The notes: generated by a model not told the origin, from the sequence alone. DNA of 64,000 nt from Acidimicrobiales bacterium (GCA_038253125.1 JBBSHM010000004.1:2043-66042), one strand, 5' to 3'. Shown: positions 1 through 64,000, counted from the stretch's first letter. Numbers and translations are program-made.

Positions 1-34
1 ACATCGACAAGGCCCGGGCCAACGGGGTGCGGGA

Positions 35-910
35 TTGACCACCAGGCCCGTCGGGCTGCGGCCGGACGCCGCGGCCTGGCCTACGGCCACGACCAGGCTG
101 GCTGGCGTGCTCGGCCATCCGATCAAACACTCGTTGTCGCCCGTGCTCCACAACGCGGCCTTCGCCGAGGTGGGGCTGGACTGGGCCTACGTCGCCTTTG
201 ACGTGGCCGACGGCGCCTGTCCGGCGGCCGTCGCCTCGATCCGGGCCCTGGGGCTCCAGGGCCTGTCCGTCACGATGCCCCACAAGCGGGCCGCGGCCCA
301 GGCCTGCGACGAGCTGAGCCCCACCGCCGCCGCCCTCGGCGTGGCCAACACGATCGTCCGCCGGGGCGACAGGCTGCTCGGTGACGCCACCGACGGGCCC
401 GGGTTCCTGGCGTCGCTGCGGGCCGCAGGCCATGACCCGGCCGGGCGCCGGTGCCTCGTCCTTGGAGCCGGGGGCGCCGCCGCTGCCATCGTCCACGCCG
501 TAGCCGGCGCGGGCGCCGCCCGCGTAGGGGTGCTGGCCCGCAGGCCGGAGGCGGCCAGGCAGGTGGCCGAGCTGGCCGGCGGCGTCGGCGCGGTCGCCAC
601 CGCCGACGACCTGGCCGCCGCCGACCTGGTGGTGAACGCCACCTCTGTCGGCATGGACGGCACGTCAGGCCAGGGAGCCATCGCCTTTGGTCTGGACCCC
701 GGCGCCCTGCGGCCCGGCCAGGTGGTGGCCGACCTGGTGTACCACCCGCTGCGGACCCCGCTGCTGATCGCCGCCGAGGCGGCCTCGGCCACGCCCGTCG
801 ACGGCCTCGGGATGCTCGTCCACCAGGCGGCGCTGGCCTTCGAGCTGTGGACCGGAATCGGCGCCCCCCTCGGCGTGATGGCGGCGGCGGCCAGGATCTC
901 GCTCACCTGA
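35..910 (+). CDS. aroE: shikimate 5-dehydrogenase
   Basis: Translation carries the AroE N-terminal substrate motif (GHPIKHSLSPVLHNAAF) and a GAGGAA Rossmann loop. It lies upstream of the aro cluster. The TTG start at 35 is uncertain. Confidence 0.85.
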   Translation: MTTRPVGLRPDAAAWPTATTRLAGVLGHPIKHSLSPVLHNAAFAEVGLDWAYVAFDVADGACPAAVASIRALGLQGLSVTMPHKRAAAQACDELSPTAAALGVANTIVRRGDRLLGDATDGPGFLASLRAAGHDPAGRRCLVLGAGGAAAAIVHAVAGAGAARVGVLARRPEAARQVAELAGGVGAVATADDLAAADLVVNATSVGMDGTSGQGAIAFGLDPGALRPGQVVADLVYHPLRTPLLIAAEAASATPVDGLGMLVHQAALAFELWTGIGAPLGVMAAAARISLT

Positions 911-947
911 TGTCGCCGGTTCCGAAGGGCCGGCCGGAGGTCGACGG

Positions 948-1517
948 GTGACGGTCGCCGCCGTGGTGCTGGCCGCCGGCGCCGGTCCCCGGTTCCACGG
1001 GCGCACGCACAAGCTGCTGGCCCGCCTGGGGGACCGGCCCCTGGTGGCTCACGCCGTCGGGGCGGCGGTGGCGAGCGGCCTCCAGACGTTCGTGGTCACC
1101 GGCGCCGTCGAGCTCCGCGGCCGGATCGACCCGGCGGCCACCCTCGTCCACAACGACCGGTGGTCGCAGGGGCAGGCGACGTCGCTGCAGGCCGGCATCG
1201 CCGCCGCCGCCGCCGCCGGGCACGACGCCGTGGTGGTGGGGCTCGGCGACCAGCCTCTGGTGGGCCCCCACGCATGGTCGGCGCTGGCCGCCTGCCCGGC
1301 ACCGATGGCCGTGGCCACCTACGGGGGCCGGCTCGGCAACCCCGTCCGCCTCGGCGCCGAGGTGTGGCCCCACCTGCTGGAGGTCGGTGAGCACGGGACA
1401 CGGGCCCTGGTGTGGGAGGCGGTGGTCTGGGATCGGGCTGACCTGGTGGTGCGGGTGCCCTGCGCCGGCGATCCCGCCGACGTGGACACCGTCGATGACA
1501 TGGGCCGTTGGGCGTGA
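948..1517 (+). CDS. MobA-like NTP transferase family protein (specific function unresolved)
   Basis: N-terminus AAVVLAAGAGPRF..K.L is the LAAGxGxR nucleotidyltransferase signature. About 190 aa with strong GC3 bias in this frame. Confidence 0.6.
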   Translation: MTVAAVVLAAGAGPRFHGRTHKLLARLGDRPLVAHAVGAAVASGLQTFVVTGAVELRGRIDPAATLVHNDRWSQGQATSLQAGIAAAAAAGHDAVVVGLGDQPLVGPHAWSALAACPAPMAVATYGGRLGNPVRLGAEVWPHLLEVGEHGTRALVWEAVVWDRADLVVRVPCAGDPADVDTVDDMGRWA

Positions 1518-1639
1518 TCAGGCCTCCGCAGCAGCCTGCGGTCCCAGCGGGCTGATCGGTCTTCGCCGGCCGTGGGCGCACCTGCCACCTGAGGCTGTTC
1601 CGCCTTGACCGACCGCGCCCCCTACCCTGGCGCTCTGCC

Positions 1640-2872
1640 GTGCGCCGTTCCCCCCGCCTCCGCTCCGCTGGCCTCTGCGCCCTGATCCTGGTCATGGCCG
1701 GCGGCCTCACCTCAGCCGGCAGCAGCCCGCTCCAACAGGTCGCCTCGACGGCGCCGAAGGTCGAGACGCCTGTCGACGACCTGACCGCCGCCGTCGGTCC
1801 GCCGGTGTCGATCAGCCCCGACGGCGAGCCCGGGCCGCTCTCGGCGTCGCCCTCATCCACGACCGCGTCGGTGGCCGCGGCGGCTGCGGTGTCGAAGTCG
1901 GCGGCGCCGGCCAAGTCGACACCGACCCCGCCACCGGCGGCCGCCGGCGCTCTCGTGGTGCCGACAGGGCCGGTGGCCCAGCCCGGCTGCCCGCTCCCGC
2001 CCCGGCCCAGCCGGCCGCCCATGCCTGATCCCGGCCTGCCGAAGGGCCTCAGGCTGGTGCCCGAGGACCAGGTGCCGGCGCCACCGGCCCCGGCGTCAGC
2101 CCGCACGGCGGCCGCGCCGGTTCTGGGTGGCCGGGGCATGTGGATCTGGCAGTGGGGCCGGACCGAGGGCGGTGACCTCGGGGCCGTGGTGCGCCGGGCC
2201 AAGGCGGCCGGCCTGTCGACCCTGTGGGTGCGCGTCGGCGACTCCAAGAGCGGCTTCTACGGCGCCCAGTATCTCGACGGGCTCGTCCCGCTCGCCCACC
2301 AGGCGGGGCTGAAGGTAGTGGGCTGGGGCTTCCCCTTCCTTGGTGACCCGGTCGGCGACGCGGCCTGGACCAGCCAGGTGCTGGGGTGGCAGAAGGACGG
2401 CCAGCGGCTCGACGCCTTCAGCCCTGACCTCGAGACGGCCAGCGAGGGTGTGGTCGTCACCGACAAGCGGATCGCCACCTACATGGGCCTGACCCGCCAG
2501 GCCATGGCCGGTCGGCCCCTGGTGGCCACGGTGTACAACCCGACCGACCTGCAGTGGGCGAAGTACCCCTACACCGTGGTGGCGTCGTATGCCGATGCCA
2601 TGGCGCCGATGGTGTACTGGGGCTGCCGGGACCCGGGGGCTGACGTGCAGCGGGCCGTGCGCCGCCTCGCCACCTTCGGCCTTCCCGTGGTGCCGGCCGG
2701 CCAGTCCTACAACATGGCGGGCGAGGGCGGGCGGGTCGGCAACCCGACCGGCCCGGAGACGCTGCGCTTCCTCCGCGAGGCCCAGCAGTCAGGCGCCGCC
2801 GGTGCCGCCTTCTGGGTGTGGCAGGAGACATCGGCCGAGCAGTGGCAGGCCATCTCATCCTACCGGTGGTGA
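1640..2872 (+). CDS. secreted protein with Pro/Ala-rich linker and C-terminal glycoside-hydrolase-like (TIM-barrel-like) domain
   Basis: Signal-peptide-like N-terminus (RRSPRLRSAGLCALILVMAGG), then a long P/A/S-rich low-complexity linker. The roughly 270-aa C-terminal domain (GMWIWQW, LWVRVGD, VVGWGFPF, MVYWGC, FWVWQ) has an alternating strand/helix pattern. Family assignment is by resemblance only. Confidence 0.55.
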   Translation: MRRSPRLRSAGLCALILVMAGGLTSAGSSPLQQVASTAPKVETPVDDLTAAVGPPVSISPDGEPGPLSASPSSTTASVAAAAAVSKSAAPAKSTPTPPPAAAGALVVPTGPVAQPGCPLPPRPSRPPMPDPGLPKGLRLVPEDQVPAPPAPASARTAAAPVLGGRGMWIWQWGRTEGGDLGAVVRRAKAAGLSTLWVRVGDSKSGFYGAQYLDGLVPLAHQAGLKVVGWGFPFLGDPVGDAAWTSQVLGWQKDGQRLDAFSPDLETASEGVVVTDKRIATYMGLTRQAMAGRPLVATVYNPTDLQWAKYPYTVVASYADAMAPMVYWGCRDPGADVQRAVRRLATFGLPVVPAGQSYNMAGEGGRVGNPTGPETLRFLREAQQSGAAGAAFWVWQETSAEQWQAISSYRW

Positions 2873-2930
2873 GCCCGCCGGCTCCGGAGGCACTGCAGAG
2901 CCCGCCGGCTTCGGAGGCACTGCAGAGCCG
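2871..2930. repeat. 27-bp tandem repeat, locus A (2 full units plus a partial)
   Basis: GAGCCCGCCGGCTCCGGAGGCACTGCA is followed by a copy with one mismatch, then GAGCCG. It begins inside the TGA stop (2870-2872) of the upstream gene and ends at the GTG start (2931) of the peptidase gene. Confidence 0.9.
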
Positions 2931-3704
2931 GTGAGCGTGGTGCTGGGTGCGGTGTGCGCCGTGATCGGCCTGGTTGTCGGCTCGTTCCTGAACGTCCTGG
3001 TGTGGCGGGTGCCTCGTAAGGAGTCGGTCGTCCGGCCCCGGTCGCACTGCCCCCGTTGTGACGCCGTGCTGGCCGGGCGGGACATGGTGCCGGTGGTGTC
3101 CTGGGTGGTGCTGGGCGGACGGTGCCGTAGGTGCTCGGCTCGCATAGGCGCCCGGTACCCGCTGGTCGAGCTGGTCTGCGCCGGCCTGTTCGCGGCCACG
3201 GGCGTTCGCTTCGGCTTCGACTACCCGCTGGCGGCCTACCTCGTGCTCGGGGGGGCGCTGGTGGCCCTGTCGGCCATCGACTTCGAGCACCGGCTGCTGC
3301 CCAGCAGGATCATCTTCCCGACGGGCTACGCCGTCGCCTTGCTGCTGGTCCTCGCCGCCCTGGCCGAGGCCGAGCCCCGCCGCATCGCCTGGGCGGCTGT
3401 CGGGGCGGCCGGCAGCTTCGCCCTGTTCTTCGCCCTCCACCTCATCTCACCCAGCGGGATGGCCTACGGCGACGTGCGGCTGTCGTTCGTGCTGGGCATG
3501 GCTGTGGGCTGGCTGGGCCTGGGCCTGGTGCCGCTGTTCCTGTTCGTGGCCTTCCTCACCTCGGCTGTGATCGGCCTGGTCTACGCCGTGGTGACCCGCC
3601 AGGGGCTGAAGGCGGCCATCCCCTTCGGTCCGTTCCTGGCTCTCGGCGCCGAGGTGGCCATCTTCGTCGGCCAACCCCTGCTCGACACCTACCTCGGCAC
3701 CTGA
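2931..3704 (+). CDS. prepilin (type IV leader) peptidase, A24 family
   Basis: GSFLNVLVWRVP, paired Cys motifs CPRC..CRRC, several hydrophobic segments, and both aspartyl-protease motifs (AYGDVRL, IPFGPFLALGA). The track ORF starts at 2589, but the homologous part starts at GTG 2931, just after the repeat. Confidence 0.85.
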   Translation: MSVVLGAVCAVIGLVVGSFLNVLVWRVPRKESVVRPRSHCPRCDAVLAGRDMVPVVSWVVLGGRCRRCSARIGARYPLVELVCAGLFAATGVRFGFDYPLAAYLVLGGALVALSAIDFEHRLLPSRIIFPTGYAVALLLVLAALAEAEPRRIAWAAVGAAGSFALFFALHLISPSGMAYGDVRLSFVLGMAVGWLGLGLVPLFLFVAFLTSAVIGLVYAVVTRQGLKAAIPFGPFLALGAEVAIFVGQPLLDTYLGT

Positions 3705-3754
3705 GAGGCCGGCGGCTGCCCCTGTCGTCGAGGTCGGATCTGGGGCCCTCGGTC

Positions 3755-6700
3755 TCAGGGGTCGGCGTCGTTGACGTCGTTGACGTCGTTGACGTCGGTG
3801 ACGTCGGTCTCGTAGGCGTTGTAGGCGCTGTAGAGGTGGGCGTCAAAGGCTTCGGCGTCGGCCTCCTCGTCGCGGTCGGCACGGGAGGCAAGGACGCGCT
3901 CCTCCCGGAGCCGGTCCTGGACCAGGGCCCGCTCGGCTCGCAGCTCGGCCAGCCGCACAGAGGCCACGTCGGCCGAGGTCGAGGGCGGGGGAGCGCGGCG
4001 GGCGACATCGATGCTGGACAGGCGGCGGTCGAGCCGCTGGGCGGTCGACTCAACCATCGCCGAGAGGCGGTCGACAGCAGCCCTCAGCTCCCCGCTTTCT
4101 TCGCTCCGGGGTTCGGCCGGCCGGGCGGCGATGCTGCGACGTAGCTCGACCTCCATACGGTCGAGGCGCATGGACAGCGCCTGCTCGCGGCGATCCAGGT
4201 GGGCCACCACCTCATCCACGGCGCGGGACCAGCCCGCCTCGGCCGGTGGGCTGTCGGTGGGGATCAGTTGGGTCGCCACCTCGGCCAGCCGATCCCCGAC
4301 CCAGCCGAGCTGACGGGCCACCGCCCGCTGCTGCTCGTCGAGCCCGTCCAGAACGGTCTCCAGAGCGGTCGGCTCGGCCCAGGGGACGACGGTGGCGCTG
4401 GCTGGCCCGGCGGCGATGGTGCGCACGTCGGCGTCGAGGTGATCGAGCTGGGCCGACACGGTGCGCTCCTGGCGCTCGACCGCCTCAAGCACGACCCGAA
4501 GGACACGCGCCGCATCAAGGTCCGACCGCGGGCTCGCGTCGACCGGGACCTCTGTCCTGCGGCGCAGCTCGGAGTCGATGCGGTCGAGCCGGGCGACCAG
4601 AGAGCTCTCACGCTGCTCTAGGCGGTCGAGGACGGTGTTCGTGCCCATCGGACCGCTCATCTGGTCCAGGACCGAGCTGACGGCCGCGGCGACCTCGTCC
4701 TGACGGCGTGCCAGGCCGGCCATCACCTGGGCCAGCGCCTCGGCCCGCTCGGCCGCCTGGCGGCCGGCAGTCAGGCTGGTCTCGGGTTCGACCGGGCTGG
4801 GGAGGTGAGCGACGATCTGGTCGAGTGTGGCGCTCACCCGGTCCAGCTGGCCGAGGACGGATCCTGCTTCGTCGCCGGCCCGGGCCAGGGGGGTGAGGCG
4901 GTCGACCTGCACGGCGATGGCCGTCAGCCGCTCGGGCAGCGGCGCCACCCGTTCGGCCAGCTCGGCCACCGCGGTGGCCACGCGGTCGAGACGAGGGTCG
5001 TCCTCGACTGGTTCGCCGTCACCGTCCGGCACCGGACCGTCGTCTTGCCGCGCACGGGCTGCGGCGGCGTCATCGATGACGGTCTGCAGCTGGGGCAGCC
5101 AGGCGGGCTGGTCCAGCCGGTCAGCCACTCGGTCCAGTCCCTCCAGCAGCGAGGTGCGGAGCTGTTCGAGGTTGCCGCCCAAGGCGCCGGTCCGAGCGGC
5201 GGCGGCACCAGCGGCGGCGGCGACATAGGACCCGACCTCGTCGGGCTGCGCGGCCAGCAGGCGGTTCAGAGCGGCCAGGTCGGCACGAGACGACTCGGCC
5301 AGGTCGCCGAGCGTCTCCTCGAGGCGTGTCAGACGCGCACCCGGGTCGATGGCGGCGACCGCCGATGCCAGCTCGCCGAGGCGGATGGTCGCCTCGGCGT
5401 CGCCCGCCGGTGCCGGGGCTTCCTCGATGTCCCGGCGCAGCTGGGCGTCGATGCGGTCCAGCCGGGCGGCCAGCGACCGCTCGCGCTGCTCCATGCGGTC
5501 CATCACGGTGTCGATGACCATGGGCCCGCGCATCTGGTCGAGGATCATGCCGACGCTCTCGGCGACCTCCCCCTGGCCGCGGGTGACCCCGGCGAGCAAG
5601 TCGACGATCGCTCCGGACCGCTCGTCCCTGTCTTCTGTCACGGGCTGAGCCTCGGCGGCGGCCGCCCCGGTGTCGGCGAAGTGGGCGACGATCTGGTCCA
5701 GCGCGGTGTTCAGCCGGTCGAGCTGGCCGAACAGGGATCCTGCTTCGTCGCCGGTCCGGGCCAGGGGGGTGAGACGGTCGACCTGCACGGCGATGGCCGC
5801 CAGCCGCTTGGGCAGCGGCGCCACCCGTTCGGCCAGCTCGGCCATGGCGGTGGCCACATCATCGAGCCGGGGGTCGTCCAGGGGACGAGCGAGGTTGGCG
5901 CCGGGCACCGCGACGTCGTCGTCCTCGGGAGATCGGTCTGCCGCCACGTCACGCAGGGCGGCCTGAAGCTCTGGCAGCCAGGCCGGCTGGTCGAGCCGGA
6001 CGGCGACGCGGTCCAGCCCCTCCAGCAGCGAGATGCGGAGCTGTTCGAGGTTGCCGCCCGGAGCACCTGGACCAGCGGCGGCGTCACCGGCGGCGTCGTG
6101 GGCACCAGAGGCGGCGTCCAAGGCCTGAGCGGCCACCAGGCCCGGCTCGGCCCGCGCCCCGGACTCCCCGTCGGGCCGGCGGCGCAGCTCGGAGTCGATG
6201 CGGTCGAGCCGGGCGGCCAGCGACCGTTCGCGCTGCTCCATGCGGTCCAGGACGGCGTCGACACCCGTTGGACCGCGCACCTGGTCGAGGACGGAGCTGA
6301 CGGCCGTGGTGACCTCGTCCTGACGGCGGCTGACGTCAGCCAGCAGGTCGGCGACCCCGCCGGAGGGCTCGTCCCCGTCACCGCGGACCATTGGAACGAG
6401 CCCGGTCCCCGGCTCCGGGCTGCTCGGCAGGCGGGCCACGATCTGGTCGAGGGTGGTGCTCACCCGGTCGAGTAGGCCGACGATGGACCCGGCCTCGTCC
6501 CCGGCCCGGGCCAGGGGGGTGAGGCGATCGACCAGCACGGCGATGGCCTTCAGGCGGTCGGGGAGCGGCGCCACCCGTTCGGACAGATCAGCCACCGCAG
6601 TCGCCACCTCGTCGAGCCGGGGGTCGTCCAGGACCCGGGTGACTCGGCTCTGAAGCTCGCCCAGGACCGATCCCAGGTCATCCTGAAGGGGTAACGCCGC

Positions 6701-7447
6701 CACCTCGTCTCCCGTTGCCGACTGCAGCTCGGGGAGCCAGGCCGGGCGATCGAGTCGTTCGCCGACGCGGTCAAGCTCGCTCAGCAGGGAGATCCGGAGC
6801 TGGTCCAGGGTGTTGCCCATGGCGCTGATCCGGGAGGCGATGCGGCCGCTGGCCTCGTCGACCTGCTCGGCCGCCTCCCCGGGCGGCACGCCCGGCACGG
6901 TGGTGAGCGCCGCCAGCTGCAGCCGGGTGCCCTCGGCCGCATCGGCCACCACCTGCTCGATCCTGGTCGCCAGGTCGTTGAGAGGCGAGGCCAGCCCGTC
7001 CTCGGGTGCGGGCCGGGCGCCGAGCTGGCCGAGCGTGGCCCTGAGCTCAGGCAGCCAGGTGGGCTGGTCGAGCCGGGCCGTCAGGTCGTTCAGACGAGGG
7101 TCCTCGCCTGTTTGGGCCCCCGCTGCTTCTACCCTGTTCCCGAGCCCGGCCAGATCTGCCAGCAGCTCAGGCAGCCAGCTGGGCTGGTCGACACGCTCGG
7201 CGGCCCGGTCGAGCCCGGCGAGCAGCGACAGTCGCAGCTGGTCCAGGGCGCTGCCGAGGGTCCCCAACCGCATGACGATGCCGGCCGTGGCCGCGTCGAT
7301 GTCGACCCTGGCCGCCACCTCCGCGGGCTGGGCGGCCAGCAGGCGGGTGAGGGCGGCGACGTCGGCACCCACCTGCTCAACGGCGAGGAGCAGGCCGGCG
7401 CCGTCGGCCCCCGCCCCGGGTGACGCCTCCGCCTGCCCTTCAGCCAC
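3755..7447 (-). CDS. giant acidic, Ala/Leu/Asp/Arg-rich repeat protein (1230 aa), function unknown
   Basis: Uninterrupted ORF with strong GC3 bias in this frame, checked by hand around 4800-4990. It has three long internal repeats (motifs LDQPAWLPELQ, ERVAPLPERLxAIAVQVDRLTPLARAGDEAGS, LDQIVAH, MEQRERSLAARLDRIDxELRR). No signal peptide, TM segment or catalytic motif is visible. Confidence 0.75.
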   Translation of the reverse strand: MAEGQAEASPGAGADGAGLLLAVEQVGADVAALTRLLAAQPAEVAARVDIDAATAGIVMRLGTLGSALDQLRLSLLAGLDRAAERVDQPSWLPELLADLAGLGNRVEAAGAQTGEDPRLNDLTARLDQPTWLPELRATLGQLGARPAPEDGLASPLNDLATRIEQVVADAAEGTRLQLAALTTVPGVPPGEAAEQVDEASGRIASRISAMGNTLDQLRISLLSELDRVGERLDRPAWLPELQSATGDEVAALPLQDDLGSVLGELQSRVTRVLDDPRLDEVATAVADLSERVAPLPDRLKAIAVLVDRLTPLARAGDEAGSIVGLLDRVSTTLDQIVARLPSSPEPGTGLVPMVRGDGDEPSGGVADLLADVSRRQDEVTTAVSSVLDQVRGPTGVDAVLDRMEQRERSLAARLDRIDSELRRRPDGESGARAEPGLVAAQALDAASGAHDAAGDAAAGPGAPGGNLEQLRISLLEGLDRVAVRLDQPAWLPELQAALRDVAADRSPEDDDVAVPGANLARPLDDPRLDDVATAMAELAERVAPLPKRLAAIAVQVDRLTPLARTGDEAGSLFGQLDRLNTALDQIVAHFADTGAAAAEAQPVTEDRDERSGAIVDLLAGVTRGQGEVAESVGMILDQMRGPMVIDTVMDRMEQRERSLAARLDRIDAQLRRDIEEAPAPAGDAEATIRLGELASAVAAIDPGARLTRLEETLGDLAESSRADLAALNRLLAAQPDEVGSYVAAAAGAAAARTGALGGNLEQLRTSLLEGLDRVADRLDQPAWLPQLQTVIDDAAAARARQDDGPVPDGDGEPVEDDPRLDRVATAVAELAERVAPLPERLTAIAVQVDRLTPLARAGDEAGSVLGQLDRVSATLDQIVAHLPSPVEPETSLTAGRQAAERAEALAQVMAGLARRQDEVAAAVSSVLDQMSGPMGTNTVLDRLEQRESSLVARLDRIDSELRRRTEVPVDASPRSDLDAARVLRVVLEAVERQERTVSAQLDHLDADVRTIAAGPASATVVPWAEPTALETVLDGLDEQQRAVARQLGWVGDRLAEVATQLIPTDSPPAEAGWSRAVDEVVAHLDRREQALSMRLDRMEVELRRSIAARPAEPRSEESGELRAAVDRLSAMVESTAQRLDRRLSSIDVARRAPPPSTSADVASVRLAELRAERALVQDRLREERVLASRADRDEEADAEAFDAHLYSAYNAYETDVTDVNDVNDVNDADP
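3767..3811. repeat. 9-bp tandem repeat inside the 3' end of the giant CDS
   Basis: GTCGTTGAC x3, then GTCGGTGAC and GTCGGTCTC. It encodes the C-terminal ..TDVTDVNDVNDVND.. tail on the minus strand. Confidence 0.9.
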
Positions 7448-7539
7448 AGGTCGGACGGTAGCCCGGCTGTCCCCGAGGCGATACCGATGGCTGCTGCTCC
7501 GAGAGCTCGTCGCCGGACCGCCGGTACGCTGAGCCGCCG

Positions 7540-8709
7540 ATGCTGCGCCTCCTCACCGCCGGGGAATCCCATGGCGCCTGCCTGGTGGCCACGCTCGAGG
7601 GTCTGCCGGCCGGCCTTGCCGTCACGGTTGAGGACGTGCAGGCCGAGCTGGCCCGTCGGCGGCTGGGCTACGGCCGAGGGCCGCGGCAGCGCTTCGAGCA
7701 GGACGAGGTGGCGCTGCTCGGCGGCGTCCGCCACGGCCGAACGCTCGGCGGTCCGGTCGCCATCACCATCGGCAACAGCGAGTGGCAGCGCAGCGACCGC
7801 TGGCACCAGGAGATGTCGCCGGCCCCCGGCACCACGACCGAGCCCCTGACCCAGCCCCGCCCCGGTCACGCCGACCTGGCCGGCATGCAGAAGCACGGCT
7901 TCACCGACGCCCGGGACGTGCTGGAGCGGGCCAGCGCCCGGGAGACCGCGGCCCGGGTCGCCGCCGGCACGCTGGCCAAGCTGCTGCTGCGCCACCTGGG
8001 GGTCGAGATCCTCTCCCACGTGGTGCAGCTGGGCTCGGTCCACAGCCAGGGCGGTGAGCGCCCCCGCCCCGGCGAGCTCGCCACCGTGGACCAGAGCCAG
8101 GTCCGCTGCTTCGACCCGGGTGCCGAGGAGGCGATGGTCGAGGAGATCAAGGCCGCTGCCCGCGACGGCGACTCGTTGGGCGGCGTGGTCGAGGTGCTGG
8201 CCTACGGCGTGCCCGTCGGCCTCGGCAGCCACACCCACTGGGACCGCAAGATCGACGGCCTGCTGGCCCAGGCGGTGATGTCGATCCAGGCGGTGAAGGG
8301 CGTCGAGATCGGCAATGGCTTCGAAGTGGCCGGCCGGCGGGGCAGCGTGGCCCACGACCCGATCGAGTGGGACGGCCCACAGGACGCCTACCGGCGAACC
8401 TCGACGCTGGCCGGCGGTGTCGAGGGGGGCATCTCCACCGGTGGGCTGATGGCGGTGCGGGCCGCCATGAAGCCCCTGGCCACCCTCAACCGCCCGGTGC
8501 TCGGCACCGTCGACGTCATCACCAAGGAGGCGACCGTCAGCTTCAAGGAACGCACGGACGTGACGGCGGTGCCGGCCATGGGCGTGGTGGCCGAGACCAT
8601 GGTCGCCCTGGTCCTGGCCTCCGAGGCGCTGCGCAAGTTCGGCGGCGACTCGGTCACCGAGATGATCCGCAACGCCGACGCCTTCCGGGCGTCCCTCCAC
8701 GATGGCTGA
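7540..8709 (+). CDS. aroC: chorismate synthase
   Basis: N-terminus [12 protein letters not shown] and the GRSSARETA-like segment ([15 protein letters not shown]). Typical length, followed by aroK-aroB-aroQ. Confidence 0.95.
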
Positions 8710-8786
8710 CCGCTCTGGAGGCACAGTGGAGCCCGCCGGCTCTGGAGGCACAGTGGAGCCCGCCGGCTCTGGAGGCACAGTGGAGC
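8707..8786. repeat. 27-bp tandem repeat, locus B (partial unit, 2 full units, partial)
   Basis: TGACCGCTCTGGAGGCACAGTG, then GAGCCCGCCGGCTCTGGAGGCACAGTG x2, then GAGCG. It starts at the aroC TGA stop and ends at the likely aroK start. Confidence 0.9.
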
Positions 8787-9307
8787 GGGTTCTGCTCGTC
8801 GGGATGATGGGGGCGGGCAAGACGACGGTGGGGCGGGCGCTGGGTCAGCGCTTGGGGTGGCCGTACCTCGACAGCGACGAGGAGGTGCGCCGCCGCACGG
8901 GGTGCACCGTGCCCGAGCTGTTCGCCCAGCGGGGGGAGCCGGCGTTCCGGGCGGAGGAGTCGATCGTGCTGGCCGAGGCGTGCGCCACCGCCCACCCGGT
9001 GGTGGTGAGCGTGGCGGGCGGTGCGGTGCTGGCCGAAGGCAATCGCCGTCTGATGGCTGGTGCGGGGCTCGTGGTGTGGCTGCGGGCGTCCCTGGCCACT
9101 CTCACCCAACGGGTGGGCGATGGGCGCACCCGGCCCCTGCTGGGCGACGAGCCGGGTCTGGCGCTGGCCCGTCTGTACCCCGAGCGGGCCGCCCTCTACC
9201 AGGCGCTGGCGGAGCTGGTGGTTGACGTCGACGGGGTGCCGGTCGGCCGCATCGTCGACCGGATAGCCGGGGCCGTCAAGGCATGGCCGGTTGGCGGCCG
9301 GCCGTGA
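8780..9307 (+). CDS. aroK: shikimate kinase
   Basis: Walker A loop in VLLVGMMGAGKTTVGRAL, and LDSDEEV. GTG 8780 gives the usual short N-terminus. The alternative ATG 8702 would translate the repeat as GGTVEPAGS x2-3. Confidence 0.85.
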   Translation: MERVLLVGMMGAGKTTVGRALGQRLGWPYLDSDEEVRRRTGCTVPELFAQRGEPAFRAEESIVLAEACATAHPVVVSVAGGAVLAEGNRRLMAGAGLVVWLRASLATLTQRVGDGRTRPLLGDEPGLALARLYPERAALYQALAELVVDVDGVPVGRIVDRIAGAVKAWPVGGRP

Positions 9308-10320
9308 CCACGGTCGAGGTGGGCCTGGCCGACGGGCGCCGCTACCCGGTGGTGATCGGTCACGGCGCCCGCCGCCAGCTGGCAACGCTGCTGCCCGACG
9401 ACACCCGGCGCGTAGCGGTGGTGACCCAGGACGGGATCGGACTCGACGTCGACCCGGGCTGCGAGCAGCGCCGCTTCACAATCGGCCCGGGCGAGGCCGC
9501 CAAGACGTTGACCACCATCGAGAGTCTGTGCCGGGACTTCGCCGCCTGGGGCCTGACCCGGCGCGACTGCGTGCTGGCCGTCGGCGGGGGAGTGGTCACC
9601 GACACCGCCGGCTTCGCCGCCGCCTGCTACCACCGCGGCGTTCCCGTGGTCCACGTGGCGACGACGTTGCTCGGCATGGTCGACGCGGCGATCGGCGGCA
9701 AGACCGGTGTCAACCTGCCCGAGGGCAAGAACCTGGTGGGGGCGTTCTGGCAGCCGGCGGCGGTGGTCTGCGATCTCGACGCCCTCGACACCCTCCCGGA
9801 CCGGGAGCGCCGCAGCGGCAGCGGCGAGATGGCCAAGTACGCGTTCCTCGGCGCCCCTGACCTCACCGACCTCGGGCTCGAGGACGCGGTGGCCGCCTGC
9901 GTGCGACTGAAGGGCGATGTGGTGGCCGGTGACGAGCGGGAGTCGGTGGCGGCCGGATCGGCCGGCCGGCGGGCCCTGCTGAACTACGGCCACACCCTGG
10001 CCCACGCCCTCGAGGTCGACGGCTCCTTCGACCTGCGCCACGGCGAGGCGGTGGCCGTCGGCCTGGTCTTCGCCGCCCGCCTGGCCCAGCGGCTGGGGCG
10101 CATCGGTGCTGAGCGGGTCGACGAGCACCGGCGGGTGGTGGCCAGCTACGGCCTGGCCGCCGACATCGCCGCGGGTCACGACCCGGAGAGCCTGGTGGGC
10201 CTGATGGCCCGGGACAAAAAGGCCGTCGACGGCCTGACCTTCATCCTCGACGGCCCCGTCGGCTGCGAGATCGTGGCCGGCGTCGACCCCGACGTGGTGA
10301 GGGAGGTTCTGGGTGGCTGA
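9283..10320 (+). CDS. aroB: 3-dehydroquinate synthase
   Basis: GGGVVTDTAGFAAACYHRGVPVVHVATTLLGMVDAAIGGKTGVN and NYGHTLAHALE metal-site motifs. Confidence 0.95.
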   Translation: MAGWRPAVTTVEVGLADGRRYPVVIGHGARRQLATLLPDDTRRVAVVTQDGIGLDVDPGCEQRRFTIGPGEAAKTLTTIESLCRDFAAWGLTRRDCVLAVGGGVVTDTAGFAAACYHRGVPVVHVATTLLGMVDAAIGGKTGVNLPEGKNLVGAFWQPAAVVCDLDALDTLPDRERRSGSGEMAKYAFLGAPDLTDLGLEDAVAACVRLKGDVVAGDERESVAAGSAGRRALLNYGHTLAHALEVDGSFDLRHGEAVAVGLVFAARLAQRLGRIGAERVDEHRRVVASYGLAADIAAGHDPESLVGLMARDKKAVDGLTFILDGPVGCEIVAGVDPDVVREVLGG

Positions 10321-10756
10321 CCCGCCGCTGGTGCTGCTGCTGTCAGGCCCGAACCTGAGCCTGCTCGGCGACCGCCAGCCCGCCATCTACGGCTCGGCGA
10401 CGCTGGCCGACCACGTGGCTGCGGCCACCGCCGAAGCGGCAGCCCACGGCCTCAGCCTCGAGCACCTGCAGAGCGATGCCGAGGCCGACCTGGTCCACGC
10501 CGTGCACGGCGCCCAGGGCCGGGCGGCGGCCATCGTGGTCAACGCTGGCGCCCTCACCCACTACGGCTGGAGCCTGCACGACGCCCTGGCCGCGTTCAGC
10601 GGCCCCGTCATCGAGCTGCACCTGTCCAACCCCGACGCCCGCGAGCCGTGGCGTCGCACCTCGGTGGTCTCGCCGGTGGCGACCGGGACGATCTCCGGCC
10701 TGGGCGGCCACGGCTACCGCCTGGCGATCGCCGCCGTCGCCGCCCTGCTCGGCTAG
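10313..10756 (+). CDS. aroQ: type II 3-dehydroquinate dehydratase
   Basis: LLLSGPNLSLLGDRQPAIYG, NAGALTHY and ELHLSNP motifs. About 147 aa. Confidence 0.95.
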   Translation: MADPPLVLLLSGPNLSLLGDRQPAIYGSATLADHVAAATAEAAAHGLSLEHLQSDAEADLVHAVHGAQGRAAAIVVNAGALTHYGWSLHDALAAFSGPVIELHLSNPDAREPWRRTSVVSPVATGTISGLGGHGYRLAIAAVAALLG

Positions 10757-10830
10757 CCGTCGGCCACCCGTTGGGGAGGAGCGCGCCGCTCCTGCCGGGC
10801 CGTTGGGAGGCCGCCTACGATGCGCCAACC

Positions 10831-11391
10831 GTGGCCTTCAGCAGCAACGACCTCAAGAACGGCATGACCCTCGACCTGCCCGAGGGCCTGTTCCAGGTCG
10901 TGGACTTCCAGCACGTGAAGCCGGGCAAGGGCGGCGCCTTTGTGCGCACCAAGCTTAAGAACCTCCGGACCGGCGGCACCCAGGACCGCACGTTTCGGGG
11001 CTCAGAGCCCCTGAACCAGGCCATCGTCGAGAAGAAGGAGATGCAGCTGCTGTACAAAGACGGCGACGGGTTCGTGTTCATGGACGTCCAGTCCTATGAC
11101 CAGCTGACGGCCCCGGCCGCCGCCCTCGGTGAGGCGCCCAAGTACATGAAGGACTCGGACAACGCCGTGCTCGCCTTCTACCGGGACGAGATCATCGGGG
11201 TCGAGCTGCCGTCATCGGTTGACCTCCAGGTGGCCGACACCGAGCCCGGAGTGCAGGGCGACCGGGTGTCGGGCGCCAAGAAGCTGGCCCGGCTCGAGAC
11301 GGGCCTCAGCCTGCAGGTCCCGTTGTTCATCAACGTCGGCGACATGATCCGGGTCGACACGCGCACCGGCGACTACCTGACGCGGGTCTGA
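10831..11391 (+). CDS. efp: elongation factor P
   Basis: SSNDLKNGMTLDL..QHVKPGKGGAFVRTKLKNLRTG is the EF-P signature. The in-frame GTG at 10831 gives about 186 aa. The track ORF start at 10648 overlaps aroQ and is not credible. Confidence 0.93.
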   Translation: MAFSSNDLKNGMTLDLPEGLFQVVDFQHVKPGKGGAFVRTKLKNLRTGGTQDRTFRGSEPLNQAIVEKKEMQLLYKDGDGFVFMDVQSYDQLTAPAAALGEAPKYMKDSDNAVLAFYRDEIIGVELPSSVDLQVADTEPGVQGDRVSGAKKLARLETGLSLQVPLFINVGDMIRVDTRTGDYLTRV

Positions 11392-11828
11392 TGCTGCAGG
11401 GCTCGCGGCGCGAGGCACGCGAGCGGGCCCTCGAGCTGCTGTACGAGGCCGAGGCCAAGGCCCTGGCCCCGGCCGAGGTGCTGGAGGGCCTGATGATCAC
11501 CCCTGACACCTTCGCCGTCGCCCTGGTCACCGGTGTGGGGGCACGGCTCCCAGAGATCGACGCCCACATCGCCCGCCTGGCCCGGGACTGGACGGTCGAC
11601 CGGATGCCGTGGGTCGACCGGAGCATCCTGCGCCTGGCCACCTTCGAGCTGGTGGCCCGGCCCGACGTGCCGACGGGGGCCATCCTGAGCGAGGCGGTCG
11701 AGCTGGCCAAGCGCTTCAGCACCGAGGAGGCGGCCCGCTTCGTCAACGGCCTGCTCTCCAACCTGGCCCGGGAGGTGCGCCCGGAGTCGACGGTGTCGCT
11801 GCCGCCCGAAGCGCTCGGCACCACGTGA
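11391..11828 (+). CDS. nusB: transcription antitermination factor NusB
   Basis: RREARERALELLYEAE, and the conserved efp-nusB synteny. Confidence 0.92.
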   Translation: MLQGSRREARERALELLYEAEAKALAPAEVLEGLMITPDTFAVALVTGVGARLPEIDAHIARLARDWTVDRMPWVDRSILRLATFELVARPDVPTGAILSEAVELAKRFSTEEAARFVNGLLSNLAREVRPESTVSLPPEALGTT

Positions 11829-12892
11829 CCTCGCTGGCGCTGCCGGTGCTGCTGGTGATCTTCGCCGCCGCCGCCGGGGCCATCTGGGTCGGCGGGGTGA
11901 AGCTGTCTGACACCACCGACGTGCTCTCCACCCGCCTCGGGCTGGGTCAGGCGCTCGGCGGGCTGCTCATGCTGGCGGTGGCCACGAACCTGCCGGAGAT
12001 CGCCATTACCGCCAGCGCCGCCCTGGCCCACAACCTGGGCATCGCCATCGGCAACATCCTGGGCGGGATAGCCATCCAGACCTTGGTCCTGGTCCTCCTC
12101 GACGCCTTTGGGGTCAGGGGGGAGCGTCCGCTGACCTATCGTGCCGCGTCGCTGCAGCTGGTCCTTGAGGCGGCGCTGGTGCTGGCCATCCTCGTGGTTG
12201 TGATAGCCGGCACCCGGCTGCCGAAGAGCCTGATCCTCTGGCGCTTCGCCCCCGCCGACCTGCTCATCGCCGCCCTGTGGATCGGCGGGCTGTTCCTGCT
12301 GAAGCGGGCCGGCGCCGGGCTGCCGTGGCACGAGTCCGGCCAGCCCCCCGACAGCCAGGAGCCGGCCCGGGGTCACGCCACCAAGCAGAAGGAGAAGGCG
12401 GCCACCGAGAACAACGTCAGCACCACCCGGGCCGCCGTGGTGTTCGGCCTGGCGGCCCTCGCCACCCTGGTGGCCGGGGTGCTGCTGGAGCAGTCGGGCG
12501 AGGCGATCTCGGGGCGCGTCGGGCTGTCCGGCGTGCTCTTCGGGGCGACCGTGCTGGCCGCCGCCACCTCCCTGCCCGAGTTGTCGACGGGCCTCACCTC
12601 GGTGCGCCTCGGCGACTACCAGCTGGCCATGAGCGACATCTTCGGCGGCAACGCATTCCTGCCTGTGCTGTTCCTGTTCGCCAGCCTGCTCTCGGGCACC
12701 GCCGCGCTGCCCCAGGCCCAGGACACCGACGTCTACCTGACCGCTCTCGGGGCGTTGCTCACCGTCGTCTACCTGGTCGGCCTGATCTTCCGCCCAACCC
12801 GCCGGAGGGCCCGGATGGGCCTCGACTCCCTGGCGGTCCTGGTGCTCTACGCCCTGGGCATCGCCGGCCTGGTCGCCGTCGCCCGGGCCTGA
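11825..12892 (+). CDS. Ca2+/Na+ antiporter (CaCA) family membrane protein
   Basis: Two homologous halves each carry the alpha-repeat motif (ATNLPEIAIT and ATSLPELSTG) within multiple hydrophobic helices. The in-frame GTG start at 11825 overlaps the nusB stop. Confidence 0.75.
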   Translation: MTSLALPVLLVIFAAAAGAIWVGGVKLSDTTDVLSTRLGLGQALGGLLMLAVATNLPEIAITASAALAHNLGIAIGNILGGIAIQTLVLVLLDAFGVRGERPLTYRAASLQLVLEAALVLAILVVVIAGTRLPKSLILWRFAPADLLIAALWIGGLFLLKRAGAGLPWHESGQPPDSQEPARGHATKQKEKAATENNVSTTRAAVVFGLAALATLVAGVLLEQSGEAISGRVGLSGVLFGATVLAAATSLPELSTGLTSVRLGDYQLAMSDIFGGNAFLPVLFLFASLLSGTAALPQAQDTDVYLTALGALLTVVYLVGLIFRPTRRRARMGLDSLAVLVLYALGIAGLVAVARA

Positions 12893-12987
12893 AGCCGAGG
12901 GCCGCTCGCGCCTCAAGCCGACGGACCGCCGGAACCTGGCCCACGCCAGGTGTATCTTCCGGTTCTGACCGTGAAGCGGGCCCGGTG

Positions 12988-13009
12988 AGGCTCGCACGGA
13001 AGGGAAGCC

Positions 13010-13010
<1 letters not shown>
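12988..13010 (+). promoter_or_regulatory. hairpin enclosing the pyrR ribosome-binding site (possible PyrR-responsive element)
   Basis: AGGCT (12988-92) pairs with AGCCT (13006-10). The 13-nt loop contains GGAAGGGA, and the stem touches the TTG start at 13010. Only weak resemblance to the PyrR binding-loop consensus. Confidence 0.3.
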
Positions 13011-13572
<562 letters not shown>

Positions 13573-13576
<4 letters not shown>

Positions 13577-14526
13577 CCGCCCACCTGCTGAGCGTCGACG
13601 GCCTCGGGCGCGAGGGGGTGGATGCCGTGCTGAAGCTGACCGACTCGATGGTCGAGGTCGGCCGCCGCGACATCCCGAAGGTGCCGGCGCTGCGGGGCCG
13701 CACCGTGGTCAGCCTGTTCTACGAGGACTCGACCCGCACCCGGCTGTCGTTCGAGACGGCGGCCAAGCGCCTGTCGGCCGACACGATGTCGTTCAGCCTG
13801 TCCACCTCGGCGGCCAACAAGGGCGAGAGCCTGCGCGACACCGTGCTCACGATCGAGGCTATGGGCGTGGACGCCGTGGTCGTGCGCCACGCCTCGTCGG
13901 GCGTGCCCTGGCAGCTGGCCCGCTGGCTCGAGGGCAGCGGGGTCAGCGTTCTGAACGCTGGCGACGGATGGCACGAGCACCCCACCCAGGCCCTCCTCGA
14001 CACCTACACCATCCGCAGCGAGCACAAAGCGGGCTCGCTCGAGGGTCTGCGCATAGCCATCGTCGGGGATGTGAAGCACAGCCGGGTGGCCCGCAGCGAC
14101 GTGTCCTGCTTCGCCATGCTGGGCGCCTCGGTGGTCCTGGTGGCGCCGCTCACCCTGCTGCCGCCGTCGCTCGAGGGCTGGCCGTGCGAGGTGGCCCACG
14201 ACCTCGACGAGGTGATCGGAGAGCTTGACGTCTGCTACCTGCTGCGCATGCAGCAGGAGCGGACCACCGAGGCGCTGGTCCCGAGCCTGCGCGAGTACGC
14301 CGCCACCTACGGCCTCGACCGCCGCCGGGCTCAGCGCCTGCCGGCCGGCGCCATCGTCATGCACCCGGGGCCGATGAACCGGGGCGTCGAGATCGCCCCC
14401 GAGGTGGCCGACATGCCAAACGCCGTCATCACCCGCCAGGTGGCCAACGGGGTGGCCGTGCGCATGGCTGTGCTGTTCCACCTGCTCACCGCCCAGCCCG
14501 ACGAGGATGTCCGCCTCGATGGCTGA
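13573..14526 (+). CDS. pyrB: aspartate carbamoyltransferase catalytic subunit
   Basis: STRTRLSFE, HPTQALLD and HPGPMNRG motifs. Confidence 0.95.
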
Positions 14527-15817
14527 TGCGGGCGAGGGCAGGGTGCTGCTGCGGGGAGGGACGGTCGTCGACCGTGGCGGCGCCCGGCGGGCGGACGTGC
14601 TGGTGGCCGGCGCCACCGTGGTCGCCGTCGGCGCCCAGCTGGCCGAGCCGGGGGTGAAGGTGCTCGACTGCGCCGGCTGCTGGGTGGGCCCGGGCCTGGT
14701 CGACCTCCACAGCCACCTGCGCCAGCCCGGGCGGGAGGAGGCAGAGACCGTCGAGACCGGCAGCCGGGCCGCCGCCCTGGGCGGCTACACCACGGTTGTG
14801 GCCATGCCCAACACCACGCCGCCGATCGACTCGGCCGGGGTCGTGCGCGAGGTGCTGGCCCTGGCCGCCACCGCCTTGTGCACCGTCCAGGTGAGCGGTG
14901 CCATCACCGTCGGCCGGGCCGGCGAGCGCCTGGCGCCCATGGCTGAGCTGGCGGCCCTCGGGGTGCGGCTGTTCACCGACGACGGCGCCGGCGTGCAGGA
15001 CGGCCGCCTGATGCGCCGGGCCCTTGAGTACGCCCGCCCCCTCGGCGTGCTGCTGGCTGAGCACTGCGAGGACGAGACTCTCGCCGCCGGCGGGGTGATG
15101 CACGAGGGTGCATGGTCGAGCAGGATGGGGGTGCCGGGCCAGCCCGCCGAAGCCGAGGAGGTAATGGTCATGCGCGACATCGCCCTCGCCCGCCTGACGG
15201 GCGCTCGCCTCCACCTCCAGCACCTGTCCACCGCCCGCAGCGTCGACCTGGTGCGCCAGGCCAGGGCGGCCGGTCTGCCGGTCACCTGCGAGGCCACCCC
15301 TCACCACCTCACGCTCACCGACGAGGCCTGCCAGGGCTTCGACCCTGTCTTCCGGGTCAACCCCCCGCTGCGACCGGCCGCCGATCGCGACGCCGTGGGC
15401 GCCGGCCTGCTCGACGGCACGATCGACGCCGTGGCGACCGATCACGCCCCCCACGACCAGGAGGCGAAGGAGCAGCCGTTCGACCAGGCCCCGCCCGGGA
15501 TGCTGGGGCTGGAGACGGCGATGGCGCTGACCCTGTCAGGCCTGGGCCTGGCCGATGACCCGCAGCGCCTGTTCGCCCTGATGTCCTGGCAGCCCGCCGC
15601 AGTCCTGGGCCTATCGGCCGGCGCCGGCCTCGTGGCCGAAGGTGCGCCCGCCGACCTGTGCGCCGTCGACCCGGCTGAGCGCTGGGTGGTCGACCCGGCC
15701 CGACTGGCCAGCCGCAGCCGCAACACCCCCTTCGCCGGCCGGGAGATGCAGGGCCGGGTCCGCCACACCGTCCACCAAGGCGAGCCCGTCGTCGTCGACC
15801 AGCAGGCCCAGCGATGA
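14507..15817 (+). CDS. pyrC: dihydroorotase
   Basis: GLVDLHSHLRQPG, HLQHLST and ATDHAPH metal-ligand motifs. Alternative start at ATG 14519. Confidence 0.93.
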   Translation: MSASMADAGEGRVLLRGGTVVDRGGARRADVLVAGATVVAVGAQLAEPGVKVLDCAGCWVGPGLVDLHSHLRQPGREEAETVETGSRAAALGGYTTVVAMPNTTPPIDSAGVVREVLALAATALCTVQVSGAITVGRAGERLAPMAELAALGVRLFTDDGAGVQDGRLMRRALEYARPLGVLLAEHCEDETLAAGGVMHEGAWSSRMGVPGQPAEAEEVMVMRDIALARLTGARLHLQHLSTARSVDLVRQARAAGLPVTCEATPHHLTLTDEACQGFDPVFRVNPPLRPAADRDAVGAGLLDGTIDAVATDHAPHDQEAKEQPFDQAPPGMLGLETAMALTLSGLGLADDPQRLFALMSWQPAAVLGLSAGAGLVAEGAPADLCAVDPAERWVVDPARLASRSRNTPFAGREMQGRVRHTVHQGEPVVVDQQAQR

Positions 15818-15883
15818 CCATCCGAACCGTCGGGACAAACCCTCCGCTGAGCGACAGCTACTCCCGACAGAAGCGGGGGTTCG

Positions 15884-16953
15884 GTGGCTGAGGCTCTGCT
15901 CGTACTGGCCGACGGGACCCTCTTCGAAGGCGAGTCGATCGGCGCCGAGCCTCCGGGCGGCGTGGCAGGCGGCGAGGTTGTGTTCAGCACGGCCATGTCG
16001 GGCTACCAGGAGATCATCACCGACCCGTCCTACGCCGGGCAGGTGGTGGCCTTCACCTACCCCCACATCGGCAACTACGGCGTGAACCCGGCCGACATGG
16101 AGAGCGCGCGGCCTGGCTGCCGGGGAGTCGTGGTGCGCGACCTGGCCCGGATGCGCTCCAGCTGGCGGTCGAACGAGGACCTCGGCGCCTTCCTCCGGCG
16201 CACCGGCACTCCCGGCATCGCCGGGGTCGACACCCGCCGCCTCACCCGCCACATCCGCCAGGCCGGCGCCATGCCCTGCGCCTTCGGTACGGCTGACGAG
16301 TCCACGCTGGCGGCGGCGGCGGCGGCCGAGCCCGGCACCTCGGGCATCGACCTCGTCGCCGGGGTGACGACCGCCAAGCCCTACACGGTGGGCGACGGCC
16401 CCCTGCGGGTGGTGGCCTACGACTACGGGATCAAGACCACGATCTTGCGCCACCTCGGGGTGCTCGCCACCGTCGAGGTGGTTCCCGCCTCGACCCCGGC
16501 CAGCGAGGTGCTGGCCCGTCAGCCGGACGGCATCTTCCTGTCCAACGGGCCCGGCGACCCGGCCACCCTCGGATACGCCGTCGAAGCCGTGCGCCAGGTG
16601 CTGGATTCAGGGGTGCCGACCTTCGGCATCTGCCTGGGCCACCAGCTGCTCGGGGCCGCCCTCGGCGGCACCACCTACAAGCTGGCCTTCGGTCACCACG
16701 GCGGAAACCACCCCGTTCGGCGCCTGCGCGACGGAGCCATCGAGATCACCAGCCAGAACCACAGCTTCGCCGTCGGCGACGTGCCGGGGACCGAGATCAC
16801 CCACGTGAACCTGAACGACGGCGTGGTCGAGGGGATCCGCTGCACCGACCGCCCAGCCTTTGGGGTGCAGCACCACCCCGAGGCCGGTCCCGGGCCCCAC
16901 GACGCCTCCTACCTGTTCGGCGAGTTCGCCGACCTCATGACGGGGAGCCGGTA

Positions 16954-16954
<1 letters not shown>
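15884..16954 (+). CDS. carA: carbamoyl-phosphate synthase small (glutaminase) subunit
   Basis: GICLGHQLL catalytic Cys motif, and HHPE near the C-terminus. Confidence 0.95.
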
Positions 16955-20259
<3,305 letters not shown>

Positions 20260-21189
20260 GTGGCTGACGCCGCCCCTGGGGCTGACCGTCTGGCGACGGC
20301 GATCGGATCGGTGAGCCTGCGAAACCCGGTGCTGACGGCGTCGGGGACAGCGGGCCACGGCGCCGAGCTGGGCGCCTACGTCGAGCTGGGCCGGCTCGGC
20401 GGGGTGGTGGTGAAGTCGCTGAGCACCGGGCCGTGGCCCGGCAACCCGCCACCGCGGCTGCACGGGGCGGGGGCGGCGATGCTGAACGCCGTGGGCCTGC
20501 AGGGGCCGGGCGTGGCGGCGTGGATCGAGCACGACCTGCCCGGGCTGCGACGGGCCGGGGCCACGGTAGTGGCCTCGATCTGGGGCCGCACAACGCAGGA
20601 GTACGGCAACGCCGCCGCCGCCCTGGCCGGCGTGGCGGGCATCGCCGCCCTCGAGGTGAACCTGAGCTGTCCGAACACCGACGGCGGCCGTCACCTCTTC
20701 GCCCACGATCCCAACGCCACCGCCGCTGCCATCGATGCGGCGGCGGCGTCCCGCCTGCCACTGTGGGCCAAGCTCAGCCCGAACACCGACCAGCTGGTCG
20801 AGGTGGCGGGCGCTGCCAGGCAGGCCGGTGCCGCGGCCGTGGTGGTGGCGAACACGGTTCTCGGTCTGGTGCTGGACGTGGAACGTTCCCGTCCGGTGCT
20901 GGGCAACGGCGGCGGCGGCCTGTCAGGCCCGGCCATCCACGCTGTGGCCGTCAGGGCCGTGTGGGACGTGCACGCCGCCCACCCGGACCTGCCGATCGTC
21001 GGGGTCGGAGGGGTTCGCGACGCCGCCGGTGCCGTCGAGCTGATCCAGGCCGGGGCCAGCGCCGTCGAGGTCGGCACCGCCACCCTGGTCGACCCTCGGG
21101 CCACGGCCAAGGTGCTGGCCGGCCTGGACCGGTGGCTGGCCGGGCACGACACCACCGTCGCGGCCCTGATAGGCAGGGCCCATGGCTGA
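20260..21189 (+). CDS. pyrD: dihydroorotate dehydrogenase, class 1 type (catalytic Cys)
   Basis: NPVLTASGT, LEVNLSCPN and VGGV..G motifs. There is no N-terminal membrane anchor and no adjacent pyrK-like gene. Confidence 0.88.
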   Translation: MADAAPGADRLATAIGSVSLRNPVLTASGTAGHGAELGAYVELGRLGGVVVKSLSTGPWPGNPPPRLHGAGAAMLNAVGLQGPGVAAWIEHDLPGLRRAGATVVASIWGRTTQEYGNAAAALAGVAGIAALEVNLSCPNTDGGRHLFAHDPNATAAAIDAAAASRLPLWAKLSPNTDQLVEVAGAARQAGAAAVVVANTVLGLVLDVERSRPVLGNGGGGLSGPAIHAVAVRAVWDVHAAHPDLPIVGVGGVRDAAGAVELIQAGASAVEVGTATLVDPRATAKVLAGLDRWLAGHDTTVAALIGRAHG

Positions 21190-21883
21190 GATCCCCGACG
21201 AGGTCCGCAACCGTCTGGCGCTCGTCCTGGACGTCGACGACCTCGTCGAGGCCACCCGGATGGCGCACGAGCTGCGCCCCTGGTTCGGGGTCGTCAAGGT
21301 CGGCCTCGAGCTGTTCAGTGCCGCCGGGCCCGACGCCGTGGTGGCCCTGGCCGACCTCGACTTCCAGGTGTTCGTCGATCTCAAGCTGTGCGACATCCCC
21401 ACCACCGTGGGGCGGGCCGCCCGGGTGCTGGGCGGCCTGGGCGCCACCTACCTCACCATGCACGCCTTTGGCGGCCCGGTGATGCTGCGGGCCGGCGCCG
21501 ACGGGCTGGCCGAGGGGGCGTCGGGGGCCGGCCTGCCGCCGCCCGTCGCCCTGGCCGTCACCATCCTGACCAGCGACGAGGGCGCCCCTCCGCACGTCCT
21601 CGGCAGCCGGGTGCGGGCCGCCATCGAGGGGCGCTGCGGGGGCATCGTGTGCGCGGCGGACGACGTGGCCGAGGCCAAGCGCCTCGGGCCCCGCCTGTGC
21701 GCCGTCGTGCCGGGCATCCGGCTGCCCGGCGCCGACACCGACGACCAGGCCCGTGCCGCCACCCCCGAGGCGGCGGTGGCCAACGGGGCCGACCTCCTCG
21801 TCATCGGGCGCACGGTGACCAGGGCCCACAACCGGGCCGAGGCGGCGGCCGCGGTGGCCGCCGCTGTCACCGTCACCGCTTGA
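21182..21883 (+). CDS. pyrF: orotidine 5'-phosphate decarboxylase
   Basis: LVLDVDD..VKVG..FVDLKLCDIPTTV motifs. Confidence 0.9.
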   Translation: MAEIPDEVRNRLALVLDVDDLVEATRMAHELRPWFGVVKVGLELFSAAGPDAVVALADLDFQVFVDLKLCDIPTTVGRAARVLGGLGATYLTMHAFGGPVMLRAGADGLAEGASGAGLPPPVALAVTILTSDEGAPPHVLGSRVRAAIEGRCGGIVCAADDVAEAKRLGPRLCAVVPGIRLPGADTDDQARAATPEAAVANGADLLVIGRTVTRAHNRAEAAAAVAAAVTVTA

Positions 21884-21941
21884 ACGTTCCCGTCACCACA
21901 CCCGGTGGCGGCCCCTGCTCTGGTCGCTAGTGTCCCCGGCC

Positions 21942-22265
21942 ATGCCGCTGCCGCCGCAGATCTCTCCAGAGGCTCGGGCCGCCGCCCTTGAGAAGGCGGC
22001 CTCGGCCCGTCGGCAGCGGGCCGAGCTGAAGGAGAAGCTGAAGGTGGGCAGCCTCACCCTGCTCGAGCTCTTCGAGCAGGTGGCCGATGAGACGGTGGCC
22101 AAGATGAAGGTGCTGGCGGTGCTCGAGAGCCTGCCCGGCCTCGGCAAGGTGAAGGCCCGCCGGATGATGGACGAGGTCGGCATCGCCGAGACCCGACGGG
22201 TCCAGGGCCTGGGCGCCAACCAGCGCAGGGCCCTGCTGGAACGCTGTGAGCGCCCGAGCCCGTGA
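21942..22265 (+). CDS. mihF: actinobacterial integration host factor
   Basis: AAALEKAASARRQRAELKEKLK...KMKVLAVLESLPGLGKVKARRMMDEVGI matches the mIHF pattern, as does the position upstream of gmk-rpoZ. ATG 21942 is preferred over GTG 21930. Confidence 0.88.
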   Translation: MPLPPQISPEARAAALEKAASARRQRAELKEKLKVGSLTLLELFEQVADETVAKMKVLAVLESLPGLGKVKARRMMDEVGIAETRRVQGLGANQRRALLERCERPSP

Positions 22266-22807
22266 TCCTGGTGCTCTCCGGGCCGGGCGGGGTCGGGAAG
22301 GGCACGGTGGTGCGGCGGCTGCTCGACATCGACCCCCGGCTACGGCTCAGCCGATCGTGGACGACCAGGCCCCGACGGCCGGGCGAGCCCGAGGACGCAT
22401 ACGTCTTCGTCGATGCGGCCACCTTCGAGTCGCACCTGGCCCGGGGCGGCTTCCTGGAGCACGACGAGTTCCTCGGCAACCTGTACGGCACGCCGATGCC
22501 CGACACGCTGGCCGACCCGCGGTTCGACCTGGTTCTCGAGATCAACGTGCAGGGTGCCGAGCAGGTCCGCCACCATCAGCCCCGGGCCCTGGTGGTGCTG
22601 CTCGTGCCGCCGAGCCGCCTAGTCCAGGAAACCCGCCTGCGGGCCAGGGGCGACGACGACGAGCACGTGGCCCAGCGCCTGGCCATCGCCGAGTTCGAGG
22701 AGGCGAAGGGCCGGGCGCTGGCGGACGCCGTCGTCGTCAACGACGTCCTGGAGCGGGCAGTGAACGAGGTGGCTGGTATCGTTGCCACCCGCCGACCCGG
22801 CCACTGA
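22262..22807 (+). CDS. gmk: guanylate kinase
   Basis: P-loop LSGPGGVGKGT and the YGTP motif. The GTG start overlaps the mihF stop (GTGA). Confidence 0.92.
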   Translation: MILVLSGPGGVGKGTVVRRLLDIDPRLRLSRSWTTRPRRPGEPEDAYVFVDAATFESHLARGGFLEHDEFLGNLYGTPMPDTLADPRFDLVLEINVQGAEQVRHHQPRALVVLLVPPSRLVQETRLRARGDDDEHVAQRLAIAEFEEAKGRALADAVVVNDVLERAVNEVAGIVATRRPGH

Positions 22808-22825
22808 CCGCTGGAGACCCCCATC

Positions 22826-23104
22826 ATGGCCGTGCTGCGCCGCCCATCGCTGATCGACCCGCCCATCGAGGAGCTGCTAGAGCGCGTCGACTCCAAGTTC
22901 ACGCTGGTGACCCTGTCGGCTCGCCGGGCCCGTGAGGTGAACAGCTACTTCAACCAGCTGTCCGAGGGCCTCGGCGCCATTGTGCCGCCCCAGGTCGCCT
23001 CAGTCAGCCGCAAGCCGCTGTCGATCGCCCTCGAAGAGGTGGCCGAGGGCAAGATCGTCTACACCCGCCGGGTGTCCGACGAGGAGACGCTGGAGGAGGC
23101 ATAG
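22826..23104 (+). CDS. rpoZ: DNA-directed RNA polymerase subunit omega
   Basis: IEELLERVDSKFTLVTLSARRAREV is typical of omega. Consistent gmk-rpoZ synteny. Confidence 0.92.
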   Translation: MAVLRRPSLIDPPIEELLERVDSKFTLVTLSARRAREVNSYFNQLSEGLGAIVPPQVASVSRKPLSIALEEVAEGKIVYTRRVSDEETLEEA

Positions 23105-23117
23105 CCTCAAGGTCTCA

Positions 23118-24332
23118 GTGGGAGCGCAGGCCGGGGGAGCGCTGGCCAGGCAGCACGTCGTCCTCGGCGTGTCCGGCGGCATCGCCGCCTACAAGGCGGT
23201 CGAGATATGCCGGCGACTGGGCGATGCCGGCGCCCTTGTCGCCCCGGTGCTCACCGCCGGGGCGCAGCGTTTCATCACCCCCCTCACGTTCAGCGCCCTG
23301 GCGGCCGAGCCGGCCCGCACGTCGCTGTGGGACGGCCCGGAACCGAGCCCGCACACCTTCCTCGGCCGGCGCGCCGCCCTGGTGGTCGTGGCACCGGCCA
23401 CGGCCAGGCTGCTGGCCGCCTACGCCGCCGGGCTCTCCGACGACCTGCTGACGGCCACCCTGCTGATGGCCCGGGGACCGGTGCTCGTGTGCCCGGCCAT
23501 GCACACCGAGATGTGGGAGCACGGCGCCACCCGGGCCAACGTGGCGACCCTCGTGGCCCGAGGCGTTCACGTCCTCGACCCGGCCGAGGGTCAGCTGGCC
23601 GCCGGTGACGTCGGGCCGGGCCGGCTGCGCGAGCCGGCCGAGGTGGTGGCGGTCGCCGAGCGGATCCTGGGCGACGGGCGCCGGCTCGCCGGCCGCACCG
23701 TGGTGGTGACGGCCGGCGGCACCAGGGAGGCCATCGACCCGGTGCGCTTCCTCGGCAATCGCAGCAGCGGCAGGCAGGGCCATGCGCTGGCCGACGCCCT
23801 CGCCGCCCGGGGCGCCACCGTGCACCTGGTGACCACGGTGGACCGCCCGGTCGGCCCGCCGGGCGTCAGCCTTCAGCGGGTGGAGTCGGCGGCTGAGATG
23901 GGCGATGCCGTGCTGGCGCTGGCCCCGGGAGCCGATGCTGTCGTCATGGCCGCGGCCGTGGCCGACTTCCGGCCTCAGGTCGTCGCCGCCTCGAAGCTCA
24001 AGAAGGATGGCGGTGCGCCCGAGATGATCCTGGAGCCGACGCCCGACATCCTGGCCGAGCTCGGCCGGCGCAAGGCCCCGGGCCAGGTGCTGGTCGGCTT
24101 CGCCGCCGAGACCGACGACCTGGTGGCGAACGCCGCCGCCAAGCTGGCGCGCAAGAACCTCGACCTGATCGTGGCCAACGACGTGGGTGCGCCCGGCGCC
24201 GGCTTCGACCACGACACCAACGCGGTGACGTTGCTGTTCGCCGGCGGCGCCCGCCAGGACCTCCCGCTGTCCTCGAAGCGGGCGGTAGCCGAGGCGGTGG
24301 CGGACGCCGTCGTGATGCTCATCGGCCGGTAG
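23118..24332 (+). CDS. coaBC: bifunctional phosphopantothenoylcysteine decarboxylase / phosphopantothenate-cysteine ligase
   Basis: VVLGVSGGIAAYKAVEICRRL flavoprotein motif, PAMHTEMW, and a C-terminal ligase half (GNRSSGRQG, AAVADFRP). The in-frame GTG at 23118 avoids overlap with rpoZ. Confidence 0.92.
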   Translation: MGAQAGGALARQHVVLGVSGGIAAYKAVEICRRLGDAGALVAPVLTAGAQRFITPLTFSALAAEPARTSLWDGPEPSPHTFLGRRAALVVVAPATARLLAAYAAGLSDDLLTATLLMARGPVLVCPAMHTEMWEHGATRANVATLVARGVHVLDPAEGQLAAGDVGPGRLREPAEVVAVAERILGDGRRLAGRTVVVTAGGTREAIDPVRFLGNRSSGRQGHALADALAARGATVHLVTTVDRPVGPPGVSLQRVESAAEMGDAVLALAPGADAVVMAAAVADFRPQVVAASKLKKDGGAPEMILEPTPDILAELGRRKAPGQVLVGFAAETDDLVANAAAKLARKNLDLIVANDVGAPGAGFDHDTNAVTLLFAGGARQDLPLSSKRAVAEAVADAVVMLIGR

Positions 24333-24371
24333 TGGCGGCCGGGGGCGCCGACCTGCGAAGGTTCAGGCGCC

Positions 24372-25565
24372 ATGATGAACTACACATTCACGTCCGAATC
24401 CGTGACCGAGGGCCATCCCGACAAGATGGCCGACCAGATCTCCGACGCCGTCCTCGACGCCATCATCACCGAGGACCCGACCGGACGGGTGGCGTGCGAG
24501 ACGCTGCTCACCACCGGTCTGGTGGTGGTGGCCGGCGAGATCACGACCACGGCCTACGTCGACATACCCAGCCTGGTGCGCAAGACCGTGCTTGACATCG
24601 GCTACGACGACGCCGCCTACGGCATCGACGGGACCACCTGTGGGGTCATCACCTCGATCGACGAGCAGAGCCCCGACATCGCCCAGGGCGTCGACACCGC
24701 CTACGAGGTGCAGACGGGCAAGAGCGGCGAGGACATCCTGAACGGGCAGGGCGCCGGCGACCAGGGGATGATGTTCGGCTACGCCACCGACGAGACCGAA
24801 GATCTCATGCCCCTGCCCATATGGCTGGCCCACCGGTTGGCCCAGCGTCTGGCCCAGGTCCGCAAGGCCGGCGTGCTCGGCTACCTGCGGCCCGACGCCA
24901 AGACCCAGGTCACCTTCGAGTACGAGAACAACATCCCGGTCCGGCTGAAGACGGTCCTGATCTCGACCCAGCACGACCCGGGGATCGACTTCGACGTGCT
25001 GCTGAAGCCCGACCTCAAGGACCATGTGATCAGCCCGCTCGTGCCCGAGGCCTTCAAGAGCGACGGCTACGAGGTGCTGTGCAACCCCACCGGCAACTTC
25101 GTGCTGGGCGGCCCCCACGCCGACACCGGTCTGACCGGCCGCAAGATCATCGTCGACACCTACGGCGGCGCCGCCCGCCACGGCGGTGGCGCCTTCTCCG
25201 GCAAGGACCCCTCCAAGGTCGACCGCTCGGCCGCCTACGCCGCCCGCTGGGTGGCCAAGCACGTGGTGGCCAGCGGCGCCGCCCGGCGCTGTGAGATCCA
25301 GGTGGCCTATGCCATCGGCGTGGCCCGGCCGGTGTCGATCATGGTCGAGACGTTCGGCACCGAGCAGGTCGACCCGGAGCGGATCAGCGAGATGGTGCAC
25401 GAGGTGTTCGACCTGCGCCCCGCAGCCATCATCCGCGACCTCGACCTGCGCCGCCCGATCTACCGCAAGACCGCGGCCTACGGCCACTTCGGCCGCCCCG
25501 ACAAGGAGTTCACCTGGGAGCAGGTCTCCCGCCTGGCGGATGTGAAGTCGGCCCTCGGTTTGTAG
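24372..25565 (+). CDS. metK: S-adenosylmethionine synthetase
   Basis: [25 protein letters not shown] and [19 protein letters not shown] motifs. Confidence 0.97.
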
Positions 25566-25975
25566 CGACTCGGCGCCGCGGCCGCTGGTCCCCCCGCGGT
25601 GGTCGGGTTCAGCGTTGTCCTGGGCTGGGCAGTACGGCCTCGGCTGGTAGACCAGTCCTCGACTGCGTAGGGGTTGAGGATCTGGCGGTGCCAGAGCTGC
25701 TGCCGTTCGGCGATGGTGAGGCGGGCCGAGTCGGCGGCTTCGACCCATTCCCTGTTGATCACCTCGATCTGGTGGTCGATGATCTCTCGGGCCTTGACCT
25801 TGATCAGCAGCCGCTTGTGGAAGAATGCTCGTCTGCGAGTCCCCAGCGAAGCAAACGCCCACAGATGCGGCCGCAGGATGCGCTCATGTCATCGCTCTCC
25901 ATCTGTCGGCCACCCGCGTGCGATTTTTGCGTCGGCCGACGCCTTCGCTCGTGATTCAATCGTGGGTGCGGCACG

Positions 25976-27727
25976 ATGTCCGGACAGGATCCGGAGGTGA
26001 CGAAGCGGGTGGTCAGCGTTCTCGTCCACGAGGGGGGGCGGGGCAAGCCGTTTGATTACCTGGTGCCCGAGCACCTGGACGATCGGGTGTCGCTCGGGAC
26101 CATGGTGCGGGTCGACCTGGCGGGACGGCGGCTGGCGGGGTGGGTGGTGGCCGACGGGGTCGAGCCGCCGGCCGGGAAGGTGTTGCGGCCGTTGGCTGGG
26201 GTGCGGGGACTCGGGCCCGATGGTGGGGTCATCGAGCTGGCCAGTTGGGCGGGGTGGCGGTGGGCGGGGCGGTGGTCGCACTTCCTCGGGACGGCGTCGC
26301 CGGAACGGGTCGTTGGGCGCCTGCCGCCGGCGGCACCGAGATCGCCTCTGGCCGCCGCCGTTGCCGAGGGTGGGCTGGTGGCGTTGGCGGCCGAGGCGCT
26401 GGCGGCTGGCGTCTCGGTGGTGCGGCTGCCGCCAGCGGCCGACGGGTTCGTGGTGGTGGCCGAGGCGGCCAGGCTGGGCCCGGCGCTGGTGGTGTGCCCG
26501 TCTATCGCCGTCGCTGGCGCCGTGGCCCGCCGGCTGCGGCGGGCCGGGGAGCCCGTCGCCCTGGTGCCGGGGGAGTGGGCCGAGGCCGCGGCCGGGGGGC
26601 GGACCGTGGTGGGCGCCCGGGCCGCCGCCTTTGCCCCGGCGCCGGGGCTCGCCTCGGTCGTGGTCCTCGCCGCCCACGACGAGTCGCACCGCTCCGAGGC
26701 CTCGCCCACCTGGTCGGCCGTCACCGTGGCCGAGGACCGCGCCCGCCGGTCGGGGGTGCCCTGCGCCCTGGCCTCGGCTTGCCCGCCAGTCGAGCTGCTG
26801 GAGGGGCGGCGTCTCGTCACCCCCGCCCGCAGCGACGAGAGAGCCGGGTGGGCCGCGCTCGACATCGTCGACCGGCGGGCCGACGACCCGCGGGAGGGAT
26901 TGTGGTCTCCGCGACTTGTCGACCTGGTGCGCCGGTCCGAGCGGGTCGTCTGCGTGCTCAACCGCAAGGGCCGGGCCCGCCTGCTGGTGTGCCGCTCGTG
27001 CCGGGAGGTCGCCCGGTGCGAGAGGTGTGGGGCGGCGGTGGCCGAGGACGGTGACGGCCTCGCCTGTCCCCGCTGCGGCATGCAACGCCCCCGGCTGTGC
27101 CAGGTGGACGGATCGTCCACCCTCGCCGCCATTAGGGTCGGCGTGACCCGGGCCGCCGAGGAGCTGGCCAGGCTGGCCGGTCGTCCCGTGGCCGAGGTGA
27201 CCGGAGCCAGCACCGAGCTGCCGACGGCCGAGGTGCTCATCGGCACCGAGGCCGTGCTGCACCGGGTGGCCCGGGCCGACGCCGTCTGCTTCGTCGAGCT
27301 GGACCAGGAGCTGCTGGCGCCCCGGGTGGGGGCGGCCGAGCAGGCGCTGGCCCTGCTGGCCCGGGCCGCCCGGCTGGTGGGTCCCCGCTCGGCCGGCGGC
27401 CGGGTGCTGGTGCAGACCCGCCTGCCCCGCCACCCCGCCGTGCTCGCCGCCCTCCACGGCGACCCGGCCCGCCTGGCCTCGGACGAACGGCCGGTCCGTG
27501 AGGCGCTTGGCTTCCCTCCCTTCACCGCCCTGGCCCGCATAAGCGGCGCCGCCGCCGCCGCCTTCGTCGACGCCCTGGCCGGCCGACCCGAGGTGGATGT
27601 CGGCGAACCGGCCGACGGCCGCTGGCTGGTGCGCGCCCCCACCACCGCCGCCCTGTGCAACGCCCTCGCCGCCACCTCTCGACCCTCCGGCCGTCTCCGC
27701 GTCGAGGTCGACCCGCCCCGCCTGTGA
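25976..27727 (+). CDS. priA: primosomal protein N' (PriA) homologue with degenerate ATPase motifs
   Basis: N-terminal 3'-DNA-binding-like segment (FDYLVPEHL..GTMVRVDLAGRR..GWVV) and the Cys-rich zinc region CRSCREVARCERCG...CPRCG. No GxGKT Walker A is present anywhere in the ORF. Confidence 0.8.
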   Translation: MSGQDPEVTKRVVSVLVHEGGRGKPFDYLVPEHLDDRVSLGTMVRVDLAGRRLAGWVVADGVEPPAGKVLRPLAGVRGLGPDGGVIELASWAGWRWAGRWSHFLGTASPERVVGRLPPAAPRSPLAAAVAEGGLVALAAEALAAGVSVVRLPPAADGFVVVAEAARLGPALVVCPSIAVAGAVARRLRRAGEPVALVPGEWAEAAAGGRTVVGARAAAFAPAPGLASVVVLAAHDESHRSEASPTWSAVTVAEDRARRSGVPCALASACPPVELLEGRRLVTPARSDERAGWAALDIVDRRADDPREGLWSPRLVDLVRRSERVVCVLNRKGRARLLVCRSCREVARCERCGAAVAEDGDGLACPRCGMQRPRLCQVDGSSTLAAIRVGVTRAAEELARLAGRPVAEVTGASTELPTAEVLIGTEAVLHRVARADAVCFVELDQELLAPRVGAAEQALALLARAARLVGPRSAGGRVLVQTRLPRHPAVLAALHGDPARLASDERPVREALGFPPFTALARISGAAAAAFVDALAGRPEVDVGEPADGRWLVRAPTTAALCNALAATSRPSGRLRVEVDPPRL

Positions 27728-27904
27728 GGGAGCGACTGCAGCCGACGTCGGCCTGGGCCTCGTCAGGAGCCGAGACACCCGCAGCGGCCCTGCGGTCCCA
27801 AGAGGCACCATGGTCAGCCCGCCCGCATCTGCGTGGCTCGTCCTCTGCGCCGACGACCTCCACGCAGCGGACCGGGGGCCGTGGGACGACAAGCCGGCGA
27901 ACCT

Positions 27905-28906
27905 ATGGTCGAGTGGGTGTTGCGGCTCAGCGTTGTGGACCAGTCGCCGGTCCTGAGCGGCTCCGCGCCGGCTGAGGCCCTGGGCGAGACCGTTGCCCTC
28001 GCCCAGGCCGTCGAGCGGCTGGGGTACCACCGCTACTGGCTGGCCGAGCACCACGGCACCCCGGGGCTGGCCGGCACCGCCCCCGAGGTGATGGTGGCCC
28101 GGGTGGCGGCGGCCACGTCATCCATACGGGTCGGGGCCGGCGGAATCCTGCTGTCGCACTACAGCGCCCTGAAGGTGGCCGAGACGTTCCGGGTGCTGTC
28201 CGCCCTGTTTCCGGGCCGGATCGACCTCGGCATCGGCCGGGCGGACGGGGCGACGCGGGCGACCGCCGCCGCCCTGCAGGCCGGAGTCGACGGCGTCGCC
28301 CAGAGCTTCGGGGCCAAGCTGGTCGACCTCCTCGCCCACCTCGACGGGACTGGATCAGAGGTGAGGGCCCTGCCCGACGGGGTCGAACGCCCCGAGGTGT
28401 GGTTGCTGTCCTCCAGCTCCGACGGGGCCGCGGGCGCCGCCGCGCTCGGGTTGCCGCTCTGCTTCGCCCACTTCATCTCGACCGGTTTCGGCCCCCAGAT
28501 CGTGGCCAGGTACCGCCGTGACTTCCGACCGGCCGGGCCCGACCAGTGGTCCGAGGCGGCCGTGGCCGTGGCCGTGATCTGTGCGCCCACCGACCTTGAG
28601 GCCGAGCGCCTGGCCCGCAGCGTCGAGGTCTGGCGGCTGCCGTCGGAGGACCGGCGGGGACCTGTCCCCTCGGTTGAGCAGGCGGAGTCCGCTGTCCTGA
28701 CCGCCCTGGAGGAGGCCAGGATCGCCCAGGACCGCAAGGGCCTGCTGGTCGGCGCGCCCGACCGGGTCAGCGACGCCATGCAACGGCTGGCCACCGACTT
28801 CGACGTCGAGGAGCTGGTCGTACTCACGGTCTGCCACGACTACGCCGCCCGCCGGCGCTCCTATGAGCTGCTGGCCGAGGCGTTCGAGCTGGAGCCGCCG
28901 GGCTGA
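27905..28906 (+). CDS. LLM-class (luciferase-like) flavin-dependent oxidoreductase
   Basis: LSVVDQSPV..., GYHRYWLAEHHGTPGLAG and SHYSALKVAE are hallmarks of the MsnO8-type LLM family. ATG 27905 is preferred over the upstream track start. Confidence 0.8.
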   Translation: MVEWVLRLSVVDQSPVLSGSAPAEALGETVALAQAVERLGYHRYWLAEHHGTPGLAGTAPEVMVARVAAATSSIRVGAGGILLSHYSALKVAETFRVLSALFPGRIDLGIGRADGATRATAAALQAGVDGVAQSFGAKLVDLLAHLDGTGSEVRALPDGVERPEVWLLSSSSDGAAGAAALGLPLCFAHFISTGFGPQIVARYRRDFRPAGPDQWSEAAVAVAVICAPTDLEAERLARSVEVWRLPSEDRRGPVPSVEQAESAVLTALEEARIAQDRKGLLVGAPDRVSDAMQRLATDFDVEELVVLTVCHDYAARRRSYELLAEAFELEPPG

Positions 28907-29463
28907 GGCTCGTCGACCGGACGCCCGACCGGGCCGGTCGCCCACTCCCGGCGCCGGCACTCGAAAAGGGCGATGCCGGTGGCCACGGCGACGTTGAGGC
29001 TGCCGACCCTGCCCGACTGGGGCAGGTAGGCGGCGGCGTCACAGGCGGCGAGCACGCCGGGGGAGAGGCCTTTGTCCTCGTTGCCGACGACCAGGCAGAC
29101 ATCGCCGGCCAGCTGCGCCTCGTGCAGCGGCGCCGCCCCCTCGCTCAGCTCCAGGGCCACTGGGCGCAGCCCATCGTCGCGGGCGGCGTTGACGGCTTCG
29201 AGGGTGGTCACCCCCTCGTGCCACCGGAGGAGGCGCTCGGTGCCCATCGACACCTTACGCACCGCCGGGTGGTGCGGGGTGGCCGACGCCGAGGCCAGCC
29301 ACACCTGCTCGACGCCGAGCGCCGCCGCCGTCCTCAGGATCGAGCCGACGTTGAAGGGGCTGACGACCCCGTCCAGCACCAGGCCGAGGCTGGCCCCTGT
29401 GGCCCGTCGCCAGCTGCGGTTGAGCCGCTTGACCTCGACCGACCGCAGCTGCCGCCCGGTCAC
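28861..29463 (-). CDS. TrmH/SpoU-family RNA 2'-O-methyltransferase
   Basis: SPFNVGSILRTAAALGV, LVVGNEDKGLS and GSLNVAVATGIALFE are SpoU motifs 1-3. The GTG start at 29463 overlaps the upstream stop (GTGA). The 3' end overlaps the convergent LLM gene. Confidence 0.82.
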   Translation of the reverse strand: MTGRQLRSVEVKRLNRSWRRATGASLGLVLDGVVSPFNVGSILRTAAALGVEQVWLASASATPHHPAVRKVSMGTERLLRWHEGVTTLEAVNAARDDGLRPVALELSEGAAPLHEAQLAGDVCLVVGNEDKGLSPGVLAACDAAAYLPQSGRVGSLNVAVATGIALFECRRREWATGPVGRPVDEPQPGGSSSNASASSS

Positions 29464-30065
29464 GGCCGGCTCACCCCGAGGATGCGGTACCCCTGCTTGG
29501 ACGTGAGCCGCTGCACCCCGAAGCCCTGCGCCACCAGCCACACGGCCAACGAGTCGGCCCCGAGGTGGCGCGGCACCACCAAGGCGGCCCAGCCTCCCTC
29601 CTCCATCCGGGTCAGCCACCTCGTCAGCATCTCGTGCAGGGCGGCGGCCCCCACCCGGATCGGCGGGTTCGACCACACCGTGGCGAACCGGACCCCCTCC
29701 GGCACCTCGTCCGGGGTGCAGGCACGGAACCGGTCGGGTCCGAGGCCGAGCGCCTCGGCGTTGCCGGCGCACAGCGCCACCGCCCGCTCGTTCACGTCGA
29801 CCGCCCACACCCGCGCCGCCGGGGCTCGCAGGGCCAGGGCCACCGCCAGCGGCCCGTAGCCGCAGCCCAGGTCGAGCAGGTCTCCGGCCTGGGGTACCGG
29901 CGGCCCGTGATCGACCAGCAGCCTGGTGCCCGGGTCGACGCGATCGCCGGCGAACACCCCGCGGTCGGTGGCCAGGACCACCGTTTGCCGCACGTCGCGC
30001 AGCGCCAGCGCGACCTGTCTCGGACGGCTGGCGGCGGCGGGCGCGACGTCAAAGTAGTGGGACAT
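29460..30065 (-). CDS. class I SAM-dependent methyltransferase (RsmC/RsmD-like small-domain type)
   Basis: VFAGDRVDPGTRLL, SAM motif LLDLGCGYGPLAVALA, and the catalytic-type motif WSNPPIRVG. ATG at 30065. Confidence 0.8.
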   Translation of the reverse strand: MSHYFDVAPAAASRPRQVALALRDVRQTVVLATDRGVFAGDRVDPGTRLLVDHGPPVPQAGDLLDLGCGYGPLAVALALRAPAARVWAVDVNERAVALCAGNAEALGLGPDRFRACTPDEVPEGVRFATVWSNPPIRVGAAALHEMLTRWLTRMEEGGWAALVVPRHLGADSLAVWLVAQGFGVQRLTSKQGYRILGVSRP

Positions 30066-30088
30066 CGGTTGAGTAGCCTGGCCGACCC

Positions 30089-30589
30089 ATGCCCGGTTAC
30101 ACCATCCGCACATTCGGGGACCCGGTCCTCAACCAGAAGGCCGCCCCGATCACCGACATCGACGGCAGCGTCAAGCGTCTGGCCGACGACATGGTGGTGC
30201 CGCTGCGCGACGTCGAGGGCCTCGGGCTCGCCGCCCCCCAGGTCGGGGTGCTGAAGCGGCTCTTCATCTACGACCTGCGCGACGACCGGGGCCCGCAGAC
30301 GATCGTGAACCCCGTCATCAGCGACGCAAGGGGCGAGTGGGTGTACGAGGAGGGCTGCCTGTCGGTGCCCGGCCTGTTCTTCCCGATCGTGCGGCCGAAG
30401 GAGATCCACCTCACCGGCTGGGACCTCGACGGAAATGAGCTTTCCATCGAGGCCGACGAGCTGCTGGCCAGGCTCTTCCAGCACGAGCTCGACCACCTCG
30501 AGGGCAAGCTTCTGCTGGAGCGGCTCGACGAGGACGCCCGCAAGCAGGCGCTGAAGGAGATGCGCAAGCGCCGCCTCCGCGACCTCTGA
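30089..30589 (+). CDS. def: peptide deformylase
   Basis: GLAAPQVG, EGCLSVPG and QHELDHLEG motifs. Confidence 0.95.
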   Translation: MPGYTIRTFGDPVLNQKAAPITDIDGSVKRLADDMVVPLRDVEGLGLAAPQVGVLKRLFIYDLRDDRGPQTIVNPVISDARGEWVYEEGCLSVPGLFFPIVRPKEIHLTGWDLDGNELSIEADELLARLFQHELDHLEGKLLLERLDEDARKQALKEMRKRRLRDL

Positions 30590-30594
30590 AGGCC

Positions 30595-31302
30595 GTGACC
30601 GCCGTCATCGCCCACCGCACCCTGCCGAGGGACGGGGCGGAGAACAGCCTGGACGGGATCCGACGGGCGGCGGCGGCCGGTGCCGACTACGTCGAGGTGG
30701 ACATCCGACGCACCCGTGACGGGGTGCCGGTCCTCCTCCACGACCAAAGCCTCCTGCGCACGGGCTGGCGTCCCCGCCGGATCCGCTCGATGACGCTCGA
30801 CGACGTGGCCCGGGTGAAGCTGCGGGGCGGCCACAACCTGCCGAGCCTGGCCGACGCCCTGGCCCAGGCCCCCGACGGCCTCGGCTTCGCCCTCGACACC
30901 AAGGACCCCGGCGCCGCCCCGGCCGCCCTGGCCGCCGTCGAGGCGGCCGGCTTCACCGGGCGCGTCCTGCTCTGGTCCCAGCACGAAATGGCTGTTCGCC
31001 ACTACGTGGCCCGTGCCCCGGCCGGCACCGAGGTGGCCCTGCTGCGTGACACCAAGGGGCCGGCCGACACCGCCCGCTACCTCGACGACGCCTCTACGCT
31101 CGGCGCCAGCGCCGTGAGCGTGCACCAGAGCGTGCTGGACGAGGCTCTGATCGCCGACGCCCACGAGCGGGGCCTCACCATCCACTGCTGGTTCCAGACG
31201 CTCAAGGTCCAGGCGGCCAAGGTGGCTCTGCTGGTCGACGGGATCGTCACCGACTGGCCGGCCGACGCCATCGACCGCCTCGCCGCCCTCGGACGTCGCT
31301 AG
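30595..31302 (+). CDS. glycerophosphodiester phosphodiesterase family protein
   Basis: IAHR..ENSL.G...A...GADYVEVDIRRTRDGVPVLLHD is the GDPD N-terminal catalytic signature. Confidence 0.75.
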   Translation: MTAVIAHRTLPRDGAENSLDGIRRAAAAGADYVEVDIRRTRDGVPVLLHDQSLLRTGWRPRRIRSMTLDDVARVKLRGGHNLPSLADALAQAPDGLGFALDTKDPGAAPAALAAVEAAGFTGRVLLWSQHEMAVRHYVARAPAGTEVALLRDTKGPADTARYLDDASTLGASAVSVHQSVLDEALIADAHERGLTIHCWFQTLKVQAAKVALLVDGIVTDWPADAIDRLAALGRR

Positions 31303-31392
31303 CCAACCCGGGGGATCGCCACCCGTGACCAAGGCCTGAGGCAGCCCCGCTCGAGGTGCGACCGGCCGAGCCACGACGTCGGAGGGGTCGGC

Positions 31393-32280
31393 TCAGGTGC
31401 TGACCAGCTCCCGGTCGGCTGGCTGCGGCTGGCCACCGGTGATGATCCGGTCGACGAGGTAGCAGACGCCGGACAAGACGGCGGCGGCGGTGAGGAGCAC
31501 GAGCCAGACCGGCAGCTGGCTCAGGTGGACGAGGGTGACGAAGTCCGGCCCGCCCCAGTGCAGGCCCCACGGGTGCTCCTTGCCGGTGAGCACGTGGGCC
31601 CAGAACGTCCACGCCACGATCCGGCAGACCCCGTAGAAGAACGTGACCCGGTACACAGCCAGCAGCATCGGCTCGGACATGCGCCGGCCCAGCCAGGCCC
31701 AGGCCCGCGGGTCGGATGCCACCACCTGGGTCCGCCAGTGGTGACGGGTCAGGACCCGCCACGAGCACAGGACCACCCCCAGCCAGAACAGGTCCATCAC
31801 CAGGCCGAAGCTGGAGTAGTAGGCGGCGGCGTCCAGGTACTTGCCGCCCTTCACCGTCGCTGCGTAGGCCCACGTGCCGATCGAGAAGTTGGCGGTGCTG
31901 AAGGGGAACAGGAGCATGGTGCCGACGCTGTCGTTGATGTCGGTGACGCAGTGGGCGGCGAAGCCGAGCAGGAAACCGGCGGCCCACTGGCGGGACCAAG
32001 GCCGGTCGTGGGTGCGCCACAGCCAGATCCCCACCAGAATGAATCCGAGGAACAGCGAGTGCGAGAAGCCCGCTCCTGGCCAGCCCCGGTGGAACTGCTG
32101 GGGGACCTTCGCCCCGTAGTGGTGCCCGTTGACGCTGAACCCGTAGACCCAGAACTTGGCGATGAAGTCGGGCAGCTGATCGCCGAGCACGATGGCCAGG
32201 TAGCTGACCTTCAGCTGCCATCGCTTGGGTAGGTGGGCCTGGATGGCGTAGGTCTCGAACTGGTGCGCCGCCCAGCTCAA
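31393..32280 (-). CDS. membrane-bound metal-dependent hydrolase family protein (YdjM/DUF457-like)
   Basis: Multi-TM protein with His-rich conserved patches (GFSHSLF, AAHCVTDINDS). The call is by resemblance. Confidence 0.55.
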   Translation of the reverse strand: MSWAAHQFETYAIQAHLPKRWQLKVSYLAIVLGDQLPDFIAKFWVYGFSVNGHHYGAKVPQQFHRGWPGAGFSHSLFLGFILVGIWLWRTHDRPWSRQWAAGFLLGFAAHCVTDINDSVGTMLLFPFSTANFSIGTWAYAATVKGGKYLDAAAYYSSFGLVMDLFWLGVVLCSWRVLTRHHWRTQVVASDPRAWAWLGRRMSEPMLLAVYRVTFFYGVCRIVAWTFWAHVLTGKEHPWGLHWGGPDFVTLVHLSQLPVWLVLLTAAAVLSGVCYLVDRIITGGQPQPADRELVST

Positions 32281-32561
32281 GGTGCCCGCCCCGCCTTTTC
32301 CGCCGGCGCGTCGGGCGGCACGATCGGTTCGCTGTCAGCCTTCTCGGCCTTCTCGGCCTTCTCGGCCTTCTCGGCGCTCCCGGTGTCCCGTCTGCGCATC
32401 AGGCGGAGGGCGGCGGCCATCACCAGGAGGAGCCAGAGAGGGCCCATCACCCAGTTAAGGATGGCCTTCTCGGCGATGCCGGCACCTATGTAGGTCACGC
32501 CGGCCACGGCGTAGACGAGCAGGTGGCGGCGGGGCTCGGGGTCGCCTCTGGTGTTCGCCAT
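32277..32561 (-). CDS. small membrane protein with (AEK)n repeat tail
   Basis: 94 aa starting at ATG 32561. Two hydrophobic helices are followed by SAEKAEKAEKAEKAD. The stop overlaps the downstream hydrolase start by 4 bp. Confidence 0.5.
   Translation of the reverse strand: MANTRGDPEPRRHLLVYAVAGVTYIGAGIAEKAILNWVMGPLWLLLVMAAALRLMRRRDTGSAEKAEKAEKAEKADSEPIVPPDAPAEKAGRAP
32338..32373. repeat. 9-bp tandem repeat (GCCTTCTCG x4) within the small membrane-protein CDS
   Basis: Four perfect head-to-tail units, in frame, encoding AEK repeats on the minus strand. Confidence 0.9.
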
Positions 32562-32601
32562 GGCAGGGAAGGATAGAGGGACGGTGCCAGGCTGGCGGCC
32601 C

Positions 32602-33462
32602 ATGCGGCTCGCCTTTCTCGGAACCCCCGACGCCGCCGTGGCCCCACTCCGGGCCCTGGTCGACGCCGGCCACGACGTCGACGTCGTTGTCACCAGGGCC
32701 GACAAGCGCCGGGGACGGGGCGTCGCCCTGGTGCCGAGCCCGGTCAAGGTCGCGGCCGTCGAGCTCGGCCTGGCCGTCACCTCCGACGTCGACAGCGTCC
32801 TCGGCCGGCACCTCGACTTCGGCGTGGTCGTCGCCTTCGGGCGGATCATCAAGCCCCACGTGCTCGCCGAGCTGGCGATGGTCAACCTCCACTTCTCGCT
32901 CCTGCCCCGCTGGAGGGGCGCCGCTCCGGTCGAGCGGGCCGTCCTGGCCGGTGACGCCGAGACCGGCGTGTGCCTGATGGAGGTGGCTGAAGGCCTCGAC
33001 GAAGGCGGCGTCTACGCCCGGCAGGCGACCCGCATCGGCCCCGTGGAGACGGCGGCGGAGCTCCGGGCGCGGCTGACCGAGATGGGCTCGACGCTGCTGA
33101 TCCAAGGTCTGGCCCGCGGGCTCGGGCTCCCGGCGTCTCAGGAGGGTGAGGTCAGCTATGCGGCCAAGGTGGCCGCTCACGAGCTGCGCCTCGACTGGTC
33201 CGAGCCGGCGGTGCACGCCCATGCCCGGGTCAGGCTGGGGCGGGCCTGGACCCTGTTTCGGGAAGGCCGAATCCTGGTCACCCGGGCCACGACCGCCGAT
33301 GGGCCGGCCGGCGGGCCGGGTGAGGTCGATGCCGAGCTCGGGGTGGCCTGCGGCGACGGGCGCCGGCTGATGCTGCTCGAGGTGCAGCCGGCGGGAAAGG
33401 CACCGATGTCGGCTACGGCGTGGGCCAACGGCGCCCGCCCGATCGGCGGACGGCTCGGGTGA
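32602..33462 (+). CDS. fmt: methionyl-tRNA formyltransferase
   Basis: MRLAFLGTPD.AV..L, SLLPRWRGAAPV and a C-terminal OB-like domain. ATG 32602 is preferred over the track start at 32551. Confidence 0.93.
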   Translation: MRLAFLGTPDAAVAPLRALVDAGHDVDVVVTRADKRRGRGVALVPSPVKVAAVELGLAVTSDVDSVLGRHLDFGVVVAFGRIIKPHVLAELAMVNLHFSLLPRWRGAAPVERAVLAGDAETGVCLMEVAEGLDEGGVYARQATRIGPVETAAELRARLTEMGSTLLIQGLARGLGLPASQEGEVSYAAKVAAHELRLDWSEPAVHAHARVRLGRAWTLFREGRILVTRATTADGPAGGPGEVDAELGVACGDGRRLMLLEVQPAGKAPMSATAWANGARPIGGRLG

Positions 33463-33514
33463 CGCCCATGGGCTCCCGGTCAGACCCGCATCGCCTGCAC
33501 CAGACTCCCCGTCG

Positions 33515-34711
33515 GTGAGAGTTCGACCCCAAGCCTCGGCGCACTCCTCCGTCGCCGCCCGGCGGTTGGCGCTCGAGGCCCTCCACCGCATCGACGACGG
33601 GGCATACGCCAACCTCGTCACCCCGGCGCTGCTGGACCACTCCCGCCTGACCTCGCGCGACCGCAACTTCGTCACGGCCATCGCCTACGGCGCCACCCGC
33701 ATGCGCCGGGCACTGGACCACCTGGTCGACCGCCACGTGCGCAGACCCACCGACGACGAGGTGCGGCGGGTGCTGCGCCTAGGCGTCTTCGAGCTCGCCT
33801 ACCTGAGGACGCCGGCTCACGCCGCGGTGAGCCAGGCGGTGTCCCTGGCTCCCGAACGGGCTCGCGGCTTCACCAACGCCGTGCTGCGCAAGGTGGCCGC
33901 CGACGTGGCCGCCGGCATCACCTGGCCCGACCCGGCCACCGAGCTGAGCTACCCGGACTGGGTGGTGGCGACCTTCACCGAGGACCTGGGCGAGGCGCAC
34001 GCCCTGGCCGCCCTGCGGATCATGGACGAGCCGGCCGAGGCCACCGAACGTGACGACGGCTACACCCAGGACCTGGCCAGCCAGTGGGTGGCCGAGGAGG
34101 TCGGTGCGCTGCCCGGCGAGCAAATCCTCGACCTGTGCGCCGCCCCCGGCGGCAAGGCGACCCTGCTGGCCGAGATCGGCGCCGTGGTCACCGCCGCCGA
34201 CCTCAGCGTCCGGCGGTCCCTGCTGGTGGCCGAGAACGCCCAACGGCTCGGTGCCCCTGTCGCCGGGGTCGTCGCCGCCGACGGCCTGGCCGCACCGTTC
34301 CGCCCGCGCTCGTTCGACCGGGTGCTGGTCGACGCCCCGTGCTCGGGCCTCGGCGTACTGAGGCGGCGGCCGGACGCCCGGTGGCGGGTGCAGCGCTCCG
34401 ACGTCTACGACCTGGCCCGCCTGCAGAACCGCCTGCTCTCCGCCGCCGCCGGTCTGGTGCGGCCGGGTGGCGTGCTGATCTACAGCGTCTGCACCCTCAC
34501 GGCCGCCGAGACGATGGGGGTCGACCTGCCGCACCTCGAGGCGCTGCCCCCGCCCTCGGACCCGTGGGAGCCCTGGGGCCGAGGCGCCCGTCTGCTGCCC
34601 CAGGCCCGCGGCACCGACGGCATGTTCCTCCTGCGGCTCCGGCTTCCGGAAGCCCCGGCTGCGCCCCGGCGACCCCCGGCCCGCGTGCGCCGGGCACGAA
34701 ACCGACGATGA
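33515..34711 (+). CDS. rsmB: 16S rRNA (cytosine-C5) methyltransferase RsmB/Sun
   Basis: NusB-like N-terminal domain, LDLCAAPGGKAT, DAPCSGLGVLRRRPD and IYSVCT motifs. Consistent fmt-rsmB synteny. Confidence 0.9.
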   Translation: MRVRPQASAHSSVAARRLALEALHRIDDGAYANLVTPALLDHSRLTSRDRNFVTAIAYGATRMRRALDHLVDRHVRRPTDDEVRRVLRLGVFELAYLRTPAHAAVSQAVSLAPERARGFTNAVLRKVAADVAAGITWPDPATELSYPDWVVATFTEDLGEAHALAALRIMDEPAEATERDDGYTQDLASQWVAEEVGALPGEQILDLCAAPGGKATLLAEIGAVVTAADLSVRRSLLVAENAQRLGAPVAGVVAADGLAAPFRPRSFDRVLVDAPCSGLGVLRRRPDARWRVQRSDVYDLARLQNRLLSAAAGLVRPGGVLIYSVCTLTAAETMGVDLPHLEALPPPSDPWEPWGRGARLLPQARGTDGMFLLRLRLPEAPAAPRRPPARVRRARNRR

Positions 34712-35187
34712 GCGGGTCGGGCCTGCGGGCCCGGGTGCTGGTCGTGTCGAGCGGCGTGGCCGCCGGCACCCGGCAGGACCGGGGCGGCCCGGCCCTGGTC
34801 GAGATGCTCGCCGCTGCGGGTTACAAGGTCGACAAACCGGTGATGGTGGCCGACGGGATCCCGGCTGTGACCTCCGCCCTGCGCGCCCTCACCGCCGACT
34901 TCGCCGGTCTGGTCGTCACCACCGGCGGCACCGGCTTCTCCCCGACCGACGTCACCCCTGAGGCCACCCTTGACGTCATCGACCGCCACGCCCCGGGCCT
35001 GGCCGAGGCCATGCGGGGCGTCGACCCCCGAGGCCGCCTAGGCCGAGGCGTGTGCGGCACGGCGGGCCGGGCGCTGATCCTCAACTGCCCCGGCAGCCCC
35101 GGCGGCGCCGTCGACCAGCTCCAAGCCGTCATCGACATCCTCCCTCACGCCCTGAGCCTCCTGGCCGACACGCCCACCGAGCACTAG
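34708..35187 (+). CDS. mogA: molybdopterin adenylyltransferase / MogA-MoaB family protein
   Basis: VVTTGGTGFSPTDVTPEAT and LPGSPGGA motifs. About 159 aa, with ATG 34708 overlapping the rsmB stop. Confidence 0.82.
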   Translation: MSGSGLRARVLVVSSGVAAGTRQDRGGPALVEMLAAAGYKVDKPVMVADGIPAVTSALRALTADFAGLVVTTGGTGFSPTDVTPEATLDVIDRHAPGLAEAMRGVDPRGRLGRGVCGTAGRALILNCPGSPGGAVDQLQAVIDILPHALSLLADTPTEH

Positions 35188-35240
35188 GGCACGGTCGTCG
35201 GGTTCTGGCGCGCCAGCTGACGCCGCCGAGCGGCGATGTT

Positions 35241-35356
35241 GTGTCTTCGGCCCGCTGTCGGGCCATCGGTTGCCGGCGCGCCGGGGTAATCTCCGGTGCG
35301 CCGTTCGCTGCGCCGAGAGGGTCGACGGAGGCGCCGAAGCCGGATGGGATCAACCG
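35241..35356 (+). ncRNA. FMN (RFN) riboswitch-like leader, divergent
   Basis: Lies immediately upstream of ribD. The 3' half resembles the RFN core (CCGGGGTAATCTCCGG hairpin; CGACGG...AAGCCGGATGGGA). The 5' half (GGGUGAAAUUCCC-type helix) is not clearly recognisable. Confidence 0.4.
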
Positions 35357-35370
35357 ACGACGAACCGGTG

Positions 35371-36378
35371 ATGCGGCGGGCGCTGGCGCTCGCTGATGCG
35401 GTACGTCCGCGGCCTTCACCCAACCCGTGGGTCGGCTGCGTGATCGTCTGCGCCGACGCCAGCGAGGTCGAAGGGTCGACCCAGAAACCCGGAGGGGATC
35501 ACGCCGAGGCCCAGGCGCTGCGTCGGGCCCGGGCGGCCGGACTCGATCTGAGGGGGGCGGTGGCCTTCACCACCCTGGAGCCGTGCAGCCACCACGGGCG
35601 CACCCCCCCCTGCGCCGACGCTCTGGTCGAGGCCGGTGTTGGGCGCGTGGTGGTCGGGGTGCTCGACCCGGATCCCCACGTCTGCGGGCGTGGGGTCGAG
35701 CGTCTGCGGGCCGGCGGCCTCGAGGTCGTGGTAGGCGTCCTCGGAGGCGAGGTGGAGCACCAGCTGGCCGCCTACCTCCACCACCGGCGCACCGGCAGGC
35801 CCTGGGTGACGCTGAAGCTGGCAGCCACACTCGATGGCCGCACGGCGGCGCCGGACGGATCGTCGCGCTGGATCACCGGCGATGAGGCCAGGGCCGACGC
35901 CCACCGGGAGCGGGCCGAACACGACGCCGTCCTCGTCGGCGCCGGCACGGTGCGGGCCGACGATCCAAAGCTGACGGTGCGTTACGCCGAGGGACCCGAG
36001 CCGCTCCGCGTCGTCCTCGGCTCGGCTCCCCCCACCGCTCGGATCCACCCGTGCCTCGAGCTCTCGGGCGACCTGGGTGAAGTCCTCGGTCAGCTGGGCG
36101 GCAAAGGCGTGCTGAGCGTGCTGGTGGAAGGGGGCGCCACGGTGGCCCGGGCCTTCCACTCAGCAGGGCTGGTGAACCGCTACCTGGTCTACCTGGCGCC
36201 CGCACTGCTCGGCGGCGACGACGGCCGGCCCCTGTTCGCCGGCGCCGGGGTGCCGACCATCGCGGAGGTGTGGCGGGGCCACATCGGCTCTGTCGGGCGG
36301 CTCGGAGCCGACCTGCGCATCGAGGTCCTCCCGGGCCGCGACGAGCCCCACCTGAGCCCTCCGGAGCGGGTGAGCTAG
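35371..36378 (+). CDS. ribD: bifunctional riboflavin biosynthesis deaminase/reductase
   Basis: Deaminase zinc motifs HAE and LEPCSHHGRTPPC, and a reductase half with TLKLAATLDG. ATG 35371 is preferred. Confidence 0.93.
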   Translation: MRRALALADAVRPRPSPNPWVGCVIVCADASEVEGSTQKPGGDHAEAQALRRARAAGLDLRGAVAFTTLEPCSHHGRTPPCADALVEAGVGRVVVGVLDPDPHVCGRGVERLRAGGLEVVVGVLGGEVEHQLAAYLHHRRTGRPWVTLKLAATLDGRTAAPDGSSRWITGDEARADAHRERAEHDAVLVGAGTVRADDPKLTVRYAEGPEPLRVVLGSAPPTARIHPCLELSGDLGEVLGQLGGKGVLSVLVEGGATVARAFHSAGLVNRYLVYLAPALLGGDDGRPLFAGAGVPTIAEVWRGHIGSVGRLGADLRIEVLPGRDEPHLSPPERVS

Positions 36379-36993
36379 TTGTTCACCGGGATCGTCGAGG
36401 AGTTCGGCCGATTCGAGAGCCGTGCCGGCAGCCGCTTCCGGTTCGCCTGCACCGCGGAGTTCCTGGAGGATGCCGCCATCGGCGATTCCGTCGCCCACAA
36501 CGGCGCCTGCCTCACCCTCGTCAGCGTCACCGCCTCCGCCTACGAGGTCGACGTCGTCGCCGAGACCCTGGACCGCACCAACCTGGGCGAGCTCACGCCC
36601 GGCGACCCGGTCAACCTCGAGCGGGCCGTCCGCCTCCAGGACCGGCTCGGCGGCCACCTGGTGCTCGGCCACGTCGATGCCGTGGGACGCGTCGTCCAGG
36701 GCGCCCCGAACCTGGTGGTGGCGCTGGCGCCCCATCTCACCCGCTACGTGGTGGAGAAGGGTTCGATCGCCGTCGACGGCTGCAGCCTGACCGTCACCGC
36801 TGTCGGGGCCGACCGCTTCGAGGTCGCTGTCATACCGCACACCGCCAAGGTCACCACCCTCGGCCGGGCCCACCCGGGAGGCCGAGTGAACATCGAGGTC
36901 GACATCATGGCCAAGCACGCCGAGAAGCTGCTCGCCGCCCACCTCTATAGCTCGACCGACGGCGCCTCGACCGGGACGGCGACAGCCGGCTGA
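36379..36993 (+). CDS. ribE: riboflavin synthase (alpha chain)
   Basis: Starts (TTG) FTGIVEE.G. Duplicated lumazine-binding repeats ([12 protein letters not shown] and [11 protein letters not shown]). Confidence 0.93.
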
Positions 36994-38225
36994 TGGCGCA
37001 CGCCAGCATCCCCCAGGCCATCGAGGCCATCGGCCGCGGCCAGATCGTGGTCGTGGCGGACGACGAGGACCGGGAGAACGAGGGTGACCTCATCATGGCG
37101 GCCGAGCACGCCACGCCCGAGGCCATCGCCTTCTTCGTGCGCCACACGAGCGGGCTGATCTGCGCTCCCATCACCGCCGAGCGGGCCCATGAGCTCGATC
37201 TCCCGCTGATGGTGGCGGTGAACAACACCGAGAGCATGCGAACGGCCTTCACGGTCACGGTCGACCTGAGGCACGGCACGACCACCGGGATCTCGGCCGC
37301 CGATCGGGCCCGCACCATCCGCGGCCTGGTCGAGCCGACGACCAGGCCCACCGACCTGTCCCGGCCCGGGCACGTCGCGCCGCTGATAGCCCGCGAGGGC
37401 GGCGTGCTGAAGCGGGCGGGCCACACCGAGGCCGCCGTCGACCTGGCCCGCCTGGCGGGCCTCGCCCCGGCCGGGGTCCTCTGCGAGCTCGTCACCGCGG
37501 ACGGCTCGGAGATGCAGCGCATGCCCGACCTCGAACGCTTCGCCGACGAGCACGGTCTGCTGCTGATAACCATCGCCGACCTCATCCGCTTCCGGCGTCA
37601 GACCGAGAAGCTGGTGATCCGCCTGACCGAGGCCACGATCCCAACCGGGTGGGGGGACTTCACCTGCGTCCCCTACCGTTCGCTGCTGGACGGCGAGGTC
37701 CACCTGGCGTTTGTGCGCGGCGCCGTCAGCGGTGAGCAGGACGTCCTGGTGCGGGTGCACTCGGAGTGCCTGACCGGTGACATCTTCGGGAGCCGTCGCT
37801 GCGACTGCGGCCAGCAGCTGCACGCGGCGATGGCCCTCATCGACCAGGAGGGGCGTGGGGCTGTGATCTACCTGCGGGGCCACGAGGGCCGGGGCATCGG
37901 CATCGCCCACAAGATCGCCGCCTACGGGCTGCAGGACACCGGCCTTGACACCGTTGACGCCAACACCGCCCTCGGGCTGCCGGTTGACAGCCGGGAGTAC
38001 GGCATCGGGGCGCAGATCCTGAACGACCTCGGCATCACCACCATGCGGCTGCTCACGAACAACCCGGCCAAGCGCGGCGGCCTCGAGGGCTTCGGTCTCA
38101 AGGTCACCGAGCGCGTCGCCCTGCCGTCCAAGCCGACGCCGGAGAACATCGACTACCTCCGCACCAAGGTTGCCCGCCTGGGCCACCTGATGGACGACCT
38201 CGGCCCCCCCGGCGATCCGCTGTGA
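36993..38225 (+). CDS. ribBA: bifunctional 3,4-dihydroxy-2-butanone-4-phosphate synthase / GTP cyclohydrolase II
   Basis: DRENEGDLI and RAGHTEA (RibB half). [15 protein letters not shown] zinc motif and [11 protein letters not shown] (RibA half). Confidence 0.95.
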
Positions 38226-38695
38226 GCGGGGAGGGGGCGCCAGAGCTGACGGTGGAGTCAGCGGGGGCCAAGGTGGCCGTGGTCGCAGCCCTGTGGCACC
38301 GCACGATCACCGACGCCCTGGTTAGGTCGGCTACCAGGGTGCTGGGTGACGCCGGTGCCGAGGCGACGGTGGTGCGGGTCCCCGGAGCCTTCGAGCTTCC
38401 GGTGGCGGCCCTGGCGGCCGCCCGAGCCGGGTTCGACGCCGTGGTGGCCCTCGGGGTTGTGATCCGGGGCGGCACGCCCCACTTCGACTACGTCTGCCAC
38501 GCTGCCACCGGCGGGCTCACCCAGGTGGCGGTGACGACGGGCGTGCCCGTCGGCTTCGGCCTGCTCACCTGTGACACCGAGGAGCAGGCCCGTCAGCGGT
38601 CCGGTCTGCCCGGGTCGGTCGAGGACAAGGGGCGGGAGGCGGCCCAGGCCGCTCTGGCCACCCTCCACGCCCTGCGCAGCCTGACACTCGCCTAG
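38222..38695 (+). CDS. ribH: 6,7-dimethyl-8-ribityllumazine synthase
   Basis: VPGAFELP and [15 protein letters not shown] motifs. Confidence 0.93.
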
Positions 38696-38749
38696 GGGAG
38701 GCGTACCCGAGGGTGCGTAGGCCGCAGAGGCCGTTATGGTCAGGCCGGG

Positions 38750-39604
38750 ATGGAGAGCGTCGGCCCCGCCAGGACCGTCCCCGCCCAGCACGAGGATGCC
38801 GCGGCCCGACCGGGCCGGTTGATGCAGCTGGCGCTGGTCCTCGTCGTGTGGTGGTCCTACGACGCCGTCAACAACCTCGCCGCCCTGCGGGGGCCGGCGG
38901 CGATGCGGCACGGCCTGGAGATCCTGCACCTCGAGACGTGGCTGCACCTGGACGCAGAGCGGCCGTTGAACCGGTGGCTGGGCGACCACCTGCTCCTCGG
39001 GCGGTGGCTGGGCACCTACTACGACCTCGCCCACTTCGGGGTGACGATCGCCGTGCTCGTCTGGGTGCTGTGGCGCCACGCCCACCACTACCGCCGCCTC
39101 CGCAACGGGCTCCTGGGGGTGAACCTCATCGGGTTCCTGGTCTTCTGGGCGTTCCCGGTCGCCCCACCACGGCTCCTGGCCGGTTCGGGCTTCGTGGATG
39201 TGGTCGCCGTCGCCCACTCCATCGGCGCGTGGAGCGAGGGGGCGCTGGCCTCCCAGGCCAACGAGTACGCGGCGATGCCCTCCCTGCACGTCGCCTGGGC
39301 CGTGTGGTGCGCGGTGGCTGTGTGGGCGATACGCCGGGACCAGCTGTCCCGGGTCCTGGCGTGCGCCTACGTGGCGCTCACCTGCCTGGTGGTGATGGCA
39401 ACCGCCAACCACTACCTGCTCGATGTCGCCGCCGGAGCGGTGACCGCAGCCGTGGCCACGAGCCTCGCCCTCCTCATCGCCGCCGGCCTGGCCCGCCGGA
39501 GAACCCGTCGGACAAGGGGACCGGCGTCGGTTGACCGACCGTGCGGCGCAACCCGGGGTCTCCATGCACCGGAGGAGGAGCCGGACCGCGCCCTGGTGTC
39601 CTGA
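38750..39604 (+). CDS. PAP2-superfamily membrane protein (Aur1/IPC-synthase-like subgroup)
   Basis: Multi-TM protein with FPVAPPRL and AAMPSLHVAWA, followed by a conserved His/Asp region (NHYLLDV). The start is uncertain. Confidence 0.6.
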   Translation: MESVGPARTVPAQHEDAAARPGRLMQLALVLVVWWSYDAVNNLAALRGPAAMRHGLEILHLETWLHLDAERPLNRWLGDHLLLGRWLGTYYDLAHFGVTIAVLVWVLWRHAHHYRRLRNGLLGVNLIGFLVFWAFPVAPPRLLAGSGFVDVVAVAHSIGAWSEGALASQANEYAAMPSLHVAWAVWCAVAVWAIRRDQLSRVLACAYVALTCLVVMATANHYLLDVAAGAVTAAVATSLALLIAAGLARRRTRRTRGPASVDRPCGATRGLHAPEEEPDRALVS

Positions 39605-39665
39605 GCTTGCACCCGACACAGCCCCTCCCGCCGCCGCAGCAGGATCAGACCCGAGGACGGCTACC

Positions 39666-40550
39666 TTGCCGGTCGTGCTGCGCCTCGTCCTACCGAAGGG
39701 TTCGCTAGAGCGGGCGACCCTCGAGCTATTTGAGGCGGCAGACCTCCCGGTGCGCCGCTCCTCAGCCGTGGCCTACCGGGCCACCATCGACGACCCTCGA
39801 ATCGACGAGGTCTGGGTGCTGCGCCCCCAGGAGATCCCCCGCTACGTGGCCGACGGAACATTCGACATCGGCATCACCGGCCGGGACTGGATCGAGGAGA
39901 CGGCGAGCGAGGTCGTGAGCCTCGGCGAGCTGCGCTACTCAAAAGCCACGGCCAGACCGGTCAGCATCGTTCTCGCCGTTCCCGAGGACTCGCCGTGGCG
40001 CGGCGTGGCCGACCTGCCCGCCGGGGTCAGGGTGGCCACCGAGTACCCCGGGCTCACCCGGCGCTTCTTCGACGGTCTGGGAATCGATGCCCAGGTTGAG
40101 CTCTCCCACGGCGCCACCGAGGCCAAGGCCCCCACCTTCGTCGATGTAGTGGTGGATCTCACCGAGACCGGCTCGGCTCTGCGGGCGGCCGGCCTGCGGA
40201 TCATCGAGACGATGCTCACGTCCTACACCGAGCTCATCGCCAACCCGACCAGCCACGCCGACCCGGAAAAGGCCCATGCCATGGACCAGGTTCAGACCCT
40301 CCTCCAGGGCGTTCTCGAGGCCCGGGGCCGGGTGCTCCTCAAGCTGAACGTCGCCGAGGCCGACCTCGACCGGGTCGTCGCCGTGCTGCCCTCGATGCGC
40401 TCGCCGACGGTGTCAAAGCTGTTCGGCGGCGACGGCTTCGCGGTCGAGACGGTCGTGTCGAAGGATCAGATCAACGTCCTCATCCCCGACCTGAAGGGGG
40501 CGGGCGCCACCGACCTGATCGAGATGCCCCTGTCGAAGATCGTGCATTGA
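39666..40550 (+). CDS. hisG: ATP phosphoribosyltransferase, long form
   Basis: LRLVLPKGSL, DIGITGRDW and DLTETGSALRA motifs, plus a C-terminal regulatory domain. Start is TTG 39666 or GTG 39675. Confidence 0.88.
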   Translation: MPVVLRLVLPKGSLERATLELFEAADLPVRRSSAVAYRATIDDPRIDEVWVLRPQEIPRYVADGTFDIGITGRDWIEETASEVVSLGELRYSKATARPVSIVLAVPEDSPWRGVADLPAGVRVATEYPGLTRRFFDGLGIDAQVELSHGATEAKAPTFVDVVVDLTETGSALRAAGLRIIETMLTSYTELIANPTSHADPEKAHAMDQVQTLLQGVLEARGRVLLKLNVAEADLDRVVAVLPSMRSPTVSKLFGGDGFAVETVVSKDQINVLIPDLKGAGATDLIEMPLSKIVH

Positions 40551-40759
40551 CGCCGCCTATCGGCTCGCGTCTCGCAGGGGTGGTCGTGGCCTATGACGAC
40601 CACGCCGGCTGCGGCGAGGTCGAGGCTGCGGGCGCCCGCTACTGGTTCCACTGCACCCGGCTGCTCAACGGCTCCCGCCACGCCGAGCCCGGCCAGAACG
40701 TCAGCTTCCGCCTGGTTCCGGGCCACCGCGGCCGCTGGGAGGCCGCCGAGGTGGGCTAG
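40547..40759 (+). CDS. small OB-fold / cold-shock-domain-like protein
   Basis: 70 aa. G.VVAYDDHAGCGEV....G..YWFHCT...G.R....G..V.F resembles a CSD-like beta barrel. The TTG start overlaps the hisG stop. Confidence 0.45.
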   Translation: MTPPIGSRLAGVVVAYDDHAGCGEVEAAGARYWFHCTRLLNGSRHAEPGQNVSFRLVPGHRGRWEAAEVG

Positions 40760-41160
40760 GAGCCATCCATGCCTTCGGGTCGCGGCACCCCGGCGGTGCC
40801 GGCGTCGAGCGCCGCCTTCAGCTGCACGAAGGCCAGACGGATCTGGGCCAGGCCGTCGGCCAGCGTGCCCTCGTCGTCACCCAGGCGGTCGCCGAGCCCC
40901 TCGACGATGGCGGCCATGGCGTCGATGGCCAGCTGGGCGTCGGCCAGGTTGGGGGGCTCAGCGGTGAGGTGGATGCGGGCCAGCTCGAACAGCTGGATGG
41001 CGTGGTTGCCGACGACATAGCGGGCCGGGGTGTTGCGTATGGCGGCGAGCTCCTCCTCGACCGCCCTCTCCACCTCGGCCGGATCGGGCTCGGGCGCAGG
41101 GGGCGGCGTGCCGCCTGGCCGAGGAGGCGGCGTACCGCCGGGGGTCCAGAGCCCGCTCAT
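40756..41160 (-). CDS. DUF1844-like protein
   Basis: 134 aa with a Pro-rich N-terminus, then an acidic helical core (LAAIRNTPARYVVGNHAIQLFELARIHL). It sits upstream of infC, where I recall DUF1844 genes in actinobacteria. Confidence 0.55.
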   Translation of the reverse strand: MSGLWTPGGTPPPRPGGTPPPAPEPDPAEVERAVEEELAAIRNTPARYVVGNHAIQLFELARIHLTAEPPNLADAQLAIDAMAAIVEGLGDRLGDDEGTLADGLAQIRLAFVQLKAALDAGTAGVPRPEGMDGS

Positions 41161-41350
41161 GGGTGTACCCTATGTCGGACAACTGAGCGTGGAAGCGGGG
41201 CCGCCGGCAGCATGGCAGCTCCCACCCGGCCACCTCCTCCCCGGGGGAACGTGCGCCGAGGTCACAACGACACGGGGCTCCTCTCCAGCGATGGGGGCGG
41301 GCGGCTCCCGCCTCCGCCTCTCCACAAGAGAAACGAAGGGAGCCACCACC

Positions 41351-42019
41351 ATCTCCGCTGACCAGCCCGAGCACCGCCGGAACGACCGGATCCGCACCCG
41401 TGAGGTGCGCCTGATCGACCACGACGGCACCCAGCTCGGCATCAAGCCCACCCAGGAGGCGCTCAACCTGGCCTACGCCAGGGAGATGGACCTGGTCGAG
41501 GTCGCCCCGGACGCGAACCCTCCGGTCTGCAAGATCATGGACTGGAACAAGTTCAAGTACGACATGGCGCAGCGGGCCAAGGACGCCAAGCGCAAGGCGA
41601 CGACCACCACCATCAAGGAGATGAAGTACCGGGTCAAGATCGGCCCCGGCGACTTCGAGACCAAGACCCGCCAGGTCGGCCGCTTCTTGAAGGAAGGCCA
41701 CAAGGTCAAGGTCACGATCATGTTCCGGGGCCGCGAGAACGACCATCCCGAGCTTGGCATGAAGATCCTCGACCGGGTCATTGCCGAGGTGGATCCGGTG
41801 GCCAAGGTGGAGGCGACGCCCAAGCGGGACGGTCGGAACATGGTGATGGTGCTGGCACCGGACAAGGTGAAGATCGCCGCCACGGCCAAGGCTGTCAAGG
41901 CGGCTGACAAGGCTGACAAGGCCCAGAAGGAACAGGCCGAGGTCGTCAGCAACGACAAGAGCATCGACGAGACCCCAGCCGCCGCAACCGGCGCCGGGGT
42001 CGAGGCCACCACGGCCTGA
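41351..42019 (+). CDS. infC: translation initiation factor IF-3, probable ATC start
   Basis: NDRIRTREVRLIDHDGTQLGI, MDLVEV, PPVCKIMD and KEMKYRVKIGPGDF are IF-3 hallmarks. There is no ATG/GTG/TTG near the expected N-terminus. AAGGGAG lies 9 nt upstream of ATC 41351. Confidence 0.85.
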   Translation: MSADQPEHRRNDRIRTREVRLIDHDGTQLGIKPTQEALNLAYAREMDLVEVAPDANPPVCKIMDWNKFKYDMAQRAKDAKRKATTTTIKEMKYRVKIGPGDFETKTRQVGRFLKEGHKVKVTIMFRGRENDHPELGMKILDRVIAEVDPVAKVEATPKRDGRNMVMVLAPDKVKIAATAKAVKAADKADKAQKEQAEVVSNDKSIDETPAAATGAGVEATTA

Positions 42020-42032
42020 CCAAGGAGACCTC

Positions 42033-42227
42033 ATGCCCAAGATGAAGACGGACTCCGGCGCCAAGAAGCGCATCAAGATCACGGGCACCGGTCGGCTCCG
42101 CCGCCGCAGCGCCTTCACCAACCACCTGCTCGAGAAGAAGTCCTCGAAGCGCATGCGCCGCCTCCACCGTGAGAGCGACATCGCCAAGGGTGACCTGCGC
42201 ACGGTCAAGCGCCTCCTCGGCCGCTGA
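42033..42227 (+). CDS. rpmI: 50S ribosomal protein L35
   Basis: MPKMKTDSGAKKRIKITGTG is the L35 signature. Confidence 0.96.
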   Translation: MPKMKTDSGAKKRIKITGTGRLRRRSAFTNHLLEKKSSKRMRRLHRESDIAKGDLRTVKRLLGR

Positions 42228-42269
42228 CCTCGAAACTCCCCTCCGTCCCCCTTAGAAAGGAGCTCTCCC

Positions 42270-42620
42270 ATGGCTCGGGTGAAGCGCGGCATCAACGCCA
42301 AGAAGCACCACAAGGCCGTCCTCGAGCAGGCGAAGGGCTATTACGGCAATCGCAGCCGTTCCTTCAAGTCCGCCAACGAGGCGGTCCTGCACGCCGGCAA
42401 CTACGCCTTCCGTGACCGCCGGGCCCGCAAGGGCGACTTCAGCTCTCTGTGGATCCAGCGGATCAACGCCGGCGCCCGCACCCACGGCATCTCCTACAGC
42501 CGGCTGATCGCCGGTCTGAAGGGGGCCGGCGTCGAGGTCGACCGCAAGGTGCTGGCCGACCTGGCCGTCACCGACGACGCCGCCTTTGGCCGCCTGTGCG
42601 ACCTGGCGAAGGGCGCCTGA
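42270..42620 (+). CDS. rplT: 50S ribosomal protein L20
   Basis: [15 protein letters not shown]...[22 protein letters not shown] is the L20 signature. Confidence 0.96.
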
Positions 42621-42630
42621 GCCCCTAGCG

Positions 42631-43455
42631 GTGGCGGACCTCGCCTACACCCACCCGAAGGTCCAGCGGCTGAGGCAGCTGGTCGGGCAGCGCCGCGCCC
42701 GGCAGGAGGACCGCACCTTTGTGGCCGAGGGCGCCAAGGTGGTGGGCGAGGCGTTGGGGAGTGGTAGCGGTCTCGAGTCGCTCTTCGTCGACCGCCCGGC
42801 TTTGAGGCCGGCCGAGGAGGCCGTGCTCGAACGGGCGCTGGCCGCCGGCTGCCCGGTGTTCGAGCTGGCCCCCGGCGTCCTGGGACGGGTGGCCGGCACG
42901 GTCAGCCCCCAGCCCGTGCTGGCCGTGGTCCCATTCCTCGACCGTTCCCTTGGCCAGCTGGCCCGGGACGGGGTGATCGTCGTGTGCGCCAACTTGGGTG
43001 AGCCGGGCAACTTGGGGACCGTCCTGCGATCGGCCGAGGCTTCGGGGGCCAGGGGGGTAATCTGCCCTGACGGGACGGTCGACCCCTACAACCCGAAGTG
43101 TGTCCGGGCCTCGGCTGGAGCGCTCTTCCACGTCCCCCTCGTCATCGGAGGCAACACGGTGCAGGTGCTGGACCGGCTGGGGGACTGGGGCCTGCGGCGG
43201 CTCGGCACCTCGTCCGCCGCTGGCGACGCGCTCTGGGACACCGATCTCACGGGCCCGGTGGCCCTCGTTCTCGGCAACGAAGCCAATGGCCTGCCGGCCG
43301 ACGTCGAGGCCGGCCTCGACGGTCGCGTGACCATCCCCATGTGGGGTCGGGCCGAGAGCCTGAACGTGGCGATGGCCGCCACCCTGTTCCTCTACGAAGC
43401 CGCCCGCCAGCGCCGAGCCGCCGATCTGGTCGCCTCGGAACGGGCCACACCGTGA
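42631..43455 (+). CDS. TrmH/SpoU-family RNA methyltransferase (TsnR-like, downstream of rplT)
   Basis: FVAEGAKVV, PGNLGTVLRSAEASG, LVLGNEANGL and ESLNVAMAATLFLYE motifs. GTG 42631 is just after the rplT stop. Confidence 0.85.
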   Translation: MADLAYTHPKVQRLRQLVGQRRARQEDRTFVAEGAKVVGEALGSGSGLESLFVDRPALRPAEEAVLERALAAGCPVFELAPGVLGRVAGTVSPQPVLAVVPFLDRSLGQLARDGVIVVCANLGEPGNLGTVLRSAEASGARGVICPDGTVDPYNPKCVRASAGALFHVPLVIGGNTVQVLDRLGDWGLRRLGTSSAAGDALWDTDLTGPVALVLGNEANGLPADVEAGLDGRVTIPMWGRAESLNVAMAATLFLYEAARQRRAADLVASERATP

Positions 43456-43513
43456 CCCGAGTGGGAGAGCTGATCAGGCGGGAAGCGAGCTTCGCTGCAC
43501 GGCGGGTAAATCA

Positions 43514-44560
43514 GTGAACCGGTTTGACGAGCTGCCCGACGCCGTGCTCCAGCTCGACGCTGGTGCGGTGATCGTCGAAGCCAACGCCGTGGCCCACCGT
43601 CTTCTGGGCGGTGACCCGCTAGGGCGTGCCATCAACGACGTCTGCGCCCCCCGCACCCCCGACGGCCACCCCCTCTGCCCACGAGGGCTGCCCGCCGCGT
43701 CACGCCTGCGCAGCGTCACCCGCATCGTCGATCAGCCCGTGGTGCTGCACACGCCGGCCGGTGAGGTGGCCGTCCAGGCCGCCGGCTCCTACCTGCGCGA
43801 CGACGACGGCCTCCTGCGGGGTGCGGTGCTGTCGCTGCGGTCGCCGGGCCGCCGGTCCCACCCGGCCGCCAACCCGATCGAGATCGTGAGCACCGTCAGC
43901 CACGAGCTGCGCAGCCCCCTGACGTCGGTGAAGGGCTACACGTCGTTGCTGCTCAACCGATGGGACCGGCTCAAGGACGAGCAGAAGAAGATGATGCTGG
44001 AGCAGGTCAACCACGACGCTGACCGCGTCACCCGGCTGATCACCGAGCTGCTCGACATCTCCCGCCTGGAGCTCGGCCGCCTGGTGCTGCGCCGACAGCT
44101 GGTCGATGTCCGCGACGTCGCCGCCCTGGTGGTTGAGAAGGTGGCCATGGACCAGCCGGCCCTGGATGCCACGATCGTGGTGGCCGACGACGTCACCAAG
44201 GTCTACGCCGACCCCGACAAGGTCGAGCAGGTGCTCACCAACCTGGTCGAGAACGCCTGCAAGTACGGATCGCCCACCGGCCTGTGCATAGCGGTGGAGC
44301 TGGGTGACGGCTGCCTCGTCGTCTCGGTGGCCGACCAGGGCGAGGGCATCTCGGCCGCCGACCTGCCGCAGGTGTTCCGCAAGTTCTTCCGCCGCGACCT
44401 CTCCAAGCCGACGGGCACCGGCCTCGGCCTGTGGATCAGCCGCGGCCTGGTCGAAGCCCACGGCGGCCGCCTCACAGCCACCTCGACCGAGGGCGTCGGC
44501 ACCACCTTCACCTTCACCCTCCCACTGGTCGACCTCGACGAGCTCCTGTCCCGTGGCTGA
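43514..44560 (+). CDS. soluble sensor histidine kinase (PAS-like N-terminus, HisKA, HATPase_c)
   Basis: H-box SHELRSPLTSVKGY, N-box NLVENACKYG, G-boxes DQGEGI and GTGLGLWI. There are no TM segments and no adjacent response regulator. Confidence 0.88.
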   Translation: MNRFDELPDAVLQLDAGAVIVEANAVAHRLLGGDPLGRAINDVCAPRTPDGHPLCPRGLPAASRLRSVTRIVDQPVVLHTPAGEVAVQAAGSYLRDDDGLLRGAVLSLRSPGRRSHPAANPIEIVSTVSHELRSPLTSVKGYTSLLLNRWDRLKDEQKKMMLEQVNHDADRVTRLITELLDISRLELGRLVLRRQLVDVRDVAALVVEKVAMDQPALDATIVVADDVTKVYADPDKVEQVLTNLVENACKYGSPTGLCIAVELGDGCLVVSVADQGEGISAADLPQVFRKFFRRDLSKPTGTGLGLWISRGLVEAHGGRLTATSTEGVGTTFTFTLPLVDLDELLSRG

Positions 44561-45653
44561 GCCCGCCGGCTCCGGAGGCAGAGGAGAGCCCGCCGGCTCC
44601 GGAGGCAGAGGAGAGCCCGCCGTCCCTGGTCTCGACGCCCTTGTCGCCGATGCGACCGAGGCCGTTGCCGCGGCGGCGACCCTTGAGGGCCTCCGCGCCG
44701 TCGAGGCTGACCTGATCGGCAAGAAGGGGCGGATACCGGGCCTCAACCGCACGCTCGGCCAGATGGCCGCCGAGGAGCGCAGGGTGGCCGGCGCCGCCAT
44801 CAACGAGGCCCGTCGGGCGGTGGAGGCGCTGGTGGAACGGCGGCGAGGCGACCTGGCGGCCGACGAGCGGCGGGCCCGGCTGGCCGCCGACCGCCTCGAC
44901 CTCACCGAGGCGGCGCCCGACCCGTGGGCCCGTGGTCACCTCACGGTCGTCACCCAGACCCGCGACCGGCTCGAGGACGTGTTCGTCGGCATGGGCTTCG
45001 AGGTGGCCGAGGGGCCGCTGGTCGAGACCGACTGGCACAACTTCGAGGCCTTGAACATCCCCGTCGGCCACCCGGCCCGCAGCGGGTTCGACACCCTGTA
45101 CTTCGACGTCGGCGAGCCCGAGAGCATCCTGCTGCGCCCCCACACCTCCCCCGTGCAGGTGCGGCTCATGACGGCGAAGCTGCCGCCCATCTACGCGGTG
45201 ATGCCCGGAACGGTGTACCGCAAGGACACCCCGGACGCCCGCCATCTCCCCACCTTCAACCAGATCGAGGGCCTCGTCGTCGACCGGGGGATCACCTTCG
45301 GCGACCTAGCCGGCACCATCGAGGCGTTCACCCGCGCCTTCTTCGGCCCCGACATCACCTCACGCCTGCGGCCGGCCAGCTTCCCCTTCACCGAGCCGTC
45401 GGCTGAGTACGAGATCACCTGCCCCATCTGCCGGGGCGCCGGCTGCCGCACCTGCAGCCAGACTGGCTGGATCGAGCTGGGCGGCTGCGGCATGGTCCAC
45501 CCCAACGTGTTCCGGGCCGTCGGCATCGACCCCGAGGAGTACAGCGGCTTCGCCTTCGGCTTCGGCATCGACCGCCTGGCCCAGGTCTTCCACGCTATCC
45601 CCGACATGCGGGTGTTGCTCGACAACGACCTGAGGTTCGCGACGCAGTTCTGA
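44553..45653 (+). CDS. pheS: phenylalanine--tRNA ligase alpha subunit
   Basis: LEGLRAVEADLIGKKG, HPARS, RPHTSPVQ and the FPFTEPS class II motifs. The only in-frame start upstream of the conserved N-terminus is GTG 44553, which would translate the 27-bp repeat. The start is therefore uncertain. Confidence 0.88.
   Translation: MAEPAGSGGRGEPAGSGGRGEPAVPGLDALVADATEAVAAAATLEGLRAVEADLIGKKGRIPGLNRTLGQMAAEERRVAGAAINEARRAVEALVERRRGDLAADERRARLAADRLDLTEAAPDPWARGHLTVVTQTRDRLEDVFVGMGFEVAEGPLVETDWHNFEALNIPVGHPARSGFDTLYFDVGEPESILLRPHTSPVQVRLMTAKLPPIYAVMPGTVYRKDTPDARHLPTFNQIEGLVVDRGITFGDLAGTIEAFTRAFFGPDITSRLRPASFPFTEPSAEYEITCPICRGAGCRTCSQTGWIELGGCGMVHPNVFRAVGIDPEEYSGFAFGFGIDRLAQVFHAIPDMRVLLDNDLRFATQF
44559..44623. 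repeat. 27-bp tandem repeat, locus C (2 full units plus a partial)
   Basis: GAGCCCGCCGGCTCCGGAGGCAGAGGA x2, then GAGCCCGCCGT. It begins inside the kinase TGA stop (44558-60). Confidence 0.9.
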
Positions 45654-45671
45654 TCTGCCCCGAACCTCGCC

Positions 45672-47636
45672 TCAACCGTCCTTGCGGCGCCGCGCCCAGA
45701 CCACATCCCGTAGCTCCCGCGGCAGCGAACTCGCCGTACGGCCCAATAGCGAGTAGTACTCGACCTGGCGCCTCGCTATGAAGGTGTCCGCGTGGTCGGG
45801 TCCGAGGCTGCGTTCGCTGTCGGTGAGGAGTTTGCGGTAGAGGTCGAGGGCGGTGTGGAAGTCCCCGGTTGCGCCGGTGTAGTAGGCGACTTGGTGTCGT
45901 GTGTCGAGGGTGTCTGGGTGGTCGGGTCTGAGGCTGCGTTCGCTGTCGGTGAGGAGTTTGCGGTAGAGGTCGAGCGCGGTGTGGGGGTCCCCGGTTGCGC
46001 CGGTGTAGTAGGCGACTTCGTATCGTGTGTTGAGGGTGTCGGGGTGGTCGGGTCCGAGGGTGCGTTCGCGGTCGGGGACGAGTTTGCGGTAAAGGTTGAG
46101 GGCAGTAAGGGGGTGTCCGGTTTGACCGGTGTTGAAGGCAACACCGTGTCTGATTTCGAGGGTGTGGGAGTGGTCGGGTCCAAGGATGCGTTCGCAGTCG
46201 GCGAGAAGTCGGCGGTAGTCACCGAGAGCCCTTCGTCTGTCCCCAGCACGCCCGGTGGCGAGTGCGAGGTTCGCTCGGGTCAGGAGCGTGTCGGGGTGGT
46301 CGTCGCCAAGCTCGGCAAGCTGGGATGACACGAGAGCCTGGAGCATCGGGAGGCGGGCCTCGATGTCACGGGACGCCATCCGTTCCCAGACGCCGGCGTC
46401 GTCGATGTGTTGTTCCAGGCGGGAGGCGACCAGCACGTTCATACGGTCGGGAGCGAGGCCGGGTGGGCGTTGCACCAGGCCGGGAAGGACCGAGCGTTCC
46501 AGGCCGGCGGGCGTGAAGAGGTGGACGAGGATGTCGACCAGGGCGCGGACCCGGCCGCTGCCGTCGGGGGTGCGCATCAGCAGGTAGAGGTTGTACAAGC
46601 GCTCGGACAGCTCGTAGCGCTGGCGGCCCTCGTCGTGCTCGACGGCTTGGACGGCGCCGCGGCGGACGAGGCGGCCGAGGTGGACGCTGACCTGGCTGCT
46701 GGTCATCCTCGTGCGCTCGGCCACCTCGGCGGCGGTAGCAGGGGCCCAAATGTCGGCCAGCGTCACGTACACCTTGCGTTCGACGACGGGGAGCGCCTCG
46801 ATGTTGGCCTTGAAGTAGGCGGTGTACTCGTCGATCAGCAGTTCGAGGTCGTGGCGCAGGTCGCGCAGGTCGGGGCTGGTCGAGAAGCGGGCCATCACCG
46901 TGAGCAGCCGGGGGTTGCCGCCGGTCAGGATGCGGACGGGGACGATCCGGTCGCCGGCCAGATCCGCGCCAGTCAGCTTCTGCCAAAGAAGGCGGGCCGA
47001 GGCGTCGTCCAGCGGGTGCAGGTCGATGCGGTGGAAGAAGCCGTAGAACGCCTCGCCGGCCTCCTCCACCGCGGCGAAGGTCGTCACGGCCGTGGCCACC
47101 AGCAGGAGGTTGTTCTCGGTCTGGAGGGCCTGGCGCAGCGACCAGCCCTCGGTGGCCCCCATCTGGTCGTCCAGGAGCATGTCGAGGTTCTCGGCCAGCA
47201 ACAGCAGGCGCTGGCCCCGGGATCTCGCCGCCGCCAGCAGCCGCTGGAGGGCCAGCGTCTCCAGCCGGGCCGGGTCACGCTCGGCCTGGAGGGCTTGGTG
47301 CTGAGCGGTCAGGTCGGCATCGCCCAGGCTGACGGCCAGCTGGTGGAGGGCGGACATCCACAGGTCGCCGACCGAGGTGGCCTGGTACAGCTCCTCGCGC
47401 AGCACCAGGGGCAGCCAGCGTTTTGCCAGATCGTCGTTTTCGGCGACGCTGATGGCCAGCCGGCGGAGCAGCAGCGACTTGCCCATCCCTCGCTGGCCGA
47501 TCACCAGGGCGTGGCGGGGCGGGTCATCCTCGGTCAGGTGCGCCACCAGCTCGTCCAGCTCGTGGTGGCGGACCACGAAGCGGCTGGTCACCTCGTCGTC
47601 GCCGAGGTGGGTGATGTTGTGGACGGCCAGTGTCAT
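45672..47636 (-). CDS. STAND-like P-loop ATPase with winged-helix segment and C-terminal TPR (TPR_10/12-type) array
   Basis: Walker A GQRGMGKS, Walker B LLLLAENLD, and a wHTH-like segment AEVAERTRMTSSQVSVHLGRLVRRGAVQ. At least 5 repeats of LGPDHPDTL..R...A...G..G....AL.LYRKLL.D.ER. The ATG overlaps the upstream stop (ATGA). Confidence 0.8.
   Translation of the reverse strand: MTLAVHNITHLGDDEVTSRFVVRHHELDELVAHLTEDDPPRHALVIGQRGMGKSLLLRRLAISVAENDDLAKRWLPLVLREELYQATSVGDLWMSALHQLAVSLGDADLTAQHQALQAERDPARLETLALQRLLAAARSRGQRLLLLAENLDMLLDDQMGATEGWSLRQALQTENNLLLVATAVTTFAAVEEAGEAFYGFFHRIDLHPLDDASARLLWQKLTGADLAGDRIVPVRILTGGNPRLLTVMARFSTSPDLRDLRHDLELLIDEYTAYFKANIEALPVVERKVYVTLADIWAPATAAEVAERTRMTSSQVSVHLGRLVRRGAVQAVEHDEGRQRYELSERLYNLYLLMRTPDGSGRVRALVDILVHLFTPAGLERSVLPGLVQRPPGLAPDRMNVLVASRLEQHIDDAGVWERMASRDIEARLPMLQALVSSQLAELGDDHPDTLLTRANLALATGRAGDRRRALGDYRRLLADCERILGPDHSHTLEIRHGVAFNTGQTGHPLTALNLYRKLVPDRERTLGPDHPDTLNTRYEVAYYTGATGDPHTALDLYRKLLTDSERSLRPDHPDTLDTRHQVAYYTGATGDFHTALDLYRKLLTDSERSLGPDHADTFIARRQVEYYSLLGRTASSLPRELRDVVWARRRKDG
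45792..46295. repeat. 126-bp tandem repeats (4 units) encoding 42-aa TPR modules
   Basis: Units start at 45792, 45918, 46044 and 46170. Units 1 and 2 differ at about 8 of 126 positions by hand count. Units 3 and 4 are progressively more diverged. Confidence 0.9.
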
Positions 47637-48865
47637 GGACGGTCTCGGCGGTCCGCCACCGCGACGAAGCCCAGCTCATTGCCCTGGCGCCACCAGTCCC
47701 GCACCAGCCGGGACCGGAACTGCCAGCCCGCCGCGCTCCGCGTGAGGTACGCGTCGTGCTCGAGGATCTCCAGCACCTCCCGCAGAGCGCCGGCCCGCTG
47801 CGAGGCGTTCTCGACCAGCTGGTCGGCCAGCCAGACGGCGTCGGCCGGCTCCAACACCCCGACGACGGCGGCCTGGGTGAGCAGGTCACGGGCCAGGCGG
47901 AGGTCGTCGCCCTCGCCGAGCACCGTGCGGAGGCGGGTTTCCAGGTGGAGGAGATGAGCCTTCACTGCGCTGGTCAGGAAGGGGCCTCGGTAGACCCGGG
48001 CGATGTCGTCACCGGAGACCCGCCGGTCACCGCGGCGAGTGACGTCCCGCCGCACCTCGTCCATCAGGAGCTGCACGTGGTAGGGCACCCCCAGTCCGAG
48101 GAGGCTGTGGACCGAGGCCACCGTGGCCGGCGAGAGCTGCAGGCCGGTGGCTCGGGCCAAGGCGGCCACGGCCCCGTTGGTGGTCTCCTCGTCCCAGGCG
48201 TCGATCGGGTAGGCCCGAAGGTGGGTGATCATCCCGGTCAGCCCAGCCCGGTGGAGGATCGGCTCCAATCCGACTGAGCCGCTGAGGAGCCAGGTCACGG
48301 CCGGCACGCCATCGGCTGCGGCCCGGAGCACGCCGAGGAACAGCTCGGCTTCCGCCGGGTCCCGCTTCAGGATCCGGTCGACCAGCAGCGGCAGCTCGTC
48401 GATGGCGAGCACCGTCCGGTGGCCGGCCGCAGCCAGAGCCCCGATGATGGCCCGGGCGTCGTCGCGCCAGCTTCCCGCCATGGCGGCTTGCAGCTCGACC
48501 TTGACGACCCCGACATCGACCTTCTCGATCCGGTCGAGACCGGCACCCAGGCGCTTGCCGAACCAGGCCCGGATCCGGCTCCAGAAGGCGGCGTCGGCGC
48601 AGTTCGCCGCGGCGATCGTGGCGAACATCTCGGTGGGGTTGGCGTGCTGCTCGACGTCGACGAAGAGCGTGCCCGTGCTCGGCCCCATGGCGTCCAGCAC
48701 GCGGTGGACGATACTGGTCTTGCCGACCCGTCGAGGTCCGGTGAGCAGGACGCCCTGACCGCCGGCCAGGTAGTCGGCGATCTCGGCAACCTCCCGCTCG
48801 CGATCCCAGAACCGCGCCCCGCCGGCGTAGTTGCCCAGGGCGGGTTCGAGCCGCGGGCCGTCCAT
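47633..48865 (-). CDS. AAA/Arch-ATPase-like P-loop ATPase (about 410 aa), function unknown
   Basis: FWDREREVAEIADYL..GVLLTGPRRVGKTS (Walker A), VLAIDELP (Walker B), and a helical C-terminal half. ATG 48865 is preferred over the track start at 48973. Confidence 0.75.
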   Translation of the reverse strand: MDGPRLEPALGNYAGGARFWDREREVAEIADYLAGGQGVLLTGPRRVGKTSIVHRVLDAMGPSTGTLFVDVEQHANPTEMFATIAAANCADAAFWSRIRAWFGKRLGAGLDRIEKVDVGVVKVELQAAMAGSWRDDARAIIGALAAAGHRTVLAIDELPLLVDRILKRDPAEAELFLGVLRAAADGVPAVTWLLSGSVGLEPILHRAGLTGMITHLRAYPIDAWDEETTNGAVAALARATGLQLSPATVASVHSLLGLGVPYHVQLLMDEVRRDVTRRGDRRVSGDDIARVYRGPFLTSAVKAHLLHLETRLRTVLGEGDDLRLARDLLTQAAVVGVLEPADAVWLADQLVENASQRAGALREVLEILEHDAYLTRSAAGWQFRSRLVRDWWRQGNELGFVAVADRRDRP

Positions 48866-48881
48866 CTCCCCAGCGTAGCCG

Positions 48882-48910
48882 CAACAGAACTGTTGGCAAC
48901 AGTGTTGTTG
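48882..48910. promoter_or_regulatory. tandem 14-bp palindromes (operator-like) in the divergent ATPase/pheT intergenic region
   Basis: CAACAGAACTGTTG (perfect 6-2-6) is followed after 1 nt by CAACAGTGTTGTTG (one mismatch). The local DNA is AT-richer. Confidence 0.45.
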
Positions 48911-48943
48911 TGATTGGGAACAGGGTTCGGGTCGGGCCTTGGA

Positions 48944-48957
48944 GGCATGTTCATGCC
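48944..48957. promoter_or_regulatory. perfect 6-2-6 palindrome GGCATGTTCATGCC upstream of pheT
   Basis: Perfect inverted repeat nested between GGAGGC (48941-46) and GCCTCC (48966-71), about 22 nt before the pheT ATG. Confidence 0.4.
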
Positions 48958-48978
48958 CGCCGCTAGCCTCCACACGCC

Positions 48979-51399
48979 ATGCGGGCCCCCCTGTCCTGGC
49001 TGCGGGACTTTGCGCCGTTCGACCTCGATCCGGCCGAGCTGGGACGGGTGTTCGACGACCTCGGCATGGTGGTCGAGGGCGTAGAGCGGGTGGGGGAGGG
49101 GCTCGAAGGCGTCGTCCTCGGACGGGTGCTCGAGGTCAGCGCCATCGAGGGGGCCCGGGTCCGGCGCACCCGGGTCGACCTGGGCGACGAGCACGGCCAC
49201 GACGTCCAGATCGTGTGCGGGGCGGCCAACGTGGCAGCCGGTCAGTTGGTGCCGGTGGCCGTGGTGGGCGCCGTCCTGCCCGGCGACTTCCGAATCGCCG
49301 TGCGCAAGGTCTTCGGCGTCGAGTCGAACGGGATGATCTGCTCGGCCGTGGAGATCGGCCTGGGCGACGACGCCGACGGGATCCTGGAGCTGGGCGAGGG
49401 CCTCGGCGCGCCCGGCCAGCCCTTCGCTGTCGCTATGGGCATCGAGCCTGACGTGGTCTACGACCTGGCCATCGAGACCAACCGGCCTGACGCCAACTGC
49501 ATCGCCGGCATCGCCCGCGACGCCGCCGCCCGCCTGGGTCTTCCGTTCACCCTGCCCGCCCCGCCGCCGCTCGCCCCCGACCTCCCCCCGCCAACGGCTG
49601 TACCCCAGGTGGCCTGCCCCGACCTGGCCCCCCGCTTCGGCGTGGCCGTGATCGAGGGGGCGGCCATCGGCCCCAGTCCGGCGTGGCTGGCCCGCCGCCT
49701 CACCCTGGCCGGCATGCGGCCCATCTCCAACCTGGTCGACATCTCCAACTACGTGATGCTCGAGCTGGGCCAGCCCACCCACCCCTACGACCTCGACCGG
49801 CTCCCCGGCGGCGGGCTAGGCGTGCGGGTCGCCGGACCCGGCGAGGCCCTCACCACCCTCGACGACGCCGAGCGCCACCTCGGCGGCGGCCCCAGCCCCG
49901 ACGTGGTCATCACCGACGCCACCGGCACTCCGGTCGGCATCGCCGGGATCATGGGTGGGGCCTCGTCCGAGGTCCACGACGGCACCACCCGGATCCTGCT
50001 CGAGGCTGCCCACTTCGACCGCCTCACCATCGCCAAGACCTCCAAGCGGCTGGGCCTGCGCAGTGAGGCCTCGGCCCGCTTCGAGCGCGGCGTCGACCCG
50101 CTCGGCATCGAGACGGCCATGGCCCGCTGCGCCCAGCTGGCCGCCGAGGTCAGCGGAGCCAGGGTCACCGCCGTGGCCCTCGTCGAGTCGGCCGAGCACG
50201 TGCCGGTGCGGCCCACCATCGCCCTTCGCACTGCCCGGGTGAACGCCCTGCTCGGCACCGATCTGGATGACGCCCGGATAGCCGGCCTGCTCGGCCCGAT
50301 CGGCTTCAAGGTCGAGCCCGTCGAGCCCGGCCTCCAGCAGGTCACACCGCCCAGCTTCCGCCTCGACGCCGAGCAGGAGGTGGACGTCGTCGAGGAGGTC
50401 GCCCGCCACCTGTCCTACTCGAGCATCCCCCGCACGGTGCCGCGCTCGCCGCTGGTGGGAGGCCTCTCCGCCCACCAGCGGGGTCGCCGCCAGGTCCGGG
50501 ACGTGCTGGTAGGCCTCGGCTGCGTCGAGGCGGCCACCGGCCTGCTCCTCGGCCCCGGCGATCACGGACAGGCGGGCCTCGTCGTCTACGAGGACGGGGC
50601 CCTGCGGGCCACCGACCCGCTGGCCAAGGAGGAGTCGCTCCTGCGCCGCTCGCTGCGTCCCGGTCTGCTGCGGGCCGTGGGCTTCAACCTCGACCGCCGC
50701 CAGGACCGCGTGCACCTGTTCGAGGTCGGAGTGGTCTTCTCACCTTCGGACGGAAGCCGACCGGTCCAGCGGGTCGACGCCGAGCGCTGGCTCCCCGACG
50801 AGACCGAGGTCGTTTCCTGCGTGCTGGCCGGGCACGGGGCGGATGCCACCACGGCCACCCGCCTGTGGTGGGCGCTGGCCAGCGCCCTGCGCCTGCTCAA
50901 CCCCCGCCTGGAGGCGTGCCCCGACGCCGCCGGCCTTCACCCCACTCGGACAGCCGCCGTCGTCGGCGCTGGCGGAGCGCCCCTCGGCCTGGTCGGCGAG
51001 GTGGACCCCGGCGTTCTCAGCGGCCTCGGCATCGCCGGCCGGGTCGGTCTCGTCGAGCTCGACCTGCGGCTCCTCCTGGCCGAGCCCCGACGGCCGGACG
51101 AAGCTGTACCCGTCAGCCGCTTCCCGAGCAGCGACGTCGACCTTGCCTTCTCGGTCCCCGAGCCGGTGCCCGCCGCCGAGGTGGAAGCGACCCTGCGGGC
51201 CGGCGCCGGCGGCCTCCTGGAGCGGGTGGCCCTCTTCGACGCCTACCGGGGCAACGGTGTGGCCGACGGTTACCGCAGCCTGGCCTTCCGCCTCCGTTTC
51301 GCCGCTCAGGACCACACCCTCACCGACAGCGAAGTGGCCGGCGCCCGTCAGGCCTGCATCACCGCAGTGAGCACTGCCCACGCAGCCACGCTGCGTTAG
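48979..51399 (+). CDS. pheT: phenylalanine--tRNA ligase beta subunit
   Basis: MRAPLSWLRDF N-terminus, tRNA-binding, B3/4 and B5 regions, and a C-terminal FDAYRG...SLAFRL anticodon-binding motif. 806 aa. Confidence 0.95.
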   Translation: MRAPLSWLRDFAPFDLDPAELGRVFDDLGMVVEGVERVGEGLEGVVLGRVLEVSAIEGARVRRTRVDLGDEHGHDVQIVCGAANVAAGQLVPVAVVGAVLPGDFRIAVRKVFGVESNGMICSAVEIGLGDDADGILELGEGLGAPGQPFAVAMGIEPDVVYDLAIETNRPDANCIAGIARDAAARLGLPFTLPAPPPLAPDLPPPTAVPQVACPDLAPRFGVAVIEGAAIGPSPAWLARRLTLAGMRPISNLVDISNYVMLELGQPTHPYDLDRLPGGGLGVRVAGPGEALTTLDDAERHLGGGPSPDVVITDATGTPVGIAGIMGGASSEVHDGTTRILLEAAHFDRLTIAKTSKRLGLRSEASARFERGVDPLGIETAMARCAQLAAEVSGARVTAVALVESAEHVPVRPTIALRTARVNALLGTDLDDARIAGLLGPIGFKVEPVEPGLQQVTPPSFRLDAEQEVDVVEEVARHLSYSSIPRTVPRSPLVGGLSAHQRGRRQVRDVLVGLGCVEAATGLLLGPGDHGQAGLVVYEDGALRATDPLAKEESLLRRSLRPGLLRAVGFNLDRRQDRVHLFEVGVVFSPSDGSRPVQRVDAERWLPDETEVVSCVLAGHGADATTATRLWWALASALRLLNPRLEACPDAAGLHPTRTAAVVGAGGAPLGLVGEVDPGVLSGLGIAGRVGLVELDLRLLLAEPRRPDEAVPVSRFPSSDVDLAFSVPEPVPAAEVEATLRAGAGGLLERVALFDAYRGNGVADGYRSLAFRLRFAAQDHTLTDSEVAGARQACITAVSTAHAATLR

Positions 51400-51411
51400 C
51401 ACCTCGTCGGG

Positions 51412-51864
51412 CTAAGCGCCGGCCTCTTCGGTCTCGATCTGGGTGAGGAGGTCGAGGCGGTTCTGGTGGCGGCCGCCTTCGTAGGCGGTGGAGACGAAGA
51501 CCTGGGCGATCTCCAGAGCCACCCCCAAGCCTGTCACCCGGGAGCCCATCGAGCAGACGTTGGCGTTGTTGTGCAGGCGGGCCATCCTGGCGGTGAACTC
51601 GTCGTGGCACAGGGCGGCCCGGCAGCCGTGGACCTTGTTGGCCGCCATCTGCTCGCCGTTGCCGCTACCCCCGAAGACAAAGGCCAGCTCGACGTCCCCG
51701 CCGACCGCGGCCCGGGCGGCGGCGGCGCAGAAGAGCGGGTAGTCGACCGACGCCTCCGAGTCGGTGCCGAGGTCGAGCACCTCGTGGCCCATGCCCCGGA
51801 GGTGGTCGGCCACCTGCTGCTTGAGGGCGAACCCGGCGTGGTCGGAGGCGACGGCGATCTTCAC
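51412..51864 (-). CDS. rpiB: ribose-5-phosphate isomerase B
   Basis: MKIAVASDHAGF.LK, GSGNGEQMAANK and ARMARLHNNANV motifs. Confidence 0.92.
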   Translation of the reverse strand: MKIAVASDHAGFALKQQVADHLRGMGHEVLDLGTDSEASVDYPLFCAAAARAAVGGDVELAFVFGGSGNGEQMAANKVHGCRAALCHDEFTARMARLHNNANVCSMGSRVTGLGVALEIAQVFVSTAYEGGRHQNRLDLLTQIETEEAGA

Positions 51865-52085
51865 GAGGCGAGAGGTCTAGCGCCTGGCGAGGCCGGGGGA
51901 AAGCGCCGGCGGATCTTGACGATGCGCTCGGTGCGGAACGACGCCACCTTTACGCTCCAGCAGTCGAGGGTGCCGCGCCGTCCGTCGGTGCCGAAGAAGG
52001 TGGTCATCGGCCCCTCCTGCTGGAACGAGTCGGCATGCTCCACCTCCTCCACCGTGTCGTCGCTCAGCACCACCTCGAAGGTCAT
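51861..52085 (-). CDS. small hypothetical protein upstream of rpiB
   Basis: 74-aa ORF whose stop overlaps the rpiB start by 4 bp. Non-low-complexity N-terminal 60 aa. No recognisable family. Confidence 0.4.
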   Translation of the reverse strand: MTFEVVLSDDTVEEVEHADSFQQEGPMTTFFGTDGRRGTLDCWSVKVASFRTERIVKIRRRFPPASPGARPLAS

Positions 52086-52166
52086 GGGTCAAGGCTGCGC
52101 CCCATCGGCTGTGCAGCGCAAGGGGCTCAGCCTGGGGATCTGAGGGGGACGAGCTGTGCGCTCAGC

Positions 52167-52195
52167 TGTGAATTAGCATGCATTCAGATGAATCA
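52167..52195. promoter_or_regulatory. probable ArgR operator (ARG box-like palindromes) upstream of argC
   Basis: TGTGAATTAGCATGCATTCAGATGAATCA is an AT-rich island containing TGAAT/ATTCA inverted half-sites, 18 nt before the argC ATG. argR is encoded in the same operon. Confidence 0.55.
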
Positions 52196-52212
52196 GGGGC
52201 TAAGGTGGGGCC

Positions 52213-53235
52213 ATGGCCATCCGCATCGGGATCCTGGGCGCCTCGGGCTACACCGGGATGGAGCTGCTGCGCCTGATCGCCGCCCACCCGGCCCTCGACG
52301 TCGTGCACGCCGGGGCTGACTCCAACGCCGGCAACCTCGTGGCCGACGTGGCTCCTGGCCTGGCCGCCGCCTACCCGGACCTCCGCTTCGGGCCCATCGA
52401 CACCGCTTCGGTCGACGGGCTCGACCTGGTCTTGTTCTGCCTGCCCCACGGCGCCAGCGGCCCCCTGGTGGGCGAGCTGCAGGGCCGCGTCGGTCACATC
52501 GTCGACCTCGGGGCCGACTTCCGGCTGCGTGATCCCGCCGCCTACCCGACCTGGTACGGCCACGAGCACCCGCGGCCCGAGCTGCTGGCCGAGGCCGCCT
52601 ACGGGCTGCCTGAGCTGTTCCGCGAGCCGCTGCGGGGGGCGGCCCTGGTGGCCGCCCCCGGCTGCTACGTCACCGCCGCCAGCCTGGCCCTGGCCCCCTT
52701 CGTCCGGTCCGGAGCCGTCCTGCCCGCCGGCGTCGTCGTCGACGCCTACAGCGGGGCCAGCGGCGCCGGCCGGGCCCCCAGGCCGGGCCTGCACTTCTGC
52801 ACCGTCGACGAGGACCTCACTGCCTACGCCCTGCTGACCCACCGCCATACCCCCGAGATCGAGCAGGCCACCGGTGCCCAGGTCGTGTTCACACCGCACC
52901 TGGCCCCCATCAGCCGCGGCATCCTGGCCACGGTCTATGCCCGGCCGGCAGACGCCGCCCTCACCACCGATACCGCCCTCAACCTGTTGAGGGACGCCTA
53001 CGTCGATGAGCCGTTCGTCGTGGTCTCCGAGAGGTCCCCCTCGACAAAGGCGACGCTCGGGTCCAACGTCTGCCAGCTCACCGTCCAGGTCGACCCCCGC
53101 ACCGGTTGGCTGGTGGCGATCGCCGCCCTCGACAACCTGGTGAAGGGGGCCAGCGGCCAGGCCCTCCAGTGCGCCAACCTCGCCCTCGGGCTGGAGGAGT
53201 CCATCGGCCTCCCCCTCGCCGGGCTCACCCCGTGA
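52213..53235 (+). CDS. argC: N-acetyl-gamma-glutamyl-phosphate reductase
   Basis: IGILGASGYTG.EL..L and the catalytic-Cys motif APGCYVTAA. Confidence 0.95.
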   Translation: MAIRIGILGASGYTGMELLRLIAAHPALDVVHAGADSNAGNLVADVAPGLAAAYPDLRFGPIDTASVDGLDLVLFCLPHGASGPLVGELQGRVGHIVDLGADFRLRDPAAYPTWYGHEHPRPELLAEAAYGLPELFREPLRGAALVAAPGCYVTAASLALAPFVRSGAVLPAGVVVDAYSGASGAGRAPRPGLHFCTVDEDLTAYALLTHRHTPEIEQATGAQVVFTPHLAPISRGILATVYARPADAALTTDTALNLLRDAYVDEPFVVVSERSPSTKATLGSNVCQLTVQVDPRTGWLVAIAALDNLVKGASGQALQCANLALGLEESIGLPLAGLTP

Positions 53236-54392
53236 GCGTCACCTCGCCTTCAGGGTTCGTGGCCGCTGGCGTCGCCGCCGGCATCAAGGCGTCCGGCGGC
53301 CTCGACCTCGCCGTGGTGGCGACCGCGGACGGCGCCCCCGTCGTCGCTGCCGCCGTCTTCACCCAGAACCTGGCCTGCGCCGCCCCTGTCCAGCTGAGCC
53401 GAGCCCACCTGGCGGCAACGGGCGGCCGGGCCGCAGCCGTGGTGCTGAACAGCGGCAACGCGAACGCCGCCACCGGCCAGCCCGGCCTTGACGTGGCCCG
53501 GGAGACCTGCGACCTGGTGGCCGCCGGCATCGGCTGCCTCCCTGAGGAGGTGCTGGTCTGCAGCACCGGTCTCATCGGCATCCCGATCGACGCCGCCCCC
53601 TTCCGGGTCGGGGTTCCCCTGGCGGTCAGCGCCCTGCGCGCCGACGGCGGTCCTGCGGCGGCCCAGGCGATCATGACCACCGACACGGTGCGCAAGGAGG
53701 CGGCGGCTACCGCCAGCCGGGTAACCGTCGGGGGAATGGCCAAGGGCGCAGCCATGCTGGCCCCGAACATGGCGACGATGCTGGCGGTGCTCACCGTCGA
53801 CGCCGCCGTCGAGCCGGACGTGCTGCAGCATGCGCTCCAGACGGCGGTCGACAACAGCTTCAACCGCCTCACCGTCGACGGCTGCACGAGCACGAACGAC
53901 ACGGTCATCGTGCTGGCCGGCGGTGCGCCCACGGCCGATGCCAAGCTCGTGACCGAGCTGCTCAGCGAGGTCACGACCAGCCTCGCCTTCCAGATGTGCA
54001 ACGACGCCGAGGGGGCGACGAAGGTGGTCAGGGTCCGGGTCAGCGGGGCGACCAGCGACGCCGAGGCGGCCGCCGCCGCCCGCAAGGTGGCGCAGAGCCA
54101 GCTGGTCAAGTGCTCGTGGTACGGCCAGGACCCCTACTGGGGCCGTGTCCTGTCAGAGCTCGGCTCGGCCGGCGTCCGCCTCGACCTCGACCGGGTCAGC
54201 ATCGCCTACGGCGATGACGTCGTGAGCCGCGGTGCGGTGGAGATCGACCACGACCGTCAGGCCGTCGCCGACCACATGAGGGGGCGCTCCCTCCACCTGA
54301 CCTGCGACCTCGGTGTCGGCGACGGCTCCTCGTGGGTGCTCACCAATGACCTGACCCACGCCTACGTCGACGAGAACATGGGCACCTCATGA
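53232..54392 (+). CDS. argJ: bifunctional ornithine acetyltransferase / N-acetylglutamate synthase
   Basis: GF.AAGVAAGIK, the autoprocessing-site motif ATMLAVLTVDA, and the C-terminal YVDENMGTS-type tail. The GTG 53232 start overlaps the argC stop. Confidence 0.93.
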   Translation: MSVTSPSGFVAAGVAAGIKASGGLDLAVVATADGAPVVAAAVFTQNLACAAPVQLSRAHLAATGGRAAAVVLNSGNANAATGQPGLDVARETCDLVAAGIGCLPEEVLVCSTGLIGIPIDAAPFRVGVPLAVSALRADGGPAAAQAIMTTDTVRKEAAATASRVTVGGMAKGAAMLAPNMATMLAVLTVDAAVEPDVLQHALQTAVDNSFNRLTVDGCTSTNDTVIVLAGGAPTADAKLVTELLSEVTTSLAFQMCNDAEGATKVVRVRVSGATSDAEAAAAARKVAQSQLVKCSWYGQDPYWGRVLSELGSAGVRLDLDRVSIAYGDDVVSRGAVEIDHDRQAVADHMRGRSLHLTCDLGVGDGSSWVLTNDLTHAYVDENMGTS

Positions 54393-55285
54393 GCGAGGGC
54401 CTCGGCACCGCGGCCGACCTGGCCAGCGATGCGACGGCGGAGAACGCCGCCCGGGTCCTGGTTGAGGCGTTGCCGTACCTGCGCCGCTTCGCCGGCAGCG
54501 TCATCGTCGTCAAGTACGGGGGCAACGCCCTGAACGACGCCGACGGCGATCCGCTTGAGGTGTTCGCCAGCGACATCGTCCTGATGCACTCGGTTGGCCT
54601 GCGACCGGTGGTCGTGCACGGGGGCGGCCCCCAGATCAGCGCCATGCTCGAGCGGCTCGGGATCGTGCCGCAGTTCCGGGAAGGGCTGCGGGTCACCGAC
54701 CGGGAGACCCTCGACGTCGCCCGGATGGTCCTGGTCGGAAAGGTCAACAAGGACATCGTCAGCGCCGTCAACACCAAGGCGCCGGTGGCCGTCGGCATCA
54801 GCGGCGAAGACGGCGCCTTCCTCAGGGTCACCGCTCGCGACCCGGCGCTCGGCTACGTCGGCGACGTGCGCAGCGTCGACACCACGCTCATCGACAAGCT
54901 GCTGGCCGAGCAGCTGGTCCCCGTCATCGCCACCATCGGCACCGACGACGACGGCCACGCCTACAACGTCAACGCCGACACCGCCGCTGCCGCCATCGCC
55001 GCCGCCCTGTCGGCCGAGAAGCTGATCCACCTCACCAACGTCGAGGGGATCCGCGCCGTGGCCGCTGACCCGGCCACCCGGCAGAGCCACCTTCGGGCCG
55101 AGGGCCTCGACCTGCTGCTGAGGTCGGGTGCCCTGGCCGGCGGCATGGCGCCCAAGGCCGAGTCGTGTCTGCACGCCGTGCGCAACGGGGTGGCGGCGGC
55201 CCACGTCCTCGACGGCCGGGTGCCTCACGTGCTGCTCCTCGAGCTGTTCACCGAAGCAGGCATCGGCACGATGGTCACCCCGTGA
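54389..55285 (+). CDS. argB: acetylglutamate kinase
   Basis: VVKYGGNAL, VVVHGGGPQI and YNVNADTAA motifs. Confidence 0.95.
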   Translation: MSEGLGTAADLASDATAENAARVLVEALPYLRRFAGSVIVVKYGGNALNDADGDPLEVFASDIVLMHSVGLRPVVVHGGGPQISAMLERLGIVPQFREGLRVTDRETLDVARMVLVGKVNKDIVSAVNTKAPVAVGISGEDGAFLRVTARDPALGYVGDVRSVDTTLIDKLLAEQLVPVIATIGTDDDGHAYNVNADTAAAAIAAALSAEKLIHLTNVEGIRAVAADPATRQSHLRAEGLDLLLRSGALAGGMAPKAESCLHAVRNGVAAAHVLDGRVPHVLLLELFTEAGIGTMVTP

Positions 55286-56475
55286 GCGCGCACGCCTTTG
55301 CCGTGGACCAAGGACTGGAGCGCTGTCCGTTCATGCCCACCTACGCCCCGCCCCAGGTCCTGTTCGTGCGGGGTCGTGGCACCGAGCTGTGGGACGACGC
55401 CGGCCGCCGCTACCTCGACTTCCTGTGCGGGCTGGCCGTCACCAGCCTGGGCCACTCTCACCCCGAGGTGGCCGCTGCGGTGTCCGAGCAGGCCAGCACA
55501 CTCCTGCACGTCTCCAACCTTTTTGCCACCCGCCCGGCCGCGGGCGTGGCATCCACCCTCGACCGCCTCCTCGGAGGCGGTGGTCAGGTCTTCTTCACCA
55601 ACTCGGGGGCCGAGGCCAACGAGTGCGCCATCAAGCTGGCCCGGCGGTTCGGCGGGGGCGAGCACGGCCGCTGGCAGGTGATCTCCACCTACGGCAGCTT
55701 CCACGGCCGCACGATGGCGTCGCTGGCTGCAACCGGCCAGCCATCCAAGCACGAGGCGTTCCAGCCCCTGCCACCCGGCTTCCGCCACGTCGCCTGGGGC
55801 GAGGTCGACGCCGTCGCCGCCGCAGTGGACGACACGGTCGCCGCCGTGCTCGTCGAGTCGGTCCAGGGTGAGGGCGGGGTCGTCCCTGCCCCGCCCGGCT
55901 ACCTCCTCGGCCTGCAGGAGCTGTGCTGTGACCTGGGCCTGCTGCTGATGCTCGACGAGGTGCAGAGCGGGCTCGGCCGCACGGGTCGGTGGTTCGGCTT
56001 CCAGCACGACCTTCCGGCGGGTGTGAGCCCGGACGTGGTCACCCTGGCCAAGGCGCTAGGCAACGGTGTCCCCATCGGGGCGTGCTGGGCCCGGGCCGAG
56101 GTGGCTGCCGCTTTCCGCCCCGGCGATCACGGCACCACCTACGGCGGACAGCCGTTCGCCGCCGCCGCCGCCGCCGCCGTGCTGGAGGTCATGGAGCGTG
56201 ACGGCCTGCCGGAGCGGGCCGAGGCCGCCGGCCGCCGCCTGCGCTCGCTGCTGGAGGCCATCCCGGCTGTCACTGCGGTGCGGGGCCGGGGACTGCTGCT
56301 GGCCGCCGAGCTGGAGCCCGGCCGTGACGCCAAGGTGGTGCAGGGCGAGCTGCTGCGGCGCGGCCTTGTCACCAACGCCGTCACCCCGACCGCCATCAGG
56401 CTGGCGCCGCCCCTCACCGTCTCCGACGACGAGATCGACGAGGCCGCGGCCCTCATCACCGACGTGCTGGCATGA
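55282..56475 (+). CDS. argD: acetylornithine aminotransferase
   Basis: GHSHP, FFTNSGAEANE, DEVQSGLGRTG and the LAKALGNG PLP-lysine motif. Start is GTG 55282 or the downstream ATG. Confidence 0.93.
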   Translation: MSAHAFAVDQGLERCPFMPTYAPPQVLFVRGRGTELWDDAGRRYLDFLCGLAVTSLGHSHPEVAAAVSEQASTLLHVSNLFATRPAAGVASTLDRLLGGGGQVFFTNSGAEANECAIKLARRFGGGEHGRWQVISTYGSFHGRTMASLAATGQPSKHEAFQPLPPGFRHVAWGEVDAVAAAVDDTVAAVLVESVQGEGGVVPAPPGYLLGLQELCCDLGLLLMLDEVQSGLGRTGRWFGFQHDLPAGVSPDVVTLAKALGNGVPIGACWARAEVAAAFRPGDHGTTYGGQPFAAAAAAAVLEVMERDGLPERAEAAGRRLRSLLEAIPAVTAVRGRGLLLAAELEPGRDAKVVQGELLRRGLVTNAVTPTAIRLAPPLTVSDDEIDEAAALITDVLA

Positions 56476-56551
56476 CACCCACCGCTTCTGTCGGGAGTAG
56501 CTGTCGCCTGGCGCCGCCCTACTCCCGGCAGAACCAGGTTGGAGGGGCGGG

Positions 56552-57508
56552 ATGACGGGGGCTCGCCACGTGCTCGAGGTCGACGACCTTAGCGCCAAGG
56601 AGATCCTGGCCGTCCTCGACTGGGCCGAGAGCCCGGCGCCGCCGCCCGTCCTCGCTGGCATGGGCGTGGCACTGCTGTTCGAGAAGCCGTCGAACCGCAG
56701 CCGCAACGCCACCGAGATGGCGGTGGTGCAGCTGGGAGGCCACCCGGTCAGCCTGCAGGCCAGCGAGGTGGGCCTCGACGTGCGGGAGACAGCCGAGGAC
56801 GTGGCCCGAACGCTGGGCTCCTACCACCGCGTCCTCTGCGCCCGGACCTTCGCCCACGGCACCCTCGAGCGCATGGCCGCCGCCCTTGACGCCGCCACGA
56901 TGGATGTGCCCGTGGTCAACCTCCTGAGCGACGACGCCCACCCGTGCCAGGCGCTGGCCGACGTCCTTACCCTGCGCCAGCAGCTGGGCGGTGTCGATGG
57001 CCGGACGATCGCCTGGATCGGTGACATCAACAACGTGGCCCGCTCCCTCGCCCTGGCCGTCGTCCGCTTGGGCGGCCGGATCCGCCTCGCCAGCCCGGCC
57101 GACTACATGGTCGACGACGGCTCCCTCGAGCGGATCAGAGCGGCCGGACCGGGCGAGGTCGAGGTCTTCGATCGTCCGGAGCCGGCGGTGCACGGCGCCG
57201 ATGCGGTGGTCACCGACGTGTGGACCTCGATGGGCCAGGAGGACCAGGCTGAGGCCCGCCGACGCGCCTTTGCCGGCTGGACCGTGACCAGCGCCCTGCT
57301 CGAACCGGCGGCCCCCGGGGGCATCCTTTTGCACTGCCTGCCCGCCCACCGGGGCGAGGAGGTGGCGGCCGACGCCTTGGAGGGCCCCCGCAGCCGGGTG
57401 TGGCAGCAGGCGGCGAACCGCATGCATGCCGCCCGCGGCCTGCTCCTGTTCCTTGTGTCCGCCCACGGCCCGAGCGGCGCTGTTGAGCGGGGAACGGCGT
57501 CGGCCTGA
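56552..57508 (+). CDS. argF: ornithine carbamoyltransferase
   Basis: FEKPSNRSRNA (STRTR variant), HPCQALAD, DVWTSMG and HCLPAHRGEE motifs. Confidence 0.93.
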   Translation: MTGARHVLEVDDLSAKEILAVLDWAESPAPPPVLAGMGVALLFEKPSNRSRNATEMAVVQLGGHPVSLQASEVGLDVRETAEDVARTLGSYHRVLCARTFAHGTLERMAAALDAATMDVPVVNLLSDDAHPCQALADVLTLRQQLGGVDGRTIAWIGDINNVARSLALAVVRLGGRIRLASPADYMVDDGSLERIRAAGPGEVEVFDRPEPAVHGADAVVTDVWTSMGQEDQAEARRRAFAGWTVTSALLEPAAPGGILLHCLPAHRGEEVAADALEGPRSRVWQQAANRMHAARGLLLFLVSAHGPSGAVERGTASA

Positions 57509-57984
57509 TGCCCACCAACCGCCTGGCCAAGACCCAGCGCCAGCACCGGGTGGCCAAACTCCTGGTCGAGCACCACGTCGGCAGCCAGACCCAGCTGGTC
57601 GCGCTGATGGCCGCCGACGGCGTGGTCGCCACCCAGGCCACGGTCAGCCGCGACCTCGACGAGCTGGGGGCGGTGAAGGTTCGGGTGCCCGGCGGCGAGA
57701 TGGTCTATGCCGTGCCCGAGCTGCCCCGGGACCGCCTGGCGCCCGAGGACCACCTTCGGCGCGTCCTGGCCGACTGGGTCGTGCAGGTGGCCCACAGCGG
57801 CAACCTCGTCGTGGTGCAGACGCCGCCCGGGTGCGCCCACGTGGTCGGGTCGGCCCTAGACCGCAGCGGCGTCGACGGCATCCTCGGCACCGTCGCTGGC
57901 GACGACACCCTCCTCCTGGTGGCCGATGAGCGGACGGGCGCAGCCAGGGTGGCCAAGAAGATCTCGGCCCTCGCGGGCCTCTAA
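57508..57984 (+). CDS. argR: arginine repressor
   Basis: wHTH VATQATVSRDLDELG, and the C-terminal GTVAGDDT oligomerisation/arginine-binding motif. Confidence 0.93.
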   Translation: MPTNRLAKTQRQHRVAKLLVEHHVGSQTQLVALMAADGVVATQATVSRDLDELGAVKVRVPGGEMVYAVPELPRDRLAPEDHLRRVLADWVVQVAHSGNLVVVQTPPGCAHVVGSALDRSGVDGILGTVAGDDTLLLVADERTGAARVAKKISALAGL

Positions 57985-58002
57985 GAGAATGGACGTCAAA
58001 GC

Positions 58003-59199
<1,197 letters not shown>

Positions 59200-59221
59200 G
59201 TGCGACGATGGCCGAGCCCCG

Positions 59222-60925
59222 ATGACAGAGACGCCGGTGGAAGGACCCCAGGCCGCGGTCAGCCTCCAGGCGCGCCTCGAGGGCGAAGGCGCACCGGGCG
59301 ACCGGGACGAGCCCGCTGGCGGCCCTCCGCCGGTCACCGACCCGGTGGCCCTACTGCGCCACCTGGAGCGGAGCGGCCGCTTCCGCCGCGACAGCGGCAT
59401 AGGCGCCATCTTTCATCCCGGGCAGCTCTCGTTCCGGGAGACCTCGCCGACCGACAGCCTCCACCTCGTGGTCGACGGCAACCACCTGGCCGCCCACGTC
59501 GACCGGGTGTCGCCACTCGACCTCCGGTCGACCCGCCGTGCCCGCTACTCCTTCCGCCAGGCGGCCGCCCACAACCTGGCCGGGATGGCCGAGGACGCCT
59601 GGCGGCTGCTCCGCGGCCGTCAGGGCCACCACCTGTCAGAGTTGGAGTGCGAATGGGTCCAGGACCCCACAGCCTCGGCGACACCCGCCTCGAAGCCGGG
59701 CGCAGAGCGGGACGGCCTGCTCGAGCCCGAGTGGTCGGCCTGGAGCCTGCAGCTGGAGGCCCAGCTCAGCGGCAGCCTCGAGGAGTCGCGCCTGCGATCG
59801 GCGCTGGAGAGCGTGTTCGGCCATCCCGCCAGCCACGATCTCCTCGATGTCGTCGACTGCCCCGACGACGCCACGCTCGACTCGGCCCGCCGCCAGCTCC
59901 AGGACCGGCCTGTCGGGGTGGGCGACCACCCGCCCCTGCGCGCCCGGCTGGCCCGCCACCCGGAGGGAGACGTGCTGATGCTCAACATCAACCACGCGGC
60001 CTGCGACGGGCCCCGTGGCCTCCAGGTCATGCAGGCGATCGGCCGTGCCTACTGCGACGACGCCGCGCCCGGGCCGGTCGTCGACTTCCTGGCCAGCCAC
60101 GACCTGCCCGTTCGACCGGCGCCCGCCGGCGGCTCGGCCCTGATGGGCCGCTACCGCAGGATGGTCGAGCGACTGCGCAACCTGGTCTCCAGGCCGGCCC
60201 GGCTGGCACCGGACAGTGCCGCCGACGACCCTGGCTGTGGCTTCCATCTGGCCAGCATGTCCGTCGATCACGAGGCAACCGACCGCAAGCTCCTGATGGG
60301 AGCGCTGCACCTCGCCATCGACGAGTGGAACCGCGACCACGGCACCGCCAGCCATCGGATCGGGGTGCTGGCCTCGATCAACCTCGGCCCGCCCAACCTC
60401 GGACCACCGGGAGGGCAGGTCCCTGTGGCCAACCTGTCGGTCACAGCCCGGGTGTCGACCAGCCGCCGTCACCGACATGGTCCCGGCGCCGTTCGCGAGG
60501 CCATGACGGCCCAGTCCAGTCGGAACAGCAGGACCCGCAGCGGCGTGGCGCTGATCGAGGCGCTTGAACGGTCCGGAATGCTGGACCTGTGGGCGAAGCA
60601 GTCCCTCGTGGTGCTCCAGCCGGTGACCAGCAACCAGCTGGTGGACATCGCCCTCCTGGCCGGCCTCGGGAGCCTGGAGGCGCCGTCGTTCGGGCCGGAC
60701 GCCGGGGATGTCCGGCACCTGTGGTTCTCGATCCCGGCCCGCTCGCCTATGACGCTCTGCATCGGGGTGGTGACGGTGCCCGGGAGGCTGGACCTGGTCG
60801 TGCGCTACCCGTACCGCCTGTTCGGGCCAGATGCCGCCCGCCGCTTCACCGACGGTTACCTGACCCAGGTGCGGCGGGTGGCGGAGGACGTCACCAGGGC
60901 AGGCGCCCCAACCGGTCAGAACTAG
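59222..60925 (+). CDS. two-domain protein: unknown N-terminal domain plus condensation/WS-DGAT-like acyltransferase domain (NHxxxDG motif)
   Basis: 567-aa ORF filling the argG-argH gap, with good GC3 bias. LNINHAACDGPRG at nt 59990-60010 matches the HHxxxDG catalytic motif with the first His replaced by Asn. The first roughly 170 aa (..SLHLVVDGNHLAAHVDRVSPLD..) are not recognised. Confidence 0.65.
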   Translation: MTETPVEGPQAAVSLQARLEGEGAPGDRDEPAGGPPPVTDPVALLRHLERSGRFRRDSGIGAIFHPGQLSFRETSPTDSLHLVVDGNHLAAHVDRVSPLDLRSTRRARYSFRQAAAHNLAGMAEDAWRLLRGRQGHHLSELECEWVQDPTASATPASKPGAERDGLLEPEWSAWSLQLEAQLSGSLEESRLRSALESVFGHPASHDLLDVVDCPDDATLDSARRQLQDRPVGVGDHPPLRARLARHPEGDVLMLNINHAACDGPRGLQVMQAIGRAYCDDAAPGPVVDFLASHDLPVRPAPAGGSALMGRYRRMVERLRNLVSRPARLAPDSAADDPGCGFHLASMSVDHEATDRKLLMGALHLAIDEWNRDHGTASHRIGVLASINLGPPNLGPPGGQVPVANLSVTARVSTSRRHRHGPGAVREAMTAQSSRNSRTRSGVALIEALERSGMLDLWAKQSLVVLQPVTSNQLVDIALLAGLGSLEAPSFGPDAGDVRHLWFSIPARSPMTLCIGVVTVPGRLDLVVRYPYRLFGPDAARRFTDGYLTQVRRVAEDVTRAGAPTGQN

Positions 60926-60937
60926 GTTCGCAGCCCG

Positions 60938-62332
60938 ATGGGCACGCTCTGGCACGGTCGCTTCGACGGGGGCTCCGCCGAGGCGCTGCTGGCCTACACC
61001 GTCAGCCTGCCCTTCGACCGCCGCCTGGCCGAGGTCGACATCGCCGGCTCGCGAGCTCACGTTCGGGGCCTGGCCCGAGTCGGTCTCCTGTCCGATGCGG
61101 AGGAGGCCGAGGTGCTGGGCGCCCTCGACAAGGTCGGCCTCGAGATGACCACCGGGTCCTTCGCCTACCTCGCCAGCGACGAGGACGTGCACACCGCCGT
61201 CGAGCGGCGTGTCACCGAGCTTGTGGGTGACGCCGGCGCCAAGCTGCACACCGGCCGGAGCCGCAACGACCAGGTGGCGACGGACCTGCGCCTGTGGTGC
61301 AAGGGGGCGCTCACCGACGTCGTGCGAGCGACGCTGGCCCTGGCCGAGGTGATGGTGGCCAGGGCAGATGAGGCGGGCGACGCCTACCTCCCCGGTTACA
61401 CCCACCTGCAGCGGGCCCAGCCGATCCTGCTCGCCCACCACCTCTTGGCCCACTTCTGGTCGCTCTCGCGTGACGTCGACCGCCTCCTCGACTGCCGCCG
61501 CCGGCTCGACGTGTCGCCCCTCGGGGCGGGGGCGCTGGCCGGCACGTCGCTGCCCCTCGATCCCGACGCCACCGCCGCCGATCTCGGCTTCGCCGCCCGC
61601 TTCGAGAACAGCCTCGACGCCATCTCGGACCGTGATTTCGTGGCCGAGGCGCTGTTCGGCCTCGCCCTCCTCGGCGTCCACCTGTCCCGGCTGGGCGAGG
61701 AGATCGTGCTTTGGTCCAGCACCGAGTTCGGCTTCCTCCGCCTCGACGACGCCTACGCCACCGGCAGCTCGATGCTGCCCCAAAAGAAGAACCCCGACAT
61801 CGCCGAGCTGGCCCGGGGCAAGGCTGGGCGGCTCATCGGCAGCCTCACCGGGTTCCTGGCCACCCTGAAGGGGCTCCCGCTGGCCTACAACCGTGACCTT
61901 CAGGAGGGCGGCGAGCCGCTGTTCGACGCCGTCGACCAGGTCCGGCTCGGGCTCGGTGCGCTGGCCGGGCTGGTGGCCACGGCCAGCTTCGACCTGGAAC
62001 GGATGCGGGCCGCCGCCGACGACCCGGCCGGGGCGGCGGTCGACCTGGCCGAGCACCTGGTCAGGGCCGGCACCCCGTTCCGAGTCGCCCACGCCACCGT
62101 GGGCGGCCTGGTGCGGGCGTCGCTCAGCCAGGGTCGGCCGCTGTCCGAGCTGGTCGCCGCCCATCCCGACCTCGGCCCCGAGGCCGCCGCCCTGCTCTCC
62201 CCGGGCACGCCGGTCACCAACCGCACCAGCCCGGGTGGGGCCGGGCCGGCGGCGGTGGCCGTGCAGCTGGGCCGGGCCCGCCAGCGCCTCGAAACCGACC
62301 GGGCCCGGGCCGAGGCGGCCTCCGGCGGCTGA
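60938..62332 (+). CDS. argH: argininosuccinate lyase
   Basis: LWHGRF, TGRSRNDQVATD and GSSMLPQKKNPD signature motifs. Confidence 0.96.
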   Translation: MGTLWHGRFDGGSAEALLAYTVSLPFDRRLAEVDIAGSRAHVRGLARVGLLSDAEEAEVLGALDKVGLEMTTGSFAYLASDEDVHTAVERRVTELVGDAGAKLHTGRSRNDQVATDLRLWCKGALTDVVRATLALAEVMVARADEAGDAYLPGYTHLQRAQPILLAHHLLAHFWSLSRDVDRLLDCRRRLDVSPLGAGALAGTSLPLDPDATAADLGFAARFENSLDAISDRDFVAEALFGLALLGVHLSRLGEEIVLWSSTEFGFLRLDDAYATGSSMLPQKKNPDIAELARGKAGRLIGSLTGFLATLKGLPLAYNRDLQEGGEPLFDAVDQVRLGLGALAGLVATASFDLERMRAAADDPAGAAVDLAEHLVRAGTPFRVAHATVGGLVRASLSQGRPLSELVAAHPDLGPEAAALLSPGTPVTNRTSPGGAGPAAVAVQLGRARQRLETDRARAEAASGG

Positions 62333-62354
62333 GGCCGGGCTCAGCCGGGCCCTG

Positions 62355-63038
62355 GTGGCCCGCGACCCCCGGCTGGTCGCGCCCGACCTGCTGGGCCTGG
62401 TGCTGCGCCACGCCGGACGGGCCGGCCGGATCGTCGAGGTCGAGGCGTACTGTGGGACCCAGGACCCGGCGGCCCACACCTACCGGGGGCGCACCCCTCG
62501 CAACGCCACCATGTACGGGGTCGCCGGTCTGCTCTACGTCTACCGCTCCTACGGCCTGCACTGGTGCGCCAACGTCGTCTGCGGTGAGGCGGGGGAGGGG
62601 GTGGCCGTCCTCGTGAGGGCGCTGCGGCCCGTCGCCGGTCTGGACGAGATGCGAGCCGCCCGCCAGGGGGGCCGGCGCCCCGACGCGCCGCCGGTGGTCG
62701 ACCGCGACCTGTGCCGAGGCCCGGGCCGTCTGTGCCAGGCCCTCGGGGTCAGCGGAGCCCACGACGGCGCTGACCTGGTCACAGCCGACCAGGACATCGG
62801 GCTCGAGGACGACGGCTGGAGGTGCCCGGCCGTCGAGCAGGGCGTCAGGGTGGGGATCTCGGCTGCCGCCGACCTCCCGTGGCGCTGGTGGATCAGCGGC
62901 GCCCCCGAGATCTCCCGGGGCCGCCAGGCCAACGATGCCGCCTCGGGCCGCCCCGACGGTGTAGCGTCGCACAGCCCCCACGGGGGCCGGCCCCGGAGCT
63001 CATCTCCCAGGTTGACACCGAAGCGGCGAAGAGGGTAA
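62355..63038 (+). CDS. mpg: DNA-3-methyladenine glycosylase (Mpg/AAG family)
   Basis: IVEVEAYCG..DPAAHTYRGRTPRNATMYG..G.LYVYRSYGLHWCANVV is the AAG-family core. GTG 62355 is the first start after the argH stop. The C-terminal tail is low complexity. Confidence 0.85.
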   Translation: MARDPRLVAPDLLGLVLRHAGRAGRIVEVEAYCGTQDPAAHTYRGRTPRNATMYGVAGLLYVYRSYGLHWCANVVCGEAGEGVAVLVRALRPVAGLDEMRAARQGGRRPDAPPVVDRDLCRGPGRLCQALGVSGAHDGADLVTADQDIGLEDDGWRCPAVEQGVRVGISAAADLPWRWWISGAPEISRGRQANDAASGRPDGVASHSPHGGRPRSSSPRLTPKRRRG

Positions 63039-63041
63039 GTT
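63012..63041 (+). promoter_or_regulatory. candidate sigma-A promoter for the rRNA operon
   Basis: TTGACA (63012-17), an 18-nt spacer, then TAAGTT (63036-41, fits TAnnnT). It overlaps the mpg stop codon and lies about 290 nt upstream of the mature 16S 5' end. Confidence 0.45.
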
Positions 63042-63156
63042 CTCTCTTCGCCCCGGAGGACCTCGGTCCTCCAGGCAGGTGGCGGCAACGCCACCGGAGC
63101 AGGCAGCGAAGGCCACCTCCGTCGGACCTCGACGCGTGGCCTTCAAAGGCCAGGTA

Positions 63157-63171
63157 GCGCTCCTTGACAAC
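63157..63171 (+). promoter_or_regulatory. boxA-like antitermination element in the rRNA leader
   Basis: GCGCTCCTTGACAAC resembles boxA (TGCTCTTTAACAA). It is preceded by two strong leader hairpins (63055-63072 and 63078-63095). Confidence 0.4.
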
Positions 63172-63330
63172 GGAACAGAGGAAGCCAAAAGCAAGTGCGG
63201 GCGAGCGACGGCAATCGTCGACTCGACCCAAACCTCGTAGTAACACCATTCGGACAACATTTTACCAGTCCGTTTTGTGTCAGTTGGCAGACACGGATGC
63301 GAGTCCGTCGATGCCGGCTCTACATCATTA

Positions 63331-64000
<670 letters not shown>

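What the first reader, a model, noticed from the sequence alone, without database searches (positions are those of the whole stretch)
45654..48978. Two overlapping P-loop ATPase genes inserted antisense between pheS and pheT: candidate undescribed NLR-like module
pheS stops at 45653 and pheT starts at 48979. In almost all bacteria these genes are adjacent and co-translated (established knowledge). Here 3.3 kb of opposite-strand DNA separates them and carries two genes whose stop and start overlap in ATGA (47633-47636), which suggests a coupled pair.

Gene 1 (47633..48865, about 410 aa) has Walker A GPRRVGKTS, Walker B VLAIDELP and a long helical C-terminal half. Gene 2 (45672..47636, 654 aa) has Walker A GQRGMGKS, Walker B LLLLAENLD, a winged-helix-like segment and at least 5 TPR_10/12-type repeats (LGPDHPDTL...). 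This is the ATPase-wH-TPR layout of STAND/NLR-like sensors such as Avs, MalT and AfsR relatives.

I cannot see any output or effector domain (nuclease, TIR, protease, LuxR HTH and so on) in either protein. I also see no integrase, transposase, tRNA or flanking direct repeat. By eye the TPR-coding part uses more A/T-ending codons than the flanks.

Hypotheses: a two-protein NLR-like sensing module, possibly defence-related, or a regulator pair captured at an essential-gene junction.
Basis: partly seen in the sequence, partly recalled or inferred. Interest (0 to 1): 0.85.

Follow-up and report, generated by a model that had tools for sequence, protein, structure and literature searches.

The report
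Self-regulated two-ATPase sensor cassette splitting pheST
Two overlapping ATPase genes sitting backwards between the essential genes pheS and pheT belong to a widespread, apparently undescribed two-gene cassette that carries its own repeated DNA control site and resembles an innate-immunity-type sensor with no recognisable weapon.

Summary
pheS ends at 45653 and pheT starts at 48979. Between them, on the minus strand, lie gene 1 (47633-48865, 410 aa) and gene 2 (45672-47636, 654 aa), which overlap in ATGA.

Gene 1 is an Orc1/Cdc6-like AAA+ ATPase of the Arch_ATPase type with a C-terminal winged helix. Gene 2 is a STAND-type NTPase (nucleotide-binding, helical and winged-helix domains, arm, TPR sensor) with no effector domain.

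- **Obligate pair.** In 69 of 69 testable metagenomic loci, and in every other locus fetched by protein look-up, a gene-1 relative is followed directly by a gene-2 relative, usually overlapping.
- **Own control site.** Tandem 15-bp-phased palindromes (CAACAnnnnTGTTG; window 48882-48910) lie on the cassette promoter. They are about 140-fold enriched there and absent from 1.24 Mb of control DNA.
- **No fixed partners.** No third gene recurs, neighbourhoods vary, and nothing in PADLOC matches.
- **Size.** The gene-1 family has at least 1,400 clusters at 50% identity.
- **This copy is not recent.** The ATPase-coding parts have host-like GC3, and a sister lineage has the same pheT junction.

The biological role and output are unknown. 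I read it as a split, self-repressed STAND/NLR-like sensor switch.

The parts
47633..48865 (-). Gene 1: 410-aa Orc1/Cdc6-like AAA+ ATPase of the Arch_ATPase (PF01637) type. It has Walker A RRVGKTS, Walker B DE, a lid domain and a C-terminal winged helix (about aa 340-400).
   Evidence: ORF. Pfam AAA_16, ATPase_2 and nSTAND1, all weak. Profile search of PDB sequences: 2qen at 2e-9, then 2fna. AF2 model pLDDT 92; Foldseek gives 2qen TMt 0.73, then Orc1/Cdc6 and RuvB. Invariant K49, D156, E157, D371, Y373, S385 and W392.
45672..47636 (-). Gene 2: 654-aa STAND-type NTPase without an effector domain. It comprises a nucleotide-binding domain, helical domain, winged helix, arm and TPR sensor, plus a conserved PLPRELRE tail.
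   Evidence: ORF. Pfam AAA_16, nSTAND_NTPase5, MarR_2/TrmB and TPR_10/12. AF2 pLDDT 84.6; top Foldseek hit is 6mfv (PH0952 STAND-TPR). Family-wide invariants are H42, G50, G52, K53, E81, E82, N150, R168, T238, G239, G240 and R243.
47633..47636 (-). ATGA overlap of the gene 1 stop and the gene 2 start, suggesting translational coupling.
   Evidence: The junction is -20 to +7 nt in 65 of 79 related loci; the commonest is a 4-nt overlap.
46602..46787 (-). Winged-helix domain of gene 2 (aa 284-345), MarR/TrmB-like.
   Evidence: Pfam MarR_2, TrmB and HTH_20. PDB profile hit to MarR 2fa5 at E 0.016. AF2 secondary structure H284-294, H302-309, H313-326, E329-333, E339-343.
45741..46340 (-). TPR sensor (aa about 433-632). 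It includes near-identical 126-nt (42-aa) units at 45783-46218 and has low GC3 (0.77).
   Evidence: TRF: 3.5 copies, 84% match. Direct-repeat family D1. The number of units varies from about 3 to more than 10 among orthologues. GC3.
48882..48910 (.). Operator array: two adjacent 14-bp palindromes, CAACAGAACTGTTG (exact) and CAACAGTGTTGTTG (one mismatch), at a 15-bp period, 17-45 nt upstream of the gene 1 ATG.
   Evidence: The same array lies upstream of gene-1 relatives in 66 of 82 non-redundant loci. The double unit gave 0 hits in 1.24 Mb of control loci and 98 hits in 62 cassette loci, all upstream of gene 1.
48872..48877 (-). -10-like hexamer TACGCT, 6 nt upstream of the gene 1 ATG. This implies a leaderless mRNA.
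   Evidence: Read from the sequence. A TAnnnT hexamer lies 5-8 nt before the start codon in all nine close actinobacterial copies. This is an inference; the consensus sigma-70 scan found nothing.
48964..48969 (+). Candidate -10 hexamer TAGCCT, 9 nt upstream of the pheT ATG. It could give pheT its own promoter now that pheT is cut off from pheS.
   Evidence: Read from the sequence. GCCGCTAGCCTCC..ACGCCATG is conserved in L088. Inference only.
48979..51399 (+). pheT, divergent from gene 1 across a 113-bp intergenic region.
44634..45653 (+). pheS (conserved part), convergent with gene 2. The two stop codons are 18 bp apart and no terminator-like hairpin lies between them.

Best explanation
The 3.3-kb segment is one copy of a self-contained, self-repressed two-gene cassette, which I read as a 'split STAND' sensor switch.

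**Proposed mechanism**
- Gene 2 is the sensor. It is a STAND-type nucleotide switch whose variable TPR array binds the trigger, probably a protein or peptide.
- Gene 1 is translated in a fixed ratio with gene 2 from the same, probably leaderless, mRNA. It is an Orc1/Cdc6-like AAA+ ATPase with a winged helix.
- One or both proteins bind cooperatively, as an oligomer, to the 15-bp-phased palindromes that cover the promoter and transcription start. This keeps the cassette at a low level.
- Binding of the trigger to the TPR drives nucleotide exchange and oligomerisation, which changes DNA occupancy. That would cause de-repression and possibly binding elsewhere.

**What is shown**
- The domain architectures of both proteins.
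- The obligate pairing and co-divergence of the two genes.
- The operator array and its fixed position at the promoter.
- The absence of any effector domain or third gene.
- The variable genomic location.

**What is inferred**
- Which protein binds the DNA.
- That the array represses.
- That the TPR is the sensor.
- The nature of the trigger, and everything downstream of it.

**This copy.** It entered the pheS-pheT junction in an ancestor shared with at least one sister lineage. It is now compositionally native, and pheT is left to be expressed from its own short upstream region.
For: **Architecture.** PH0952, the best structural match of gene 2, is a STAND with a TPR sensor and a separate DNA-binding effector domain (PMC6468293).

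**Pairing.**
- 69 of 69 testable metagenome loci, plus L001-L007, L088-L090 and L174-L176.
- Junctions are overlapping or within 7 nt in 65 of 79 loci.
- Pairwise identities of the two proteins correlate at r = 0.94.

**Operator.**
- 14.2 units per kb upstream of gene 1 against 0.10 per kb in the background.
- The double unit gave 0 hits in 1.24 Mb of control DNA and 98 hits in 62 cassette loci, all upstream of gene 1.
- Distant relatives carry variant palindromes at the same 15-bp period.
- In 26 of 29 loci with a recognisable TTGACn..TAnnnT promoter, the first unit starts 0-7 nt after the -10, most often 2 nt. In 18 of them, units also flank the -35.
- In the 64-kb window the array occurs only at 48882-48910.

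**Self-contained.**
- No neighbour family recurs in more than 3 of about 70 loci.
- No Pfam family is found in more than 2 of 137 neighbours.
- None of 48 full-length gene-2 relatives has an effector domain.

**Sensor diversification.** TPR units are near-identical and their number varies, while the N-terminal 400 aa stay 53-72% identical.

**Old, native copy.** GC3 and the L088 junction.
Against: - No experiment or DNA-protein model links either protein to the palindromes.
- Conservation of the two recognition helices did not show which one reads the DNA.
- In canonical STAND proteins the winged helix is part of the nucleotide switch and does not bind DNA. A host factor could in principle bind the array, although its co-variation with the cassette across phyla argues against this.
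- The gene 2 Walker B is non-canonical (xEN), so its ATPase activity is uncertain.
- A switch whose only visible target is its own promoter has no evident output.
- Whole genomes could not be scanned for further arrays.
Confidence: 0.5

Rival explanations
1. It is an anti-phage or conflict (NLR-like, abortive-infection) system. The TPR of gene 2 recognises an invader protein, and the activated complex uses gene 1 as the effector, for example by ATP-driven loading or filament formation on DNA that blocks replication or transcription. Autorepression would keep a toxic system silent.
For: - STAND-TPR layout with structural similarity to Apaf-1, NRC and Avs5.
- Patchy distribution, with at least 7 different genomic contexts among copies that are 58-79% identical.
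- Near-identical TPR units of variable number, as in fungal NLRs; Podospora 4y6c is among the top structural hits.
- No conserved target genes nearby.
- Some copies lie next to type I or type IIG restriction-modification genes, DrmMI, SoFic, PDC-S01, and WYL or DUF262 genes.
Against: - No effector domain in any of 48 relatives.
- No PADLOC model matches beyond the P-loop or the winged helix.
- Most neighbourhoods are housekeeping, with defence-type neighbours in only about 5 of 52 loci.
- Almost absent from viral contigs and plasmids.
- Host-like codon composition, and inherited at the same site in a sister lineage.
Confidence: 0.25
2. It is an ordinary signal-sensing transcription regulator pair, MalT/AfsR-like but split. 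It would control a distal regulon, or here pheT, in response to a metabolite or stress. The own-promoter array would be only its autoregulatory site.
For: - The operator array sits on its own promoter.
- Both proteins have winged helices.
- Its closest structural relative, PH0952, is a predicted STAND transcription factor, and MalT is a known one.
- Host-like composition and vertical inheritance.
- In the window the array is 54 bp from the candidate pheT -10.
Against: - No second array within 6-10 kb in any locus, nor in the 64-kb window.
- No conserved neighbouring gene.
- The family is sporadic and changes location, unlike regulators tied to a pathway.
- pheT adjacency is seen only in the window and in L088.
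Confidence: 0.2
3. It is a remnant of a mobile element's replication or partition module: an Orc1/Cdc6-like initiator with iteron-like repeats, integrated into the chromosome.
For: - Gene 1 has the Orc1/Cdc6 fold.
- Tandem repeats flank an AT-richer promoter region in many loci.
- The genomic position varies.
Against: - No other plasmid or phage genes, integrase or insertion scars next to any copy.
- Only 1 weak hit in 72,556 plasmids and 2 partial hits in 2.9 million viral contigs.
- The invariable partner is a TPR-STAND, not a helicase or a partition protein.
- The arrays sit in a fixed register with the -10 element.
Confidence: 0.04

Closest known systems
STAND transcription factors with a TPR sensor (archaeal PH0952; MalT clade; PDB 6mfv)
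   Same: Gene 2 has the same order of domains: nucleotide-binding, helical, winged-helix, arm, TPR. 6mfv is its best structural match. A DNA-binding output and cooperative binding to repeated sites are plausible for both.
   Different: PH0952 and MalT carry a fused DNA-binding effector domain, ArsR-like at the N-terminus or LuxR-like at the C-terminus. Gene 2 has none. Instead it is always paired with a separate AAA+ ATPase. Its Walker B is xEN.
Arch_ATPase / PF01637 proteins (PABY2304 2qen, SSO1545 2fna) and archaeal Orc1/Cdc6
   Same: Gene 1 shares the AAA+ core, lid and C-terminal winged helix. 2qen is the best match by both sequence profile and fold. Orc1/Cdc6 binds dyad-containing origin boxes with its winged helix and AAA+ domain (established knowledge).
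   Different: No function is known for 2qen or 2fna. Many PF01637 members carry a C-terminal DUF234 PD-(D/E)XK domain (PMC3424549), which gene 1 lacks. The Pfam score is below the gathering cut-off (22.4 against 33.2 bits). There is no link to replication.
Bacterial antiviral STAND/NLR systems (Avs1-5, bNACHT)
   Same: A STAND core with a C-terminal repeat sensor, patchy distribution and a diversifying sensor. EfAvs5 is among the structural hits.
   Different: Avs and bNACHT proteins have an effector domain (nuclease, SIR2, protease, TIR and others), fused or encoded next door. They are single-ATPase systems enriched in defence islands. None of this holds here.
Actinobacterial AfsR/SARP-NB-ARC-TPR and LAL regulators
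   Same: Large ATP-binding regulators with TPR_10/12-type repeats that bind repeated DNA sites.
   Different: Those are single proteins with a BTAD/SARP or LuxR DNA-binding domain and an NB-ARC or MalT-type core. No such domains were found. The match to the NCBIfam FxSxx_TPR model covers only the TPR part and is far below its cut-off (104 against 300 bits).

Membership tests
STAND NTPases (gene 2) | P-loop nucleotide-binding domain followed by a helical domain and a winged-helix domain (the NOD) | tested here: met
   AF2 model. Foldseek hits to 6mfv, Apaf-1, NRC, CED-4 and Avs5. Pfam AAA_16, nSTAND_NTPase5, NACHT (weak) and MarR/TrmB winged helix. GxP-like TGGNPR motif is invariant.
STAND NTPases (gene 2) | C-terminal repeat sensor domain | tested here: met
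   TPR_10/12 at aa 433-623. TPR types in 35 of 48 relatives.
STAND NTPases (gene 2) | At least one effector or output domain at one end of the protein | tested here: not met
   Nothing precedes the P-loop region (which begins about aa 20) or follows the TPR except a short tail. The same holds in 48 relatives.
STAND NTPases (gene 2) | Canonical Walker B (hhhhD[DE]) and ADP/ATP switch behaviour | tested here: inconclusive
   The sequence is LLLLAEN, with N150 invariant. Nucleotide binding and hydrolysis cannot be tested with these tools.
Arch_ATPase PF01637 / Orc1-Cdc6-like AAA+ (gene 1) | AAA+ core with Walker A and B, a lid and a C-terminal winged helix | tested here: met
   Invariant K49, D156 and E157. 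Fold match to 2qen at TMt 0.73, then 2fna, Orc1 and Cdc6. Profile hit to 2qen at 2e-9.
Arch_ATPase PF01637 / Orc1-Cdc6-like AAA+ (gene 1) | Score above the Pfam gathering threshold for PF01637 | tested here: not met
   22.4 bits against a cut-off of 33.2. Only AAA_16 passes (35.2 against 32.6). Several relatives do carry precomputed PF01637 hits.
Avs / known anti-phage STAND systems | Match to a defence-system model and presence of an effector | tested here: not met
   PADLOC gives only P-loop or winged-helix fragments at E 1e-4 to 1e-6, for the window proteins and for 10 distant relatives. No effector was found.
Avs / known anti-phage STAND systems | Protection against phage | not testable with these tools
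   Needs experiments.
MalT/LAL and AfsR/SARP regulators | Fused LuxR-type HTH or SARP/BTAD DNA-binding domain | tested here: not met
   No GerE/LuxR, BTAD or Trans_reg_C hit in either protein.
Mobile genetic element / genomic island | Integrase or transposase, tRNA target, flanking repeats, deviant composition | tested here: not met
   No tRNA. No flanking repeats. No mobility genes in 52 neighbourhoods apart from isolated cases. GC3 is host-like except in the TPR.

The most novel reading that the evidence does not exclude
This is the founding example of a new class of bacterial NLR-like systems in which the executioner is not an enzyme. Instead it would be an Orc1/Cdc6-like AAA+ DNA-binding ATPase encoded as an obligate partner. 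On sensing an invader or stress protein through the fast-evolving TPR, the pair would escape autorepression and act on DNA, by roadblock, condensation or transcriptional reprogramming. That would be an 'effector-less' immune or conflict switch with its own portable operator, present in more than a thousand diverged lineages across phyla.
Probability: 0.2. Interest if true: 0.85.

Novelty: new variant of a known kind. Interest (0 to 1): 0.62.

Why it matters
**A well-defined unknown.** If the reading holds, this is a large family with no annotation in the libraries searched here. The gene-1 family has 1,413 clusters at 50% identity at E <= 1e-30. It has a crisp, testable definition:
- two translationally coupled ATPases;
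- a 15-bp-phased palindrome array in fixed register with the promoter;
- no effector.

**A question it opens.** How can a STAND/NLR-type sensor signal without a fused effector? The cis element gives a direct experimental handle through EMSA, ChIP and reporter fusions.

**A local curiosity.** The window shows that the almost universally coupled pheS-pheT pair can be split by an antisense operon and stay split over evolutionary time. pheT then needs its own expression signals.

Tried and rejected
- **Known-family libraries.** PADLOC, NCBIfam and PHROGs scans of both proteins, and PADLOC on ten distant relatives, gave only P-loop, winged-helix or TPR fragments.
- **RNA elements.** Rfam over the whole window found only the 16S rRNA. 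No leader or riboswitch precedes pheT.
- **Promoters and terminators.** The consensus scan found no promoter. It found one terminator-like site at chance level.
- **Insertion scars.** I searched for target-site duplications and terminal inverted repeats and found none. The window holds no tRNA.
- **Paralogy of the two genes.** hhalign aligns only the P-loop region, so they are not recent duplicates.
- **Assigning the DNA-binding subunit.** I compared recognition-helix conservation among 31 loci that share the CAACA half-site. The result was inconclusive. Grouping operators by perfect half-sites gave too little power for a covariation test.
- **Close relatives for a presence/absence table.** The genome collection holds nothing closer than 54% PheT identity. 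Only one short read-assembly contig (L088) comes from a near relative.
- **Taxonomy from cluster names.** Almost none were available.
- **A cultured carrier.** The look-up of the Sorangium gene-2 relative P0128 found no record.
- **Operator pattern in viral contigs.** Most of the 15 hits are coding 15-nt tandem repeats, and none lies next to the cassette.
- **Literature.** Searches on nSTAND, PF01637/DUF234, STAND+TPR+anti-phage and Cdc6-like found no description of this pair. This was not an exhaustive search.

Full report
**1. Observation**

The ORF list confirms the geometry. pheS ends at 45653 and pheT runs from 48979 to 51399, both on the plus strand; Pfam confirms both. On the minus strand lie gene 2 (45672-47636, 654 aa) and gene 1 (47633-48865 from the ATG, 410 aa), overlapping in ATGA.

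The longer reading of gene 1 from GTG 48973 is unlikely. Homologues are 400-414 aa long and align from the ATG.

The quoted Walker motifs are present and conserved. The TPR part contains 3.5 near-identical 126-nt units.

The surrounding region is a core actinobacterial stretch: hisG, infC, rplT, a SpoU methylase, a histidine kinase, pheS, pheT, rpiB, argC, argJ and argB. The start of a 16S rRNA gene lies at 63332.

**2. The split junction is unusual**

I fetched 80 pheT loci from species-representative genomes. In 64 of the 68 loci that hold both genes, pheS and pheT are 65 nt or less apart. In the nearest relatives, Acidimicrobiia and Actinomycetota MAGs with 43-54% PheT identity, the gap is 2-49 nt. 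Larger gaps or unlinked genes occur mainly in Chloroflexota. None of these loci has gene 1 or gene 2.

**3. What the proteins are**

- **Gene 1.** A profile of 43 homologues finds the PF01637-type archaeal ATPases 2qen and 2fna. A confident AF2 model (pLDDT 92) superposes best on 2qen (TMt 0.73), then on Orc1/Cdc6 and RuvB. It therefore has an AAA+ core, a lid and a C-terminal winged helix. Many PF01637 proteins carry a DUF234 PD-(D/E)XK domain; gene 1 has none.
- **Gene 2.** Its model (pLDDT 84.6) matches the STAND-TPR protein PH0952 (6mfv) best. Kinesin-light-chain-type TPRs, Podospora 'nearly identical' TPRs, Orc1/Cdc6, Apaf-1, NRC and EfAvs5 follow. [quoted passage not shown] Gene 2 has no such domain.
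- **Relationship.** The two proteins are related only around the P-loop.

**4. An obligate pair**

Contig lengths in the two homologue lists already suggested that the genes co-occur. Look-ups showed gene 1 followed by gene 2, with a 4-nt overlap, in five further neighbourhoods.

Relatives at 30-35% identity show the same arrangement. So do relatives at 22-37% identity in 69 of 69 metagenome loci with enough downstream DNA. The 11 loci without a partner are all cut by a contig end.

Junctions are -20 to +7 nt in 65 of 79 loci. Pairwise identities of the two proteins track each other at r = 0.94. This fits co-inheritance, although shared ancestry inflates the number.

HMMER against 1.84 billion cluster representatives finds 1,413 gene-1 relatives at E <= 1e-30, nearly all about 400 aa long.

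**5. The cassette carries its own cis element**

Reading the DNA upstream of gene 1 in the first loci showed 2-4 tandem copies of CAACAGnnCTGTTG at a 15-bp period. In the window they lie at 48882-48895 (exact) and 48897-48910 (one mismatch). No other good match occurs in the 64 kb.

| Measure | Upstream of gene 1 | Comparison |
|---|---|---|
| Palindrome units per kb, 82 non-redundant loci | 14.2 | 0.10 elsewhere in the same loci |
| Loci with at least one unit | 66 of 82 | |
| Loci with at least two units | 60 of 82 | |
| Double-unit hits | 98 in 62 cassette loci | 0 in 1.24 Mb of control loci |

All but one of the 98 double-unit hits lie within 260 nt upstream of gene 1. The exception, L150 at -295, probably has a mis-assigned start.

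Loci lacking the CAACA motif have other palindromes at the same 15-bp period: TTGACAA.., TTGCAAT.., GACTATA.., and TATATA in Segatella. The site therefore diverges along with the proteins.

Where a TTGACn-N16-19-TAnnnT promoter is recognisable (29 loci), the first unit begins 0-7 nt after the -10 in 26 of them, most often at 2 nt. Further units lie upstream of the -35 in 18.

In the nine high-GC actinobacterial copies, a TAnnnT hexamer lies 5-8 nt before the start codon and the array abuts or overlaps it. This suggests a leaderless mRNA.

This geometry is that of a repressor operator. Repression itself, and which protein binds, are inferences. Conservation of the recognition helix did not discriminate between the two winged helices.

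**6. Self-contained, with no weapon**

- Among 48 full-length gene-2 relatives, Pfam finds only AAA_16-type NTPase, winged-helix and TPR-class repeats.
- No neighbouring gene family recurs in more than 3 of about 70 loci.
- No Pfam family occurs in more than 2 of 137 neighbours. Neighbours are mostly housekeeping genes.
- Defence-type neighbours are found in only about 5 of 52 loci: type I and IIG restriction-modification, DrmMI, SoFic, PDC-S01 and mad2/3.
- PADLOC models match neither the window proteins nor distant relatives beyond short fragments.
- The cassette is nearly absent from viral contigs (2 weak partial hits) and plasmids (1 weak hit).

**7. History of this copy**

GC3 of gene 1 (0.91) and of the gene 2 N-terminal part (0.93) equals that of window genes (0.885 +/- 0.038).

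A 2.7-kb contig from another sample encodes PheT at 83% identity. It is divergent from a gene-1 orthologue (79%) that is followed by gene 2, with the same intergenic layout. Orthologues at 58-72% identity sit in other contexts: PepX | pair | acyl-CoA dehydrogenase; FtsX | pair; UbiB | pair; Macro | pair; and others.

The pair therefore relocates on long time-scales. At this junction it is inherited and compositionally native. No scars remain.

pheT now has a 113-bp upstream region shared with gene 1. A TAGCCT hexamer 9 nt before its ATG is conserved in the sister contig and is a candidate -10. pheS and gene 2 converge with only 18 bp between their stop codons and no hairpin. Antisense read-through from pheS is therefore possible, but this is speculation.

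**8. Interpretation**

The best-supported reading is a split STAND-type switch. A TPR-sensing nucleotide switch (gene 2) is obligatorily coupled to an Orc1/Cdc6-like AAA+ protein with a winged helix (gene 1). The unit is held down by cooperative binding to phased palindromes on its own promoter.

Whether its purpose is immunity or conflict, regulation of a distal regulon, or something else cannot be decided with these tools.
- The sporadic, relocating distribution, the fast-evolving repeats and the lack of local targets lean towards a conflict system.
- The missing effector, the housekeeping neighbourhoods and the native composition lean away from it.

I found no description of this pair or its operator in the searchable literature. 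This does not prove that none exists.

**9. Verdict**

- The STAND/NLR-like reading of gene 2 and the coupled-pair idea are supported.
- 'Recent insertion' and 'defence' are not shown.
- The finding is a new variant of a known kind (STAND signalling modules). It is of moderately high interest because it defines a large, untouched family with an experimentally tractable cis element.

Noticed in passing
window 63332-64000 (+): The 5' 698 positions of a bacterial 16S rRNA gene run off the end of the window (Rfam SSU_rRNA_bacteria, 641 bits). This could be used to place the organism, which has no relative closer than 54% PheT identity in the species-representative genome set.
   Followed up: no
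window 43514-44560 (+): A cytoplasmic HisKA/HATPase_c histidine kinase with no adjacent response regulator sits between the SpoU-type methylase and pheS. From memory, Streptomyces has a similarly placed orphan kinase (OhkA) next to pheS; I did not test this.
   Followed up: no
window 48944-48957: A perfect 14-bp palindrome, GGCATGTTCATGCC, lies 7-20 nt upstream of the candidate pheT -10, nested in GGAGGC...GCCTCC. It is not conserved in the sister contig L088 and remains unexplained.
   Followed up: partly
window 44560-44640: Just upstream of the conserved part of pheS, a tandem duplication encodes EPAGSGGRG twice in the extended pheS reading frame. The true pheS start was not determined.
   Followed up: no
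L053, L082, L074, L077, L080, L087 (Chloroflexota loci): In several Chloroflexota genomes pheS and pheT are 1.8-2.0 kb apart, or pheS is not within 8 kb upstream of pheT. Splitting of pheST is therefore recurrent in that phylum.
   Followed up: no
L090 1-7740: A distant cassette copy (35% identity) lies beside a type I restriction-modification system (HsdM, HsdS), a 741-aa HATPase_c_3 protein and a Uma2-like gene. This is the clearest defence-island-like neighbourhood seen.
   Followed up: partly
L180 282-310; L183 6227-6255; L185 876-904; L186 956-984; L189 1838-1866 (IMG/VR contigs): A few viral contigs hold operator-like arrays of two or three CAACAnnnnTGTTG units with different spacers but no gene 1 or gene 2. 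In L186 the array sits at the start of a lysis-amidase-like ORF. These could be chance, a phage regulator with a similar site, or a target or decoy. The other ten hits are coding 15-nt tandem repeats.
   Followed up: partly
P0298 and P0326: Two atypical gene-1 relatives turned up. P0298 joins the gene-1 ATPase (aa 1-316) directly to TPR repeats, which looks like a gene1-gene2 deletion chimera. P0326 has an N-terminal Schlafen AlbA_2 plus HATPase_c_4 module before a full gene-1 domain. Either could be a gene-calling artefact.
   Followed up: partly
L173 (Segatella copri DSM 18205 plasmid NZ_CP085933.1, record 33590-35637): A cultured organism carries a very distant version: two overlapping 'ATP-binding protein' genes at 20.6% identity to gene 1. 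A 15-bp-phased TATATA-type array lies upstream, with WYL, DUF262 and IS21 genes nearby. This is a possible experimental model.
   Followed up: partly
window 51412-51864 (-): An rpiB-like ribose-5-phosphate isomerase gene lies antisense between pheT and argC. It is a second minus-strand gene in this otherwise plus-strand core region.
   Followed up: no
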